64,000 nucleotides of DNA from Candidatus Babeliales bacterium (GTDB taxonomy: Bacteria; Babelota; Babeliae; Babelales; JABCYS01). A program made the translations under genes and the position numbers. The stretch is from NCBI GenBank assembly GCA_016929235.1, contig JAFGJD010000004.1, forward strand, positions 1-64,000, read 5' to 3'. Each line of letters begins with the position of its first letter. Within the stretch, counting starts at the first letter, position 1. Below, one piece after another: positions 1-64,000 of this stretch. The notes below the pieces were generated by a model. It was not told the DNA's origin. It saw only the letters and a program-made list of their open reading frames with translations, and searched no databases.

Positions 1-1
1 A

Positions 2-1474
2 TCAATGAACGGTAATTTTTGTGAAGGAACGGTGGTCTATCATCAACTCCCACGAAATGTCTTATACGCGCTCAATGAAATGGGATTTGACCCAGAGGCA
101 TACCGTGTATGTGCTGGCAACGAACTACAACAACTCAATCATAAAGAGCTCATGGCGCTTGTACACGCCGTTGCAGATATGCGCTACCAACATAATGGCA
201 ATGCCATGATCCAAGATACAACGGCCCATATTCTCACCACCGCAGATCGAGCTCGACTCCATAATGAACACGGTGATCTCAACAAAACCAATATTCTCCT
301 AGAAATATGTTCGTATGCACACAAAGCCCTCGATTGGCATATTATCGCCATGAAAGAAGTGGGTCGTTATTCAGTAAGACAACTTGCAGAGATTGCTCAA
401 CAACACGGCATCATTGCTGATACTGCATTTGTTGAACAATGGGAGCACGCCGTTGTAGAAGGCATAGACTTTCTAGGACAGGGAGCACACGGGCCTTTCG
501 ACTCTGTAGAGCGACTTGCCTATGCCATAACACACCCACAAGAAGTCTTGGAAGCTACTGGTAATATCATCGCGCGCACCATGAGGGTATTAGCTATACA
601 GGCCGAAATAGAAGACACCTGGGTCCCTGGAGTCGTACCAGACATCGAATCAATTGCAGCGTTTTACAGACAAGAGTTGGAGCCGCTCCATAAGACACTC
701 GTACACCTCTCACAGATGAACTCAAAACAATGGTTCCGGTTCCTTACGTCACTTGGATGTGACATGAAACTCTATAGTTCAGGGGGGCGCTTTATGAAAA
801 CAACAGGAACTCATATACGACAATCTTTTTTCAGACACATTGCTCCCATCATAGAAGCTGTAGAAGAAGAGCAGCTCGCACAAAAAATATTCGAAGTTGC
901 GTCAGAAATGGAAACCGTTGCACCTGGATATTGGGGTTACGATCCAAAATATCAAAAGCCAACACCGTTCACATATAAATCTCTAAAGTTATTTCGCAAA
1001 ATTCAAAACACACTAGAACTAATGGCCATGCCCAATGCGGAAGTAGCCGCCTTGAATAATTTATCAGGCAAAATGGGACGACCTCTTGGAGAAAGAGTTA
1101 TACGCCACATCCTTGAACCCGAAATTCGCATGGGAGGCAGATATAATGGTGGCCACTTTTATCAATCTGCTCTAGTGTTAGAGGACTTAGGCATCATAAA
1201 ACTGACAAATAAAATGGTTGATAAACAGGGCGTCATCATGGCAGATATTTTGGAAGTCAGGACTGGAACTTTATCTCATGGGAAGACATTCTTCCCTGAA
1301 TCTTGGACTCGTGAGCAATGTCTAGAGGCAATACAGAACGTGCAAAGCAAACTTGCATCTCGTGTCAAAAAATTTCCTACAGACAGAGTCATGACCTCCT
1401 ATGGAATCGAAATCGAAGTCGCACATAATGGTGAAACACTTTTCACAGCATATCCGCGTTTCAATAAAGGATAA
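2..1474 (+). CDS. Polymorphic toxin, 5'-partial, with C-terminal bacterial EndoU-type RNase domain
   Basis: The C-terminal ~130 aa carry the EndoU signature RHILE...GGHF...KTFFPESW...TAYP (His/His/Lys). The frame is open to the window edge, so the true start is probably upstream. The N-terminal part is unrecognised. Confidence 0.85.
   Translation, partial: SMNGNFCEGTVVYHQLPRNVLYALNEMGFDPEAYRVCAGNELQQLNHKELMALVHAVADMRYQHNGNAMIQDTTAHILTTADRARLHNEHGDLNKTNILLEICSYAHKALDWHIIAMKEVGRYSVRQLAEIAQQHGIIADTAFVEQWEHAVVEGIDFLGQGAHGPFDSVERLAYAITHPQEVLEATGNIIARTMRVLAIQAEIEDTWVPGVVPDIESIAAFYRQELEPLHKTLVHLSQMNSKQWFRFLTSLGCDMKLYSSGGRFMKTTGTHIRQSFFRHIAPIIEAVEEEQLAQKIFEVASEMETVAPGYWGYDPKYQKPTPFTYKSLKLFRKIQNTLELMAMPNAEVAALNNLSGKMGRPLGERVIRHILEPEIRMGGRYNGGHFYQSALVLEDLGIIKLTNKMVDKQGVIMADILEVRTGTLSHGKTFFPESWTREQCLEAIQNVQSKLASRVKKFPTDRVMTSYGIEIEVAHNGETLFTAYPRFNKG
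839..957 (+). repeat. Copy 1 of ~120-bp direct repeat (toxin pre-tip junction IAPIIEA...YWGYDPKYQK)
   Basis: Highly similar to 1884-2008. The last 26 nt (tggggttacgatccaaaatatcaaaa, 932-957) are identical to 1983-2008. Confidence 0.95.
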
Positions 1475-1475
1475 C

Positions 1476-1847
1476 ATGATTTATCAAGCAATCATTTGCA
1501 CGAAATCATTAACCATAGATTCTGCTTTCAACCATCTTGCAACTCTCGCTTATTTTTTGACATCGGTTACTCAAACAGACAATATCGACAGCTACTACAA
1601 GATTGCTCTCTCAGATGAAAACACAAGTCAAGGACAAGGGCCAGGAGACCTAAGCTTTGAAAAAAACAAGACAACCATACGAATTAAGACCGATTTAGAT
1701 TGCAAATGGGACAAAGAGGTATTCACAAGCAGTGCGGAAGCTTTTATTGCTATTCTCGAGAAATGGGAGCAGCTACTACAGGAAAATCACAGAGAAATTG
1801 TGATTACTCAAGACGGAGATAAAATAACCCTCGAAGGAAGAGACTAA
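1476..1847 (+). CDS. Putative cognate immunity protein of the EndoU toxin (~123 aa)
   Basis: ATG at 1476 lies 1 nt after the toxin stop. Small, acidic, no signal peptide, in the classic toxin-immunity arrangement. A homologous C-terminus recurs at ~2010-2150. Confidence 0.7.
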   Translation: MIYQAIICTKSLTIDSAFNHLATLAYFLTSVTQTDNIDSYYKIALSDENTSQGQGPGDLSFEKNKTTIRIKTDLDCKWDKEVFTSSAEAFIAILEKWEQLLQENHREIVITQDGDKITLEGRD

Positions 1848-1883
1848 TTTACAAATATCAGAAAAAATGAGGCATACCCCAAA

Positions 1884-2162
1884 ATTGCTCCCCTCATAGA
1901 AGCTGCAGAAAGAGCTCCCGTACAAGTCACCGAAAAAATATTCGAAGCTGCATCAGACATGGAAGCTGTTGCACCTAGATACTGGGGTTACGATCCAAAA
2001 TATCAAAAACTCGACACTCCTGACAAGGCAATTATTCTCCCCACCGTTCAGTTTATTCGTATTTTGGAAACATGGGATCGCCTGCTCTCAGAGCAACCAC
2101 AAGAGATCATCATCAAGGATGGTGATGAAATCAGACTCGAAGGTCGCAACCCTTCCCCTTGA
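1884..2162 (+). pseudogene. Collapsed orphan toxin/immunity cassette: repeat of the toxin junction fused in frame to the C-terminal part of an immunity paralog
   Basis: 1884-2008 repeats 839-957 with an indel. After YWGYDPKYQK the frame reads QFIRILETWDRLLSEQPQEIIIKDGDEIRLEGR, which matches immunity AFIAILEKWEQLLQENHREIVITQDGDKITLEGR. Confidence 0.8.
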
Positions 2163-2217
2163 CGTCTTATCGACACACAGTACCTTATGGACTATTAAGA
2201 ACAACTGAGGAGAACCC

Positions 2218-2697
2218 ATGAAATCGCTTCCGCTACTTTTTGTCGTTACTGCAGTCTATGTACATACAGCAACCGCATCTGACTTTGATCGCGAAGATGA
2301 GCTAGTGTCTTATAGCCATCTTAAGCATATTGATCCCAATGAAGTCATGCGATCTGAAACCCTAGTCGACAATCTCGTTACATCCTTTTATAAACAACCC
2401 CCAGTTGTTGCACGACCTATCAACTTTGTTGAGCAAACATGGCAGGCATTCTGGCGATACCTCATTGGAGCAGGTTGCTATGGCCTCGCGAAAAAGCTGT
2501 ATCTTAAAATTCAGGGGGTTGAAAAAAATAACTCATACCAACTGACAGGACTGCAACTCCTTCTATTGCTAGTACCATGGAGAAAGTTTATTGAGTGGCA
2601 AGATAACTACTGCCTACAAATGCGTATTAAGCCAAATAATGCGGCTCATATTGCTGGATTTATCTGTGCATCATTGGCTACGGCAAAGTTAAGCTAA
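2218..2697 (+). CDS. Hypothetical protein with signal peptide and hydrophobic segments
   Basis: RBS gaggag, Sec-like N-terminus MKSLPLLFVVTAVYVHTATA. No recognised domain. Confidence 0.65.
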   Translation: MKSLPLLFVVTAVYVHTATASDFDREDELVSYSHLKHIDPNEVMRSETLVDNLVTSFYKQPPVVARPINFVEQTWQAFWRYLIGAGCYGLAKKLYLKIQGVEKNNSYQLTGLQLLLLLVPWRKFIEWQDNYCLQMRIKPNNAAHIAGFICASLATAKLS

Positions 2698-3707
2698 AGC
2701 GTCCAATATGGATGTTCACCAGATAGTATGCGAACAACGTCGCTCGCCTGCCGGTGCTTCCTGATAAGTTGTCCTGACACAAATGGATCTACCCAACTCC
2801 TGCAAATCCACGCCTTAAGCACATGTCGGACAAATCCTAAAATCAAATCGGCTGCTTCATACATTTTAAATTGCGCAAATCCAAGTGGCGTTATTTCTGC
2901 GCCGCCGTATCGAACAACAATAGTATGTTTCTTGTGAATACCTCTTTGTGCAAGGGTACAGAGCGATATAAACACTGAACCGTTGTAACTGCGTATTGCA
3001 TCCATCACAAACATAGCCTCAAAAACCTCTCCATAACTGAGACCATGTAAAGGCGATAGCTTGTATCCTCGTTCAAGAAGATAATCCAGAATAACTCGAT
3101 ACCGATTTGCCGAACGTTGCATGTCGCTCTCATCGAATGCTTCTTGCACTATATCGCGAGCGTCATACTCTTGGTTTTTTGCGGCTCCATCAAAAACCAT
3201 AATGATCGCATAGACAAGATCGATGATACCCAGACGATGCCCATCAATCTCAAACGTAACATCAAACTCTCCTTCAAGAACTCGTGGAAATGAGAGATTG
3301 CAAATTTCATCAATCGTATACAGCGCGATAAGCGCATCTCCAGGCGATGCCCACTCTACGCCAGCATTTCTTGGAACAAAACTTCTCAATGGCCACCTAT
3401 CAGGCTCTCTATAAGAAGCATTATCATGATGAAGCTCGTCACACCCATAGGATCGCCACCGGTCATGCATGGTATCTCGTTTGCACAGGCGACGAACCGT
3501 CTCTTCATCTATGACTACTTCATACCGATCCGGAATTCTCTTCCATTCTTCCTGAAACCTCTGCCACCATTCTTCCTTGTTAAATTCAAATGGTTTATCC
3601 TGTTCATTCGCCTCATCTTCTTTCCTCTGTTCTTGCTCAGATTGCTCATCACAAAAAATTAATCCAACGACTGAAAAGAAAACATAGAAAATAAAGTGAA
3701 ATCTCAT
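2694..3707 (-). CDS. Hypothetical secreted protein
   Basis: 337-aa ORF with a hydrophobic N-terminus followed by an acidic linker. No recognised domain. Confidence 0.7.
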   Translation of the reverse strand: MRFHFIFYVFFSVVGLIFCDEQSEQEQRKEDEANEQDKPFEFNKEEWWQRFQEEWKRIPDRYEVVIDEETVRRLCKRDTMHDRWRSYGCDELHHDNASYREPDRWPLRSFVPRNAGVEWASPGDALIALYTIDEICNLSFPRVLEGEFDVTFEIDGHRLGIIDLVYAIIMVFDGAAKNQEYDARDIVQEAFDESDMQRSANRYRVILDYLLERGYKLSPLHGLSYGEVFEAMFVMDAIRSYNGSVFISLCTLAQRGIHKKHTIVVRYGGAEITPLGFAQFKMYEAADLILGFVRHVLKAWICRSWVDPFVSGQLIRKHRQASDVVRILSGEHPYWTL

Positions 3708-3815
3708 GGTCGATATCCCCTACATGTTGTAGTATCAAGACCACAGTATATCGATTCTCACTAATGAGACAAAATCAATCCCATTTATGTCCAACACAGC
3801 GAATTAATATCTAAG

Positions 3816-6800
3816 CTACAACACCCTTTCTTCAGAACGCATTTCCCGCTCACGATCATGACGTGCGCGCATTTCATCTTCACGACGCCGAGCTTCTTCA
3901 TCAACTCGTTCATGTTCTTGATCTGCCCTTTCTCTGCTGATTTTTCCCTCTGTAACCGCTTGCTCAATCTCCTGAAACCTTTGTACTTTTTGCTGAACCA
4001 GCTCCGCCTCTTCTTGCGCAAGCCGTTGATCAAAAACTTCAGACGTCTCTTCTACGATACGATTACGATACACGTCATCTTCAAAGGAAATCATGTCTGC
4101 AACTTGAGCAGCATCGATACCTGCTGCACGCAAATCTTCCTGCGTTGCCACGGCTGCATCTACTGCAAGCCCCGGTACGCCTGCCTCAACAGCGTCTACG
4201 CCATCTTCCATCGTTTCAGTAGCACCTAAAAGCGGTTCTCGCTCCGGAGCATCTAAAGCAATATCTCCAGAAGGATAACGTTGACGCACACTCGTACGCG
4301 TTTGGTCTTCAGCAATCCGTACTTGTGTCGTACGACTTGGAAATGCATCTGAAATCGCATTGGCAAAGTTCTTGAGCGCACGCAAGAATCTATCCACTAA
4401 TCCCAGCTCTCGCTGTGTCCTTGCCCCTATGATCTCGAGAACTCGTTGTCCCTCTTGTAGCCGTACAACGCCGTTCATCGTATCAAAGACACTTTGAGTA
4501 AGATTATTTCCATCTAATACAATGTTACTTAATTGCGGACATCTTGTTAGCAATCTGCCAAACGCCTCTTCACTTACATAGCGTAATTGATTTTCTGAAA
4601 GATCAAGCCGAACAAGTGATGGCGGTAATGAATCAACAAAATTTGTATCGAAAGTCTCTATACCATTATTGTTAAGATTCAACGTTCGCACTGAGGTCAT
4701 TTGATCCACAGGAATCTCTCTGAGATTTCGCAACATGTTGTCTGAGCAATTTACTACGGTGATACGTTGAAGCGGAATTTTGCCATCAGTTGCCAATCTC
4801 ATAAAACCCTCTGTACTCGAAAGTAATTGTCCTGATAGATCCAATGTTTTTGTGCCATCGGCAGCCTCAGCGTATAGCCGTCCTATAGTATCTGGCGCAT
4901 CGGCTTCCGCTGCAGGTAAGCGACGGTCTACAAGATCATTGACGCTTAACCCGTAATCAATGGCATAATTAAACAAACTTTCCTGATGCGTCTTTCCTCG
5001 GCTTCGTTGCCATTTATAATATTCGCGCGCAATCTCACGCTGCACAGCGAGAGAAAGACCATTGAATTCATGGCTTATTTGAAGACTGTCATCACTGTTA
5101 CTCCATAACTCAAGTGAGTTGCCAAGTTTTGAAACAAAGACGCGACCGCCAAAAACGTTAATGAACCACTCTGGTTCCATATTACTAATGCCCAGGATCC
5201 AAGCACGTGCAACCTCTGGGGTATAATCTTGTGGGAAGAATCTTCGTTGCACCCACGAAAACACGTTTGCACCTATCCATGCAACACCAGCTTTTTTTGC
5301 AGCTTCAACCGGCTGCATCTGAAAGAGATCTCGTAGTGCCGCAACACCACCCACAGCCTCTATGGCAATAGGCATGTACTCAATGACAGTGACACGAGCT
5401 TTTTGTACAAGATCTCTAATCTTCTGTCTAAACCAATCCTGCCATGTCTGGTCGTCTGGCGCAGGAAAATCGCCGAGTTCTTGGACAATAAAACGCTTAT
5501 ACTGCGCATCCTCATTGGCATGCATTGCGAGCCCGAGAATCATCATGCCCAAGTCCTCCGCCACATCAACCTGAACTGTTTTTCCCGGTTGTTCTTCATG
5601 AGCATTCAAAATACGCTGTGATCCTTGTGCCCTATACTCAGATAGTTTCACTCCAGCACCATCAAACTGAACCACTATGTCACGTGGCTGAAAATCCAAA
5701 AACGTACGATAGCGTTCTCGCATGGATTGCTTAAGGGTTTCACGCGCCGACTCGGCAACATCTCCCCCCAATAACTTATCCAGGACCTCATTCCTGTCGT
5801 CTGGTGACATATGAGTATCTTCAGCTCGTGCAAGCATAACGTTGTGATACTGCCTGAAGCACTCAAGAAACGTCTCATCTTGAAACAAGTCTTTCTGAGT
5901 CGCTTCGTTCTCAACTCCTGTTACTTGATCCAGCGAATCGTTTAGAAATGCAATAATATATTCTTGTGCCCATATTGCATCTTCAGCAAACATAACATCT
6001 CGAACATCTTGTCTGCTGAATAGATTGCGCCGAATCTGGAAATCTTCAATTCCCAGTCTGAAGGAGACTTCAAGTAGATCTGAAAAGTTAGGATCGTCAC
6101 CAGAAAGACTGCTCATACGAGTCGTAGCCATGCTGGCAAGCGCCGCCAAATTGTCAAACACAATATCCCCAACTCCTCCACGAGCATCTATCCGGTACAC
6201 GACCGTACCATCTTCCTGAACAACCATGGTGCGAGATACAAAATCTTCGGTCTTATCAAAAAAGGTATAAATGTCTCTGAGCGATGCAAGAGAAATGCTT
6301 TTGCGGCTACCACTTGCTGCTTGTTCAACGGTAACATTGATCAGTTCATCGAGGCGCTCCCCATCCTGCGGCCTTTCATAGTCATACCATTCAGCATCAG
6401 TCTGAACACGATTCCGCGAATACTCTTGGTAAACATCAAAAAACTGGGCTTGCAATTCCCACGGCATATTCAGCAGCTCATCTTGCACCTCTTGTGGTAA
6501 CGGCTGCAACAAGCCATACCTATCACCTGTCATATCAGCAATTTCTCCGTGGACCGCTTGATAAACATGTTCCATATATTGTTCGCTCAACCAAAATGCC
6601 TGCTGCAATCTAGGCTCGAGGTGCGAGAAAAGTTCGATTCTCACAGTTGGCCACACTTTCAGAAGCGAACTGATATCTTGAGTATCTAATGCTTCTTTTG
6701 TTGAGATGTAGGAAAAATATGCTTCACTTCCAGCCAGTAAATTTGTAGGCCACTTGAGGCCCCAACGAACTGCTTCTGCCAACAGATCTCCTGCAGATGC

Positions 6801-7112
6801 AACCTGAATGTCAATCTGAGAATTACGTATCAATTCCTCGATTTGTCGATACGCCTGCCCCTGCCCTCTGGCTCTATAAAATAACTCATAAACCGTTCCC
6901 GATAACTCAACCTTGCCCCCTTCAGCTGCGAATAATCTTGGATATGCATCGGACCAAATAGGATCGACTTGAAATGACTGTGTAGCATCATCTCTATTGA
7001 TAATGGTAACGGGCTGTGGCTCAGTTGACCTCCATGGCCACAGCCACTCTAAAGCTACAGCCTGACCACACCCCAAGGTAATCATCAATATCACAGGAAA
7101 CTTCTTACTCAT
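3816..7112 (-). CDS. Large secreted leucine-rich-repeat protein with C-terminal charged coiled coil (candidate host effector)
   Basis: Signal peptide MSKKFPVILMITLGCGQAVA and RBS aaggag. About 5 LRRs (TLDLSGQLL, VVNCSDNMLR, TLNLNNNGIE, RLDLSENQLR, NIVLDGNNLT). E/R-rich tail. Confidence 0.8.
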   Translation of the reverse strand: MSKKFPVILMITLGCGQAVALEWLWPWRSTEPQPVTIINRDDATQSFQVDPIWSDAYPRLFAAEGGKVELSGTVYELFYRARGQGQAYRQIEELIRNSQIDIQVASAGDLLAEAVRWGLKWPTNLLAGSEAYFSYISTKEALDTQDISSLLKVWPTVRIELFSHLEPRLQQAFWLSEQYMEHVYQAVHGEIADMTGDRYGLLQPLPQEVQDELLNMPWELQAQFFDVYQEYSRNRVQTDAEWYDYERPQDGERLDELINVTVEQAASGSRKSISLASLRDIYTFFDKTEDFVSRTMVVQEDGTVVYRIDARGGVGDIVFDNLAALASMATTRMSSLSGDDPNFSDLLEVSFRLGIEDFQIRRNLFSRQDVRDVMFAEDAIWAQEYIIAFLNDSLDQVTGVENEATQKDLFQDETFLECFRQYHNVMLARAEDTHMSPDDRNEVLDKLLGGDVAESARETLKQSMRERYRTFLDFQPRDIVVQFDGAGVKLSEYRAQGSQRILNAHEEQPGKTVQVDVAEDLGMMILGLAMHANEDAQYKRFIVQELGDFPAPDDQTWQDWFRQKIRDLVQKARVTVIEYMPIAIEAVGGVAALRDLFQMQPVEAAKKAGVAWIGANVFSWVQRRFFPQDYTPEVARAWILGISNMEPEWFINVFGGRVFVSKLGNSLELWSNSDDSLQISHEFNGLSLAVQREIAREYYKWQRSRGKTHQESLFNYAIDYGLSVNDLVDRRLPAAEADAPDTIGRLYAEAADGTKTLDLSGQLLSSTEGFMRLATDGKIPLQRITVVNCSDNMLRNLREIPVDQMTSVRTLNLNNNGIETFDTNFVDSLPPSLVRLDLSENQLRYVSEEAFGRLLTRCPQLSNIVLDGNNLTQSVFDTMNGVVRLQEGQRVLEIIGARTQRELGLVDRFLRALKNFANAISDAFPSRTTQVRIAEDQTRTSVRQRYPSGDIALDAPEREPLLGATETMEDGVDAVEAGVPGLAVDAAVATQEDLRAAGIDAAQVADMISFEDDVYRNRIVEETSEVFDQRLAQEEAELVQQKVQRFQEIEQAVTEGKISRERADQEHERVDEEARRREDEMRARHDREREMRSEERVL

Positions 7113-7257
7113 ACACACTTCTCCTTACCATCTTTACTAGGACTAAGGCAAACCTACTATATGCAGAGAGGACAAGACAAGAGTACCCATTTACCCTTTC
7201 ACCCAGGCCGAAGTATACTGAGTGACGCAGAGAAAGATAAACCGTCAGGAGACAATC

Positions 7258-8082
7258 ATGAAAATCACATCATTATGCGTGGCATCTTTAGTAGCCGCAG
7301 CAAGTTTACAGGTAAGCGCTCAACCAGTGGTGTGGGATCCTCCACATCCAAAGCCAGCCACAGAAGAGGAGGTTGTAGAGAACTACAAAGCGTTTCTCTT
7401 CCCAGCGGAAGAAGAGCTCGAAGAGCTGCGGGTTCTTTTCAGAGATGCAATAGGAAATCCTGATGAAATAACACGGCTTCACCACAGGATTAGATTACTG
7501 CAACATGCCATAAAATTAGCGGGTGGACTCAATAATGATCGTTACTACCCCTACCGCCCAGCAAACGCGTTATTAAACCAATTTCGCCAGACAGATTCCT
7601 ACAAAACATCGAGCCTGGCTTATCGCCTTAAGCTACAGGTATGGTCCCTCAGCGAAAGGGTTAATGTTTTTACTTGGGGTAAATATCAAGGGTCAGAAGG
7701 ATGGCTGGCTCGTCAAATCAACAAGTTACAGTTAAGAAATAGGTTTGATCGTGACTATCAATCATGTATGCACGTTACAGCTGATTCATTAAGCTTGCAG
7801 AGCGGCTATCTGCTAGCGTCTTTGCGCTATGGTATTAAACCGTCCGGAGAGCTCCGTGAAGACTGGCAACCTGAGTACCTACAGCCACTCTACACCGAAG
7901 AAAGGCCTCTCTCCTGGCCCTTTGAGGGAAAGATATCTCATCATTTGGTGTACTGGGAAGAAATACAACGGAGAATTGATCAAGAGAGAATTCGTCGCAT
8001 GCAAGAGCAGGGTGCCGACGAAGGTCGCAACCGCAGCGCAAGTGGCAGCGCCGCCAGTGACGATTCGGATATCTCTCGTTAG
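7258..8082 (+). CDS. Hypothetical secreted protein
   Basis: RBS aggag before ATG 7258. Signal peptide MKITSLCVASLVAAASLQVSA. Confidence 0.7.
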   Translation: MKITSLCVASLVAAASLQVSAQPVVWDPPHPKPATEEEVVENYKAFLFPAEEELEELRVLFRDAIGNPDEITRLHHRIRLLQHAIKLAGGLNNDRYYPYRPANALLNQFRQTDSYKTSSLAYRLKLQVWSLSERVNVFTWGKYQGSEGWLARQINKLQLRNRFDRDYQSCMHVTADSLSLQSGYLLASLRYGIKPSGELREDWQPEYLQPLYTEERPLSWPFEGKISHHLVYWEEIQRRIDQERIRRMQEQGADEGRNRSASGSAASDDSDISR

Positions 8083-8282
8083 ATAATCGCGAGTAACCTT
8101 GCGCACTAGATTACCAATCTACTCACACATCACACATGAACGGTTGAGCAGATTGTGAACCTATGTTTATTGATCGTCGTTATTTTCAATACTTTGATTG
8201 GTTGAGTTTGGACATTGTTAATATTCCAACCTACTGATTTGTGCACGTATTTTATACTTGGCTGAAAGCCTCGATCTGTTCC

Positions 8283-8359
8283 TGGTGTGCCCGGCAGGAT
8301 TCGAACCTGCGGCCTACGGATTAGAAGTCCGTCGCTCTATCCAACTGAGCTACGGGCAC
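8283..8359 (-). tRNA. tRNA-Arg(TCT)
   Basis: The reverse complement GTGCCCGTAGCTCAGTTGGATAGAGC-GACGGA CT TCT AA TCCGT-AGGCC GCAGG TTCGAAT CCTGC CGGGCAC A CCA folds as a cloverleaf with encoded CCA. Confidence 0.97.
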
Positions 8360-8402
8360 CTAAGGGATATTTTTGGAGTATAACCAACTTTGCCTCAAAA
8401 TC

Positions 8403-9926
8403 CTATTGACGCCGCCGCTTGCCAGGAGATTTACGGACAAAGAGCTTACTGAACTCTTTCGCAATTGTTTGAAGTCTATTACGGGTTTCTTGGGTCAAGT
8501 CTGCAGTTTCCTCAATTTCAGACACGGTCTTTGGATAAACTGCGCTTGTATAGCTCACAAATTGAATAGCAAACTCATGCACATCAGAAAAATCAACATC
8601 ATCCAAGAAATCTGCCTGTAAGAGGAATAACATCAGTGTCTGCTCAACAAACGTATAGCCTACAAATTCAGGTTGCTTGAGCAATTCAATGACCAACGCA
8701 CCCCGACGAAGCCGACGCTGGGAAACAGGATCAAGCTCTGTGCCAAACTGCGAAAAGTCTAACAGCTCATGATATTGCGCAAGTTCGAGTCGCAAAGCCT
8801 GTGTCACTTTTTTGATCGCATTTGTCTGCGCTGCACCACCAACACGAGACACCGAAAGCTCTGCGTTAACAGCTGGTCGAATGCCTTGGTTAAAGAGCTG
8901 GGTATCCAAGAAAAGCTGCCCATCAGTAATCGAAATTAAGTTGGTTGGAATGTATGCAGTAATATCATCACTTTGAATCGTCACAATCGGCAATGCTGTA
9001 ATAGATCCGCCAGCTGCTAATTTCCCAGCACGCTCAAGTAGGCGCGAGTGAAGATAAAAAATATCACCTGGATATGCTTCACGGCCTGGTGAACGTCGCA
9101 AGAGTAGTGACATTTCTCGATATGCAATTGCATGATTACTCAAATCATCATAAATAACTAGGACATCTTCACCTTGATCACGAAAATATTCAGAAACCGT
9201 GCATCCGACGTACGGTACCATATATTGATTTAATACAGCCTCGCTTGCATCAGCATTAATCACAACGGTATATTTTAATGCGTCATGCTCCTCAAGCGAA
9301 TTAACCAATCGCGCAAGATTTGCTTTTCGTTGCCCGATGGAAACGTAGATACAAATAACATTCTTACCTTTTTGATGAATAATCGTATTAAGGGCAATCG
9401 ATGTCTTACCAGTGCTACGATTTCCAATAATCAATTCACGTTGCCCCTTGCCAATAGGAACCAATGCATCAATGGCAAGAATTCCTGTTTCCAGCGATTC
9501 ATTCACGGGACTTCGTTCAATTACACCCGGAATGTGTGCTTCAACAGCGCGCAACTCTTTTGTTTTTAATTCTCCTAATCCATCGAGAGGTTTTCCAAGA
9601 GCATTAATAACGCGTCCTAAAAGTTGATTTCCAACCTGCGTCTGAAAAACACCACCAGTACGCTTGGCAAGTTCTGATTCGGCAACAGGTATAGTGTTAT
9701 AAAGCAAGAATACAGAAACATATTCTTCTTCTAGGCTCATTACTATACCTTTATTGCCACCCTCAAATGCAATAAGCTCACCAAACACAACATTGGTTAA
9801 GCCATAAAGACGACAAATATTATCACCAACCTGGATCACAATCCCGACCTCTTCCAGTCGTTCCTTGGAGAGACCTGTGAGTGATTTTTCAAACAATGAG
9901 ATGAGGTCCGTACTTTTTAAATCCAT
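8403..9926 (-). CDS. atpA: F1F0 ATP synthase subunit alpha
   Basis: PIGKGQRELIIGNRSTGKT, LLLRRSPGREAYPGDIFYLHSRLLERA, YIPTNLISITDGQ, SVSRVGGAAQ. Confidence 0.98.
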   Translation of the reverse strand: MDLKSTDLISLFEKSLTGLSKERLEEVGIVIQVGDNICRLYGLTNVVFGELIAFEGGNKGIVMSLEEEYVSVFLLYNTIPVAESELAKRTGGVFQTQVGNQLLGRVINALGKPLDGLGELKTKELRAVEAHIPGVIERSPVNESLETGILAIDALVPIGKGQRELIIGNRSTGKTSIALNTIIHQKGKNVICIYVSIGQRKANLARLVNSLEEHDALKYTVVINADASEAVLNQYMVPYVGCTVSEYFRDQGEDVLVIYDDLSNHAIAYREMSLLLRRSPGREAYPGDIFYLHSRLLERAGKLAAGGSITALPIVTIQSDDITAYIPTNLISITDGQLFLDTQLFNQGIRPAVNAELSVSRVGGAAQTNAIKKVTQALRLELAQYHELLDFSQFGTELDPVSQRRLRRGALVIELLKQPEFVGYTFVEQTLMLFLLQADFLDDVDFSDVHEFAIQFVSYTSAVYPKTVSEIEETADLTQETRNRLQTIAKEFSKLFVRKSPGKRRRQ

Positions 9927-10480
9927 TAGTCTCCTGTATCAATCATCGACCGTCGGATAGTTTCAATATTCTTTTTTACCGAATATTCCCACAAGAGAGT
10001 ATCACTTTGTAATCGAAGCCCTGCAATTAACCCCTTATCCACCGAATGTGTATACAACACCTTGTGTGCTGTCTCACGCTCTAGGTATACTACTATATCA
10101 CGCAGTTGTTGATCAGATAATTCATCAGAACTAGTAATAGTAAATGTCTTACAACACGCTTTATCTTTACACAAAAGCTCAATGTATCGCAACACATCAG
10201 GAAGTAAAATCACCCGCTTATGTTGTATAAGTAAGAGCGTAATTTTTTTTAATAATTCACCCACAGAACAGTGATCGAATAATGCACACAAAGCTCTTTC
10301 AACCACTTGAGCATTCATCAATGGTAAGGTAAGAAAAAATAAAATACCACGCTGTTTATTCAACATAGCACTTATTCCCGCGAGAACCTGAATATCATCC
10401 TTACCCAGAGCATCACCCGCAACATTGACAAATGCACAGGCATATCTCTTTGCCAGAATTGTATCACCTATATCCATCAC
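9926..10480 (-). CDS. atpH: F1F0 ATP synthase subunit delta
   Basis: AKRYA near the N-terminus and VDKGLIAGLRL near the C-terminus. Directly upstream of atpA. Confidence 0.9.
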   Translation of the reverse strand: MMDIGDTILAKRYACAFVNVAGDALGKDDIQVLAGISAMLNKQRGILFFLTLPLMNAQVVERALCALFDHCSVGELLKKITLLLIQHKRVILLPDVLRYIELLCKDKACCKTFTITSSDELSDQQLRDIVVYLERETAHKVLYTHSVDKGLIAGLRLQSDTLLWEYSVKKNIETIRRSMIDTGD

Positions 10481-10980
10481 TGTTTCCCTGAGCGAGTTTT
10501 TAGCTTTTCAACAATTTCTCCCACAAATGCTGCATTAGGATTTCGATGCATAAAATATTGTTTAAGAAGCTGTTCAGCATCGTGTAGTGCTGCAGTAATT
10601 ACCTCTTGCTCTGCACCCTCTTGAACGCGATATTCCGACTGAACCTTGCGCTTGTCAAGAAGACGTTTCTCATGTTCTGTATGAGCCTGAATCAACAGTT
10701 TTCTTTTTATTTTTTCCGCATTACTCCATTTTTCTATATTCTCGATCAGGGAACTTCCATATGCCTGCTGCTGTGTAATGTCATGTTCAATGTGAGCGCT
10801 TTGCTCGATAAGACGTAACTGCTCTACTTCAAGCAACCTGACCTGTTTCTTATGCGATTTGATCCCCTCTCTCATTGTGTCTAGAAGATAGTTTTTGACA
10901 AGGTAGACGAGTGTTCCCACTAAGATGGCAAGGTTGGCAATCTTAAAAAGAAAAGTCATAAGAGATTCATTACTCAACAT
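10477..10980 (-). CDS. atpF: F0 subunit b
   Basis: N-terminal TM (FKIANLAILVGTLVYLV) followed by coiled coil. Operon position. Confidence 0.8.
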   Translation of the reverse strand: MLSNESLMTFLFKIANLAILVGTLVYLVKNYLLDTMREGIKSHKKQVRLLEVEQLRLIEQSAHIEHDITQQQAYGSSLIENIEKWSNAEKIKRKLLIQAHTEHEKRLLDKRKVQSEYRVQEGAEQEVITAALHDAEQLLKQYFMHRNPNAAFVGEIVEKLKTRSGKQ

Positions 10981-11332
10981 GACGCAACCTTTCGGTCAAG
11001 GCAGCAACCAAAACCTCTCTTGTCTTTATTTTTTTGTCTTCTGTAACATGCTCATCAGGAAGGGGGACGCTGCGGAATGAACGAGGCTCTACTTCAACTG
11101 TGGGATACAGCTCTTTAAATGACAGCTCAAACACGTCCCAATCATACTTTTTTCGTTGTTCTTTTAGCTCAACATCTTTGCTGTGCGCATCAATGTCATG
11201 CTTCAGAACAGCAACCTCTTCTTCTTCTTTGAGAATCAACGGAATAATAGGCTTAACAATTAAAAAACGGACAATGAGATACCCCATCCAGAAATGGAAC
11301 ATCTGTATAAATAAAGTAAAATTAATCGTCAT
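10970..11332 (-). CDS. F0 subunit b' (second peripheral-stalk subunit, short and divergent)
   Basis: MTINFTLFIQMFHFW...LIVKPIIPLI is a b-type N-terminus. Lies between atpE and atpF. Confidence 0.7.
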   Translation of the reverse strand: MTINFTLFIQMFHFWMGYLIVRFLIVKPIIPLILKEEEEVAVLKHDIDAHSKDVELKEQRKKYDWDVFELSFKELYPTVEVEPRSFRSVPLPDEHVTEDKKIKTREVLVAALTERLRHVE

Positions 11333-11350
11333 GCCAACACGATAACTGTT

Positions 11351-11605
11351 TTATCGACTATAAAAAATAAGCATAATCGCAATCACCAGAGAGAACACAC
11401 TCGCAGTTTCAACAATACCTAGTGCAAGTAGCATAGACGTTCTAATCTGTCCTGCACTTTCTGGGAACTTGCTTATTGTTTCAAGACCTTTAACGCCAAT
11501 AAGTCCCTGCGAAACAGATGGACCTATGGTTCCAATAGCAATAGCAAACGCAGCACCAAAATAGGCTGCCATTTTTGCGTATTGTATCGTCATTAGATTA
11601 TCCAT
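11351..11605 (-). CDS. atpE: F0 subunit c
   Basis: 84-aa two-TM hairpin with Gly-rich helix 1 (IGPSVSQG) and the ion-binding Glu in GIVETASVFSLVIA. Confidence 0.95.
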   Translation of the reverse strand: MDNLMTIQYAKMAAYFGAAFAIAIGTIGPSVSQGLIGVKGLETISKFPESAGQIRTSMLLALGIVETASVFSLVIAIMLIFYSR

Positions 11606-11629
11606 TATTCATCCTTTCATACAGAAGCA

Positions 11630-12352
11630 TCAAAATACAATTTCTTTTTCAGGATGTCGCTCAAGCGTTATTCCTGGAACAAGATCAAAAAAATCAATGA
11701 TACAATTCATATGTCGTTCTTGCTCTTGCTCATCTTGCTCAAATTCTTTATTGCATTCCAAAACAAGCACGGGTATATCACGTAAATAGTTTGCAATGCC
11801 TTTTTTGGTAACAAGCCACTCTTCATGTTTTGCATGCAGCATCTTCAAATAATTAAGCGAAACACTCGACTCTTCTGAACGATTACGCTTACACATTCGT
11901 TGGTAACATACCTCAGGAGACGTCTTTAAGTAAATAAAACCAACTGGCTTAGTAACATAGCGATCAACAAGCCACGAAAACCATTCTTGATACAAACGCC
12001 ACTCAAGAGGAGACATAACACCCATTTCGTAACAGTTCCGGGCAAAACAATAGCGATCCGAAAAAACAGATCGCTCTAAAACTTGGACGCCTCCGGGTCG
12101 CTTCAAGGCCTGCTCTTCTTGCTCAAGAACTCTCGTCACAAATGCATAAGTCTGAAAGGTATAAGCCCAACGCTTGGTATCATTATAGAACTTATCAAGC
12201 AAATTATCCCCTGTCCCAAGATTCTGCCACTTCTCATGTGGCTCATAGACAAGCTGCACATCAAGATACTTGCCAATGATTCCCAAAAAGGTTGACTTCC
12301 CTGCCCCTACGTTTCCTTCTAAAATGAGCGTTTTAGCTTTATTTGAGTCCAT
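11630..12352 (-). CDS. Deoxynucleoside kinase (dCK/dGK family)
   Basis: P-loop EGNVGAGKST, ERSVFSDRY motif, lid RMCKRNRSEE. Confidence 0.93.
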   Translation of the reverse strand: MDSNKAKTLILEGNVGAGKSTFLGIIGKYLDVQLVYEPHEKWQNLGTGDNLLDKFYNDTKRWAYTFQTYAFVTRVLEQEEQALKRPGGVQVLERSVFSDRYCFARNCYEMGVMSPLEWRLYQEWFSWLVDRYVTKPVGFIYLKTSPEVCYQRMCKRNRSEESSVSLNYLKMLHAKHEEWLVTKKGIANYLRDIPVLVLECNKEFEQDEQEQERHMNCIIDFFDLVPGITLERHPEKEIVF

Positions 12353-12473
12353 ACATCTCCCTTATGTCGGCTCTTGATACTTCCCAGAATCTGTCAGGGA
12401 GGTAGCATACTCCCTTAAGCTTTAAAAATCGAATTTTTCTTTACCTGGGGGGCTATTTCTGAATGCCGGGCTT

Positions 12474-12502
12474 TTGTCATTAGAAACAAAATCCGGTATA
12501 GT
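12474..12502 (+). promoter_or_regulatory. Sigma70-like promoter for the 12614 gene cluster
   Basis: TTGTCA-17 bp-TATAGT in the divergent intergenic region. Confidence 0.6.
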
Positions 12503-12613
12503 GAAGGACCTGAAGCTAGAAATCCATCTCAGGTTTGGCAACGAACATGGTTGCTATTTGAAACCTGACCCTAAGAGATAAAAAAAGTTTATACAAAAAA
12601 TGGAAGTGGCTGC

Positions 12614-14365
12614 ATGTTCTTAACCAAAAAAAGGCTGTTTTTTGCTTGGTTTAGTCTCTGTTTACTCACCAGCACTCAGCCAATGCTTCCAGATTCTAAT
12701 GCTGCATTTGAGGATGATTTTTTTGGACCGAACCGTGAGATTGAGGGTGACCCCTTTGAGCTAGAAGACCCTTTTGCAGACTATCTAGGTAATCTCGATG
12801 AAGAGGATCTTGGTGTAGGTCCATTACGTAGCAATCCAAACCCAGCCTATATCCTCATACCAGTCATGAACGAATGTGGCATGGTTGAGATTTTCAAGCA
12901 TAGCCTATTCTGCCATACCTATCCCCTGAATGAACGCAATATACTTGATAACCCTATTTTTTACACACCACTCTCTGATAAAAAAAGTATGACCCTTAAG
13001 GGCCATTTTTTTTATAACCACACACGAAAAAACTATTTTACTGAACAAAATAACGGTATTGGTTCTTACCTTGCAATCAACCACAGTACTTTTACACAAG
13101 CTCTCCAAAACTCCTTTAACAGAACATTGGAAATAGAAACGTGCCGTGACTTTTTCACGAATACTATCGGCATTGAAGAAGAATATTTTGAAACAGATAT
13201 TCAACAAAAATTCGCATTATTAAAAAATATCCGCGTTGAAGATCGACGCGTAGGTGTCATGTTTGAGCTACTTGCACCATTCAACAATCTTAACTACGTC
13301 ACCCAACTCATCTTCAATCTAAAAATTCCATTCTTATACCGGGAACGAAATGTCACTGCATCGTCAAAAGACATAACGAGGCTCAAAGATGATATCAGTG
13401 AGTTTTTCCCACAGACAACCGAAACTCCGGATGCTTCTTTGATGGAGGTTATTAAAAATCCATTTGTCCGTGAATATGCAATCCGTGATAAAATAGGATT
13501 TGGAGATAGCAGACTTAGTATTGGGTATAAGGTTGCCGACACCGAGAAATATCAATTTGCGCTCGGACCTGAGTTCACCTTTCCAACCGCCATTACCTTA
13601 CAACATAATGTGTGGAGCACTGCCCGTAAAATTCCCCCGAAGCGTCCTACATTCGATCTATCAGAATTTTTTCAACGAGCCGATGCAAATCCAGAGGTAG
13701 CCCTTGTTCGCGAGCTCAAAGATATTGGAACATCCGCCATTGAGCGCCTTGATGACATGCTCCTAAATACCGGGCTCGGAAATGGCGGCCACTTTGGTCT
13801 TGGTATTTTCATAGAGCCAACAGTCCACTTTAATAAAGATACGCACTGGTATAATCGTTTAGCCTTTGAAGCTCTATTACCAGGAACTCACCGTCGTTAT
13901 TTTCTAAAAAAGGTTGATATTTCAGAATTTGACGGGCGAGACTTTGCAAGTGATGATGAAACAATTGCTGATGACAACATGAGTTTTTTGAATCAAAGAT
14001 TGTTGGATATGGTATTCCCTAACGATTTTCTTGTACGCGTAACACCAGGTGCTCAGTTGAAAATCACCAGTATAGTTGATCATGTCCATGGCAACTGGAA
14101 GTTTAAGCTCGGCACTGATTATTGGCTTCAGGGACGAGAAAGTTTCCGCTTCATTGACATGAATAGCACGGGCATTGCAAATTATGAAATTGAACGCGGA
14201 CGTCGGCCATCAGCAAAACAGTTGAAATTTTTAGGTGGTTTTGCTTACGATACCACAGTTGGTAATGCAACGACTCGCTTGTTTCTTAATGCTGAAACAA
14301 CTGCATTCAGTTCTGGAATTGGGAAGGATTTCACCGTAGCAGGCGGTTTAGTCGTGACTTGGTAA
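12614..14365 (+). CDS. Exported protein, probable outer-membrane beta-barrel
   Basis: Signal peptide, acidic N-terminal linker, alternating beta-like strands in the C-terminal half, terminal aromatic residue (AGGLVVTW). Confidence 0.6.
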   Translation: MFLTKKRLFFAWFSLCLLTSTQPMLPDSNAAFEDDFFGPNREIEGDPFELEDPFADYLGNLDEEDLGVGPLRSNPNPAYILIPVMNECGMVEIFKHSLFCHTYPLNERNILDNPIFYTPLSDKKSMTLKGHFFYNHTRKNYFTEQNNGIGSYLAINHSTFTQALQNSFNRTLEIETCRDFFTNTIGIEEEYFETDIQQKFALLKNIRVEDRRVGVMFELLAPFNNLNYVTQLIFNLKIPFLYRERNVTASSKDITRLKDDISEFFPQTTETPDASLMEVIKNPFVREYAIRDKIGFGDSRLSIGYKVADTEKYQFALGPEFTFPTAITLQHNVWSTARKIPPKRPTFDLSEFFQRADANPEVALVRELKDIGTSAIERLDDMLLNTGLGNGGHFGLGIFIEPTVHFNKDTHWYNRLAFEALLPGTHRRYFLKKVDISEFDGRDFASDDETIADDNMSFLNQRLLDMVFPNDFLVRVTPGAQLKITSIVDHVHGNWKFKLGTDYWLQGRESFRFIDMNSTGIANYEIERGRRPSAKQLKFLGGFAYDTTVGNATTRLFLNAETTAFSSGIGKDFTVAGGLVVTW

Positions 14366-14389
14366 TCTCTTAATCCTGAGGAGAATGGG

Positions 14390-15079
14390 ATGGTACAAAA
14401 ATCCCTTATAACATTTACAATCCTTCTAGGACTTTACACTACGACAACGACAAAGCCCTTTTTTGACAATGACATTATTCGACTACTTGATGGTATGCGT
14501 ATTGGAAGTGCAAATGCAGGGATCTGCGGAAAAGATATGCATGATTATCTGTGGCTCATCAACGAGATTCGCATCATGCAAGACGGCATGCAAAATAGAA
14601 AAACTTCAGCTGTAGTAAAACGATATCGACATCGTGGTATCCCATGCACACTCAGAGAGTTAGCAGAACATGAGAGTCGGCTTCAAGAAGATCTAAGGGA
14701 TCCATGGAAAGACCATGACTCAGTTCTAGCAGAAATCAATGAGCTCAGACATCCGCTTGCAGAAGTAAAAGAGGACTTCATTAGGAAAGCTGGAGGCTTT
14801 GTCCAACAGATTCGTCTTACAAAACGATTCATTGTGGAACTGATCGAAGAATGGGCATCCCGCCGGCATCGAGACGATACATTATTACTTGAGTGGGCCA
14901 AAGTAGCCGATAAAGAAATTGAAGCTTTCAGAGAAATGGCTACAAGCAACACTATCCTCAATGAGTTTCTTGGTGACCTACGACAGTTTCTTACCGATAT
15001 GGCATCAAGTTGTCCCAAAGCATTTCAAGAATTTTTAGAACATAAAGCCGAATATACTAAGGCAGCAAACAAGTCGTAA
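14390..15079 (+). CDS. Hypothetical exported helical protein
   Basis: RBS gaggag, hydrophobic N-terminus, 229 aa. Confidence 0.7.
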   Translation: MVQKSLITFTILLGLYTTTTTKPFFDNDIIRLLDGMRIGSANAGICGKDMHDYLWLINEIRIMQDGMQNRKTSAVVKRYRHRGIPCTLRELAEHESRLQEDLRDPWKDHDSVLAEINELRHPLAEVKEDFIRKAGGFVQQIRLTKRFIVELIEEWASRRHRDDTLLLEWAKVADKEIEAFREMATSNTILNEFLGDLRQFLTDMASSCPKAFQEFLEHKAEYTKAANKS

Positions 15080-15088
15080 CGAAGGAAT

Positions 15089-17272
15089 ATGAGCACCTGT
15101 GAACAACTTCATGGAACTATAGAAAAAATTCTGTTCTCCAACAGTGAAACTGGATACGCGGTATTTACACTGCGTGTTACCTCGTCGTTGATCGCTACTG
15201 CAACAGGCATGGTTCCCGCAATCGCAGTTGGACAAAAAGTAAAGCTTCACGGTATTTGGACGATACATCCAAAATTCGGCAAGCAATTCACTATCGATTC
15301 ATGCTCTATTGATCTCCCTTCATCAGCTCTTGGCTTAAAAAAGTATCTCGGCTCAGGACTAATACGTGGTATAGGTAAACATTTTGCAGAAAAGCTTGTT
15401 GATCATTTTGGCACTGAGATTCTTAAAATCATTGATGCTGATCCTGAACGACTTAGAGATCTCCCAGGCATTGGTCCTGCACGCATTCAATCGATTAAAG
15501 AAGCATGGCTCGAACATAAGGCAATCTCTGCCATTATGGTTTTCCTACAGGACAAAGGAATATCGGCAACATATGCCACCAAGATATTTAAAAAATACGG
15601 AAATGAATCCATCGCCCTATTAAATGAAAATCCGTATCGACTTGCCTACGATATCTGGGGAATCGGGTTCAAGCTTGCTGATAAAATTGCAAACAACATG
15701 GGATTTGAACCAACATCAACACAGCGGGCAAAAGCAGGCATATTGTACGCCATCAGTCGCGCAGTTGATGACGGGCATCTCTATGTTGAAGTCAACGAAC
15801 TAAAGCAAGCAACCTGTAAGCTTCTTGACCTGAACCTTGATGAGCACGCAAAACTTATCAAGTACGCGCTACATGCACTACATCACGAAGAAAAAATCAA
15901 AGTCCTCTCCTATGACGCCAAACACTACATAACACTCTCTGGGTACTATTACTCAGAACATGGCTGTGCAATGCGGCTAAGAACAATCCTGGAGCATGAC
16001 TCAGGAATCTTCTGTAATCCAACAGATATCTATAATCACCTTCGCGAGAATACATCTAAGAGCCATGCCCTTAACGAAGAACAACAACGCGGGATCATGG
16101 CCTGTCTCCAAAATAAAATCACCATCGTCACTGGCGGCCCAGGAACAGGTAAAACCACACTGATTCGCCAATTACTTGATGTCGCTGATATTAACGGAAT
16201 CTCGTATCAACTTGCAGCGCCAACAGGACGCGCAGCAAAGCGCATGCAAGAAGGAACAGGCCGCCATGCTATGACTCTACACAGATTACTCGATTTTGAT
16301 CCGTCTTCTATGAGCTTTCGTCAAAACGAGCATAATGCTCTGAAAACGAAATTGCTTATTGTTGATGAAGCTTCAATGATCGATATCTTTTTAGCCCATG
16401 CAGTCAGCAAAGCACTACCACTCAATGCACATTTAGTGTTGATTGGTGATATTGACCAGTTACCATCGGTAGGTGCAGGTAATGTACTAAGAGACTTAAT
16501 TTCCAGTAATAAAATAACTACTATCCAGCTACGACATATTTTTCGCCAGGCACAAAATAGTATGATTGTGGTTAACGCGCACCGAGTGAATGCGGGAGAA
16601 TTTCCCACAACACGTATTCCAGAAAGCAGAAAGGACTTTTTATTTGTTAGAGAAAATGATCCCTCTCATATCATGAATCATATAGAACGCATATATAGAT
16701 CTGAGATCAAGCGCCATCATATCACTCCAGAGCAAACACAAGTACTGGTTCCTATGAATCGGGGTAGTGTCGGAACTCAAGTACTTAATATGCATGTCCA
16801 AGAGCTTTTAAATCCACCGCGGGGAACTACCGTTGCTTATGCAGGTTCGACATTCCATGAGGGAGATCGAGTTATGCAAATCAAAAATAATTACGACAAA
16901 CATGTATTTAATGGCGACATGGGTTATATCGAATCGATCGACCCTGAAGATCAATCTCTTATCGTACGATTTTATGATACGCTCTTGGTCACCTATGAAC
17001 GTAATGATCTTGATGAACTGGTACTATCATACGCAATAACCATTCATAAAAGCCAGGGCTCGGAATACGATGCAGTTATCATTCCTATCTTTACTCAACA
17101 TTATGCGTTACTCCAGAGAAATTTGATTTATACTGCAATCACACGAGCTAAAAAACTATGTATACTCGTAGGGCAAACAAAAGCCATTGCCATGGCAGTA
17201 AAAAAATTAAATCAACAAAAACGCATCACATTTTTACGGGTGATGCTGAGTGAAGATGTAGAATGTCGCTAA
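15089..17272 (+). CDS. recD2: ATP-dependent RecD2 (RecD-like) DNA helicase
   Basis: YLGSGLIRGIG HhH region, TGGPGTGKTT, APTGRAAKR, VDEASM, GDIDQLPSVG, YAITIHKSQGSE, YTAITRA. Confidence 0.96.
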   Translation: MSTCEQLHGTIEKILFSNSETGYAVFTLRVTSSLIATATGMVPAIAVGQKVKLHGIWTIHPKFGKQFTIDSCSIDLPSSALGLKKYLGSGLIRGIGKHFAEKLVDHFGTEILKIIDADPERLRDLPGIGPARIQSIKEAWLEHKAISAIMVFLQDKGISATYATKIFKKYGNESIALLNENPYRLAYDIWGIGFKLADKIANNMGFEPTSTQRAKAGILYAISRAVDDGHLYVEVNELKQATCKLLDLNLDEHAKLIKYALHALHHEEKIKVLSYDAKHYITLSGYYYSEHGCAMRLRTILEHDSGIFCNPTDIYNHLRENTSKSHALNEEQQRGIMACLQNKITIVTGGPGTGKTTLIRQLLDVADINGISYQLAAPTGRAAKRMQEGTGRHAMTLHRLLDFDPSSMSFRQNEHNALKTKLLIVDEASMIDIFLAHAVSKALPLNAHLVLIGDIDQLPSVGAGNVLRDLISSNKITTIQLRHIFRQAQNSMIVVNAHRVNAGEFPTTRIPESRKDFLFVRENDPSHIMNHIERIYRSEIKRHHITPEQTQVLVPMNRGSVGTQVLNMHVQELLNPPRGTTVAYAGSTFHEGDRVMQIKNNYDKHVFNGDMGYIESIDPEDQSLIVRFYDTLLVTYERNDLDELVLSYAITIHKSQGSEYDAVIIPIFTQHYALLQRNLIYTAITRAKKLCILVGQTKAIAMAVKKLNQQKRITFLRVMLSEDVECR

Positions 17273-17937
17273 AAAATTTTCTCGCCATTTGCTGCACAGT
17301 CTTATCCATCTTTCACCTTAATGCCCGCTCTATCAAACCATTCTCTATCATGCTTGACCCTGCGGGTGATGCACAAAATACAGGACGTATTGTTGGCGAC
17401 TCGTTTGAGCGCGGAATCACTTTACAATTTGCCGAAGCATTGAAACATGAACTCGAAGCAACCTATCAATCGATTCGAGTTATTCTGAGTCGCGTACCAG
17501 GAGAAACTATTGAACCGCTTCAAAATGCGAACTTTGCCAATCGTCTCAATGTTGATCTCTATCTCAGCATTCACTTTTATGAAGATGTCAAAGAACATCC
17601 ACAAATGTATTTGTACTATTTTATCTATAATCCAGTTACCGATCGTTGGAATACCACACGTCGCCTCTCATTTTATCCGTATGACCAGGCTCACCTTATT
17701 TCCATAAAAACTACCCAGTCATGGGCTCAGACTCTTTTTAATAATTTGAATCAACAAAAGTATAAGAAGCTCTTCACAATGCATGAAATAGCTGGTTTAC
17801 CATTTAAACCTCTCATTGGAGTTCGAGCGCCTGCACTCGCATTAGAAGCAAGTTTGAAATCAAAACGCGATTGGTCCATTTATCTTGAACCAATCGTTGC
17901 AAGCCTTGGACCGCTCCTACAAAAAGGGAGCGCATGA
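17263..17937 (+). CDS. N-acetylmuramoyl-L-alanine amidase-like protein (Amidase_3 fold) with signal peptide
   Basis: IMLDPAG...ERGITLQFAEALK...ANFANRLNVDLYLSIH...PALALE. The first Zn-ligand His is absent. Confidence 0.8.
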   Translation: MSLKNFLAICCTVLSIFHLNARSIKPFSIMLDPAGDAQNTGRIVGDSFERGITLQFAEALKHELEATYQSIRVILSRVPGETIEPLQNANFANRLNVDLYLSIHFYEDVKEHPQMYLYYFIYNPVTDRWNTTRRLSFYPYDQAHLISIKTTQSWAQTLFNNLNQQKYKKLFTMHEIAGLPFKPLIGVRAPALALEASLKSKRDWSIYLEPIVASLGPLLQKGSA

Positions 17938-18494
17938 AAATAAAAACACTCATGATCATCATGGTGTGTGCAGGCGTAGCTGGTATGGTATATTACGGGC
18001 TGATGCAACAATGGATCATTGTGCGCCTTCCACAAAAAACGGCAACTTTTCGAAATGATGCACAAATTGCAATCAAAAAAAATAAAGTTTCCCTGTGGTA
18101 TTATAAAAAAAATGGGTGGCATTCTGAAACCACAACTATTATCTGGCCCGAGAATATCCAGCGCTCACTAAAACATTTGTTGGATACCTGGTTTACATTC
18201 ATGGATGAAGAAGGTCTTATGAAGAAAAAGGCCTCAGTTCAATCTGTGGTTATCTCTCATACTCAGCAGGAAGCATATATCTCTTTAGATCGCTCTCCAT
18301 TTGATGATCAAGCATCAGTACATACGAAATGGATATGGATTGAAACACTGCTTAAAACTATTCGAGAAAATGGCTTTACCTTCACATCAATCCGTCTCTT
18401 GGTACATCATCAACCTCTCAAAGATTATCATCTAGATTTCTCAAAACCATGGCCTCTATCAGGATTTCTGCAAGAACAAACTATGACTTCATAA
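17934..18494 (+). CDS. Membrane-anchored GerMN-like domain protein
   Basis: N-terminal TM, then AYISLD...IETLLKTI...IRLLVHHQPL...HLDFSKP, resembling GerMN. Coupled to the amidase by an ATGA overlap. Confidence 0.55.
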   Translation: MKIKTLMIIMVCAGVAGMVYYGLMQQWIIVRLPQKTATFRNDAQIAIKKNKVSLWYYKKNGWHSETTTIIWPENIQRSLKHLLDTWFTFMDEEGLMKKKASVQSVVISHTQQEAYISLDRSPFDDQASVHTKWIWIETLLKTIRENGFTFTSIRLLVHHQPLKDYHLDFSKPWPLSGFLQEQTMTS

Positions 18495-18581
18495 AAAGAC
18501 TCTTGATCTTTAGCGGGATGTTTTCTCAGACTAAGATTTTATAAAGAGGAAAGGTATACGTGAATACAAAGGAGAAATAAG

Positions 18582-18788
18582 ATGATCCAAAACTTTTTCA
18601 GCAAAATGAGCCCGACCAACCAGGGCAACATGATGATTGCAGCAGGGGCAGTACTCCTGCTTTATGCTCTCGATCTTATAAGGGGACTCAATATCATTAT
18701 CGTGTTAGTAGCAGCTGGCATGATCTGGTATGGCATCACCATGGCTGGGTATGACAAAAAAATCCAACGCCTTATCAGTCGATCATAA
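18582..18788 (+). CDS. Small two-TM membrane protein
   Basis: RBS aaggag, 68 aa with two hydrophobic helices, followed by a terminator. Confidence 0.7.
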   Translation: MIQNFFSKMSPTNQGNMMIAAGAVLLLYALDLIRGLNIIIVLVAAGMIWYGITMAGYDKKIQRLISRS

Positions 18789-18806
18789 ACAAACCTATGT
18801 AAGGGA

Positions 18807-18838
18807 TTGGGGAGGAGTTCCTCCCCAACTTTATTTTT
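18807..18838 (+). terminator. Rho-independent terminator between convergent genes
   Basis: ttggggagg-agtt-cctccccaa followed by ctttattttt. Confidence 0.8.
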
Positions 18839-21800
18839 AGTAGATTTTCTTGATAAGATTGAAGACAGGCATAAGCGGAATACCTTCTGCTCTGAATGCC
18901 CTGGTAATTCCAAAGCGAACATCACTTGCTATATCATAACGATTTAAAACATTATCCGTACTATGGAAACCTCGTATCATAAAGACAAACCCGTCTGCAC
19001 CGAAAGAGTCAAGGCGCACAATTGGACGAGGATTTTTAAGAATATCAACATTTAGATCGAGTACACGGAAGATCAATATTTTGACGTGATCAGGATCAAT
19101 ATCATATGGAACAGCAATTAGAATGTCGTCAAATGCACTAAACCCACGAGAGTAGTTCCAGTTCCTAATCTCGCCCTTTACTACTTGTGAATTAGGAACA
19201 AGCACTGTAACACTATTTTTACTACGGAGAATCACCGATCGAGGCGTAATCTTCCTAATGATTCCTTGAGTTGTTGGATTCAAGTTTACAAAATCACCAA
19301 TCTTGAATGGTCGTTGCACAAGAATAATAAAGTATGATACAAAATCGTTAGCATAATCTTTCATAGACCATGCTAAACCGAAGAATAACGTTGCAAACGC
19401 ATACGCAACGATACTACCTAGTCCAACACGTTGGAAACCAAGGAGCATCACCAACAACACAATAAAATAGTGTGAAATAGTAGAAAGAGTGTACTGCACG
19501 CCCGGTTCAACCATTAAGAGCGTAAATGTTCGCTTTAAAACAAAACGGTTAAAAAGATATGAGACAATAAAACTTGAAAAAATAAATACCAAGACTTCCA
19601 TAAAAGAAAGAATGGTAATATCACGCCGCATCGTTGTACCTTCATGCACAACAAATACTGATGTTTGCAGCCACTGATAGAGGTCTTGGAACGTAAAGGC
19701 ATATCCCCATGCACGAGCACCAAGCATAAGCAGGAGCAGTCCAAAGCCGATAAACGTTAAAATAATGAATAGGCCATACGCAGATTTTGAATACGCAAAC
19801 CGTTCCCGCAGAATCTCACCTTCCCTGATAAAAAAGAGACGAGAAGAGACATCACGAACATAAAAATGTAACCAAAGCAAAAAACGCATAAGAATTGCGG
19901 TCGCAATGATTCCCCACAATACATATGATATATAACTTCCATAGCCAATATGTGGCTCACTCAAAATAATCAGCGCAACGAGAATGCCATAGATCGCATA
20001 ATAATTATCCTCCACCTGCCTTCTAAGCCATAGCCAGACTTTATGCGTTGTTGGAATCAGCTCTAAAATATCCTCTTTGGATACTAAAGATATTAAGACC
20101 AAGCGAATGATAATTGAGTAGACTGCAAGCAAAATAGTAGGAAGTTCTGATTTGTTGTACGTGAGCAGCATGAATGCTTCTCGAAAGAAAAAAATCCCAA
20201 TGGACGAATAGAATACAATGGATGCAAGCTGTCGCACTTTTTGATGCACAGTTTCACTCAAAAATTGATATTCTTGTTCACGATCAAATTGAGTAAAATA
20301 CTGCAATAGTTTTGACGTAAGGAACATCAAATAGGGAATAGATCCGAGATAAAAAAGTACCTTAATAAATGTGTCCTGAATAGTATCAGCACGCAGCAAA
20401 AAATAGATTATACCCCACACAAAAATACCAATAAAATTCCGATCAAAAAAATCAAGCAACATGATGCCTATGCGACTGCCAATAAACCATAATCCTGTAC
20501 CACGAGATACCAATGACGCATAGGAACGTAGTCGCGGAATGCCCCACCGTAAACCTACATATATCAGGCCAATCAACATTAAACGCATGAGTAAAATAAA
20601 GAGATGAAAATACCCGAATGCGCGCATACGTTTTGCAAAATTAGTAATCGTTAAACTCTGCGCAAAGACCCCTGTGTATCTAACAAAATTGCTTTTAAAG
20701 ACTGTTAAATCAGGGAGAATATTTTTCACACCTTCCCATGAAATTGCGTGTGCTGGTCTCATGCGAAGCGATTTCAGCTCATTCACAATAATAGAAATTT
20801 GTCTTTGAATAATATCACATGTTCCCAAGATCGATGAATAGACCTCAAGCAACTTGCCACTGACCTCGGTATGTTCGCGTATAAATCCTTGTGCTTCATC
20901 AATCAAAGCTTTTGCTTTGTTATAATCGCTCTTTGACTTTTTAAATAAGGATGCCGTATTTAACGACACTTCAAGCTGTGATAGAATCTCCAAATCTTTA
21001 TTACGTGTATTGAGTGCATTGGTTACACCATCACGCTTTTCGGATACTTGTGCCTGTTCACGCTTAAAGCGCGCATCAAGTTTTTGGAACGCTTTTAGAT
21101 CCTGGTCAACTTCTTCATCAGATCGAAACAACCGCATAGTAATCTTGTTCCAAGCATCAACAACCCCGATCAAAGTCTCAGCACGCTGCCGCTTTATGTC
21201 TTCAAACTGCACATGAGCATCAATCAGTTCTATTTTTTTACCAAGCAGTACCACGCGCTCCTGATTCCCAAGCAACTTGTAGAGGGTAAGCGATTCTTCG
21301 ATAGTTTTAGGATCAATAACCAGATTCCGTATACCTGTTGCACCACTGAGAGATACACCCAGATCCGCAGCCTGTGTACGCACAATCTCTTTGACCCTTT
21401 CCTGCTCTGCTACGAGCGATTCCCGCTCTCGCATATAATCTTCTTTGGCGACTTCGTATTTGTGTCTTGTCTCCTCATACTCAGTGCGCACATCACGCAC
21501 ATCAGTATCTTCGACACGCAATACACGACGCACCATGGCGCGTTCATCGTCAAAAAATTTACGCTTTTCCTGTTCAACAGATCTCTTAATAGCAATAAGT
21601 ACCTTTTTGCGCTGTACCTCTTGCATGCGCTTATCAACAAGTTCGCGCTGGTCCTTCAAAAGTGCCAACCCTGCATCAATTAATTCACCTTGCTGCTTAA
21701 TATTAAGACCATCACTTTTTTCGCCGGATTGTTGGACCAACTCTTCACGCAAACGCTGCTTATCGGTCAGGGCTGCCTGATATTCATCTTTTTTGTGTCG

Positions 21801-22400
21801 CAAACTTTCTAGCTGTAGATCAAGGCCATGCGAGCTATCATCTAGCTTGCGAATTGTTTCTTCCGTATCAACGAGCTGATCATAGATGTTTTGTAGATGT
21901 TCAAATGAATAAACACTTTTCACGCCTACAGACAATGATTCAAAAGCTGGATCCTTAAGATAATCTTCGAGCAATTTGATTTGCTCTTCCAACTGCGCTA
22001 GCACCTCTTTATGAGTAGTCTTGATATCAACAAGAACTTTTTTATGTTCACGCAAAATCGATTGTTGTTTTTGTAAAAATATGGGATCAACATCTACCGC
22101 TTTTTTAAGCGATTGATCGACTGCATCAAGCTGCTTATCTAATGCTTTAATTTTTTCATCAAGATCATTTTGTAGTATTGATACAGAATCTTTCGTTTTT
22201 TCGTATTCTTTTTTCAAATCTTCAAGAGAACGCTGTTTCCCCTCCAGCGATCCAAATGTCAAATAGATTTGCTGATCTCCATCTGACTTTCCCTTTAAAA
22301 ACCCTGCTGACTCAAGGATTCCCTTGGCTAAATTACCAGCATCACATTGATATACTTGTGTAAAAAGCATGAGTGAGACTACGATCGCTTTAATCTTCAC
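18837..22400 (-). CDS. Large MscS-family mechanosensitive channel (MscK/MscM-like architecture)
   Basis: Signal peptide, ~530-aa coiled-coil periplasmic region, many TMs, and a C-terminal MscS core (QRPFKIGDFV, VPNSQV, NWNYS). Confidence 0.9.
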   Translation of the reverse strand: MKIKAIVVSLMLFTQVYQCDAGNLAKGILESAGFLKGKSDGDQQIYLTFGSLEGKQRSLEDLKKEYEKTKDSVSILQNDLDEKIKALDKQLDAVDQSLKKAVDVDPIFLQKQQSILREHKKVLVDIKTTHKEVLAQLEEQIKLLEDYLKDPAFESLSVGVKSVYSFEHLQNIYDQLVDTEETIRKLDDSSHGLDLQLESLRHKKDEYQAALTDKQRLREELVQQSGEKSDGLNIKQQGELIDAGLALLKDQRELVDKRMQEVQRKKVLIAIKRSVEQEKRKFFDDERAMVRRVLRVEDTDVRDVRTEYEETRHKYEVAKEDYMRERESLVAEQERVKEIVRTQAADLGVSLSGATGIRNLVIDPKTIEESLTLYKLLGNQERVVLLGKKIELIDAHVQFEDIKRQRAETLIGVVDAWNKITMRLFRSDEEVDQDLKAFQKLDARFKREQAQVSEKRDGVTNALNTRNKDLEILSQLEVSLNTASLFKKSKSDYNKAKALIDEAQGFIREHTEVSGKLLEVYSSILGTCDIIQRQISIIVNELKSLRMRPAHAISWEGVKNILPDLTVFKSNFVRYTGVFAQSLTITNFAKRMRAFGYFHLFILLMRLMLIGLIYVGLRWGIPRLRSYASLVSRGTGLWFIGSRIGIMLLDFFDRNFIGIFVWGIIYFLLRADTIQDTFIKVLFYLGSIPYLMFLTSKLLQYFTQFDREQEYQFLSETVHQKVRQLASIVFYSSIGIFFFREAFMLLTYNKSELPTILLAVYSIIIRLVLISLVSKEDILELIPTTHKVWLWLRRQVEDNYYAIYGILVALIILSEPHIGYGSYISYVLWGIIATAILMRFLLWLHFYVRDVSSRLFFIREGEILRERFAYSKSAYGLFIILTFIGFGLLLLMLGARAWGYAFTFQDLYQWLQTSVFVVHEGTTMRRDITILSFMEVLVFIFSSFIVSYLFNRFVLKRTFTLLMVEPGVQYTLSTISHYFIVLLVMLLGFQRVGLGSIVAYAFATLFFGLAWSMKDYANDFVSYFIILVQRPFKIGDFVNLNPTTQGIIRKITPRSVILRSKNSVTVLVPNSQVVKGEIRNWNYSRGFSAFDDILIAVPYDIDPDHVKILIFRVLDLNVDILKNPRPIVRLDSFGADGFVFMIRGFHSTDNVLNRYDIASDVRFGITRAFRAEGIPLMPVFNLIKKIY

Positions 22401-22996
22401 AAAAAGTCTCCATAGATATGACGCACAGCACGCGTCGTCTTAAGTTTCGAAGCTTCAGGATGCATTTCAAGACATTGTGCAAGAAACCTATCCAGAGAAT
22501 GCATCGCTTTTAAATCTATTCCTGTGCTTCCAGAAACGTCAATAGGTTCATGTTCTAATAAATTAAAAATTTGCGCTTCAAGCATCCCTTCAGGATGAAC
22601 ACCAATAACAATAAAAAATCTTGCGATAATACTTTTCTTCAAAAAATCAGTAAATGGATGATGCTGTTCTTGATACAATGCAAGAAACAAGTCATAAACC
22701 CCCCGCATAACAACGCCACACAACACACCATAATAGACCAACTCTATCAAGTGGTGCAGAAATGCAATGTCCTGCCGAGCCCACGAAAATGGTATATCGA
22801 TAATGTTTACCGACCCTATTCTAATATTTCTGCGATTTTCATCAAAAACATACTGCAATAAAGCTCCATGAAAAACACGTCTGAATGCTCTATGATCCTC
22901 CAAAAGGACCTCTAAAACTCCACGATCCTGATCAAGCACTCTGATAACATATCGCTTCGGATAATAATTTTTGAGCACAATACCCTGCGATTTCAC
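22397..22996 (-). CDS. RecO-like DNA repair protein (divergent)
   Basis: N-terminal MKSQGIVLK...VIRVLDQDRGVLEV resembles the RecO OB fold, followed by a helical region. No Zn finger. Confidence 0.5.
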   Translation of the reverse strand: MKSQGIVLKNYYPKRYVIRVLDQDRGVLEVLLEDHRAFRRVFHGALLQYVFDENRRNIRIGSVNIIDIPFSWARQDIAFLHHLIELVYYGVLCGVVMRGVYDLFLALYQEQHHPFTDFLKKSIIARFFIVIGVHPEGMLEAQIFNLLEHEPIDVSGSTGIDLKAMHSLDRFLAQCLEMHPEASKLKTTRAVRHIYGDFL

Positions 22997-23142
22997 AACA
23001 CCACACTGCTAAGTAGACAAAATACTAAAAAATAACTTGTGCACCGTATATTATAACATACTTTCTCGCAATATCATTGCATACCAAAGATTACATATGG
23101 TAATTTAATAGAAATATGAAACACCAGAGAGGGAGAGTAGTC

Positions 23143-23754
23143 ATGAAGGTTAATCATATCGCAGTCATTGCACTTGTCATTGCTGTCATAGCAGTACAAA
23201 GTTATGCAGATAAAAATGGTCAAATGGTAACAACATCATTGCAGACCACTGGCACCCCAAAAACCAATATGGTCAAAGAGCCAGAAGCCGCTATGCCTCA
23301 GAAAACAATGCCTGCAACTGATCTTAAAACGGCTCAATCACCTATGTCACCATTAGCTATACCTGAAGCTCCACCTATGGAGGAAATTAAACCAGCCGAA
23401 ACAGAACCAATGCCATCAATGCCTATCATAGACTCACCAGAGGATAGACCTGAACCTCGAATCGCAGATGCTTCATCCCAGTTCATGGACCGACTTGATG
23501 CTATTGAGCAACGCCTTATGATGATCTGGAAAGCGCTCCAAAAATATATGTCTGGTACGATGGATACAATAACTCCAACCCAGGAAATGACGCCACCAAC
23601 ACCAACTGATTTGTCACCATCATCAAGCATCGCCCCCGACGAGGAAGAAGAAGCCTTCACTGAAGAAGATGTAGCCGACTTTGGTGGCACAGAAGACACA
23701 TCTGAGGAAGCAGTAGCTGATGAGGCAACTGTCGATCTTAATAAACTGTTGTAA
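23143..23754 (+). CDS. Secreted Pro/Thr/Met-rich, acidic low-complexity protein
   Basis: RBS ggag and signal peptide VIALVIAVIAVQSYA. Disordered composition with one central amphipathic helix. Confidence 0.75.
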   Translation: MKVNHIAVIALVIAVIAVQSYADKNGQMVTTSLQTTGTPKTNMVKEPEAAMPQKTMPATDLKTAQSPMSPLAIPEAPPMEEIKPAETEPMPSMPIIDSPEDRPEPRIADASSQFMDRLDAIEQRLMMIWKALQKYMSGTMDTITPTQEMTPPTPTDLSPSSSIAPDEEEEAFTEEDVADFGGTEDTSEEAVADEATVDLNKLL

Positions 23755-23773
23755 ACGAACCAGTACACAACAT

Positions 23774-25894
23774 TTATCTTGCCAAGGAAGTCTCTTGTTT
23801 TAAGGGACTTCTTTTATTTGAATGAAGCCCCATGTCAGCTAAAAAGGCTTCTTGATTAGGATCTCTACCTAAGAACCTTACAAGCAACTCATTAGGATCC
23901 ACACTACCTCCTGGCTGAAGAATCTCTTCACGATACTTTTTTCCTATAGCTGGATTAAGTAGGCCATGTTCACGAATAACCGAGAAAATATCCAATGCAA
24001 AAACCTTGGACCACATATAGCCATAATATTTAGGGCCATAGTTTCCCGAGCTCAAATGACCAAATGATGCCTGAAAATGAGCATTAGGCTCAAAATAATT
24101 ATGCGCGAAGAAAATGTTATGTAAGGTCCGCGTTATGAGATCAGTATCTTTATTATTCCCCGCTTTGAAATACTCAAGAGATAATTTGGCGAAAAACATC
24201 TGACGAATGACTTGGTATCCCCGTGTTAGGTTTTTAAGCTCAATCATGGTATTCAGAAGCCTATCAGGCAGAGGTTCCCCTGTTTCATAATGGCGACTCA
24301 CCTTCTTGAGCATTCCCAGGTCCCACATCCATTCCTCAAATAACTGTGAAGGGAGCTCAACAAAGTCATCCTTCACATTCGTGCCAGAAAACGATGCTAA
24401 TTGTGGACTACCACATAGATGATGAATAGCATGACCAAACTCGTGGAAAAACGTCGTCACATCGCTATGCTTCAATAAGGAAGGCCTTGTTGCCGTCGCA
24501 CGAGGAAAGTTAGCAACTACTACGCTTACAGAAGGAAATCGTGTTCCGTCGGACAATGTTATCGTGTCCACAATATCAAACATTGCGGCATGCCCATACT
24601 TGTTATCTCGTGGATATAAATCCAACACAATATAACCAAGCGTCATACCACTCACGGCATCGCATGCCTCAAGAACAACCACATCATCATGCCATACACC
24701 AACATGCTGATGTTCTTTGAACTGTATTCCTAAAAAAGTTTCATAAATAGAAAGCATACCCTTCAAGGTATAATCGGTAGGGAAGTACTCAGATACAATA
24801 CGATCATCGAGAGCATACTCTGATTCTTTATACTGATTCATGACATAGCTCAAATCCCATGGCTTCAATTTACCATCGTCTGTAAGAGCAACTCCATCGG
24901 GAAGATGATTTATAAGCATCTCATGCTCTTGATCAGCCTTCGTACGCACTTTTTCAACCAGCTCACTAATAAATCTTTCTGCACGTGAAACTGTTTTTAC
25001 CATTTGATGTTCGAACGCATAGTCTGCATAACTAGCAAATCCAAGCAGACGCGCTTTTTCATCACGTTGCGCAATAAGATCATGAAGCACTGACATATTT
25101 TCAGGATATGCCTTTTGATTAAATGCAAGATATAACTTTCTGCGTGTTTCACCGATTGAGCAATGATCCATTATCATAAAATATGTGGGATAATCTGTGC
25201 CAAGAATATAGTTTCCCTGTTCATCTCTCTTGAGCGATGCAATAAAGTCATCATCTATACCTGCTAATTCTTCACGTTGTACACTGACTTCTCGTTTTCC
25301 CTCATTGATATTTTTCTGGAATAAAAGACTGATCGCACTGAGATCTTTGCTAATTCGCACAACTTCTGCTCGTTCTTGCTGGGGAAGATTGAGACCCTGT
25401 GATTGAAATCCCTTCATAATTTCTTGTAAGAAGTAGCGCTGCTCCGATGAAAGCTGTTCAGTAATTGCATTACCTTCAATATAAGCTTTAAACGCGCAAA
25501 AGAGCTCGTAATTGGTACTAAACAAATCGATACCACATTGATCGAGTTTCTCTATTTCCTGATGCGCCGCAGTGCGAAGATCTACATCAGGGCTAACCTC
25601 TTGAATCATATAAATACGGTGGGCAGAACATGAAAAGGCGGCTACTATTCTATCGTAGGTAAGCGCAGTATTTTCAAATGTTCGTTCGGAAGCATCATGG
25701 GCAATCAATGACGCAATACCCTTCTGCGCTGTCTCTTGTGCCGTATGAGAAATTTGTTGTATTTCGATAACTGTCTTTGGAAATAGGTCAACAACATCCA
25801 TCAAAGAAGTAATCTGTTTCATACCACTCATATCCTTACAATAAGATAAAAGGCTAAATCCCAACAACCATACCACCATCCACCATCGTTTCAC
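23774..25894 (-). CDS. M3 family (thimet oligopeptidase-like) zinc metallopeptidase with signal peptide
   Basis: FFHEFGHAIH, DFVELPSQLFEEW, FGHL..YYGYMWSKVFALD. Confidence 0.95.
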   Translation of the reverse strand: MKRWWMVVWLLGFSLLSYCKDMSGMKQITSLMDVVDLFPKTVIEIQQISHTAQETAQKGIASLIAHDASERTFENTALTYDRIVAAFSCSAHRIYMIQEVSPDVDLRTAAHQEIEKLDQCGIDLFSTNYELFCAFKAYIEGNAITEQLSSEQRYFLQEIMKGFQSQGLNLPQQERAEVVRISKDLSAISLLFQKNINEGKREVSVQREELAGIDDDFIASLKRDEQGNYILGTDYPTYFMIMDHCSIGETRRKLYLAFNQKAYPENMSVLHDLIAQRDEKARLLGFASYADYAFEHQMVKTVSRAERFISELVEKVRTKADQEHEMLINHLPDGVALTDDGKLKPWDLSYVMNQYKESEYALDDRIVSEYFPTDYTLKGMLSIYETFLGIQFKEHQHVGVWHDDVVVLEACDAVSGMTLGYIVLDLYPRDNKYGHAAMFDIVDTITLSDGTRFPSVSVVVANFPRATATRPSLLKHSDVTTFFHEFGHAIHHLCGSPQLASFSGTNVKDDFVELPSQLFEEWMWDLGMLKKVSRHYETGEPLPDRLLNTMIELKNLTRGYQVIRQMFFAKLSLEYFKAGNNKDTDLITRTLHNIFFAHNYFEPNAHFQASFGHLSSGNYGPKYYGYMWSKVFALDIFSVIREHGLLNPAIGKKYREEILQPGGSVDPNELLVRFLGRDPNQEAFLADMGLHSNKRSPLKQETSLAR

Positions 25895-25930
25895 GACATT
25901 CCCTTTCCTTTGTAATGAACGATGACACTA

Positions 25931-27898
25931 TCACGATCGTATCTGTTTTTGAAGCTCCAACCACTGTTCGCGTAATGCAATAGCTTTTTCAAACTGCAGC
26001 GCCTCTGCAGCCTCCCTCATTGTAACTTCAAGTCGAACCAATTCCTTGTGTGTATCCTCTAGGGACATAATTATCTTTTTCTTTTTGTTACGAGCCGATG
26101 CTTGTGCAATAGCCTGCTGTAACGGAGTAATTGTCTTGGTTACAGAACGGCTTACACTGACCGGCGTAATACCATGTTTTTCGTTATGCTCCTGCTGTAA
26201 CGTACGGCGTCGCTCAGTTTCTTTGATTGCTTCACGCATCGATTTCGTTACACGATCTGTATACATCAAGACTCGAGATTCCGTATTTCTGGCAGCACGG
26301 CCAATGATCTGAATCAGAGACCGCTTATCGCGCAAGAAACTTTCTACGTCTGCATCCATGATTGCAACTAATGCTACTTCTGGAAGATCAAGTCCTTCAC
26401 GCAGTAGGTTCACGCCAACCAAACAATCAAAAATTCCCAGCCGTAGCTTCTGAAGAAGTTCAGTGCGTTTTGGTGTTTTGAGATCACTGTGCAAATAGCA
26501 GACTTTTAATTTCTCTTCCTCAAGATAGCGCGCAAGATGCTCTGCCATCTTTTTGGTAAGTACGATTACCAACGACCGATATCCATTTTTTGCTGTCTCG
26601 CGAATCTGTTCAACCAAATGCTTAATCTGATCCACACGCGAGTGCAACTCAAGTTTTGGATCAACCAACCCTGTTGGTCGGATGATCTGCTCAACAACTG
26701 TATCCGACGTTCTTAATTCATAATCACCCGGTGTTGCAGATACAAACATCACATCTTTAAAATACGTTTCGATCTCTTCAAATTTTAACGGACGATTATC
26801 ATACGCAGAAGGAAGCCTGAATCCAAAATCAATCAGTGCTTTTTTACGTGAACGATCGCCTGCATACATACCGCGCAATTGTGGTAATGAAATATGAGAT
26901 TCGTCTACCACGAGTAAAAAATCTTCACCAAAAAAATCGAGCAAACAATACGGAGGTTCCCCGGCAGCACGCCCTTCAAAATGAGCTGTATAGTTTTCTA
27001 TGCCAGAGCAATAGCCAACTTCCTCGAGCATCTCGATATCATGCGAAACACGCTGCTTAAGCCGGTCTTGATAAACAGGATTAGTTATGGTCGGCAAAAC
27101 CGTTTTGAGTTCTTGTTTGATACTTGCAACCGCAGCATCTTTTTTCGCTTGCGTTGTTACAAAATGTTTAGCCGGAAAGATCACTGTATCTTGAAGATTC
27201 ATACATACTTCATTAGTATCGCGATGCACCCATTGCAATGATTCAACAGTCTCACCAAACAGCTCGATGCGGAGTTTCTCTTTTTGATAAGGCAAAACTA
27301 CTTCGATCGTATTCCCTAGAACTTGGAAGGTTCCAGAAATTCGCTCAAATTCATTGCGCTGATACTGTATAAAAATTAGCTTATGAATAAGGTCGTGGCG
27401 TTTGATTGTGTCGCCTACTTTGATGGGAAAAGCCAGGGTTTTGTAGTCACTGGGATTACCAAGCGAGTAGATACACGATACCGAAGCAATCACAATCGTA
27501 TCCCGTCGATTCACTAGTGAAGCTGTCGCTTCGACACGAAGTCGCTCTATCTCTGCATTGACCTTTGTTTCTTTGGGGATATAAATATCTTGCGCTGGAA
27601 GGTATGACTCAGGCTGATAATAGTCATAATAGCTCACAAAATAACAAACCTTATTTTCCGGGAAAAAGAGCGAGAACTCCTCATATAGCTGGGCAGCCAG
27701 TGTTTTGTTTGGGGCCAATACGAGCACAGATTTGTCTTGTTGCGCAATCACATTGGCAACCGTAAATGTCTTACCCGAACCAGTCACACCGATTAAGGTA
27801 GATTTTCCTGGTCGATGCGCAGCAAGCCGCTTGATTGCCTCTGGCTGACTACCCGCAGGCGGAAATGGATTATGGAGCTTGAATAACGGTTTCTTCAT
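25931..27898 (-). CDS. uvrB: Excinuclease ABC subunit B
   Basis: GVTGSGKTFT, FVSYYDYYQPESY, VDESH, GFRLPSAYDNRPL, NLLREGLDLPEV, GRAARN, C-terminal UVR domain. Confidence 0.98.
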   Translation of the reverse strand: MKKPLFKLHNPFPPAGSQPEAIKRLAAHRPGKSTLIGVTGSGKTFTVANVIAQQDKSVLVLAPNKTLAAQLYEEFSLFFPENKVCYFVSYYDYYQPESYLPAQDIYIPKETKVNAEIERLRVEATASLVNRRDTIVIASVSCIYSLGNPSDYKTLAFPIKVGDTIKRHDLIHKLIFIQYQRNEFERISGTFQVLGNTIEVVLPYQKEKLRIELFGETVESLQWVHRDTNEVCMNLQDTVIFPAKHFVTTQAKKDAAVASIKQELKTVLPTITNPVYQDRLKQRVSHDIEMLEEVGYCSGIENYTAHFEGRAAGEPPYCLLDFFGEDFLLVVDESHISLPQLRGMYAGDRSRKKALIDFGFRLPSAYDNRPLKFEEIETYFKDVMFVSATPGDYELRTSDTVVEQIIRPTGLVDPKLELHSRVDQIKHLVEQIRETAKNGYRSLVIVLTKKMAEHLARYLEEEKLKVCYLHSDLKTPKRTELLQKLRLGIFDCLVGVNLLREGLDLPEVALVAIMDADVESFLRDKRSLIQIIGRAARNTESRVLMYTDRVTKSMREAIKETERRRTLQQEHNEKHGITPVSVSRSVTKTITPLQQAIAQASARNKKKKIIMSLEDTHKELVRLEVTMREAAEALQFEKAIALREQWLELQKQIRS

Positions 27899-27942
27899 TC
27901 CCTGAGTATAACACGCAGCACGCGTTCTGTAATCACACTCAA

Positions 27943-28602
27943 TTATGGAAATTGCTTAATTCCAAGCTGTTTCCAATCATGTATAAATCGCTTCATACCC
28001 TCGTCAGTCAATGGGTGATTGACTGCTTTTTCTAGAATCGACACTGGCACCGTCGCAGCATCTACACCAATCTCGATCACTTCATGCAGATGCTGAACCG
28101 AGCGAAGTGATGCAGCAAGCAATTCTGTCTCATTTCCATACATATCTAGCATAGACCTAAGCTGGCGAATGAGACCCATCCCATCAGTCTCTACATCCTC
28201 AAGTCGGCCAATAAATGGTGAAATATATCGCACTCCAAGCTTAGTCATAGCCAAACCCTGAAACAAGGTAAAAACCAGCGTAACGTTAACCTTCACACCT
28301 TCTTTAACTAGCCGCTCCATAATTGGATAATACTTGATATGACAGGGAATTTTAACCACAATATTGTTAGCAAGACGCGCAATCCGATGAGCCTGTTCGT
28401 AGATAGACGTCATGTCTTCCTCTGTAACCTCGACACTCACATCCCCATGAGGCAACAGTCCACTGATCACTTGGATGGTCTCTAATGGATCCGAGGTAGC
28501 TTTGCTCAATAGTGTAGGATTAGTCGTCACTCCATCAATGATACCTGTTGGTATCCAACGTTGAAGAGCACCAACGTCGGCGGTATCGAGAAATAATTTC
28601 AT
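27943..28602 (-). CDS. tal: Transaldolase (small FSA/TalC family)
   Basis: FLDTAD, GVTTNP, Schiff-base VVKIP. SVEV Glu plus SPFIGR Phe fit transaldolase rather than F6P aldolase. Confidence 0.9.
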   Translation of the reverse strand: MKLFLDTADVGALQRWIPTGIIDGVTTNPTLLSKATSDPLETIQVISGLLPHGDVSVEVTEEDMTSIYEQAHRIARLANNIVVKIPCHIKYYPIMERLVKEGVKVNVTLVFTLFQGLAMTKLGVRYISPFIGRLEDVETDGMGLIRQLRSMLDMYGNETELLAASLRSVQHLHEVIEIGVDAATVPVSILEKAVNHPLTDEGMKRFIHDWKQLGIKQFP

Positions 28603-28621
28603 ACTCTTCCTTTGGATAGTG

Positions 28622-29482
28622 TCAGCTCATCACAATTAGTTCGCCGTCACTATACGATGCCTCTGTATACTTGTGCAAGTCTCGCGATACATCAGAAAGA
28701 AGAGATACCAAGTAACTAAGATTAGGATAAAGCTGTTGATACTCTTCAACCCGCTCTAATGCCGTTCTACCAGACGCATCAGTCATGGTAAGATTAATAT
28801 CGCCAGAATGAAGAAGCATTTTGATAATCGAACGCCGGGCGCCCATATTCCAGTAATGCTTTGGAAGTTCCATAGATTCTTTTAAATTACTCCAGGCGAC
28901 TTTAAGACTCTCCAGGGCAATACCAAATAATGCAATGCCAAAGACACCCAAGATTGCGTGCTTGACCAGCTCTTGGCTAATAGGCTTAGGAAGCTGTGCC
29001 ATACGCGCCCATGAGAACGGACTTCCATTCCTAACAAGTGGGCCAATGTTTGGAGAGAGACTAAACCACCCGTTAGGATCTATATGACCTGCCAAAGGAA
29101 CCAAGCCAAACAATGCCTTGTCATGAGCAATAACTTTTTTTGCTCCTGTAAAACTCAGAGTCCCTATTGCAGCTGCTACACCGATTTCACCAAGCATCTT
29201 GGTAAGCGATAATGCAACACTTCTGCTGAACTTGAGTTCATGCACAATCATATCAACCGCAAACATAAGAGGGGTAAGCTGTTCTTTCCCTACCTGGATA
29301 TTTTTATCAATGTTGGGAGATTTCAAACACTCCTTCACTAGTGATCGATCACCTACACGAATTGCATGAAACAAATCAACCTCCGTTAACTCGCCCAATA
29401 TAGTTGGCCGGAGCATATCACAGTTCACAACGGTACTTACGAACATAAGTCCTACTATGATCCACACAAACATCTTACGCAT
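28622..29482 (-). CDS. Exported ankyrin-repeat protein with hydrophobic insertion (paralog 2)
   Basis: RBS aaggag before ATG 29482. LFHAIRVGDRSLVKECL, TPLMFAV...IIKMLL, DASGRTAL. Confidence 0.75.
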   Translation of the reverse strand: MRKMFVWIIVGLMFVSTVVNCDMLRPTILGELTEVDLFHAIRVGDRSLVKECLKSPNIDKNIQVGKEQLTPLMFAVDMIVHELKFSRSVALSLTKMLGEIGVAAAIGTLSFTGAKKVIAHDKALFGLVPLAGHIDPNGWFSLSPNIGPLVRNGSPFSWARMAQLPKPISQELVKHAILGVFGIALFGIALESLKVAWSNLKESMELPKHYWNMGARRSIIKMLLHSGDINLTMTDASGRTALERVEEYQQLYPNLSYLVSLLSDVSRDLHKYTEASYSDGELIVMS

Positions 29483-30446
29483 GATCACACTCCTTAGATT
29501 CGCAAGCATACGCGACATTCTCAACGTCAATCATCCATTCATCAATTTCTCGCAAAATGCGATATATTTGTTCATTTTCGATATGAATAAGCATCGCTTC
29601 GTGAAGAAAATCACGAACCGTCTTCCCCTGTGAGTTTTCAACATTGATATCTAAATCATGGTGCAAGAGAAGCATTCGAATAATTTCTCGCTCTGCCACA
29701 AGTGCTCGTGCATTAGCTAAACTTGTTGCGGGAATTTGAACAAATCCACTGCCGCCTTTCCATCCTTTCACCAATCCTCTCCACACTAAATAGATGCCCG
29801 CTGCTGCTGTCCATGCAAATACTACTGCAGTCACGGTAGCACGATCAGTGACAAGATTTCTGATCATATCGGGACCTTGTCGAGCCAACATAGTCATACC
29901 AGCTTCAGCCACATCTTGTTGCGACCGATCACGAGCCATGTCTGCCGCAGGAATAAAGTCAGCAGCAGCTGCTGCTGAAAAAGCCGTTCCACCCAAATTC
30001 AAAAGGTTCCTGCCGGCCTCCCAAAGGCCTGCCCTTACGCCTCTCGGGTGTCCAAATGGATTAAAGCCATGAGCAACAGCGCCAATGGCGGCCCATCTGA
30101 CATCGATAGCTCTTGCCGATAAAAAGCTCAATAACCCGAATACTGTCGATACCCCCATACCAGATAAACACATGCCCGTGCTAACCCCTAGATCAACTGT
30201 TGCTTTCGCCAGTCCGCTAATCAATTGGCTATCGTAGACTTTCTCTGCATGAGCAACCAGATCTCGCACTGCAAACATCAACACTGTTTCTTTGTTGGGA
30301 CCCAACCGAAGATTAGGATCTACGCCCTCACGTAACAAGAGCCCGACCCGCTCTGGGTCACTATTTATAACTTCATGAACAATATCAAGATCAGAGCTGT
30401 GAGCAACCCCCGAAGCCAGAAAAAGCATGGCGAGAATTCGTTTCAT
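29475..30446 (-). CDS. Exported ankyrin-repeat protein with hydrophobic insertion (paralog 1)
   Basis: Signal peptide. VGLLLREGVDPN, ETVLMFAV...IIRMLL, DINVENSQGKT. Confidence 0.75.
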   Translation of the reverse strand: MKRILAMLFLASGVAHSSDLDIVHEVINSDPERVGLLLREGVDPNLRLGPNKETVLMFAVRDLVAHAEKVYDSQLISGLAKATVDLGVSTGMCLSGMGVSTVFGLLSFLSARAIDVRWAAIGAVAHGFNPFGHPRGVRAGLWEAGRNLLNLGGTAFSAAAAADFIPAADMARDRSQQDVAEAGMTMLARQGPDMIRNLVTDRATVTAVVFAWTAAAGIYLVWRGLVKGWKGGSGFVQIPATSLANARALVAEREIIRMLLLHHDLDINVENSQGKTVRDFLHEAMLIHIENEQIYRILREIDEWMIDVENVAYACESKECDHA

Positions 30447-30515
30447 AATGCCTCCGATAAAAAGCTGAGTAACTTTTACCTTACCCAGTCCGATTGTTCG
30501 TGTAAAATGCCTAAC

Positions 30516-32960
30516 CTAACGGACAACAAAGTTAATAAGGCGATTTGGCACAAAGATCACCTTGATGATCGTCTTGGCCTCAAGCCACTTGGCCACTATG
30601 GTCCCGGCAGACTTTTGGACATCCTCTTCAGAGGCTCCCGCCTTCACCGTCAAGGTACCCCGCAACTTACCATTTACCTGAACAGCAATACCCACCGTTG
30701 TAGCTACGGTGAGTTTAGGATCATACGTTGGCCATTGACAGTCACCCAACTGTTTGCCAAAAAGCTTCTCAAGTAACTCGCTTGCCATATGTGGCGCAAG
30801 TACTGAAAGCGCAACAATAATCTTTTCAAGACTCATTTTTCCAAGTTTCAGAGAATTTGCAGTGATATCGTTGAGTAATTCCATGAATGCAGAAATGGCC
30901 GTGTTGGGCTTAAAATATTCAAGTCTTTCTTGAAAATCTTTCAAAAATATATGCACTCTACGACTTGTTTCATCCGCTTCTTGTTGGTCAGAACAATGGC
31001 GATTTTCATCGCTCATGTAGATCCAGAACCGATTCAAAAATCGCTTAATACCATCAAGGCCCGTGTCTTGCCATTCGCAATCAAGTTCAGGTGGGCCCAT
31101 GAACAAAATATACATACGCAAGACATCAGAACCATATGCCTGAACCATCTCATCCGGGTTCACCACATTACCCTTAGACTTAGACATTTTTTCAACAAGT
31201 CCACTCTTTTCTGAGTACTTGAGAATCATGCCCTGATTAAACAGCTGCTTGAATGGTTCATCGAACGGTAGATACCCAAGGTCATGTAATACCTTGATGT
31301 AAAACCGCGAGTACAACAGATGCAAAATTGCGTGTTCAATTCCTCCAACATACAGATCAACCGGAAGCCAATAGTTCATATCTTTATCATCAAATGGCTT
31401 GTCTTTGAGATGAGGGTTTGGATAGCGCAAGAAATACCAACATGATCCTGCCCATTGCGGCATGGTGTTGGTTTCACGCTTACCCAGACCACCACATTTT
31501 GGACATGCAACATTGACCCATGACTCAATGGCTGCCAACGGAGACTCACCAGTTCCTGTCGGTTGATATTTTTCTACTTCAGGCAACTCGACTGGCAACT
31601 GATCCTCGGGAACAGGAACTACTCCACATTTATAACAGTGAATCAAAGGAATGGGCTCACCCCAATACCTTTGTCGCGAAAATATCCAATCACGAAGACG
31701 GTACTGTACCGAACGTTCTGCGTATCCTTTTTTCACGCAGTACTCAATGATCTCTTGTCGTACGTCACCAGCTCGCTTTCCAGCAAACTCTGCTGGCTCT
31801 GCAAGAATACCATTCACCATATCGGCATAACAGATCTCTAAGTTTTCAACCTGCTCGCGTAGCTCAGGATCTATAGGAAAGAGAACCGGCTTTAAGTGAA
31901 TATCGTATTTTTTCGCAAATGCAAAATCTCGTTGGTCATGCGCGGAACATTTGATGATACCTGTTCCATAATCAGCAAGAGCAAATGACGCAACCCAGAT
32001 AGGAAGATCTCCATTGCCAACCGGATCAACGATGTATCGCCCCGTAAAGATTCCTTCTACATCTTTTTCATTCTCGTAAGCACCATTACGTCGCTTGGCT
32101 ATCATAGTATCGCAGAATGCCCGAATCTCATCCTTATTCTGCACACCCTCAAGCAACTGATTAAGGAATGGATGGTCCGGAGCAATCACAACAAATGTGT
32201 CCGCCGCAAATGATTCAAAATGAGTTGAATAGGTTTTGATCGTCAGATCAGTACTCTTAACGGGCGCAGTAAACAAAAGGCCTTCACTCTTACCAATCCA
32301 GTTCCGCTGCATCAACTTAACTTTTTCAGGCCATTCGAGACGATCGAGACCTTCAAGCAATTTTTCTGCATACGCGGTAATACGCAAGACCCACTGAGGA
32401 ACATTTTTTTGGGTTACCTTGGTGCCACAACGTTCACATGCGCCGTTCACCACTTCTTCATTTGCCAACCCGGTCAAGCATGAAGGACACCAGTTGATTG
32501 GCATGTTGGATTGATACGCCAAGCCTGCTTTGAACATTTGAATAAAGATCCATTGCGTCCATTTATAGTAATTAGGATCCGTTGTATTAACTTCTTTATC
32601 CCAATCATAGATGGCAGCAATATCTTTAAGTTGTTCTTTAAATTTTTTGATGTTGGCCTCAGTACCCAACTTGGGGTGGATACCTTTTTTAATCGCATCA
32701 TTTTCTGCAGGCAACCCAAATGCATCCCAACCCATAGGATGTAGTACATTGTATCCCTCTAACCATTTCATGCGAGCATACACATCAGACAAGACATACC
32801 CTCGCCAGTGTCCTACATGAAGTCCCGACCCTGAAGGATAAGGGAACATATCCAGGCAATAAAACTTCTTACCTGAGCCTGCCGATTTGGTCGCAACAGG
32901 TGGATTTTTGGCCCATCGCTTCTGCCACTTTTTTTCTATATCACAAACTGAGTAATTCAT
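30516..32960 (-). CDS. leuS: Leucine--tRNA ligase
   Basis: [69 protein letters not shown]. Confidence 0.98.
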
Positions 32961-32972
32961 TCTAAATCACCA

Positions 32973-34136
32973 TTACCCGCACAATAATGCGCTTATACGA
33001 TCCCAATATTGCACAAAAAACGTTATCACCACTGTAGCATAAACAGGCACCTTGACGAAGCGAAAACCATTTGTTTTATACAGAATGTTAAGAATCGATA
33101 ATACAATCATCGCTGGGTAGCAGACTGTAACAATTGGAACAATCACATCCATGATTCCACTGAAACCCAGGTTAGCAAATGCTGCCGTAATAGTAACTGT
33201 TAACGTTACTGCAACTCGATAGCTAATCTTTCTCCTAAAAATATAAATACTCAAATAATCAGCAAACAAGCTGGTCAAAGCGACTGCCGTTGTCAAACAT
33301 GCAGCAGCAACCGTAAAACTTGAAAGCATACCAAGTCGTCCAAGAAGATGATCGGACAAAGCAAAGATGAGCTGTTCTCTTGGCACCGTTGTTACAGCAG
33401 CCGCGTGAATTGCACCTGCTACCATAAATCCAACATAGACACCACCGAGAAGCAGTGATCCAATAACCCCCGCTTTGAACAATGAATGCAAGAGGCGTTG
33501 TGGAGATGAAAGAAGATCCTTATCAAGCGCATCAAATACTAGTTTAGAAAAGAAGATCGCACCCAATAGATCAAGCGTTAGAAATCCTTCGAAAAATCCC
33601 GAAACCAAAGCGTTAAGATTAGAAATATCAGTATGTGGTGGCGTTACTTTTATGAAAAATGCACTTACTATTACACTCAAAAGCAAGACAATTTTGAGCG
33701 GGCCAAGATAGCGACCAATCACATCCATAACCTCATTTTTACGAACCGTTAAAAACCACACAATGATAGCCGACAAAAAACTAAACATAGCCAACGAAAA
33801 TGAAGGGAAATACCAAGCGAATGCTGAGTGAGAAAGCGTAATAGTTCTTGGGATAGCCCCGAAGGGGCCGATCAAGATCATACACAAAAAGGCCCAAAGT
33901 TCTCCTGATTTTTTACCAAGACGCTGAAAGAATGCCCTATAGTCACCCCCAAACAATACCCCGGAAAAAAGGCCTAAAAGGGGCATAACAACAGCCGAGA
34001 AGAAAATTCCGACAATGGCGGGTGTAACATGATCGCCCATCATTCTTCCAAGATCCAAAGGAAATACCACATTACCTGCGCCGAAAAATATGGCAAAAAG
34101 CGCAACCCCCAAAGATATAATTTGTTTTCTAGTCAT
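32973..34136 (-). CDS. brnQ: Branched-chain amino acid:cation symporter
   Basis: LFAIFFGAGNVVFP, IGPFGAIPRT, GFLTLDLLGAIFF, ACLTTAVAL, ~12 TMs. Confidence 0.93.
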   Translation of the reverse strand: MTRKQIISLGVALFAIFFGAGNVVFPLDLGRMMGDHVTPAIVGIFFSAVVMPLLGLFSGVLFGGDYRAFFQRLGKKSGELWAFLCMILIGPFGAIPRTITLSHSAFAWYFPSFSLAMFSFLSAIIVWFLTVRKNEVMDVIGRYLGPLKIVLLLSVIVSAFFIKVTPPHTDISNLNALVSGFFEGFLTLDLLGAIFFSKLVFDALDKDLLSSPQRLLHSLFKAGVIGSLLLGGVYVGFMVAGAIHAAAVTTVPREQLIFALSDHLLGRLGMLSSFTVAAACLTTAVALTSLFADYLSIYIFRRKISYRVAVTLTVTITAAFANLGFSGIMDVIVPIVTVCYPAMIVLSILNILYKTNGFRFVKVPVYATVVITFFVQYWDRISALLCG

Positions 34137-34496
34137 GATCCAAATTCCTTAAGTACTAAAAAAAGCAAGAACTACTACAGCTAAATGCTTACAGAATAAT
34201 AATGGGCTGGATGACCCTGATATCAACCAGCAGGCAAATAAAGGCAAAAGACGAGAAAAGAAAAGAGAAAGACGATCGACGATACGACATAGTTCCTGGG
34301 TTATAGACCCACCGACTTAATGTCTCCATCGTAGGCTCCTGTAGTAGTAAGAATAATACAAATACTCGAAAAACCACTGTAACATTCATGGGCATTTTTT
34401 TCAATGAAGCCCTCTCCCCTGATCTCTGTAAATTCGAATCCCATTGTGATAGGCTGCTGCAAGATATCATGATAGCGGTGAAAAAAGGGCTTTAGG

Positions 34497-35138
34497 ATGA
34501 AACAAAGAAGAACCAGTCATGCTGATATTCGACAGTCATTTCTTGATGATGAAATGATCCTGGTCGTCAAACGTGATGACCTGTTTCCTCAGGGAGCATG
34601 GTCAGGATTACAACACGTTCCCTTTGATGAAATCCTCGCAACAATTAAAGAAAAGCAACTCTTTATGCCTCGCTCCCACATGGAAACTGATCCAACGTAC
34701 AAACAAATCATCCCGTATCTTCTGTTTGAATACGATGGACGCTATTTTCTTATGCAACGATCACCTGCAACTAAAGCTCAGGACCTTCGCTATAAATATT
34801 CCTTAGGTATCGGAGGGCATATTCGCCAGGATGACATGAAAACATCGTCCATCCTTGCATGGGCCGACCGTGAGTTCAAAGAAGAAATTGAATACAATGG
34901 CACTTATAAAGCCGAACCGATTGGGATCTTAAACGATGACTCAAACCCAATTGGCCAAGTGCATGTTGGATTGGTATTCATTCTCAAAGGCGACTCGCCT
35001 CACATCAAGGTCAAGGATGAACACATCAGTGGCACTTTACTTCCGCTTGAAGAGTTAAAAGATTTCTATCCTCGCATGGAGTCATGGAGTCGTATTGTAT
35101 TTGACTTCATGGCAGAGAAACACCATACTGCGGGCTAG
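34497..35138 (+). CDS. Predicted NUDIX-family phosphoesterase
   Basis: ETDPTYKQIIPY, SLGIGGHI, REFKEEI, NDDSNPIGQVHVG, ESWS. Confidence 0.85.
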   Translation: MKQRRTSHADIRQSFLDDEMILVVKRDDLFPQGAWSGLQHVPFDEILATIKEKQLFMPRSHMETDPTYKQIIPYLLFEYDGRYFLMQRSPATKAQDLRYKYSLGIGGHIRQDDMKTSSILAWADREFKEEIEYNGTYKAEPIGILNDDSNPIGQVHVGLVFILKGDSPHIKVKDEHISGTLLPLEELKDFYPRMESWSRIVFDFMAEKHHTAG

Positions 35139-35172
35139 TCATTAACCGTAGTAACCGACAAGGGACAATGTC

Positions 35173-35637
35173 ATGCGCAAGAAGAACTTCGTGTATCTGG
35201 CTTTTTTGAGTTGTTTGGGCAACTGTATTATTATGGCTACAGAAAATACTCCACGTGTAGCCCCCGAGGCTTCGGATAGCCAGGTGGTAGAACAGCTAAC
35301 AGGAGCACTAAGGGACGGAGCATTTTTAACAAAATTGTTCTGGGCTGCCATGCTTGTTTGGGCAGCACACCTGATCGGCAAACAAGCTTCAGTGCTACTC
35401 GAGCCTCACAACCACACGAAAGAAATTTGTTCTTCATGTCATCAAAGGGTTCCAGGATTAATCCTTCTCCATCAATGTAGACACGGACATAACAACTACA
35501 TAGCATACTCGCGCACAAGGCTACCTCGTGGCGATGTCGTGTCAGTTATCTCATGTAAACCTCAGTCAAACTTTGATCCCGAAACTATAAAGGAATTTGT
35601 GGCACAATACGACAAAATCGCTTGCCCCACTGATTAG
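35173..35637 (+). CDS. Hypothetical membrane/exported protein with Cys/His cluster
   Basis: Hydrophobic N-terminus, internal TM, and CSSC..HQC..H, a possible metal site. Confidence 0.6.
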   Translation: MRKKNFVYLAFLSCLGNCIIMATENTPRVAPEASDSQVVEQLTGALRDGAFLTKLFWAAMLVWAAHLIGKQASVLLEPHNHTKEICSSCHQRVPGLILLHQCRHGHNNYIAYSRTRLPRGDVVSVISCKPQSNFDPETIKEFVAQYDKIACPTD

Positions 35638-35649
35638 AAAAAATCCTTA

Positions 35650-35697
35650 GAAGAAGACAAATGAGCTGTACATAATTACAGCTCATTTGTCTTCTTC
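35650..35697. terminator. Perfect 21-bp inverted repeat (hairpin) between convergent transcription units
   Basis: gaagaagacaaatgagctgta (35650-35670), 6-nt loop, tacagctcatttgtcttcttc (35677-35697). Confidence 0.7.
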
Positions 35698-35940
35698 GAC
35701 ATCATCATCACTACAAAAGGTAGCCAACATCGTACCAACTAGAAAAACCGAAAGGCGGGAAAACCTCCATCAGAACGATATGGACTTATCCAAAAAAGGC
35801 TTGCCTATGGTTTTCTGATTGAAGCGGTCATGATTGCCAACAGCTTCACTGGCATTTTGACCTCAATGGCTGGAATAACAAGGGCAAGCACAGTAATGAA
35901 AAAGATCCATTATCATACATACCTCTTAGACCTTGAATAG

Positions 35941-37350
35941 CTATGACCTAGATTCATAGCCTATGTGATGTTGAGCAACCGATGCATAATAGTTTGCACC
36001 ATCACGAAGCCGACGCTCTTTGGTCTCAAAGTTAACTTCATACAAACCAAATTTCATGGTATACCGCTCAGCCCATTCCAAGTTATCCAGCAATGACCAG
36101 TAATAATAACCACGGACATCGTAGCCATCCTTGATAGCCTTGGAAAGTGCGTACAAGTACCGCTTCGACCACAGTTCTCGACGATCATCGCGTGCATCCG
36201 GGCATCCGTTTTCGGTGATCATGATTGGCACGCCGCATGCCGCGACTTCCTGAATAGCCCTATACAACCCTTCTGCGTACAGCGTATATGGCATATCGGT
36301 TCTGATGTCACCAGGCCGTTCTGCACTAAACTGTTTTGACGACGACATTTTTGATTCATCCGTTACTGATGCACCTGTTGGTATTTTTACCAGTACATGT
36401 GAGTAGTAGTTGATCCCAATGAAATCTAAAGCTTGTTTTGCAGTAGGATTGCGGTGACGTACGGGCTGCACAGGAAGTGGTAACACACTAAAGGTAAACT
36501 CGCCTGTAACAAAGAAATCTAGTGCTGCTTTATAGAAGATATGATTTATGTACGACGCAACAAGCTTTTCAAGCGGGTTCCAATCATGGTACGCCTCAAA
36601 TTGTGTGACCGAATGTGCGAATCCAACTTGCGCTACATCGCCACCGGGTAATGACTTAATCTTTTTAAAGATTGCAATGTGTGCTTCAAGTAGGTTACGT
36701 AAGACAATTCCTACTTCGTGCATATTTGTTATACCTCGTTTTTCAGGTGGCCATTCACCCATGATGTAGCCCATAAATGCATAGACTCCCGGCTCGTTGA
36801 TCGTACACCAGTATGGAACGAGATCATTAAGTTCCTTAAACACTACCTCACAGTAGCGAACGAGGTACTTGATATTGGACGCCTTTTCAAATCCACCACG
36901 AGCAGTAAACCAAATTGGATCAGTAAAATGATGGAACGTAATCATCGGTGTCATACCTGCATCGATCATCTTTTGGCAAACATCACGATAGTGGTCTAAC
37001 GCATCCTGACTAAATTCTCCTTCGTGCGGCTCGATAACACTCCATTCGATGGACAAACGGAAGGTATTTACACCAAGATCTCGCGCCAACTTAATATCAT
37101 CTTCGTATCGATGCCAGAAGTCGCATGAAGTTCCGGACTTCTCACGTCCAGCCTTGGCAGTTTCCCAAAGTCTCCAGTTATTGTAAGGGAAGTTTTCATT
37201 ACCAGAATTTTGGAAATCAGATGCAGCAACACCAAATAAAAATGACTTCGGAAATACAATATCATTAGTATCGATATTCTCCCAATCCCACCGCAATTCC
37301 GTTGCAACCAACGACATCATACAACCCAACATCAGCAAGATCTTCTTCAT
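35941..37350 (-). CDS. Glycoside hydrolase family 1 beta-glucosidase with signal peptide
   Basis: FPKSFLFGVA, FRLSIEWS, TINEP (acid/base), ITENG (nucleophile), WSLLDNLEW. Start MKKILLMLG. Confidence 0.95.
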   Translation of the reverse strand: MKKILLMLGCMMSLVATELRWDWENIDTNDIVFPKSFLFGVAASDFQNSGNENFPYNNWRLWETAKAGREKSGTSCDFWHRYEDDIKLARDLGVNTFRLSIEWSVIEPHEGEFSQDALDHYRDVCQKMIDAGMTPMITFHHFTDPIWFTARGGFEKASNIKYLVRYCEVVFKELNDLVPYWCTINEPGVYAFMGYIMGEWPPEKRGITNMHEVGIVLRNLLEAHIAIFKKIKSLPGGDVAQVGFAHSVTQFEAYHDWNPLEKLVASYINHIFYKAALDFFVTGEFTFSVLPLPVQPVRHRNPTAKQALDFIGINYYSHVLVKIPTGASVTDESKMSSSKQFSAERPGDIRTDMPYTLYAEGLYRAIQEVAACGVPIMITENGCPDARDDRRELWSKRYLYALSKAIKDGYDVRGYYYWSLLDNLEWAERYTMKFGLYEVNFETKERRLRDGANYYASVAQHHIGYESRS

Positions 37351-37438
37351 GGGATCCCTTCTATGAGATAAAAGTCGCAAAAACAGGCACAGAATAAAGA
37401 GACTCTCAAAAAAAGAAAGACTTATATAAGTTGAAAAA

Positions 37439-38773
37439 CTATACCGTCACACTTTGTGCATTGAGATAAGGACTTTTTTGTACAAGATCTTCGACTAGTC
37501 TATGAATATGTTGCCCAAAATCTTCTTTTTCAAATGCTGTCACATTACGTCGTAACGTCGCAAGATATTTTGGTTCAGAAAGATATTGATCCAAATACGC
37601 ATTCACATCACGGCGAGAATACAACACATGTCCAAACCGATATTTTTCTATAACGTCATATGCAACCGCTTCCCAATCCAACGCACCATGACTTTTATCC
37701 ACCAACATCGGAATGTTTGAGTAAATCGCCTCACCAAAACTTGCACCCCCTGCCTTCGTAATGAAGATATCTGAGATTGCCAGTAGGTCTGCTATACGCT
37801 GTGTATAGCCAATCACATCAACAGTAATATGATCAGGTAGTTGCATTTTTTCTATCTTCTTCTTCATTGCTGCATTTCTTCCAACACATACTAACAAATG
37901 CATGGGATGTTGATTTTTTGAAATCGTTTTTACATAGCGCCCGCTTAACTTTGAGCCGGCACCACCCATGAGTATCGTGATAATTGGTTTATCGGTCGTA
38001 ATATTAAAATCTTTACGAATCTGTTCTTTATCCTTTGGCGCAACAAACGACTGGCGAACGGGATAGCCCGTTACGACAATTTTATCTTCTGGAATTTTTG
38101 CGTGCGCAATACTGGCTCGCGACTCTTGAAGATCAAATGGTATTGTCATTATAAACTTATCGTAGTCGGGCCTTTTGATGTCATTCACAAAAGCCCTGAC
38201 ATTCACATCTGTCGGAATAATCATAAACGGAATATCGGCTGCCTTGGCAGCTTGATATACAAAACCATCAACAAAGTGGACACATGATATGACAAGATCA
38301 AATTCGTTTTCACGCAAGTAATCCTCTACCGACTTTGCAAGCGAATTGCGCATTGCACGCATCGCATGAGCACCAGTATGCGCAAGCTGATTAACTAACC
38401 ATGTACGATTATGCCGCAGAAGGTAATTGTAAAGATCTTCGCCATTCCATGAACCCCATGACAACTTGGGGACAGGATCAAACTTATTCACAACGTCCTT
38501 GAGAATATTAACAATATGAACATCGTATTTAGTACCAAGGTCCTCTACCAAACGCTGAGAAACAGAAATATGGCCCGCGCCACCAACGCTCATAAACACG
38601 ACAATCTTTTTCTTACGTTGTTCTATTACACGGCTTGGAGCCATGTATTCGGTAATTTTATGGGCAAGATGAGGACCCTCAATCATTACTGTTCCTTGCA
38701 ATAAAACCGACATCACACAGCGCAAGATCGTCATTATCATCGTAGCACATCCTTCTGATATATAACCCTTCAC
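37439..38773 (-). CDS. GT28 diacylglycerol glycosyltransferase (MGDG synthase/UgtP-like)
   Basis: SVGGAGH, IPTD, VTGYPVR, LMGGAG, VCVGRN, ITKAGGAS. Start codon uncertain. Confidence 0.85.
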   Translation of the reverse strand: MKGYISEGCATMIMTILRCVMSVLLQGTVMIEGPHLAHKITEYMAPSRVIEQRKKKIVVFMSVGGAGHISVSQRLVEDLGTKYDVHIVNILKDVVNKFDPVPKLSWGSWNGEDLYNYLLRHNRTWLVNQLAHTGAHAMRAMRNSLAKSVEDYLRENEFDLVISCVHFVDGFVYQAAKAADIPFMIIPTDVNVRAFVNDIKRPDYDKFIMTIPFDLQESRASIAHAKIPEDKIVVTGYPVRQSFVAPKDKEQIRKDFNITTDKPIITILMGGAGSKLSGRYVKTISKNQHPMHLLVCVGRNAAMKKKIEKMQLPDHITVDVIGYTQRIADLLAISDIFITKAGGASFGEAIYSNIPMLVDKSHGALDWEAVAYDVIEKYRFGHVLYSRRDVNAYLDQYLSEPKYLATLRRNVTAFEKEDFGQHIHRLVEDLVQKSPYLNAQSVTV

Positions 38774-38904
38774 CCATTCATATAACTCCCCTGAAGAGGC
38801 CCCAGTCTACCGAATCACGACCTTCTAATCTAGTAATGGCTAACTGTTGCCTCATTTTTGCCCTATACGCTATAGTGTGAAGAATCTAGATGAAGGGGAG
38901 AAGA

Positions 38905-39534
38905 ATGTATCTATGGAATGTGAACGGCTTAGCTCAAGAGCTCAAGGAAAATACCCTACCAGCTCGAGAGAAGGTCAAATATCTCATCCTGTTTATGCTC
39001 TATATCCCAACTGGACTTCTTGGATCCAATTGGATTCCTGGTTTATATCGCTTCATATATCGCCTCACCAATGAGTATATGGCAAAAGAGGCGCCTGACG
39101 TAAAAGCTCTAAAAATATTTAGCGACTTCAATTATATCACTGATCTTATTGTTATCGTTCTGATCTGGTTATGCGTACTGATCGCATATCATGCAAACCA
39201 GCGTGGAGATAAGAAACGCTTTTTAGAGCGTTTCTTGTGTCTCGCTGTATCAGTATCATTTCGTGTAGGTGTTTATGTATTAGTTATTTTCCTTACCGTT
39301 CTATTCGCTTCACTCATTTTTTTCAATTATAAGCTTCAACATATTGCCGTTATGTCTGGTCTCCTCAAACCATTGCGACAATTAAACCAGCTACAGACAT
39401 TGTCCTCTATCATGACGTTCATTAGTATGCGCATGCATATTTTTTCGTGTGTGATGACTGGAATTGCAGCATTATGGTCGGGGCTCATGATTAGAACAAA
39501 AATCAAATACATTGCAAAACCAAAGGAGCGGTAA
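38905..39534 (+). CDS. Hypothetical integral membrane protein (pair A, copy 1)
   Basis: RBS ggggag, ~4 TMs. Confidence 0.75.
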   Translation: MYLWNVNGLAQELKENTLPAREKVKYLILFMLYIPTGLLGSNWIPGLYRFIYRLTNEYMAKEAPDVKALKIFSDFNYITDLIVIVLIWLCVLIAYHANQRGDKKRFLERFLCLAVSVSFRVGVYVLVIFLTVLFASLIFFNYKLQHIAVMSGLLKPLRQLNQLQTLSSIMTFISMRMHIFSCVMTGIAALWSGLMIRTKIKYIAKPKER

Positions 39535-39537
39535 ACG

Positions 39538-40182
39538 ATGGTTTCATTGGGCCTTGATGCCATTAAATCATATCTTAAAAAACACACGCTTTCTGGTTAT
39601 TGGCTACTTGCAGCAGGGGCTTATTCCGCAATGCTTACAATACTTATCACAGCCCTTCCGTTATACATCATTGCGGCAACATGTGACGCGGTGTGCTTCT
39701 GGCTTTCATGCAGCATTCTACTGCTTTATACCATCATCAGTTATCTGGTAAGTAAATATGACTCAATAAAAATATACCTGCATAATTTTATTCTTCTCAG
39801 CATTCCTATTGGCACACGCATCGTACTATACGCTAGCTTGCTATATGTTGGACTAGGCGTAGCTATCCGTCTTGTTTTAGGCACAAAATTCACGGGGCTC
39901 TTATACCAAGATCAACTTGAAAATTCACCTCAAGTTCCATTCCTCGAACCACTTGTCTTAAAAATTGGTAATATTCTCTTACAGCTCATTGAATCTCCTA
40001 TTACCGATGATATTGATGAAGCACTCAGCCAAAAAACGGTTGAACAATTTCTTTGCTACATACACCAGGGAGTAACAATCATTCTTGTCACGCTCTCGCT
40101 TGTCCCTGCTGTCTGGTTTTACATGTGGATACGCACAGAATTATTGCACGTACACACAGAACCAAAAAGGAAATCTCAATGA
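39538..40182 (+). CDS. Hypothetical integral membrane protein (pair A, copy 2)
   Basis: About 4 TMs. YLHNFILLSIPIGTRIVLY parallels FLERFLCLAVSVSFRVGVY of the preceding gene. Confidence 0.7.
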   Translation: MVSLGLDAIKSYLKKHTLSGYWLLAAGAYSAMLTILITALPLYIIAATCDAVCFWLSCSILLLYTIISYLVSKYDSIKIYLHNFILLSIPIGTRIVLYASLLYVGLGVAIRLVLGTKFTGLLYQDQLENSPQVPFLEPLVLKIGNILLQLIESPITDDIDEALSQKTVEQFLCYIHQGVTIILVTLSLVPAVWFYMWIRTELLHVHTEPKRKSQ

Positions 40183-41138
40183 TTATCAAGCAAGTTGGGC
40201 GCGGCCTAGCCATGACAATTACAAGCTTTGCCGTAGCGAATCAGCATAAACGATTATTTTTCGTCGCTGCTATCCCTCCACTCCTAGCACTGCTTGCTGG
40301 CTTTGGATTATATAAGTTGGCACTCACTAACCTATTTATCACACTTAAATCAACATTTCTTACAGCATTTCTTTTAACATTTGGAGCAAGCAGTATTGGA
40401 TTAATTGTTGTCAATGTTGTCTATGCCAGCTTAGTTGTTTACTTTTCAAAAGTTACCAAAAATCGTCCTTGGAAAGATATCATAGCCGCCAGTGTTCCTA
40501 CCCAATGGTCGCGTGTTGTCGCTTGGTCATTCTTGGGAGCTCTTATTGGAACCATACTCACGTCATCAGGTGAATTATTACCATCAGCATCACGACTACA
40601 CTGGATTATTGAAGCACTTAATTACCTATGGTGGGTTCTTACATTCCTTATGATTCCATTACTTATTGATGAAGAAAACACTATTATACACGGGCTAAAG
40701 CTTGCAATTAACATTCTTCACAAAAATTTCGGCTTAATTATAAGCTCGACAGCATCACTCATGATCATAAAATCATTTGTCGGCTGGCACCTTACTAAAC
40801 TTGCAGTTTTAGCACCCAGGCTCATATTCCAATATAATATCATTACAATACGTCCCTCTTTATCAACACTTTCGTTTGCCATTATGTTCTCCGGCATGGC
40901 CTCGTCTGCTGTCATATCAGTAATCATGACGCTAGCAGAAACGGCTCTTGCTGCTGGTGTCTATAGAACATCAATTGGCAAACCATTACCAACATTCGAA
41001 CGACCAAATCTCGTACAACTAATACTTATCTCAGTAACCACTCTCCTCGCAATTGCGCTTACTGCTAGTGTCGTATCGTTCGTCACTATGTTCATCGAAT
41101 TAAAGATTCCGTTTTTCCAACCCCCTACTATGATGTAA
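40179..41138 (+). CDS. Hypothetical multi-TM protein (DUF6159-like; pair B, copy 1)
   Basis: ATGA overlap. N-terminal amphipathic helix and multiple TMs with IPLLIDEE...GLKLAINILHKNF. Confidence 0.65.
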   Translation: MIIKQVGRGLAMTITSFAVANQHKRLFFVAAIPPLLALLAGFGLYKLALTNLFITLKSTFLTAFLLTFGASSIGLIVVNVVYASLVVYFSKVTKNRPWKDIIAASVPTQWSRVVAWSFLGALIGTILTSSGELLPSASRLHWIIEALNYLWWVLTFLMIPLLIDEENTIIHGLKLAINILHKNFGLIISSTASLMIIKSFVGWHLTKLAVLAPRLIFQYNIITIRPSLSTLSFAIMFSGMASSAVISVIMTLAETALAAGVYRTSIGKPLPTFERPNLVQLILISVTTLLAIALTASVVSFVTMFIELKIPFFQPPTMM

Positions 41139-41151
41139 AAAAAGGAGATCC

Positions 41152-41898
41152 ATGAAAATACAAATCGCCCAAGGCATCCAGGTCGCCCTTATGACCTATA
41201 ATATTCTCGTAAAACATATCAAATTGCTTGCCTATATTGCCCTCCCAACAACCGTACAGTTTCTCCTTGATACACTCGCTCCAACACACCAAGCAACATA
41301 CATCTACAATCTCTTTCATCCAGTATTAATTGTATGGTTTGGGGTTGCTCTTGTGCGTCATATTTACCACATTATTAAATACGACGACGAGTCATGGTCA
41401 AACAGCATTGCTGATGCCGCCATGAGAACAGCACCTATTCTTTTGTGGGGAGCGGTCGCCTCGTGCGCCATTGGATTATCATACTTAGGAGAATCTTTTC
41501 TTTCATGGATCGGCCTTCGCAGCTCTATCATCACACTCCCATTCATGGTCCTATGGATCATCCTCACAGCTTTCATCATCGCCATCATCTCCTCAGAGCA
41601 ACAACCTTTACTGTCCATGATAAAGGAAGCTTTAACACTCATTCGTGAGTATGCCTGGGAACTTGCAGGTGGCATCACCGTATTTGTTAGCTTCTTATTG
41701 ATCCCTGTCTTATTTGTTTCGTTTCTGCAGCTTTTAGGTGTCTTACCCTGGGGCATTATTTACCATGCCACCATCCTGACCGTTCTCATCATTTTCCAGA
41801 CAGTCGTTATCATGTTCTGCGCTTTGATCCATAGGCACTACATGAGGAAGGTCAAACAAGAGATCGTCATCGATATAAGAACGCTCTATAATCCATAG
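41152..41898 (+). CDS. Hypothetical multi-TM protein (DUF6159-like; pair B, copy 2)
   Basis: RBS aaggag. IAIISSEQQ...IKEALTLIREYAWE parallels the preceding gene. Confidence 0.65.
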   Translation: MKIQIAQGIQVALMTYNILVKHIKLLAYIALPTTVQFLLDTLAPTHQATYIYNLFHPVLIVWFGVALVRHIYHIIKYDDESWSNSIADAAMRTAPILLWGAVASCAIGLSYLGESFLSWIGLRSSIITLPFMVLWIILTAFIIAIISSEQQPLLSMIKEALTLIREYAWELAGGITVFVSFLLIPVLFVSFLQLLGVLPWGIIYHATILTVLIIFQTVVIMFCALIHRHYMRKVKQEIVIDIRTLYNP

Positions 41899-41929
41899 AA
41901 ACCTGAAAAAGCCCTTCAACTGCGGTTAT

Positions 41930-41958
41930 TTGATGAGCTTCTCAATTCATGCTACCAT
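41930..41958 (+). promoter_or_regulatory. Sigma70-like promoter for rpsA-ndk
   Basis: TTGATG-17 bp-TACCAT with an extended -10 TG. Confidence 0.55.
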
Positions 41959-42050
41959 AGTGGCATGGATATATGTTTAATACCTTTACCCTCTTTGGGG
42001 ACCATGTCAGGATCACTGATGGCTCTTCCCTATAAGAGGCATTTTCAGGA

Positions 42051-43829
42051 GTGTATTCCCCTATGTCAAAAGAAGTAATTCGTCCCCAGCAGTTTGCTCA
42101 TGCAACGCTGATGGCCAAAAGCAATCATCTTGAACTTAATGCAGATCAACAAAAGGAACTTGATGTCCTTTATCAGGGTCTCGATCGTCTTAAGCCCGGG
42201 CAGCTCATTTCAGGCACCGTTCTGCGCGCCGACTCTGATGGTGTACTCGTCGATATTAGTTATAAGTCTGATGGCCTGATTCCTCGCTATGAATTTTCAG
42301 AACATGAAATGAAAGCCCTCAAAGTGGGCAACACTATAGAAGTTATTTTGGATGAACTTGAAAGCATCCACGGTTCAGTCACCCTTTCTTACGAAAAAGC
42401 CAAGGAAATGCGTGCCTGGGAACGCATTACCAACCTCTTTGATGACGGTAAGCCTGTTGAGGGCGTTATTACTCACAAAGTTAAGGGTGGCCTCAGCGTA
42501 GATATTGGCGTCCAAGCCTTTCTACCTGGATCACAAGTCGATATCCACCGCGTAACGGACTTTGACACCTTTGTTGGCCAAACTATTACCGCCGACATTA
42601 TCAAGCTCAACAAGCGTCGTGGCAATGTTATTCTTTCTCGCCGTAAGTACCTCTCTAATCTTCGCGCAGAGTCACGCAAAAAGATGATGGAGACACTTGA
42701 AGAAGGTCAAGTCGTACAAGGAGTCATCAAGAACATCACCAATTATGGTGCGTTCGTTGATATCGGTGGTGTGGATGGACTACTCCATATTACAGATATG
42801 ACCTGGGGTCGTATTGCACACCCAAGTGAAATTGTTCGTCTTGGAGACACCATTGCCGTGAAGATCTTGTCCATTGATAAGGACAATGCAAAGATCTCAC
42901 TCGGCATGAAACAATTGTCAGACAATCCGTGGGAACAACTTGCTGATCAACTCAAGATTGGCGCCCGCATTAAAGGTAAAGTATCAAGCATTACCGATTA
43001 CGGCCTCTTTGTTGAAATTCAAAAAGGCGTCGAAGGACTTGTCCATATTTCAGAAATTTCATGGACCGAACGTATTAATGATTTGCGTAAGCACTATGCT
43101 GTAGGGAATGAAATCGAGGCATTAATTGTTTCCCTCGATAAGGATAACCGTCGCATGTCATTAAGTATTAAGCAACTTGAACAAAATCCTTGGGATTCAA
43201 TTTCTCAAGAGTTCAAAGCTGGTGATAGAGTCAAAGGAACCATCAGCAATATCACTGATTTCGGTATCTTTGTAACCTTGAAGCCTGGTATTGATGGCCT
43301 AGTGCATATTTCAGATCTTTCCTGGACTGAACACATCAACCACCCAGCTGACCTCTACGCAAAGGGCCAGGATGTTGAAGCAATCATTCTTGGCGTCGAC
43401 GAAGACAATAAAAAGATTTCGCTTGGTATCAAGCAATTAACGCAAGATCCATGGGAAAATCTAGAAGAAGAATACCCACGAGGCAAAGTCATTGAAGGAA
43501 CCGTATCGAAGATTACTAACTTCGGCGCCTTCGTGAAGCTTTCTTCTGGTATCGAAGGACTCGTTCATAGCTCAGAGCTCACACCTGCCGAAGGTGAGGC
43601 TGCTGTTGAAGTTGGACAAACTCGCTCATTCCGCGTAATCAACGTAAACCGTGAAGAACGAAAACTTGGGTTGAGCTTAAAGACCGAAGGTGAGCTTGCG
43701 CCACAAAAACAAGTAAGCAAAAAACCTTCTAAGGTCAGAGAAAAACAAGAACCTCAAGCGAAACCACGGTCCTTGTTCCAAATGGAACTTGAGCGACATA
43801 TGAATACCAAGAATAAAAAGGACTCATAA
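42051..43829 (+). CDS. rpsA: 30S ribosomal protein S1
   Basis: Six S1 domains ([34 protein letters not shown]). The start may be ATG 42063. Confidence 0.97.
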
Positions 43830-43830
43830 T

Positions 43831-44235
43831 ATGGAACAAACGCTCGGTATCATCAAACCAGATGCTGTCGAAGCTAAATACAGCGGCAAGATTATTGATG
43901 CAATTGAAGAACACGGTTTTACCATTGCAGGTATGAAGAAGCTACACTTGTCACAAGAACAAGCTGAAGCATTTTATGCCATCCACAAAGGAAAACCCTT
44001 CTTCAACGAGCTCGTAACATTTATGACGTCAGGACCAGTAATTGTCATGGTTCTAGAAAAAGAAAATGCGATTATAGCATGGCGTGATTTGATGGGAGAC
44101 ACCAATCCTGCCAAAGCACCATTAGGTTCTTTGCGTCAGCGTTTTGGAACATCAATCGGTGAAAATGCAACGCATGGATCCGATGCTCCAGAAACAGCTC
44201 GTGCTGAAATAGCATTCTTTTTCCCAGAACTCTAA
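43831..44235 (+). CDS. ndk: Nucleoside diphosphate kinase (cytoplasmic)
   Basis: [33 protein letters not shown]. Confidence 0.97.
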
Positions 44236-44240
44236 AGATC

Positions 44241-44271
44241 AATACCGGGGGAGATTTTCTTCCCCGGTATT
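44241..44271 (+). terminator. Hairpin/terminator between the two ndk genes
   Basis: Stem aataccgggg...ccccggtatt with a short U tail. Confidence 0.65.
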
Positions 44272-44293
44272 TCATTAAGGAAAGAGGCGCATC

Positions 44294-44794
44294 ATGACTA
44301 TTCACAAAACTGCAGTTCTCATCACAGCATTTGCAGTGCTTTGTATTATTCCAGGCTGTTCATGGTTCTTTTCAACCCCGCAACCCGTTAACGAAACTAC
44401 CCTTGCGATCATTAAGCCAGATGCAGTACGCGCACGCAACACTGGAAAAATTATCGATAGCATCGAGCATCATGATTTTACAATTGTACGCATGAAAAAA
44501 GTCCAACTCACGCCGGGCCAAGCCGAAAAATTCTATGCAGTACATAAAGAAAAACCTTTTTTTGCTAACTTGATAGAATTCATGACCTCAGGACCAATCA
44601 TTGTTCTTGCACTTGAAAAAGAAAATGCTATCGAAGAATGGCGTAAACTGATGGGTTCAACCAATCCTGCCAAATCAGCTCCTGGTACCATTCGTAGGCT
44701 TTTTGGAACATCAGTTAGTGAAAATGCTGTACATGGGTCTGATTCATCTGAAAATGCAAAAATAGAACTTGCACTCTTTTTTCCTGATCTATAA
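44294..44794 (+). CDS. ndk: Second nucleoside diphosphate kinase with N-terminal signal/lipoprotein-like peptide
   Basis: MTIHKTAVLITAFAVLCIIPGC leader followed by an intact NDK (IIKPDAV, TSGP, NAVHGSD). Confidence 0.93.
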   Translation: MTIHKTAVLITAFAVLCIIPGCSWFFSTPQPVNETTLAIIKPDAVRARNTGKIIDSIEHHDFTIVRMKKVQLTPGQAEKFYAVHKEKPFFANLIEFMTSGPIIVLALEKENAIEEWRKLMGSTNPAKSAPGTIRRLFGTSVSENAVHGSDSSENAKIELALFFPDL

Positions 44795-44797
44795 GAC

Positions 44798-45553
44798 ATG
44801 AATATTCGCACTTTCTGTGTGCTATTGCTCGCTGGAACTTTTTGGTCAATAAACAGCATTGTCATTATAGTTCCAGGAACATGGTCTGTATCAGCATCGT
44901 GGCACCAACCAGGCGGAGATTTTTTTGACATATTACAACAGAACTACGCACCAGAATCTGTTTTCACATTTTGTTGGTCAGGTAAAAATAATCACGATGC
45001 ACGGATAGTCGCCTCACGCAATCTTGCAACACTTTTGAATCAATTTCCAATCGTAACGCTCGTAACACATTCACATGGGACCAATGTCGCATTATTGGCC
45101 ATCAACATGCTTGCCGAACAAGATAGTCAAACACGTATTCCCATGTTGTATGCACTTGCAACTCCCGTTGCATCCAATGATTATATCCCCAACATGAATT
45201 ACATTGGTCATTTAGTACATTTGTTTTCGTTCAGTGACACCATACAAACTATGGTCAGCGGTTACGAACGAGTCTTTACGCCACACCCTCGTATTACCAA
45301 TCTTGCGGTACTTTATAACCGTAAGGAACCAAATCATAGTGAGATTCATAGTCCATTGTGTGCTCGGTGGCTTCCCTACTTAAATCAATATATCACACCA
45401 GGACAAGATGGAGTTTTACAGTTATCCTCTAACCATAATCCTGAACTCATTATTGACGATTCATTCGCAGTATCTGTAGATTTGGATCAATGGCTTCAAC
45501 AACAAATCAGTATTGGTTTTTGGAAATTTGTAAGATCAAAAAAGAATGAATGA
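44798..45553 (+). CDS. Exported alpha/beta-hydrolase-like protein
   Basis: Signal peptide. IIVPGTW, FCWSG, nucleophile elbow THSHG, LATP, D (SDTIQ) and H (NHSEIH). Confidence 0.75.
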   Translation: MNIRTFCVLLLAGTFWSINSIVIIVPGTWSVSASWHQPGGDFFDILQQNYAPESVFTFCWSGKNNHDARIVASRNLATLLNQFPIVTLVTHSHGTNVALLAINMLAEQDSQTRIPMLYALATPVASNDYIPNMNYIGHLVHLFSFSDTIQTMVSGYERVFTPHPRITNLAVLYNRKEPNHSEIHSPLCARWLPYLNQYITPGQDGVLQLSSNHNPELIIDDSFAVSVDLDQWLQQQISIGFWKFVRSKKNE

Positions 45554-46325
45554 TACAAAAAAACCATTACATAAATTGGTAGTGTTTGACTCAGGGATTG
45601 GTGGCCTTTCTGTCCTCCAAGAACTTATGAAACTTCCTATCAAGGAATTTGTATATTGTGCTGATACTGCGCATGTACCCTATGGCGATAAAACGCCCGA
45701 TGAAATCATAAGCCTTACGATGAAGACACTTTTGAGTGTAATTGATCCATCAATAGATGGTCTTGTTCTTGCCTGCCATACAGCCTCATCACTCGTATAT
45801 GAAACAATTACTCAAGCATTTCCCCACCTTCCAGTTTGGAATGTAATGGAGCCTGCAGCACGCTCAGCCGCTCATACTTCTCTTAACAAACGCATTGGCA
45901 TCATTGGAACATCAGCAACCATTGCTCACAGCCGACATAAACAAACTATTCTCAACATAGAACCAGATGCGTACATTATTCAACAAGCATGTCCTGATCT
46001 TGTTCCACTCATCGAAGCGCCGCAGCTTGACATTGACGCCACGAAAGCAGCACTACATCGATATATTACACCACTTCTTGCCCACTCTATTGATACTCTC
46101 ATCATCGGCTGCACGCATTACGAATTGATACGGAATCTTATTAATCCACTTGTAGGAAAAGATATCGCACTCATCAGCACACCACCACTTATGACGGCGC
46201 TCTTATATCCACTTGTAGAAAATCAAGATATTGTAAAACCCGTTATTTCCATTCATGTAACAGGCCCACAAATATCATTCCTCCAAAAACTCAATTCCGT
46301 CGCTCCGGCAATCTTGCAGAAATAA
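45546..46325 (+). CDS. murI: Glutamate racemase
   Basis: FDSGIGGLSV, PYGDK, both catalytic Cys (LACHTAS, GCTHY). Confidence 0.95.
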   Translation: MNDTKKPLHKLVVFDSGIGGLSVLQELMKLPIKEFVYCADTAHVPYGDKTPDEIISLTMKTLLSVIDPSIDGLVLACHTASSLVYETITQAFPHLPVWNVMEPAARSAAHTSLNKRIGIIGTSATIAHSRHKQTILNIEPDAYIIQQACPDLVPLIEAPQLDIDATKAALHRYITPLLAHSIDTLIIGCTHYELIRNLINPLVGKDIALISTPPLMTALLYPLVENQDIVKPVISIHVTGPQISFLQKLNSVAPAILQK

Positions 46326-46382
46326 GTTGCTGCACTATACTGGTCCCGGTTTTTTATGCCCGTTACACGAAAGGTCTATTTA

Positions 46383-46727
46383 ATGAAACGTATTCTTCTA
46401 GTTTCCTCAATTGCTCTTATCGGTTATGCATCAGCCCATGCAACCTGCGTGACCAAATGCGCTGATGATTATGAACTTAGTGAAGAAGAAGCTCAGCTTC
46501 TGGAGTTATGCGACAACAGCCCTGACTATGAAACCTGCCGCTGCATTCTTGTCCGCACATTTTGTGTGCCAGAACACAAAGGAGCCACCACAGAATCAGA
46601 TTTCTACCAAGTAGAAATTGAAACATTTTGTGCAGTCGCAGAATATCTTAGGGAAAGGCTTACTGAAGAACAGTGGAGAGAAGTCGCAGAGAGTATGGAG
46701 GAAGAAGGATTGGTCTGCATAGAATAA
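46383..46727 (+). CDS. Small secreted acidic Cys-rich protein
   Basis: Signal peptide MKRILLVSSIALIGYASAHA. Eight Cys in the mature part. Confidence 0.7.
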   Translation: MKRILLVSSIALIGYASAHATCVTKCADDYELSEEEAQLLELCDNSPDYETCRCILVRTFCVPEHKGATTESDFYQVEIETFCAVAEYLRERLTEEQWREVAESMEEEGLVCIE

Positions 46728-46758
46728 AGCAACAAGCTCGTCATAGAAAGAGGCCGAA

Positions 46759-47175
46759 CTACTCGACCTCTTTTTTTTCTACGATTTTTTTAAGTGCTTC
46801 ATCCAGAACGCCGTTCACAAATTTGTATGCATCAACCTCAGCAAAGCATTTTGCTAATTCGATTGCTTCATTGATAACCAGACTTGGCGCATTGTCTGTA
46901 TTTAACAATTCCCATAGCGCCAATCTCAAAATAAGCTTAGTACAAACACCAATACGTTCGATTTTCCAGTTGGCAAGCAAGGGGACCAACCTCATATCAA
47001 GCTCATTTCTCTGCTCAACGATGGCATGTGTAACATTCATTTCGGGACCAGCAAGGTCAATATCTGTATCAAATCCTCGATTCAGCATATCGGCAATTGA
47101 CTCAAGTGATACCTCATAGGAGTTCTCTTCTGCTGCGTAGAGTATATGAAAAATCAAGGAGCGATTCAGTCTCAT
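46759..47175 (-). CDS. nusB: Transcription antitermination factor NusB
   Basis: NWKIERIG...ILRLALWEL...VINEAIELAKCF...KFVNGVLD. Follows efp. Confidence 0.93.
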   Translation of the reverse strand: MRLNRSLIFHILYAAEENSYEVSLESIADMLNRGFDTDIDLAGPEMNVTHAIVEQRNELDMRLVPLLANWKIERIGVCTKLILRLALWELLNTDNAPSLVINEAIELAKCFAEVDAYKFVNGVLDEALKKIVEKKEVE

Positions 47176-47741
47176 TATTTTTTATCCACACGCTCAATAT
47201 ATTTTGAATCACGTGTATCAACTTTAATTACTGTTCCCACTTCAATGAATAGAGGAGCTTGAACAACCAAGCCTGTTTCTAAAGTTACTGGTTTAGTACC
47301 AGCTCCCTGGGCAGTATCACCCTTCACACCAGGAGGTGCATCAACAACCTCAAGCTCCATAAATAATGGTGGGGTTACTGCAATAGGACGACCCTGAAAA
47401 TAGAGAATCGTATAGACCGTTTGTTCTTTCAAAAAGTTCTTTACATCCTCAAGCTGTTCTTTATTGAGACTTACTTCGTCATAGGTATTTTGATCTAAAA
47501 AGTGGTATAGATCATCAGCATAGAGATATTGCATTTCTTTGTATTCAAGATCAGGAGCAGAAAATTTTTCTCCAGAACGGAATAACTCTTCTCTGACAAG
47601 GCCAGTAATCATGTTTTTCATTTTTGTACGAACGAATGCCCCGCCCTTACCAGGCTTAACATGATGGTACTCAATCACCATATATGGCTCATTCTGGAAA
47701 AGGATCTTACAGCCTTTGCGAAAATCGGATGTGGAAATCAC
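47175..47741 (-). CDS. efp: Elongation factor P
   Basis: HVKPGKGGAFVRTK, PGVKGDTA, LETG, VDTR..YIER. Confidence 0.98.
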   Translation of the reverse strand: MISTSDFRKGCKILFQNEPYMVIEYHHVKPGKGGAFVRTKMKNMITGLVREELFRSGEKFSAPDLEYKEMQYLYADDLYHFLDQNTYDEVSLNKEQLEDVKNFLKEQTVYTILYFQGRPIAVTPPLFMELEVVDAPPGVKGDTAQGAGTKPVTLETGLVVQAPLFIEVGTVIKVDTRDSKYIERVDKK

Positions 47742-47826
47742 TATGGACCTTTCATACTAATGAGACATGAGCTATCGCTCAAAGAGTAGACTAGCATAAA
47801 AAAGACCGTAGTAAAAAGCAATTCCC

Positions 47827-48711
47827 CTAATAAGACATCCGAGCACTGAGCGCTTCAGCTGCCTTCTGTCGCTCTCGAGCCTCCTGAGCCTGGCGAGCCG
47901 CTTCCTTGGCGACTGCTTCACGAACTACCGCTTCTATCACCGTTTTTTCAACTACTTTCTTTGCTACCGCTTCTGCAATGGCTTCCCGCTCTGCCTCTAC
48001 ACGATATGCATTCTCTGCAGCCTTACGGCCCAGAGACTCGCGGCCAAGACACAACTTATCTACGAGATGATCTATTGAACGATTAATTGCTTTTCCAAGA
48101 TCATTTTTATGTTTCCTAAGCGGATGAACAATCCCCTTCAAGGAATCTACAAGTTTAGCATACTTGCCATCAACAACCGCCTGTTGAGCATTACCAATAG
48201 CGTCGATAACTTTTTGCAAGCGACCAACATCAGTATAAATTGCATATTCTTGTATGAGATCAAAAACATCCTTCAAATTATCATTGATTTTCTCAGGTCC
48301 CACAAAACGACTCAAAAGAAGTATAGAAAAATTATTCCAGACATCTGTCAATTGTTGCACTGTCTTTGCGTGCAACCGTGATTGTTCAGGAACAAAGATT
48401 TCTGTTTCAACAACCGCATCGAGGTTGAATCGACCTCGGTACCATCGTGCATAAAATGCTTCTTTCAAACACGCACACTCATGCAACCATTGCATAATTT
48501 GTATCCTACTATGTTCACAACAGAGGTTTCTATAGCGTTGCATGGAATTACCAACTGTCTGCGCCACACTCTTAAATCCATATGTAGCAGGAAGACCTAC
48601 GCTATGGTATGCCTTCATCAATGATGATCCCTGATACCGCATCAATGCTCCAATGCCAAACGCTGTAATGATCACGCTCGGCATGAGCATCATATACCAC
48701 TTCATATACAA
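47827..48711 (-). CDS. Hypothetical membrane-anchored protein with Ala/Glu-rich coiled-coil tail
   Basis: RBS gaggag, N-terminal hydrophobic segment, helical C-terminus. Confidence 0.65.
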   Translation of the reverse strand: MYMKWYMMLMPSVIITAFGIGALMRYQGSSLMKAYHSVGLPATYGFKSVAQTVGNSMQRYRNLCCEHSRIQIMQWLHECACLKEAFYARWYRGRFNLDAVVETEIFVPEQSRLHAKTVQQLTDVWNNFSILLLSRFVGPEKINDNLKDVFDLIQEYAIYTDVGRLQKVIDAIGNAQQAVVDGKYAKLVDSLKGIVHPLRKHKNDLGKAINRSIDHLVDKLCLGRESLGRKAAENAYRVEAEREAIAEAVAKKVVEKTVIEAVVREAVAKEAARQAQEARERQKAAEALSARMSY

Positions 48712-48804
48712 CTCTCCTCACCAAAATCTTCTGTTGACTTCAAAAATATGCTAGATAAATAGATCAGGAGTATTCAAGAGATTGCCATAAAACACGGAGA
48801 GATT

Positions 48805-49260
48805 ATGAATATACGAATCACTATTGCGATAGTGGCCGCTGTAATCCTTATTTTCGCAGGGGGATACCTGTATAAGCGGTGGCGCTCACATCATATCACG
48901 GCATTCCATGACAATATCATGAAACGAGCCCAAGAAAATGATACCTATAGAACCGTTGTGGTTACTGGAGCACAAAGCCAACTCGTTCTTATGGCACTAA
49001 AACCGGGTGAGGAAATCGGAGAAGAAGTACACCAAAACACTGATCAAACCTTCGTATTTGTTGCAGGTAAAGGCACCGCATTGGCTGAAGACAAAACATA
49101 TAACATAGATAAAGAAGATGTCTTTTTTGTCCCAGCTGGCATAAAACACAACATAAAAAATACTGGTACATTGCCATTGAAGCTCTATACTATCTATGCA
49201 CCACCAACACATAAGGATGGAACGGTACACAAAACGAAAGCCGATGAACCTCAAGAATAA
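48805..49260 (+). CDS. Cupin-domain protein with N-terminal membrane anchor
   Basis: GEEIGEEVH...DQ...VPAGIKHNIKN...LKLYTIYAPP cupin motifs preceded by a TM helix. Confidence 0.88.
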   Translation: MNIRITIAIVAAVILIFAGGYLYKRWRSHHITAFHDNIMKRAQENDTYRTVVVTGAQSQLVLMALKPGEEIGEEVHQNTDQTFVFVAGKGTALAEDKTYNIDKEDVFFVPAGIKHNIKNTGTLPLKLYTIYAPPTHKDGTVHKTKADEPQE

Positions 49261-49269
49261 AGATCGCAC

Positions 49270-50481
49270 ATGTCTTCATGCGTTGACACAGAAATACTAT
49301 CACTGATTACACAAGAAGAAGAGCGTCAACAGAATACGCTTAACCTGATTGCGTCAGAAAATTATGCCAGCGCGTGCGTCCGCAAACCACTTTCATCAGT
49401 TCTGACCAACAAATATGCCGAAGGGTATCCTGGAAAACGCTATTATGCTGGCTGTGAGAATGCTGATGCCATTGAGCAATGTGCAATAGATAGAGCAAAA
49501 CTCCTCTTTGGTGCTGACCACGCCAATGTGCAACCCCACTCTGGCTCACAAGCAAATATGGCTGTCTATATGACTGCGCTCGCACCTGGTGACACAATCA
49601 TGGGCATGAGCCTCGCTGAAGGAGGGCATCTCACCCATGGACACTCCGTAAGCTTCTCAGGCATATTCTACCGATCACACCCCTATACCGTTGATAGGAC
49701 TACAGAGCGATTGGATTATGATGCCATTCAAGCTCAGGCCCTCAAAGTCAAACCAAAAATTATTGTCACAGGAGCGTCTGCATATTCTCGTACGATTGAT
49801 TTCAAGGCATTTTCCGACATTGCACAATCAGTCGACGCAGTACTTCTTGCCGATATTGCACATATCGCTGGATTTGTTGTAACTGGACTCCATCCATCAC
49901 CAGTCCCCCATGCTGATTTTGTAACGAGTACTACGCATAAAACGCTCCGTGGCCCACGAGGCGGATTGATCTTGTGCAATCATCAATATTCAGAAAAGAT
50001 TGATAAGGCTGTTATGCCAGGCATCCAAGGCGGCCCATTTATGCAGGTCATTGCGGCTAAAGCCATCGCCTTTAGGGAGGCACTGGACCCTTCGTTTATC
50101 GAATATCAGAAACAGGTAATCCTGAACGCAAAAACCCTATCCTCGACCCTCCAGGGGCTTGGATATCGTATTGTTTCGGGGGGAACCGACAATCATTTAT
50201 TTATTGTTGATCTCACAGATAAGGGAATCTCGGGTCGCGATGCTGAACGAATTCTTTCAAAGGCTGGGATCACCGTCAGTCGTAGCTGTATACCTTTTGA
50301 TCCAGCAAAGCCATGGATTACCAGCGGCATTCGGTTAGGAACTCCTGCCGTTACTACCCGTGGACTTAAACAAAATGCTATGAAACAGATCGGACTATGG
50401 ATTCATCAGGTATTAAATAAACCGCATGGCGACCATAGTAGAGTTAGGCAAAACCTTATGACCCTTTTCTCAAAAGCATAA
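49270..50481 (+). CDS. glyA: Serine hydroxymethyltransferase
   Basis: LIASEN, NKYAEGYPGKRYY, GGHLTHG, STTHKTLRGPRGG (PLP Lys), SGIRLGT. Confidence 0.97.
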   Translation: MSSCVDTEILSLITQEEERQQNTLNLIASENYASACVRKPLSSVLTNKYAEGYPGKRYYAGCENADAIEQCAIDRAKLLFGADHANVQPHSGSQANMAVYMTALAPGDTIMGMSLAEGGHLTHGHSVSFSGIFYRSHPYTVDRTTERLDYDAIQAQALKVKPKIIVTGASAYSRTIDFKAFSDIAQSVDAVLLADIAHIAGFVVTGLHPSPVPHADFVTSTTHKTLRGPRGGLILCNHQYSEKIDKAVMPGIQGGPFMQVIAAKAIAFREALDPSFIEYQKQVILNAKTLSSTLQGLGYRIVSGGTDNHLFIVDLTDKGISGRDAERILSKAGITVSRSCIPFDPAKPWITSGIRLGTPAVTTRGLKQNAMKQIGLWIHQVLNKPHGDHSRVRQNLMTLFSKA

Positions 50482-50513
50482 AAAAGAAGGAACCGCGTTG
50501 CCGCGATTCCTTC
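50480..50513 (-). terminator. Rho-independent terminator of the RRM gene
   Basis: Minus strand reads gaaggaatcgcg-gcaa-cgcggttccttc-tttttt (GNRA loop and U tract). Confidence 0.8.
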
Positions 50514-50535
50514 AAAAATCCGTTAGACAATTCGC

Positions 50536-50877
50536 TTAGAAGCGACGTCCACCGCGGTCTCCACCACGGTCTCCACCACGGTCGTTACGGAATCCGCCGC
50601 CACGAGGGCCACGAGGTCCGCCTGCAGTACGTTGTTGTGGAGGACGTGCTTCGTTAACACGAATGCGTTGTCCGCCAAGCTCACTGCCATTCAATTCAGC
50701 TAAAGCTTGTTCTGCTTGTTCTTTTTCAGGCATTTCAATAAAACCAAAACCGCGAGGTTCGCCAGTGAACTTGTCCTTGATGACCTTAGCGGTGGTTACG
50801 ATACCGAATGCTTCAAATGCTTCTTTGAGTTGTTCTTCGGTGACTGTACGAGAAAGGTTTCCGATATAAATATTCAT
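50536..50877 (-). CDS. RRM (RNP) RNA-binding protein with RGG/GGDR tail
   Basis: RNP2 IYIGNL, RNP1 RGFGFIEM, Gly/Arg-rich tail encoded by 12-bp repeats. Confidence 0.95.
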   Translation of the reverse strand: MNIYIGNLSRTVTEEQLKEAFEAFGIVTTAKVIKDKFTGEPRGFGFIEMPEKEQAEQALAELNGSELGGQRIRVNEARPPQQRTAGGPRGPRGGGFRNDRGGDRGGDRGGRRF

Positions 50878-51104
50878 GTAGATAAAATCCTAAAATAATA
50901 AAAAAATAATAAAAAAAAGCGGATATTTAAGAAAAACGTTTAGACGATAGGAACCCTTTCTAGACAGGAAAAAATAGATCTTAGATACTACCTATCCTAC
51001 TAGGATTCAGCCTCAGTGTCTATGGCTCCCCCCTCATTGACCTCCTGCTATCCCTAGGCTATACGTTACCCTATATGGAAAATTGATAGGGAGTTGATAC
51101 CATT

Positions 51105-52502
51105 ATGCTCAAAACACTAAAACAGCATAAGGTCTTTCTCGTGGGCCTATTTATCTCAGCCTTTTTCATTAGAATTTTGGTCCTTTTTCTGTACTTACGA
51201 TACAACGAAAACTACTGGCAAATCGATACCCCTTCGTACCATGACATCGCATGCTCATTGGCCAAAGGTAACGGATTTGTGCACTCCAATGGTTCGCTGA
51301 ATTTTCTGAGGCTCCCTGGTTATCCACTCTTTCTTGCGGGCTGCTATTGGCTTTTTGATATAAATCCCATTGCAGCCCTAGTGGTACAGATTATATTCGC
51401 ATCCCTGATTCCTGCACTCATGTTTCTGCTTACATTACGGCTTTTTCCAGGCAGAATGAGATGCGCCCGCCTTATTGGCATCTATGGCACGATACATCTA
51501 GGTCTTGTACTATATTCTGGGTTTCTTATGAGTGAGACCCTATTTTTGCTTTTTTTCTTGGCTTCTCTTTATTTCTTTTTACCATACGCCGAACCGTTTT
51601 TTTGCCGGCTGTATCCTATACCAAAATCGCTAATAGCCCTTTTTTTAGCAGGAATACTATTAGGTATCGCATCAATGATACGACCTGTTGGACAGTATTT
51701 GATTATTGTAGCCTGCTTACTTCTCTTATTCTCATGGAACCACTGGAAAGAAGTCCTCAAACGAATTGCGGTTTTTTGTTCTGGCTGGGTGGTAGTAGTT
51801 GCACCGTGGCTTATTAGAAATTGGCTACTCACAGGCTACATCTTTTTTCACACTCTCGGTGGAGGCCATTTTTTAACGCTATCGGCCGCACGCGTAGTCA
51901 TGCAAGAACGACAGTGTACATATGAGGAATCACTCGCGGCTCTTCGCAGAGAATTAGACAATAAAGTCATTACGCAACAAAACACTCTTAACCGACCTCT
52001 ACAGGAAATTGAAGTATGTTGTTGTGGAGAGCAATTATCTGTGGAATATTTTAAACGCTATCCTCTTACATCAATCAAATTATGGATACATGACCTCACA
52101 AAAACAGTCTTAGGTCTTTATTCATCAGAGCTTCTCTATCTTGCATCAGGCAAACAACATGAAGATTTTTTTACAAAAGATAGAACACTCTTATCATGTT
52201 TCATTCGTTACCTACATCCCAAAACTCATCCTTGGTCTCTTAAGATTATTATTTGGCTTGAAACACTGCTGTATTTACTCATTCTCGTTGGATTATTTTT
52301 ACAATTTCTAGGTATTATTATACACCTCATCAGTTCTTATCGATTTCCACCAATTGTCAGTCCATGGTTTAGAACAATGCCATTTATTGCTGCGCTCATT
52401 TTGCTTGCTTTTGTATGTGGTTACGCACGATTGAGGGTCCCAGTAGAACCGCTTTTGATCATACTTGCATGTGCATATTGGGATGCGAGATTAACACAAT
52501 GA
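51105..52502 (+). CDS. GT-C (ArnT/PMT-like) integral membrane glycosyltransferase
   Basis: TM1 then DTPSY loop, RLPGYPLFLA, LMSETLF, IRP, PWLIRN, RLRVPVEP. Confidence 0.8.
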   Translation: MLKTLKQHKVFLVGLFISAFFIRILVLFLYLRYNENYWQIDTPSYHDIACSLAKGNGFVHSNGSLNFLRLPGYPLFLAGCYWLFDINPIAALVVQIIFASLIPALMFLLTLRLFPGRMRCARLIGIYGTIHLGLVLYSGFLMSETLFLLFFLASLYFFLPYAEPFFCRLYPIPKSLIALFLAGILLGIASMIRPVGQYLIIVACLLLLFSWNHWKEVLKRIAVFCSGWVVVVAPWLIRNWLLTGYIFFHTLGGGHFLTLSAARVVMQERQCTYEESLAALRRELDNKVITQQNTLNRPLQEIEVCCCGEQLSVEYFKRYPLTSIKLWIHDLTKTVLGLYSSELLYLASGKQHEDFFTKDRTLLSCFIRYLHPKTHPWSLKIIIWLETLLYLLILVGLFLQFLGIIIHLISSYRFPPIVSPWFRTMPFIAALILLAFVCGYARLRVPVEPLLIILACAYWDARLTQ

Positions 52503-53779
52503 ACATTAATATGATGAGCTGTCGCTATGAGGCATTACAAGACATCTGCGCAGCATATCAAACGATTCAGATACCACTCGTCGGCTTCAATGGAACACAG
52601 TATTATCCTGTGGTCACTGCAGATGATATGGGTATGTACACACTAATCCCAAAAATAGCCTCTTTTTTTTCTTGGACCTTAGATAATACTCTTAAATATT
52701 TTTTCAATACCATAACACTATGTGCTCTTCTTATTGGTCTTGTTGGATTATTTCTCCTTTATCCTTCTGTGAAGCAACGTATCATCTCAACGATTACCTT
52801 GCTCCTCATCGCAAGCATGACTTCTGAACCGCTGGATATCTACAGAATTGCACCAGCAATTACGATCGGACTCTTACCATTCACTACATACTTATTTGCC
52901 AAACAAATACGATCAAAAACAACTCCCGCATTTCTTTTTTTTGCTGGCCTGATAATAGGATTTGGAAATACTCTGCGCACGCATGCTGGAACACCTATTT
53001 TCTTTTTTATAGCAATCATGATCATATTCGAGGCAATTTCATCTCGCAGAAAAATTATCTTTTGTACATTGCTGCTCAGTGGACTTGCTATGTCAAAATT
53101 GTATTTTTCTCATCAATACAAATTATACACCCAGTATATTGAACACCATTATCCCGATACTCCGTGTGATCAAGGAACACATATTTTCTGGCATGCCGTG
53201 TATTTAGGGTTTGGGTTCCTTGAAAATCAATATCACATTACCTTTGATGATAACCTCGCAAAAGAGCGAGTATCAAAGGCAACCCATGAAACAATATACC
53301 CATCTGAAAAGAGTGAACATTTTCTAAAGAATGAAGTAATAACTCTTATCAAAACGAACAAGAAATTTGTGCTTTACACGCTTTTTTCCAAGATAGGGAT
53401 TCTCCTTTTATTCCTGCTGGCATTCGCCAATATAGGGATGCTCTGCGCTTTGCTCCCTCCATACGACTGGAAAACACTCGCTGCATGGATAGTTGCTCTA
53501 GCATTTAGCGCCCTTCCAGGTATGCTTGTCATACCGCGAGAGAACTATATGTTCGGTTTTATTACATTAGCATGCCTCTTTGGCCTGAACTATGTGAATC
53601 GTAGAAATAATCTACTTTATTCGCTCTTATTCATCGGCATTGAAGCAGTAGCATGCCACATTCTCTCAATTGAACAGGGACTTCGGTTACTTCTTATTTA
53701 TTCACTGCCATTTTATTGTTGTCTCGGACTAACTATTTTATTCTTACACTTCATTACCAAACAAGTGAGGCTACAATGA
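52499..53779 (+). CDS. GT-C-like multi-TM protein (paralog 1)
   Basis: ATGA overlap. Acidic ADDMG motif, LRTHAG, HIFWHAVYLGFGFLENQY..FDD. Confidence 0.6.
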   Translation: MNINMMSCRYEALQDICAAYQTIQIPLVGFNGTQYYPVVTADDMGMYTLIPKIASFFSWTLDNTLKYFFNTITLCALLIGLVGLFLLYPSVKQRIISTITLLLIASMTSEPLDIYRIAPAITIGLLPFTTYLFAKQIRSKTTPAFLFFAGLIIGFGNTLRTHAGTPIFFFIAIMIIFEAISSRRKIIFCTLLLSGLAMSKLYFSHQYKLYTQYIEHHYPDTPCDQGTHIFWHAVYLGFGFLENQYHITFDDNLAKERVSKATHETIYPSEKSEHFLKNEVITLIKTNKKFVLYTLFSKIGILLLFLLAFANIGMLCALLPPYDWKTLAAWIVALAFSALPGMLVIPRENYMFGFITLACLFGLNYVNRRNNLLYSLLFIGIEAVACHILSIEQGLRLLLIYSLPFYCCLGLTILFLHFITKQVRLQ

Positions 53780-54924
53780 CACCACTGCCGATTATGGAAT
53801 CTCGCTATCTTGTTTTGCAAAAAACATTCGCAGCATTTCAAGCAACCGGTATTCCTCTTCTTTTTGAAACTAACTCTGGATATACTCCAGCAATTACTGC
53901 TGACGATATTGGCCTTTATTGCATCATCCCCTCAATGATGCAATGGTTTTCTATTTCCCTTGAGAACGCCATTACAACATTTTTTAACGGGACAATGATC
54001 TTTTCTCTTATCATGGCAGCAATAGGATTCTTTCTCTCTTATAAATCATGGGTCACACGAAGCATCGTCCTTATGGGGCTAGCACTAACTGCTCAATCCA
54101 TGCTTCCCACCATGGATGTATATCGGATCTCTGGAACGGTCATCTTCGGAACATTACCTCTCTTTTTGTACTTTATTCGCAAGAATCACACTTCACTATG
54201 GTTGTATCCATTTCTCGTCTATGCTGGACTGTATGCAGGCCTTGCCCAGTACATACGTATTCATTCTGGAACAAACATCATTCTTTTTATTGTTCTATGT
54301 CTTCTGCTTCATACAAAGTTCAATATTACAAAGAAGCTCTTGCTCATCTGTACATTTATGTTCGGCTTTGTATTGAGTAGCTCATATTTTATGTATCAAT
54401 GGCACAAGCATGTTATTTATATTGAGCAACATCTACCAGAACATCACGCTGATAAAGGAGCACATGTTTTTTGGCACCAGGTTTATTTAGGATTCGGCTT
54501 TCTGCAAAATGATTATAACATACAATATGATGACCATGTAGCAGATATGAAGGTACAGTCAATTTGCCCCAATACTCCATATCCATGCAAAAAAAGCGAA
54601 CGTTTATTACGCGAGGAAGTCTTTAAACTCATACTAGAACATCCCATCTTTGCCTTGTATACCTACAGCGCAAAAGTCGGCATTTTACTACTTCTTTTGT
54701 TCTTATTTGCAAACGTAGGCTTGTTAGCGGCATGGTTGTATCGCAAACCGTGGTACATAGACCTTGCCTTTATTGCCACCCTTTCATTTAGTGCTCTTCC
54801 CGGACTCCTGACTATACCAACCATTTTCTACTTGCTTGGATTCACAGCATGTGCCACACTGTATGGGCTCACCAGTATTGGAGATGCAGTTGAGCATAAT
54901 ATTCGGAAAAAAGCACTGAGCTAA
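53776..54924 (+). CDS. GT-C-like multi-TM protein (paralog 2)
   Basis: ATGA overlap. ADDIG, IRIHSG, HVFWHQVYLGFGFLQNDY..YDD. Clearly homologous to the preceding gene. Confidence 0.6.
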   Translation: MTPLPIMESRYLVLQKTFAAFQATGIPLLFETNSGYTPAITADDIGLYCIIPSMMQWFSISLENAITTFFNGTMIFSLIMAAIGFFLSYKSWVTRSIVLMGLALTAQSMLPTMDVYRISGTVIFGTLPLFLYFIRKNHTSLWLYPFLVYAGLYAGLAQYIRIHSGTNIILFIVLCLLLHTKFNITKKLLLICTFMFGFVLSSSYFMYQWHKHVIYIEQHLPEHHADKGAHVFWHQVYLGFGFLQNDYNIQYDDHVADMKVQSICPNTPYPCKKSERLLREEVFKLILEHPIFALYTYSAKVGILLLLLFLFANVGLLAAWLYRKPWYIDLAFIATLSFSALPGLLTIPTIFYLLGFTACATLYGLTSIGDAVEHNIRKKALS

Positions 54925-54929
54925 TTCTC

Positions 54930-55946
54930 ATGAACCATAAGGATGAAAAATCATTTTTTACTGGTACAGCAAGGCCTTTCACAGATAAAGATCTGATTCA
55001 GTCAGGCGCATACACACAACATAAGGCGCCTTTTAGCCAAACCATGAATCACCCCGCAGTTTCACTCGTTCTCCCCGTATACAACGAAGCAGAATCACTT
55101 GAACGATTCTTTAATACAGTATTTTCTATCATGAACTTACTTCCCTACACCTATGAATTCATCTTTATAGATGATGGTAGCTCAGATAGTTCATGGGATA
55201 TCCTGACCATGCTGGCACATAAAAATCCACAGGTAAAAGTGATACAATTATCAAGAAATTTTGGGCATCAAATAGCCCTCACTGCTGGATATGATTACGC
55301 ATCGGGCGATGCAATTATATCAATGGATACAGATCTTCAGCACCCGCCAGAACTTATTCCTCAACTCTTAGAAAAATGGCAATCTGGCTATAACATTGTC
55401 TACGCACGCAAACGTAATAACGAAGAGTCATTCCTGAAAAAATATACATCAATTCTATATTACAAATTATTACAAAGCATCAGCTCCATTATCATACCTG
55501 AAAAAGTAGCCGACTTTCGCTTGATCGACCGAGAGACACATGACCATATGCAAAAATATCGAGGGAAAACACGCTATCTTCGTGGACTTGTGAGCTGGAC
55601 AGGACTTTCATTTACGTTTGTTGACTTTACATGCCAGAAACGTACAGCAGGAACATCGGGTTATTCGCTAAAAAAAATGTTCTCTCTTGCATGGGATGGG
55701 ATCACGACCTTCTCAACGCTTCCCCTTAACCTCAGTTTGTATATGGGCTTTCTCATGCTTTTTATTTTTCCATGGCTTATTCTTTGGATAGAACCATCTT
55801 TCGGACTTGCAGCCCTGTATTGTACAACCAACATGACTTTCTTTTTCATCTGGATCTTAGGCGCCTACATCAGTAGAATCCATCAGGGGGAATTGGGGCT
55901 CTCGTTATACATTGTTCAATCTACAATCAATCTTCATTCATATTGA
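54930..55946 (+). CDS. GT2 polyprenol-phosphate glycosyltransferase (GtrB/DPM-synthase-like)
   Basis: PVYNE, DDGSSD, SRNFGHQ, MDTDLQHPP, DFRLIDR, two C-terminal TMs. The start may be ATG 55044. Confidence 0.92.
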   Translation: MNHKDEKSFFTGTARPFTDKDLIQSGAYTQHKAPFSQTMNHPAVSLVLPVYNEAESLERFFNTVFSIMNLLPYTYEFIFIDDGSSDSSWDILTMLAHKNPQVKVIQLSRNFGHQIALTAGYDYASGDAIISMDTDLQHPPELIPQLLEKWQSGYNIVYARKRNNEESFLKKYTSILYYKLLQSISSIIIPEKVADFRLIDRETHDHMQKYRGKTRYLRGLVSWTGLSFTFVDFTCQKRTAGTSGYSLKKMFSLAWDGITTFSTLPLNLSLYMGFLMLFIFPWLILWIEPSFGLAALYCTTNMTFFFIWILGAYISRIHQGELGLSLYIVQSTINLHSY

Positions 55947-56862
55947 TCGTTTCACTAACAATGTATAAAGGTCGTCCTTTTGCTTCTTCATAGATGCGGC
56001 CAACATATTCTCCAAGAAACCACAAAGCAACACATTGGAAACCTATGCATAATAAAATGATCACGGAGAGCCATATCGAACCGGTGTATGGTCCATGAAA
56101 CAACAAGGCCGATATCATCATATAACTTAGAGTTATACCTGATCCAAGAAGAATAAGTAAGCCTATATAGCCAACGATCTTCATAGGGAAGATGGAAAAA
56201 CCAGCAAGACCATCAAGCGCCAATGTAAACATCTTTTTGAGACTGTATCCAGACACTCCATGCTTGCGATTTGGCCGTACAAAGTCAACATATGCACACT
56301 TAAAACCAATCCATGCAACAAGACCACGTAAATAGCGTGCATGTTCACGACAGGACATTAAAACATCAAGAGCTCTTTTGCTTACCAATCGAAAGTCACC
56401 AACATTCCTTGGAATTCTGACATCAGACACCGCATCCAAGATTTTGTAGTAAACCGAGGCTGTCAACTTTTTGAAAAGCCCATCATTTCGATCTAATCGG
56501 CGGGCATATACAATATCCGATCCCTCTTCCCACTTTCTGATCATGTGCAAAATAACTTCAGGCGGATCCTGTAAGTCAGCATCCATGGAAATAATAGCTT
56601 CTCCCCTGGCACAATCATAACCAGCTGTTAACGCCATTTGATGCCCAAAATTTCTGCTAAAATTAATTCCCTTTACTCTATTATCGTTGGTCCCCAAGTT
56701 AATGATTACATCCCAGGTTGCATCGCCACTGCCATCATTGACTATGATCATCTCGAATTCATAAGGGCGTTGCTTCATAACGGCACAGAGCCGTTCATAT
56801 AAAAACGGAAGATTGCGTTCTTCGTTGAAAGCGGGGATAACAAAAGAAATCATTGACACCAT
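55927..56862 (-). CDS. GT2 polyprenol-phosphate glycosyltransferase (GtrB-like), paralog convergent with the previous gene
   Basis: PAFNEE, NDGSGD, SRNFGHQ, MDADLQDPP, GDFRL, GEYVGRIYEEAKGRPLYIV. Confidence 0.95.
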   Translation of the reverse strand: MVSMISFVIPAFNEERNLPFLYERLCAVMKQRPYEFEMIIVNDGSGDATWDVIINLGTNDNRVKGINFSRNFGHQMALTAGYDCARGEAIISMDADLQDPPEVILHMIRKWEEGSDIVYARRLDRNDGLFKKLTASVYYKILDAVSDVRIPRNVGDFRLVSKRALDVLMSCREHARYLRGLVAWIGFKCAYVDFVRPNRKHGVSGYSLKKMFTLALDGLAGFSIFPMKIVGYIGLLILLGSGITLSYMMISALLFHGPYTGSIWLSVIILLCIGFQCVALWFLGEYVGRIYEEAKGRPLYIVSETINMNED

Positions 56863-56978
56863 TCTCTGTTTCGCAGATCAAGAATTGTTATTATCAACGC
56901 GTTTAAGCAAGCTAGTGCAAAGCATAAGTAAAATCATCCGAGACGACAATCGGAAAATGGATTTTTGATTCCTCATAA

Positions 56979-58373
56979 TCATACTCTCTCCTTAAGAAGA
57001 TACATCTCCTTATAGATGGGCGATTGTTCATACATTTTGTTAAATTCATCCCTATATATTACATCCTTCCATCCAAAAGGAATAACCACTTTAGGCCTTT
57101 TTGCAATGATTACAGCCATAGCATCAAATGGGTAATCGCGCATAGTTTGATATACACGCATGCCATTAGAAAAAAACCACCAATAGAATGCATCATCTCT
57201 AAAAAGATTCCCACAAATAGTATCATCCAGTACACAGTCAGAATCATTTGTTAGAGAGTGAATATATTCAACTCGCGCAATATCAGAATCCGATGAACAG
57301 CGAAACGCCCTGTATATGGAATACATTGGATTAGCACACGTAAACAATACAACAAATGCCATAACAAAGGCTCTATAAGAAAAAATTTCATATAAACCTG
57401 CTGCAGCAAGAATAGAAACAAACGGCATTGCAATACCAAAATACTGAGGAAATGAACAAGGAGTATAGAGAAGAATCGCTGCCAATACACATGAAATGTA
57501 TGTTGCATACCAGATGACCTGATTTTTCTTTCCAAAAATCAAAAAAAAGAAGTAGTAAAACCAATGAAGGGTATTCTCTCGTAAAGCTTGCAAATACGTT
57601 TTCCATGGGGCGACATAAGACATTGCAGCATTAAGTAGCCAACACAGATCAATATACCTTAGCCAGCAACCTTTCCATATGAGGTAGAGCGCGTAGAGCA
57701 CAATAGGGGTAAACCCATACAAAAATGCCCAAACCACATCTTTCACACGAATCTTACGCTGTATTATCATCCATATAAACAGAATCCCCATCCAGCTAAT
57801 AAGAAAGACCGCCTTTTGTAAGAACAAAAATGAACACCCCAATAAGAAACTGCCTATACATAAATCGAGTAACTTATGAGATTTGCTGATATAGCTAAAA
57901 ATAAAATATAGCGCCCAAATACTACAGGCAATCTGTGGCGTATCAGGACGGATTTCTATAACGGTACTCATAAACATTTGTGACGTCTGCAAAAGAATCA
58001 CACTAAGCAATGCTCTTTTCCCATCATACAACAACAGACTGAGCTTATAAGTTCCCCAGCACGTAAGAAAAAAGATACCAATCATCAAGTAGCGCAAAGC
58101 AAATATAAGATTAGTAGAACACCCACACATCCAAAAAACCGGCTGTACTAGATAATATAAAAATGGGTGGTGGTGCTGAAAGAAATCAAGATAAACTTCA
58201 TGTCCTTTGAAAATATGATACGCCGAATGAATTGCCTCAAACTCATCAACAGTAAATTGTCTAAACGGCGCAAAGGCTAGTATACAAAGCGACCAGATAA
58301 CACAAACATATCTTAAAATCGTCCACCACGGCATTCTCTCCAGATATACCAAAACCTTATCGAGAGAATTCAT
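56979..58373 (-). CDS. GT-C (ArnT/PMT-like) integral membrane glycosyltransferase
   Basis: TM1 then DEFEAIH, YLDFFQHHHP, EIRPD, many TMs. Confidence 0.78.
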   Translation of the reverse strand: MNSLDKVLVYLERMPWWTILRYVCVIWSLCILAFAPFRQFTVDEFEAIHSAYHIFKGHEVYLDFFQHHHPFLYYLVQPVFWMCGCSTNLIFALRYLMIGIFFLTCWGTYKLSLLLYDGKRALLSVILLQTSQMFMSTVIEIRPDTPQIACSIWALYFIFSYISKSHKLLDLCIGSFLLGCSFLFLQKAVFLISWMGILFIWMIIQRKIRVKDVVWAFLYGFTPIVLYALYLIWKGCWLRYIDLCWLLNAAMSYVAPWKTYLQALRENTLHWFYYFFFLIFGKKNQVIWYATYISCVLAAILLYTPCSFPQYFGIAMPFVSILAAAGLYEIFSYRAFVMAFVVLFTCANPMYSIYRAFRCSSDSDIARVEYIHSLTNDSDCVLDDTICGNLFRDDAFYWWFFSNGMRVYQTMRDYPFDAMAVIIAKRPKVVIPFGWKDVIYRDEFNKMYEQSPIYKEMYLLKERV

Positions 58374-58374
58374 A

Positions 58375-59385
58375 TTATATCTTCTGCATATGTTCTGGCT
58401 TTAGACCCCTTGTTTTCTGATGTTCCTTGATATGCCATTGCCAAGCAGTTTCTACTACGGTATCAAGAGCTCCATATCGAGGAGTCCACCCCAAAATGCG
58501 TTGTGCCTTTTCGTTAGATCCCACGAGAATCGGAGGATCGCCAGGACGTCGTTCTTGATACACAACAGGAAAGTCACGGCCACTTACTTTCTTCACTGAT
58601 TCGATGACTTCGTTCACTGAGTAGCCCGAGCCATTCCCGAGATTAAATGAGTCGCTTTGATGTCCTGTCTCCAAGTATTGTAATGCCTTGTGATGCGCAT
58701 CTGCCAAATCTGTCACATGAATATAATCTCGAATACATGTACCATCCCTTGTAGGATAATCTGTGCCAAACACAGCAATCTTGTCTCGCTTGCCAAGTGC
58801 GGCTTCACACACTAATGGAATTAAGTGAGTTTCAGGATCATGTCGCTCACCAACATCGCCATCAAGATCGGCTCCCGCCGCATTGAAATAGCGTAAATTA
58901 ACATGCCGTATTCCATATGCATGCTCATAATCTTTGAGAATCGTTTCAACCATGAGCTTAGTTCTTCCATATGGATTGATCGGTTTTTGTTCTTCTGTTT
59001 CTACAATAGGAAGTTTTTGTGGCATGCCGTATGTTGCACAGGTAGATGAAAAGATAATCTTCTTCACATCATACTCACGCATTACATCCAAGAGATTCAA
59101 TACGCAGGCAACATTGTTATGATAATACTTTGAAGGATCACTCACTGATTCGCCAACATATGCATACGCCCCAAAATGCACCACCGCATGTATGGGATAT
59201 TTCGCAAAGCATGTTCTGAGTTGTTCCTTGGAGACCATATCACCTAAGAAAAATGAACCCCATTTCACAAACTCTCTATGTCCATGAACAAGATTGTCAA
59301 ACACAACCGTTTCATAACCCAAATGATGTAGTAACTTGTTAGTATGGGAGCCAATATACCCGGCACCACCAATGATTAATATCAC
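58375..59385 (-). CDS. galE: UDP-glucose 4-epimerase
   Basis: GGAGYIGSH, FSSTCATYG, YGRTK, LRYFNAAGA, DGTCIRDYIHV. Confidence 0.96.
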   Translation of the reverse strand: MILIIGGAGYIGSHTNKLLHHLGYETVVFDNLVHGHREFVKWGSFFLGDMVSKEQLRTCFAKYPIHAVVHFGAYAYVGESVSDPSKYYHNNVACVLNLLDVMREYDVKKIIFSSTCATYGMPQKLPIVETEEQKPINPYGRTKLMVETILKDYEHAYGIRHVNLRYFNAAGADLDGDVGERHDPETHLIPLVCEAALGKRDKIAVFGTDYPTRDGTCIRDYIHVTDLADAHHKALQYLETGHQSDSFNLGNGSGYSVNEVIESVKKVSGRDFPVVYQERRPGDPPILVGSNEKAQRILGWTPRYGALDTVVETAWQWHIKEHQKTRGLKPEHMQKI

Positions 59386-59528
59386 ACGTAACTCCTCTTT
59401 AATTGCGTGCGCCAGTTTAGCGAAAAGAATGAGATAATGAAAGAATCTTAGATTGAACCCCTTGTTTGAAAAAAATAAGGAGACATGATATTAATTCATC
59501 ACATTGAATCAATGTTTAGAAGGTAGAT

Positions 59529-60872
59529 ATGAAAGAATCTTCACTTCGCTGTTGCGTTGTTGGTGCAGGTTACGTTGGTCTTGTAACTGGAAGTTGTCTT
59601 GCTCGATATCACAATGTAACTCTTGTTGAATCTGACGATGCAAAACTAAAAACACTTCGTCGCAAACGCATTCCCTTTCATGAGCCAGGACTCTCGGAAT
59701 TACTCCAAGAATCATCAGTACAAAACCACCTCTCCTTCACTAATTCACTCTCAGAAGCCTTACATAAAAATCCCCATGTCATTTTTATTTGCGTTGGCAC
59801 ACCATCGCTAGCAGATGGCAACGCAGATTTATCTGCAGTCTATTCAGTAGCACAAAACATCGGAACACACGTACAAAACGACTGCCTCGTCGTGAATAAA
59901 TCAACTGTTCCCATTGGTACAGCACAGCGAGTTTTGGATATTATTTGCAACCAAACGAATCATAATGTCACAGTTGCATCAAATCCTGAATTTCTCCGGC
60001 AAGGAACCGCAGTTACGGATTTTCTTAATCCTGATCGCATTGTGGTTGGTGTAGATTCTGAATCCTCTAAAACCTTGTTGTTTCAGATATATCAACCATT
60101 TTTACAAAATCATGAGCAGTGGATTGTCATGGACATTGCCTCAGCTGAGTTATGCAAATATGCAGCAAATGCAATGCTTGCATCGCGGATAAGTTTCATG
60201 AACGAGCTTGCCCGACTTGCAGATGTTGTTGGCGCTGATATTAATCAAATTTCCCGCGGAATAGGAAAGGATCCAAGAATTGGTTCGCTCTTTCTTAAGG
60301 CAGGAATTGGTTATGGAGGAAGTTGCTTTCCCAAAGATGTAAAGGCACTTGCATATATGGGAAAACAAAACAATCTTACGATGCCTCTTACACGAGCTAT
60401 AGACGATGTAAATAACACCCAACTTGACTGGTTCTTTTCAAAATTATTGCATCATTATCAAGGATCACTACGGAATAAACACATTGGAATTTGGGGACTT
60501 AGTTTTAAGCCTGATACAGATGACACTCGATCCTCTTCAGCAATCAATTTAATAGAAAAATGTCTAGAATATGGGGCCCATGTCATTGCATATGATCCTA
60601 TTGTATCAATGCATGTAAAACACTTAGACATAACCCTTGCTCCTCATGCTCATGAAGTATTACACAGCTCTCATTGTCTAGTGGTTCTCACAGAATGGCA
60701 GGAATTTCTCACCATTAAACCTCAGGAATTTCTTGCACTCAAAGATCAAATCATTTTTGATGGAAGAAACTGTTTAAATAGCGCTCGTCTTGCAGAATGC
60801 GGCCTTAGGTATCATGGCATAGCACACAGTGTATCCCGGCAGCCAATACAAAAAGGATCACAAGAAAATTAA
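59529..60872 (+). CDS. ugd: UDP-glucose 6-dehydrogenase
   Basis: GAGYVGL, CVGTP, KSTVP, SNPEFLRQG, KYAAN, GYGGSCFPKD, GLSFKPDTDDTR, DGRN. Confidence 0.95.
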   Translation: MKESSLRCCVVGAGYVGLVTGSCLARYHNVTLVESDDAKLKTLRRKRIPFHEPGLSELLQESSVQNHLSFTNSLSEALHKNPHVIFICVGTPSLADGNADLSAVYSVAQNIGTHVQNDCLVVNKSTVPIGTAQRVLDIICNQTNHNVTVASNPEFLRQGTAVTDFLNPDRIVVGVDSESSKTLLFQIYQPFLQNHEQWIVMDIASAELCKYAANAMLASRISFMNELARLADVVGADINQISRGIGKDPRIGSLFLKAGIGYGGSCFPKDVKALAYMGKQNNLTMPLTRAIDDVNNTQLDWFFSKLLHHYQGSLRNKHIGIWGLSFKPDTDDTRSSSAINLIEKCLEYGAHVIAYDPIVSMHVKHLDITLAPHAHEVLHSSHCLVVLTEWQEFLTIKPQEFLALKDQIIFDGRNCLNSARLAECGLRYHGIAHSVSRQPIQKGSQEN

Positions 60873-62128
60873 TCAACTTTCGGTCGCCTACAACATGATG
60901 TCGCTATCATATACTGTCTATAAATCCATTCGGACCAACCTATCGGACGTATAAATGTAGGATCAATGCAACGGACCAAGTTTTGTACTACATCACCCTC
61001 TGTAAATGGCTTACGAGCACGTGCAACTTCTTGGAGTATTTGTTGCGCATCACTTTCACCATCTCGCCGTCCAGCCTCCTCATCAAAAAATACTCCGGCA
61101 TGTACCTTAAATCTTGCCACATAAGAAGCTACCGTACTAGAGAGTGCATTTATCTGAGCAGGATCTTGTACCAGTGCAGCTACTTTTCTGATAGCTCTAT
61201 CCTTATCTTGAGCTGCTACCCGCTCAAGTATTGCCGCTAATACCGCTCCCCCAGGAACGTGACTACCAAGACCTCTTATTCCCCTAGCAATCGCCTCTGC
61301 GGGATGAAAGGAGACATTAGCAACAAGCCCAGAACGTATGGTTTTAGCCGCCAAAATAGTATCAGTCAAACGATCTCTCAACGCTTCTGCGTATGCTCTT
61401 ACTTTATGATCCTCCATTGTTTGATTAATTTCTGCAAGATCCCGCGGTGTTGAACCCTCGGGCACATAATACCTATGGAAATAGGGTTGCGTAGTCCGAC
61501 ATTTATCAGATGCACCAAGACTTCTTAAGAGCTTTGCAGCATCTTGATAATGATACTCTTCTGCCTTATGGAGTGGCGTCATGCCATCCTCGTCGCCCAG
61601 ATTTAAGTTAGCACCAGCTTCTTTGAGTAAACGTATCATTGCCAAATGATCTTCTTCAGAAACATCTTGTAGCCGTGGAAACATGCCCAACAAAGGGGTG
61701 GCGCCATATGCTGATACCACATTCACATTTGCATTGTGTTCAATTAAGGCTCTGGCTATAGCCTGCAACCCATGTGCAGCTGCAGTATGCAAGGGCGTTC
61801 CACAAGGCAGCTCATCACCGGAAACTGTTACGACCGCCTGCACATTAACGTTAGCCCCTCGCCCCAGCAACTCATCGACTACTGTAACCTGCTCTGATTC
61901 AACTGCATAATGAAGTGGCGATTTCATGATCCTATTTCCCCAACCACTCCTATCCAGCCCATCTATATCTATCAGACGTCCCCGCCAATCTTTCCCCCGA
62001 TCTAATAATTCTCTAACTCTCTCAATGTCACCTTTTTGTGCAGCATCATGGAGTGGTCCCGCAAATACTAATAATTGTAATGTAAGTAAATATCCACATA
62101 TCATTATTTTTTTTACTATCGACATCAT
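60869..62128 (-). CDS. Secreted ankyrin-repeat protein with unknown C-terminal helical domain
   Basis: Signal peptide. About 5 ankyrin repeats (PLHDAA, SPLHYAV, TPLHTAA, TPLL, TPLHKA). Confidence 0.9.
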   Translation of the reverse strand: MMSIVKKIMICGYLLTLQLLVFAGPLHDAAQKGDIERVRELLDRGKDWRGRLIDIDGLDRSGWGNRIMKSPLHYAVESEQVTVVDELLGRGANVNVQAVVTVSGDELPCGTPLHTAAAHGLQAIARALIEHNANVNVVSAYGATPLLGMFPRLQDVSEEDHLAMIRLLKEAGANLNLGDEDGMTPLHKAEEYHYQDAAKLLRSLGASDKCRTTQPYFHRYYVPEGSTPRDLAEINQTMEDHKVRAYAEALRDRLTDTILAAKTIRSGLVANVSFHPAEAIARGIRGLGSHVPGGAVLAAILERVAAQDKDRAIRKVAALVQDPAQINALSSTVASYVARFKVHAGVFFDEEAGRRDGESDAQQILQEVARARKPFTEGDVVQNLVRCIDPTFIRPIGWSEWIYRQYMIATSCCRRPKVD

Positions 62129-62148
62129 AATATCCTGTGTCAGTAATA

Positions 62149-63672
62149 TTATTTTTCTTCGTGGTATTCTTTTTCGGTATTAACGCTCCAGATATGTGAC
62201 TTACTGGTATCACCAGATATGACAGAATCAACAGCCGTCATTGCGGTTAACATAGAATGATCCTGGTTATTGTATCGATGCATACCATTGCGACCGATGA
62301 GGAATAAATTTGAGAACGTATCTAAATAGGATCGCAACTCATCAAATCGATTATAAGTCCCAAAATATGCAGGATATGTTTTTTCAACACGTAAGACAGT
62401 CCCATCAAGAACATCTTCTTTATTCAAAATACCGATTTTTTCCATTTCACCTGCACCAAATGCAATCAATTCATGATCCTTCATATTCCAGAGCTCATCA
62501 CCCTCTTGACAGAAGTACTCCAGACCTATCCATGCTGTTTCTGGATCGGCAACCATGTATGGACTCCAGTTGTTAAAAATCTGCAAGCGCCCTACCGTCA
62601 CATCAGGCTCTTGTATATAGATCCAATTATCTCGCACACCAACTCGAGATGTATTTCCTTTGTCGCGAATTTTCAACTTGTTGCACAGTAAACCAACAGT
62701 AATAAAGTCGCGATACATTAACCCGGAGCCGATCATACGCATTTCATCAGGAACAGTATTACCAAGCGACTCAATCAGTTCTTGAACGGGCATTGTTGAA
62801 AAAACATAGTCACCATGAATTGTTTCAATCTCATTGGTCTCGGAATTCAGAACATCCACCCCAGTCAGTTTACCGTCTGAACTATGAATCTTCACAATCT
62901 TTCTATGCAGCAATACCTGGCCACCCTGATTGTGCACCTGACGAGCAACCTCTTCCCACATCTGACCTGGACCATATTTGGGATATAAAAATTGCTCAAT
63001 TAATGTTGTCTCAGTTTCTTTTTGGGCAACATCGGTTGTTTCTTTTGGCAAAAGGCTTTTAGCAAAATGTTTAATCGCTGTAGCAATAGAAAGACCTTTG
63101 ATTCTCTGAGCCCCCCACTCTGGACTTATCTTATCGCATTCTATTCCCCATACTTTTTCCGTATACGATTTAAAAAATGTCTGGTAAAGCTCGCGCCCAA
63201 ACCTATTAATAAAAAAGTGCTCTAAATGCTGCTCATTGCGAATAGGAAATGCAAGACTCCTCATATAACTCATGCCCATTTTTGTTGTTTTCACAAATCC
63301 AAGTTGCCTTATAGTTGTTGGAGTTAATTTGAGCGGATAATCAAAAAATTGTCGCGTAAAATATATGCGAGACTTACGCTGACGAACCAGCATGAGATCA
63401 TCACGTTCCGTAGGATCAACATCATGCAATGTTTGAAATGGCAATATTTTATCCCACCATGTCATCACACGGTCAGATTTAGAAAAAAAGCGATGGCCCC
63501 CTATATCAATTCTATTGCCCTTATAATTAACTGTCTTTGAGATGCCACCAATGTGACCACTTTTTTCGAAAACAATCGGAGCAACGTCTGTTTTTTGCAA
63601 TAGTTCATATGCAGCGGTAAGCCCCGCTGGGCCTGCCCCAATAATCAATGCTTTTTTCTTACTCATATCCAT
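62149..63672 (-). CDS. FAD-dependent oxidoreductase (protoporphyrinogen-oxidase/UDP-galactopyranose-mutase-like fold) associated with polysaccharide loci
   Basis: [56 protein letters not shown]. Start 63672 or 63666. Confidence 0.85.
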
Positions 63673-63698
63673 CTCACTTATTGTAAATGGGCCAAAAT

Positions 63699-64000
63699 TC
63701 ATCCTTTAGAGATAAATGATTCTATCGTCGATACATGAGTATTCCAACCATAGTGCGCTTCAATCCGAGCACGGGCATGTAAACCCATATGTGGCACAGA
63801 TGAATCCGCATGCTCCGCAAGCCAAAGAGCCGCAGTTGCAAATCCTTCCACCGAATCAGGAGCAATACGTATACCTACCACCTTGTCATTTATAGCATTC
63901 AATTTATCAATAGTAAGAGCAGGTGATACGATCTCTTTAAGTTGTTCCAGATCAGAGACCAGCACTGGCTTACTCATACTCATATATGCAAATAATTTCG
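63699..64000 (-). CDS. GT4 glycosyltransferase, C-terminal fragment (5'-partial)
   Basis: The frame is open to the window edge: [17 protein letters not shown]...[15 protein letters not shown], a typical GT4 C-terminus. Confidence 0.75.

What the first reader, a model, noticed from the sequence alone, without database searches (positions are those of the whole stretch)
2..2162. Polymorphic toxin locus with an unrecognised carrier: EndoU tip, immunity gene and orphan cassette
Seen: an ORF ending in an EndoU RNase domain, a tightly coupled small acidic gene, then a second copy of the DNA preceding the toxin tip joined to a second immunity-like C-terminus. Known: this toxin-immunity-orphan layout defines the CDI, Rhs, MafB and LXG systems. 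The ~310 aa visible before the tip show none of their hallmarks (no RHS/YD repeats, DPxG, VENN or filamentous haemagglutinin repeats). Inference: this is a distinct polymorphic toxin family with an unknown delivery route, in what appears to be an intracellular protist parasite. It could act against co-infecting symbionts or host RNA.
Basis: partly seen in the sequence, partly recalled or inferred. Interest (0 to 1): 0.85.

Follow-up and report, generated by a model that had tools for sequence, protein, structure and literature searches.

The report
Babelota secreted polymorphic toxin family
This is an RNA-cutting toxin gene with its antidote gene, belonging to an apparently undescribed family of secreted toxins with swappable tips that is widespread in Babelota, bacteria that live only inside protists, which suggests these parasites fight each other inside their hosts.

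Summary
The toxin-immunity pair is real. ORF 2-1474 (cut at its 5' end by the contig start) ends in an EndoU RNase with an intact His-His-Lys triad. The acidic gene 1476-1847 follows at 1 nt and is modelled on the active site (ipSAE 0.88, best control 0.00). The 'orphan' 1848-2162 has no tip: it is a remnant. YWGYDPKYQK is not a family junction (0 of 230 homologs).

The carrier belongs to a large family. A core domain (aa ~10-110, GNxxQxxxHxE...N...DxC) is found in 124 of 261 phylum genomes (order Babeliales) and in 932 clusters at 50% identity. Complete members have a signal-peptide-like start, a long helix, the core, Gly-rich helices and a variable tip: 29 tip clusters among 80 carriers, including EndoU, Ntox17/21/35, colicin D and colicin E3. 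Carriers 95-98% identical carry unrelated tips, and immunity type tracks tip type. No known delivery domain or fold matched the carrier.

Best reading: a Sec-exported (probably type II secretion), MafB-like but not MafB, polymorphic toxin used against rival Babelota in shared protist hosts. Delivery route and target are inferred, not shown. I found no description in four literature searches.

The parts
2..1474 (+). Polymorphic toxin gene, 490 aa visible; 5' part missing at the contig start
   Evidence: AlphaFold model
1..87 (+). End of a repeated upstream carrier segment shared with a second paralog; the cause of the contig break
   Evidence: Logan contig of depth 21.7 covers 1-87 and runs 506 nt upstream, against depth 11.1 for 58-2600; P0133 is identical for aa 1-36, then 33% identical
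29..331 (+). Family core domain, aa ~10-110 (beta-alpha-alpha-beta plus three long helices; G39, Q43, H47, E49, N88, G91, C103)
   Evidence: pLDDT about 90 or more over aa 11-110; 12 of 15 strongly conserved columns kept; single-sequence hits to relatives at aa 13-105
422..772 (+). Gly-rich helical region after the core (G154, G164, HP178-179); candidate membrane-crossing part (inferred)
   Evidence: conserved G154, G164, P179; family mean hydropathy peaks here at 0.6-0.9; low model confidence
809..958 (+). Pre-tip segment (aa 270-319), duplicated downstream; specific to this locus
1094..1456 (+). EndoU RNase tip, catalytic H369, H385, K428
   Evidence: Pfam PF14436; fold match 5HKQ CdiA-CT STEC_O31, Z 12.5, rmsd 2.8 over 123 residues; alignment
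1476..1847 (+). Cognate immunity gene, 123 aa, acidic; member of a family that follows EndoU tips
   Evidence: family follows 20 of 24 EndoU-type tips; found in 69 of 261 genomes; complex model ipSAE 0.88 vs best control 0.00
1851..2009 (+). Remnant: second copy of the pre-tip arm
   Evidence: 60% aa over 53 residues, 81% nt over 127 nt; 18 of 25 codons identical
2010..2162 (+). Remnant: C-terminal third of a second, non-cognate immunity gene fused in frame to the arm; tip and 5' part of the immunity gene deleted
   Evidence: 49% aa over 45 residues; 59% nt; immunity profile positions 81-123 only, E 1.3e-7

Best explanation
The locus is one member of a Babelota polymorphic toxin family used against other bacteria, most likely rival Babelota strains sharing a protist cell.

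Steps: (1) The full protein is exported by Sec through an N-terminal signal peptide (strongly inferred from complete homologs; this copy's N-terminus is not assembled). (2) It crosses the outer membrane by the conserved type II secretion system (about 50%) or leaves in outer-membrane vesicles (about 30%) (inferred). (3) An N-terminal alpha/beta domain, a ~60-residue helix and the conserved core form an elongated stalk that docks on the target; the Gly-rich, mildly hydrophobic helices after the core carry the tip across a membrane (architecture predicted, function inferred). (4) The EndoU tip cuts RNA, probably tRNA, in the target cytoplasm with H369/H385/K428 (family and fold shown, activity inferred). 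(5) The downstream acidic protein blocks the active site in the producer and its clones (gene coupling and co-variation shown, binding modelled). (6) Tips with their immunity genes are exchanged by recombination, leaving orphan tips, immunity arrays and remnants such as 1848-2162 (shown by near-identical carriers with unrelated tips).

Odds: polymorphic toxin-immunity system about 0.93; bacterial kin as the main target about 0.65.
For: Core in 124 of 261 phylum genomes and 932 clusters. 29 tip clusters among 80 carriers; 41 of 80 tips hit Pfam families at E<=0.01: EndoU 21, Ntox17 8, Ntox21 4, Ntox35 3, colicin E3-type 2, DUF4258 2, colicin D 1; six of these are under the curated cut-off. 42 of 145 library proteins carry such tips, including one barnase-like; RNase A-type tips occur in 7 of 14. 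Carriers 95.3% and 97.6% identical carry different tips, and starred tree branches force at least 8 changes for EndoU and 6 for Ntox17. 74 of 78 downstream genes start within 30 nt and 71 of 79 are 200 aa or less. 244 of 264 pairs sharing an immunity cluster share the tip cluster, against 94 of 2817 other pairs (kin not independent). Known CdiI families appear downstream. Arrays of up to 5-6 divergent immunity paralogs occur. Hydrophobic N-terminus in 66 of 77 vs 65 of 122 background. Secretin and GspF in 5 of 5 genomes, Hcp, WXG100 and RHS in 0 of 5. Complex model 0.88 vs best control 0.00; mark reached by 116 of 157 solved and 2 of 215 mismatched pairs; runs agree in at least 97% of contacts, partner pLDDT at least 92; interface includes H369 and K428.
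Against: No experiment on any member. This copy's own signal peptide is unseen. The signal-peptide call is a crude hydropathy test in a phylum where such starts are common (53% background). No conserved partner gene (anchor, transporter, protease) lies upstream, so the export and entry route has no genomic pointer. The post-core helices are only mildly hydrophobic and poorly modelled. The window's core is divergent: long branch, 28% best identity, Glu for the conserved Asp. 39 of 80 tips have no recognised toxin family. The three same-family genomes have no match. A like EndoU-immunity complex (5HKQ) is solved, so the complex score may reflect likeness. Co-infection of one protist by two Babelota strains is assumed; the one ecology paper searched for such terms has none.
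Confidence: 0.6

Rival explanations
1. Host-directed effector family: the carrier delivers RNases into the protist cytosol or mitochondrion, and the immunity protein only guards against toxin that fails to be exported.
For: Obligate intracellular lifestyle (ADP/ATP translocases). C. destructans replicates wrapped in the host mitochondrion, sheds vesicles, and its EndoU was read as degrading host polymers (PMC6561590 passages). Colicin D/E3-type tips act on bacterial-type translation, which mitochondria share (established knowledge). Amoebophilus APD proteins are a host-directed precedent (PMC3482391 section 37).
Against: Arrays of divergent, non-cognate immunity genes only pay off against incoming toxins. 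Recognised tips all come from the antibacterial pool shared with CdiA, MafB and Rhs; no ankyrin, F-box or ubiquitin-system tips were seen in 80 + 145 proteins. Host-directed toxins of intracellular bacteria mostly lack immunity genes (PMC3482391 passage).
Confidence: 0.2
2. The family is a very remote branch of a known carrier (MafB-N or PT-TG pre-toxin domain), so only its host range is new.
For: ESM Atlas feature hits to a PT-TG cluster (0.89, 88 shared features) and a MafB cluster (0.78), both below the tool's reliability bar. Same signal peptide + constant part + variable tip layout as MafB (PMC4287609 passages). PT-HINT occurs in 2 of 80 carriers, as intein-like domains do in MafB.
Against: No MafB or PT-TG hit in 80 N-terminal parts at E<=0.01, in 145 library proteins or in 5 genomes at E<=0.1 (the MafB control was silent). 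No mafA-like conserved upstream gene.
Confidence: 0.1
3. Intracellular toxin-antitoxin, addiction or abortive-infection modules that never leave the cell.
For: Tight two-gene coupling, RNase toxins, patchy distribution (124 of 261) and insertion at unrelated chromosomal sites.
Against: Signal-peptide-like starts in 66 of 77; 450-1450 aa carriers; tip swapping with orphan cassettes; no match in phages, plasmids or viral contigs with one core query.
Confidence: 0.06

Closest known systems
MafB/MafI of Neisseria (Sec-dependent polymorphic toxin; PMC4287609)
   Same: Signal peptide, constant lineage-specific part, variable RNase tip including EndoU, coupled immunity gene, downstream cassettes, occasional intein-like (HINT) domain
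   Different: No DUF1020/PF06255 match; no mafA-like partner; predicted stalk with a 60-residue helix and an internal core; spread across a whole phylum of obligate intracellular parasites rather than one genus
Signal peptide + lineage-specific N-domain toxins (Microscilla-N; Amoebophilus APD1/APD2; PMC3482391 section 37)
   Same: Same design class; APD is also from a protist endosymbiont
   Different: APD proteins are lipoproteins with host-directed tips deployed in parallel; here the tips are antibacterial nucleases with cognate immunity, and the conserved domain lies about 230 aa into the protein
CdiA-CT/CdiI of E. coli STEC_O31 (PDB 5HKQ)
   Same: Best fold match of the tip (Z 12.5, rmsd 2.8, 123 residues); His-His-Lys triad; small immunity protein on the active site
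   Different: 12% identity; no haemagglutinin repeats or VENN domain; the immunity family has no sequence match in PDB or Pfam
Rickettsia CRCT/CRCA and Odyssella toxin-immunity systems
   Same: Toxin-antidote modules in intracellular bacteria, proposed for competition inside hosts (PMC9111745 abstract; PMC3482391 passage)
   Different: Those are CDI/Rhs-like tips in few lineages; this is a dedicated carrier family in about half of a phylum's genomes

Membership tests
Polymorphic toxin system (general) | Constant N-terminal part with interchangeable C-terminal toxin domains | tested here: met
   29 tip clusters on 80 carriers; 95-98% identical carriers with unrelated tips
Polymorphic toxin system (general) | Coupled downstream immunity gene that co-varies with the tip | tested here: met
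   74 of 78 within 30 nt; 244 of 264 same-immunity pairs share the tip; complex model
Polymorphic toxin system (general) | Orphan tip cassettes or immunity arrays | tested here: met
   12 tip-bearing non-carrier ORFs in loci that hold a carrier (18 in 16 of 77 loci overall); arrays. At this locus only a tip-less remnant.
Polymorphic toxin system (general) | Toxicity and neutralisation shown | not testable with these tools
   needs expression test
Bacterial EndoU nuclease | PF14436 above cut-off, EndoU fold, His-His-Lys triad | tested here: met
Sec/T2SS-exported toxins with lineage-specific domain | N-terminal signal peptide | tested here: inconclusive
   Missing from this truncated copy; hydrophobic start in 66 of 77 complete homologs vs 65 of 122 background, by a crude test
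Sec/T2SS-exported toxins with lineage-specific domain | Conserved domain restricted to one lineage | tested here: inconclusive
   5 of 6 proteins with an organism label are Babeliales/Dependentiae/TM6, one is 'bacterium'; no sensitive search outside the phylum was possible (the motif is in only 2 of 80 carriers)
MafB | DUF1020/PF06255 domain after the signal peptide | tested here: not met
   0 of 80 N-terminal parts, 0 of 145 proteins; genome search silent, control also silent
MafB | Conserved upstream mafA lipoprotein gene | tested here: not met
   Upstream neighbours of 80 carriers form no shared family; largest cluster 8
CDI (CdiA/CdiB) | Haemagglutinin repeats, VENN or equivalent pre-toxin domain | tested here: not met
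CDI (CdiA/CdiB) | CdiB/TpsB transporter | tested here: inconclusive
   ShlB 0 of 5 genomes, control silent
Rhs / T6SS effector | RHS repeats; Hcp in the genome | tested here: not met
   RHS 0 of 5, Hcp 0 of 5, controls rang; none in carriers
LXG / T7SS | LXG domain; WXG100 proteins | tested here: not met
   WXG100 0 of 5, control rang
PT-TG pre-toxin domain | PF14449 match before the tip | tested here: not met
   0 of 80, 0 of 5 genomes with control ringing; weak Atlas lead only
Any solved carrier fold | Structural match of the core or stalk | tested here: inconclusive
   Only generic helical bundles: best Z 9.5 (rmsd 5.8, 184 aligned) and 7.1 (rmsd 3.6, 129 aligned); Foldseek none; domains not folded alone

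The most novel reading that the evidence does not exclude
Babelota, a phylum of obligate intracellular parasites, has its own phylum-wide weapon: a type II-secreted stalk whose conserved core (R, Q, H, E, N, D, C) is a new receptor-binding or self-cleaving module. It delivers tRNA/rRNA nucleases into co-infecting bacteria inside the protist, enforcing superinfection exclusion, and possibly also into the host's bacterial-type mitochondrial translation system. This would be a new entry route for polymorphic toxins and direct evidence of warfare for host cells among protist parasites.
Probability: 0.35. Interest if true: 0.88.

Novelty: new variant of a known kind. Interest (0 to 1): 0.72.

Why it matters
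The 2012 survey of polymorphic toxins concluded that intracellular bacteria mostly lack immunity proteins and so rarely fight their own kind, Odyssella excepted (PMC3482391 passage). Here about half of the genomes of an obligate intracellular phylum, many of them near 1 Mb, keep a dedicated toxin carrier, often in several copies, with matching immunity genes. That implies frequent co-infection and competition inside protists and makes it testable in cultured isolates. It also offers another reading of the EndoU genes that were taken as host-degrading enzymes in C. destructans. The carrier core is a large family (932 clusters) without a Pfam model or clear fold match, and it works as bait: 39 of 80 tips and most immunity clusters have no known family.

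Tried and rejected
Recovering the missing N-terminus: no other contig end overlaps C2's start. The signal-peptide ORF at the start of C6 scored E 0.024 with a loose N-part profile but not with the tighter N-motif profile, and its pentapeptide repeats occur in no family member, so the link was rejected. A search among 859-2450 aa proteins and the metagenome scan found nothing.

YWGYDPKYQK as the family junction: rejected. Functional orphan at 1848-2162: rejected; no tip, and no Shine-Dalgarno-like site before ATG 1959.

NCBIfam: no hit on the locus. PDB sequence searches with core, immunity and tip profiles: nothing significant. Fold searches of the carrier: only generic helical matches; this does not show the fold is new. 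Atlas structure rows all had TM 0.5 or less.

Range outside the phylum: the motif scan of 185,579 genomes gave 2 loci, one titled Dependentiae and one titled uncultured Pseudomonadota. The exact motif is in only 2 of my 80 same-order carriers, so the scan is insensitive and the second title is unresolved. Viral contigs, phages and plasmids: no match with one core query. Run X2 had no cover (not evidence). Earlier-findings look-ups for this family returned nothing.

Full report
What is there. The window is the start of contig C2 of an 809 kb, 99% complete genome. The frame 2-1474 is open from the first base, so the gene is cut at its 5' end. Its last 120 residues match Pfam EndoU_bacteria above cut-off. 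The AlphaFold model of this part is best matched by the CdiA-CT of E. coli STEC_O31 (5HKQ; Z 12.5, rmsd 2.8, 123 residues), and H369, H385 and K428 align with the EndoU triad (triad as described in PMC9086364, passages read). A 123-aa acidic gene starts 1 nt after the stop. A complex model places it on the active site, touching H369 and K428: score 0.88, best of 3 controls 0.00, mark reached by 116 of 157 solved and 2 of 215 mismatched pairs, runs agreeing in at least 97% of contacts, partner pLDDT at least 92. A like complex is solved, so this may reflect likeness.

The 'orphan'. Bases 1884-2008 repeat 839-957 at 81% (E 9e-31). The copy runs in frame straight into the last third of an immunity-like gene, with no tip between. 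The arm is close to the original (18 of 25 codons identical), while the immunity part is far from the cognate gene (59% nt). I read it as a second cassette, from another EndoU pair, whose tip and immunity start were deleted. The YWGYDPKYQK stretch occurs in none of 230 other carriers, so it is not the family junction.

Why the contig breaks. In the one run that holds the locus (possibly its source), a contig of depth 21.7 covers positions 1-87 and extends 506 nt upstream, while 58-2600 has depth 11.1. Protein P0133, from a 1,296-nt contig, is identical for aa 1-36, then 33% identical, and enters a different EndoU tip. It is not in the assembled genome. So the organism, or a co-occurring strain, has two toxins with one shared N-half and different C-halves. 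I could not recover the N-half.

The family. Residues 13-105 matched long proteins in relatives. A 10-sequence profile that included the window protein hit 124 of 261 phylum genomes, all of one order, in 17 of 21 families, but 0 of 3 genomes of the window's own family, and 932 clusters at 50% identity. Carriers of a same-order genome are labelled Ca. Babeliales; 5 of 6 proteins with an organism label are Babeliales, Dependentiae or TM6, and one is 'bacterium'. The genome has ADP/ATP translocases, in line with an intracellular parasite.

Sample analysed. I chose 76 loci from the top matches (not a random sample), added the window, and analysed 80 carriers after dropping one 228-aa fragment. Complete carriers are 446-1455 aa (median 677), and 66 of 77 have a hydrophobic N-terminus, against 65 of 122 other long ORFs (crude test). 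Their tips fall into 29 clusters. Pfam names 41 of 80 at E<=0.01: EndoU 21, Ntox17 8, Ntox21 4, Ntox35 3, colicin E3-type 2, DUF4258 2, colicin D 1, six of them under the cut-off. One unnamed cluster has a restriction-nuclease-like E-D-ExK pattern by eye (motif recalled). Among 145 of the 150 listed library proteins, 42 have such tips, and RNase A-type tips occur in 7 of 14 others.

Evidence of swapping and immunity. Carriers 95.3% and 97.6% identical carry unrelated tips, and tip labels are scattered on a core tree, though more clustered than shuffles (33 changes against a mean of 41; bootstrap not settled). The next same-strand gene starts within 30 nt in 74 of 78 cases and is 200 aa or less in 71 of 79. 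Immunity clusters track tip clusters (244 of 264 pairs against 94 of 2817; dominated by EndoU and not independent). Some are known CdiI families. The window's immunity family occurs in 69 of 261 genomes, often as arrays of up to 5-6 divergent copies, and tip-bearing orphans lie at other loci.

What the carrier is not. No RHS, haemagglutinin, VENN, LXG, MafB, PT-TG or MuF domain was found in 80 N-terminal parts or 145 whole proteins; PT-HINT occurs in 2 of 80. In 5 genomes tested, secretin and GspF were present in all, and Hcp, WXG100, RHS and PT-TG in none; ShlB and MafB were also absent, but their controls were silent. No conserved partner gene lies upstream. A complete carrier folds (pTM 0.75) into an N-terminal alpha/beta domain, a 60-residue helix, the core and less certain Gly-rich helices. 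Fold searches gave only generic helical bundles. Weak language-model leads to PT-TG and MafB were not confirmed. Restriction to Babelota is likely but was not tested sensitively.

How it likely works. Sec export, then type II secretion or vesicles; the stalk and core dock on a target; the Gly-rich helices pass the tip across a membrane; the RNase stops translation; the immunity protein protects clones; recombination renews the tips. Polymorphism, coupling and co-variation are shown. Export, entry and activity are inferred. Non-cognate immunity arrays and an all-antibacterial tip repertoire favour rival bacteria as the target (0.6 for the whole account) over host RNA (0.2), a remote MafB/PT-TG branch (0.1) or an internal toxin-antitoxin module (0.06).

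Known and new. The design class is known: PMC3482391 (section 37 read; passages) describes signal peptide plus lineage-specific domain toxins (MafB-N, Microscilla-N, APD) and notes that intracellular bacteria mostly lack immunity genes. It works like MafB (PMC4287609, passages) but fails MafB membership. Rickettsia CRCT/CRCA is an intracellular precedent (PMC9111745, abstract). Papers on the phylum mention type II secretion (PMC4776705, passages) and EndoU as a host-degrading enzyme (PMC6561590, passages; its supplements could not be read and may list these genes). PMC12172432 has no occurrence of 'toxin'. Four full-text searches listed no paper joining the phylum with polymorphic toxins; most subscription papers are not covered. 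Two earlier scan notes on this genome agree on the phylum and on type II secretion.

Verdict. Real locus, partly misdescribed, and a window on an apparently undescribed, phylum-wide toxin family. New variant of a known kind; interest 0.72.

Noticed in passing
window 3816-7118 (-): 1100-aa protein with a signal-peptide-like start and leucine-rich repeats at aa ~785-873; likely a host-directed effector.
   Followed up: no
window 2218-2697 (+), 2694-3707 (-), 7222-8082 (+): Three ORFs with signal-peptide-like starts and no meaningful Pfam or NCBIfam match.
   Followed up: no
G000:C6:1-1170 (-): Signal-peptide ORF running off the contig in pentapeptide repeats; tested as the missing N-half and not supported.
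   Followed up: yes
L099:1153-3768, L100:1225-3792: Carriers with a PT-HINT domain near the N-terminus, upstream of the core rather than just before the tip.
   Followed up: no
L035, L075, L117, L119: Four long carriers hold two copies of the core domain.
   Followed up: no
L025:7145-10126: 993-aa signal-peptide protein with an EndoU tip and the same immunity family but no detected core; possibly a second Babelota carrier type.
   Followed up: partly
L069 (G233), L021 (G019): Tandem arrays of three or four full-length toxin-immunity pairs with near-identical carriers and different tips.
   Followed up: partly
G000:C2:130121-155909: Three secretin genes, against two in each of four relatives tested.
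   Followed up: no
tips of L069:8242, L070:4750, L074:1667, L079, L096, L113, L128 and others: Many tip clusters have no Pfam family; candidate new nuclease domains.
   Followed up: no
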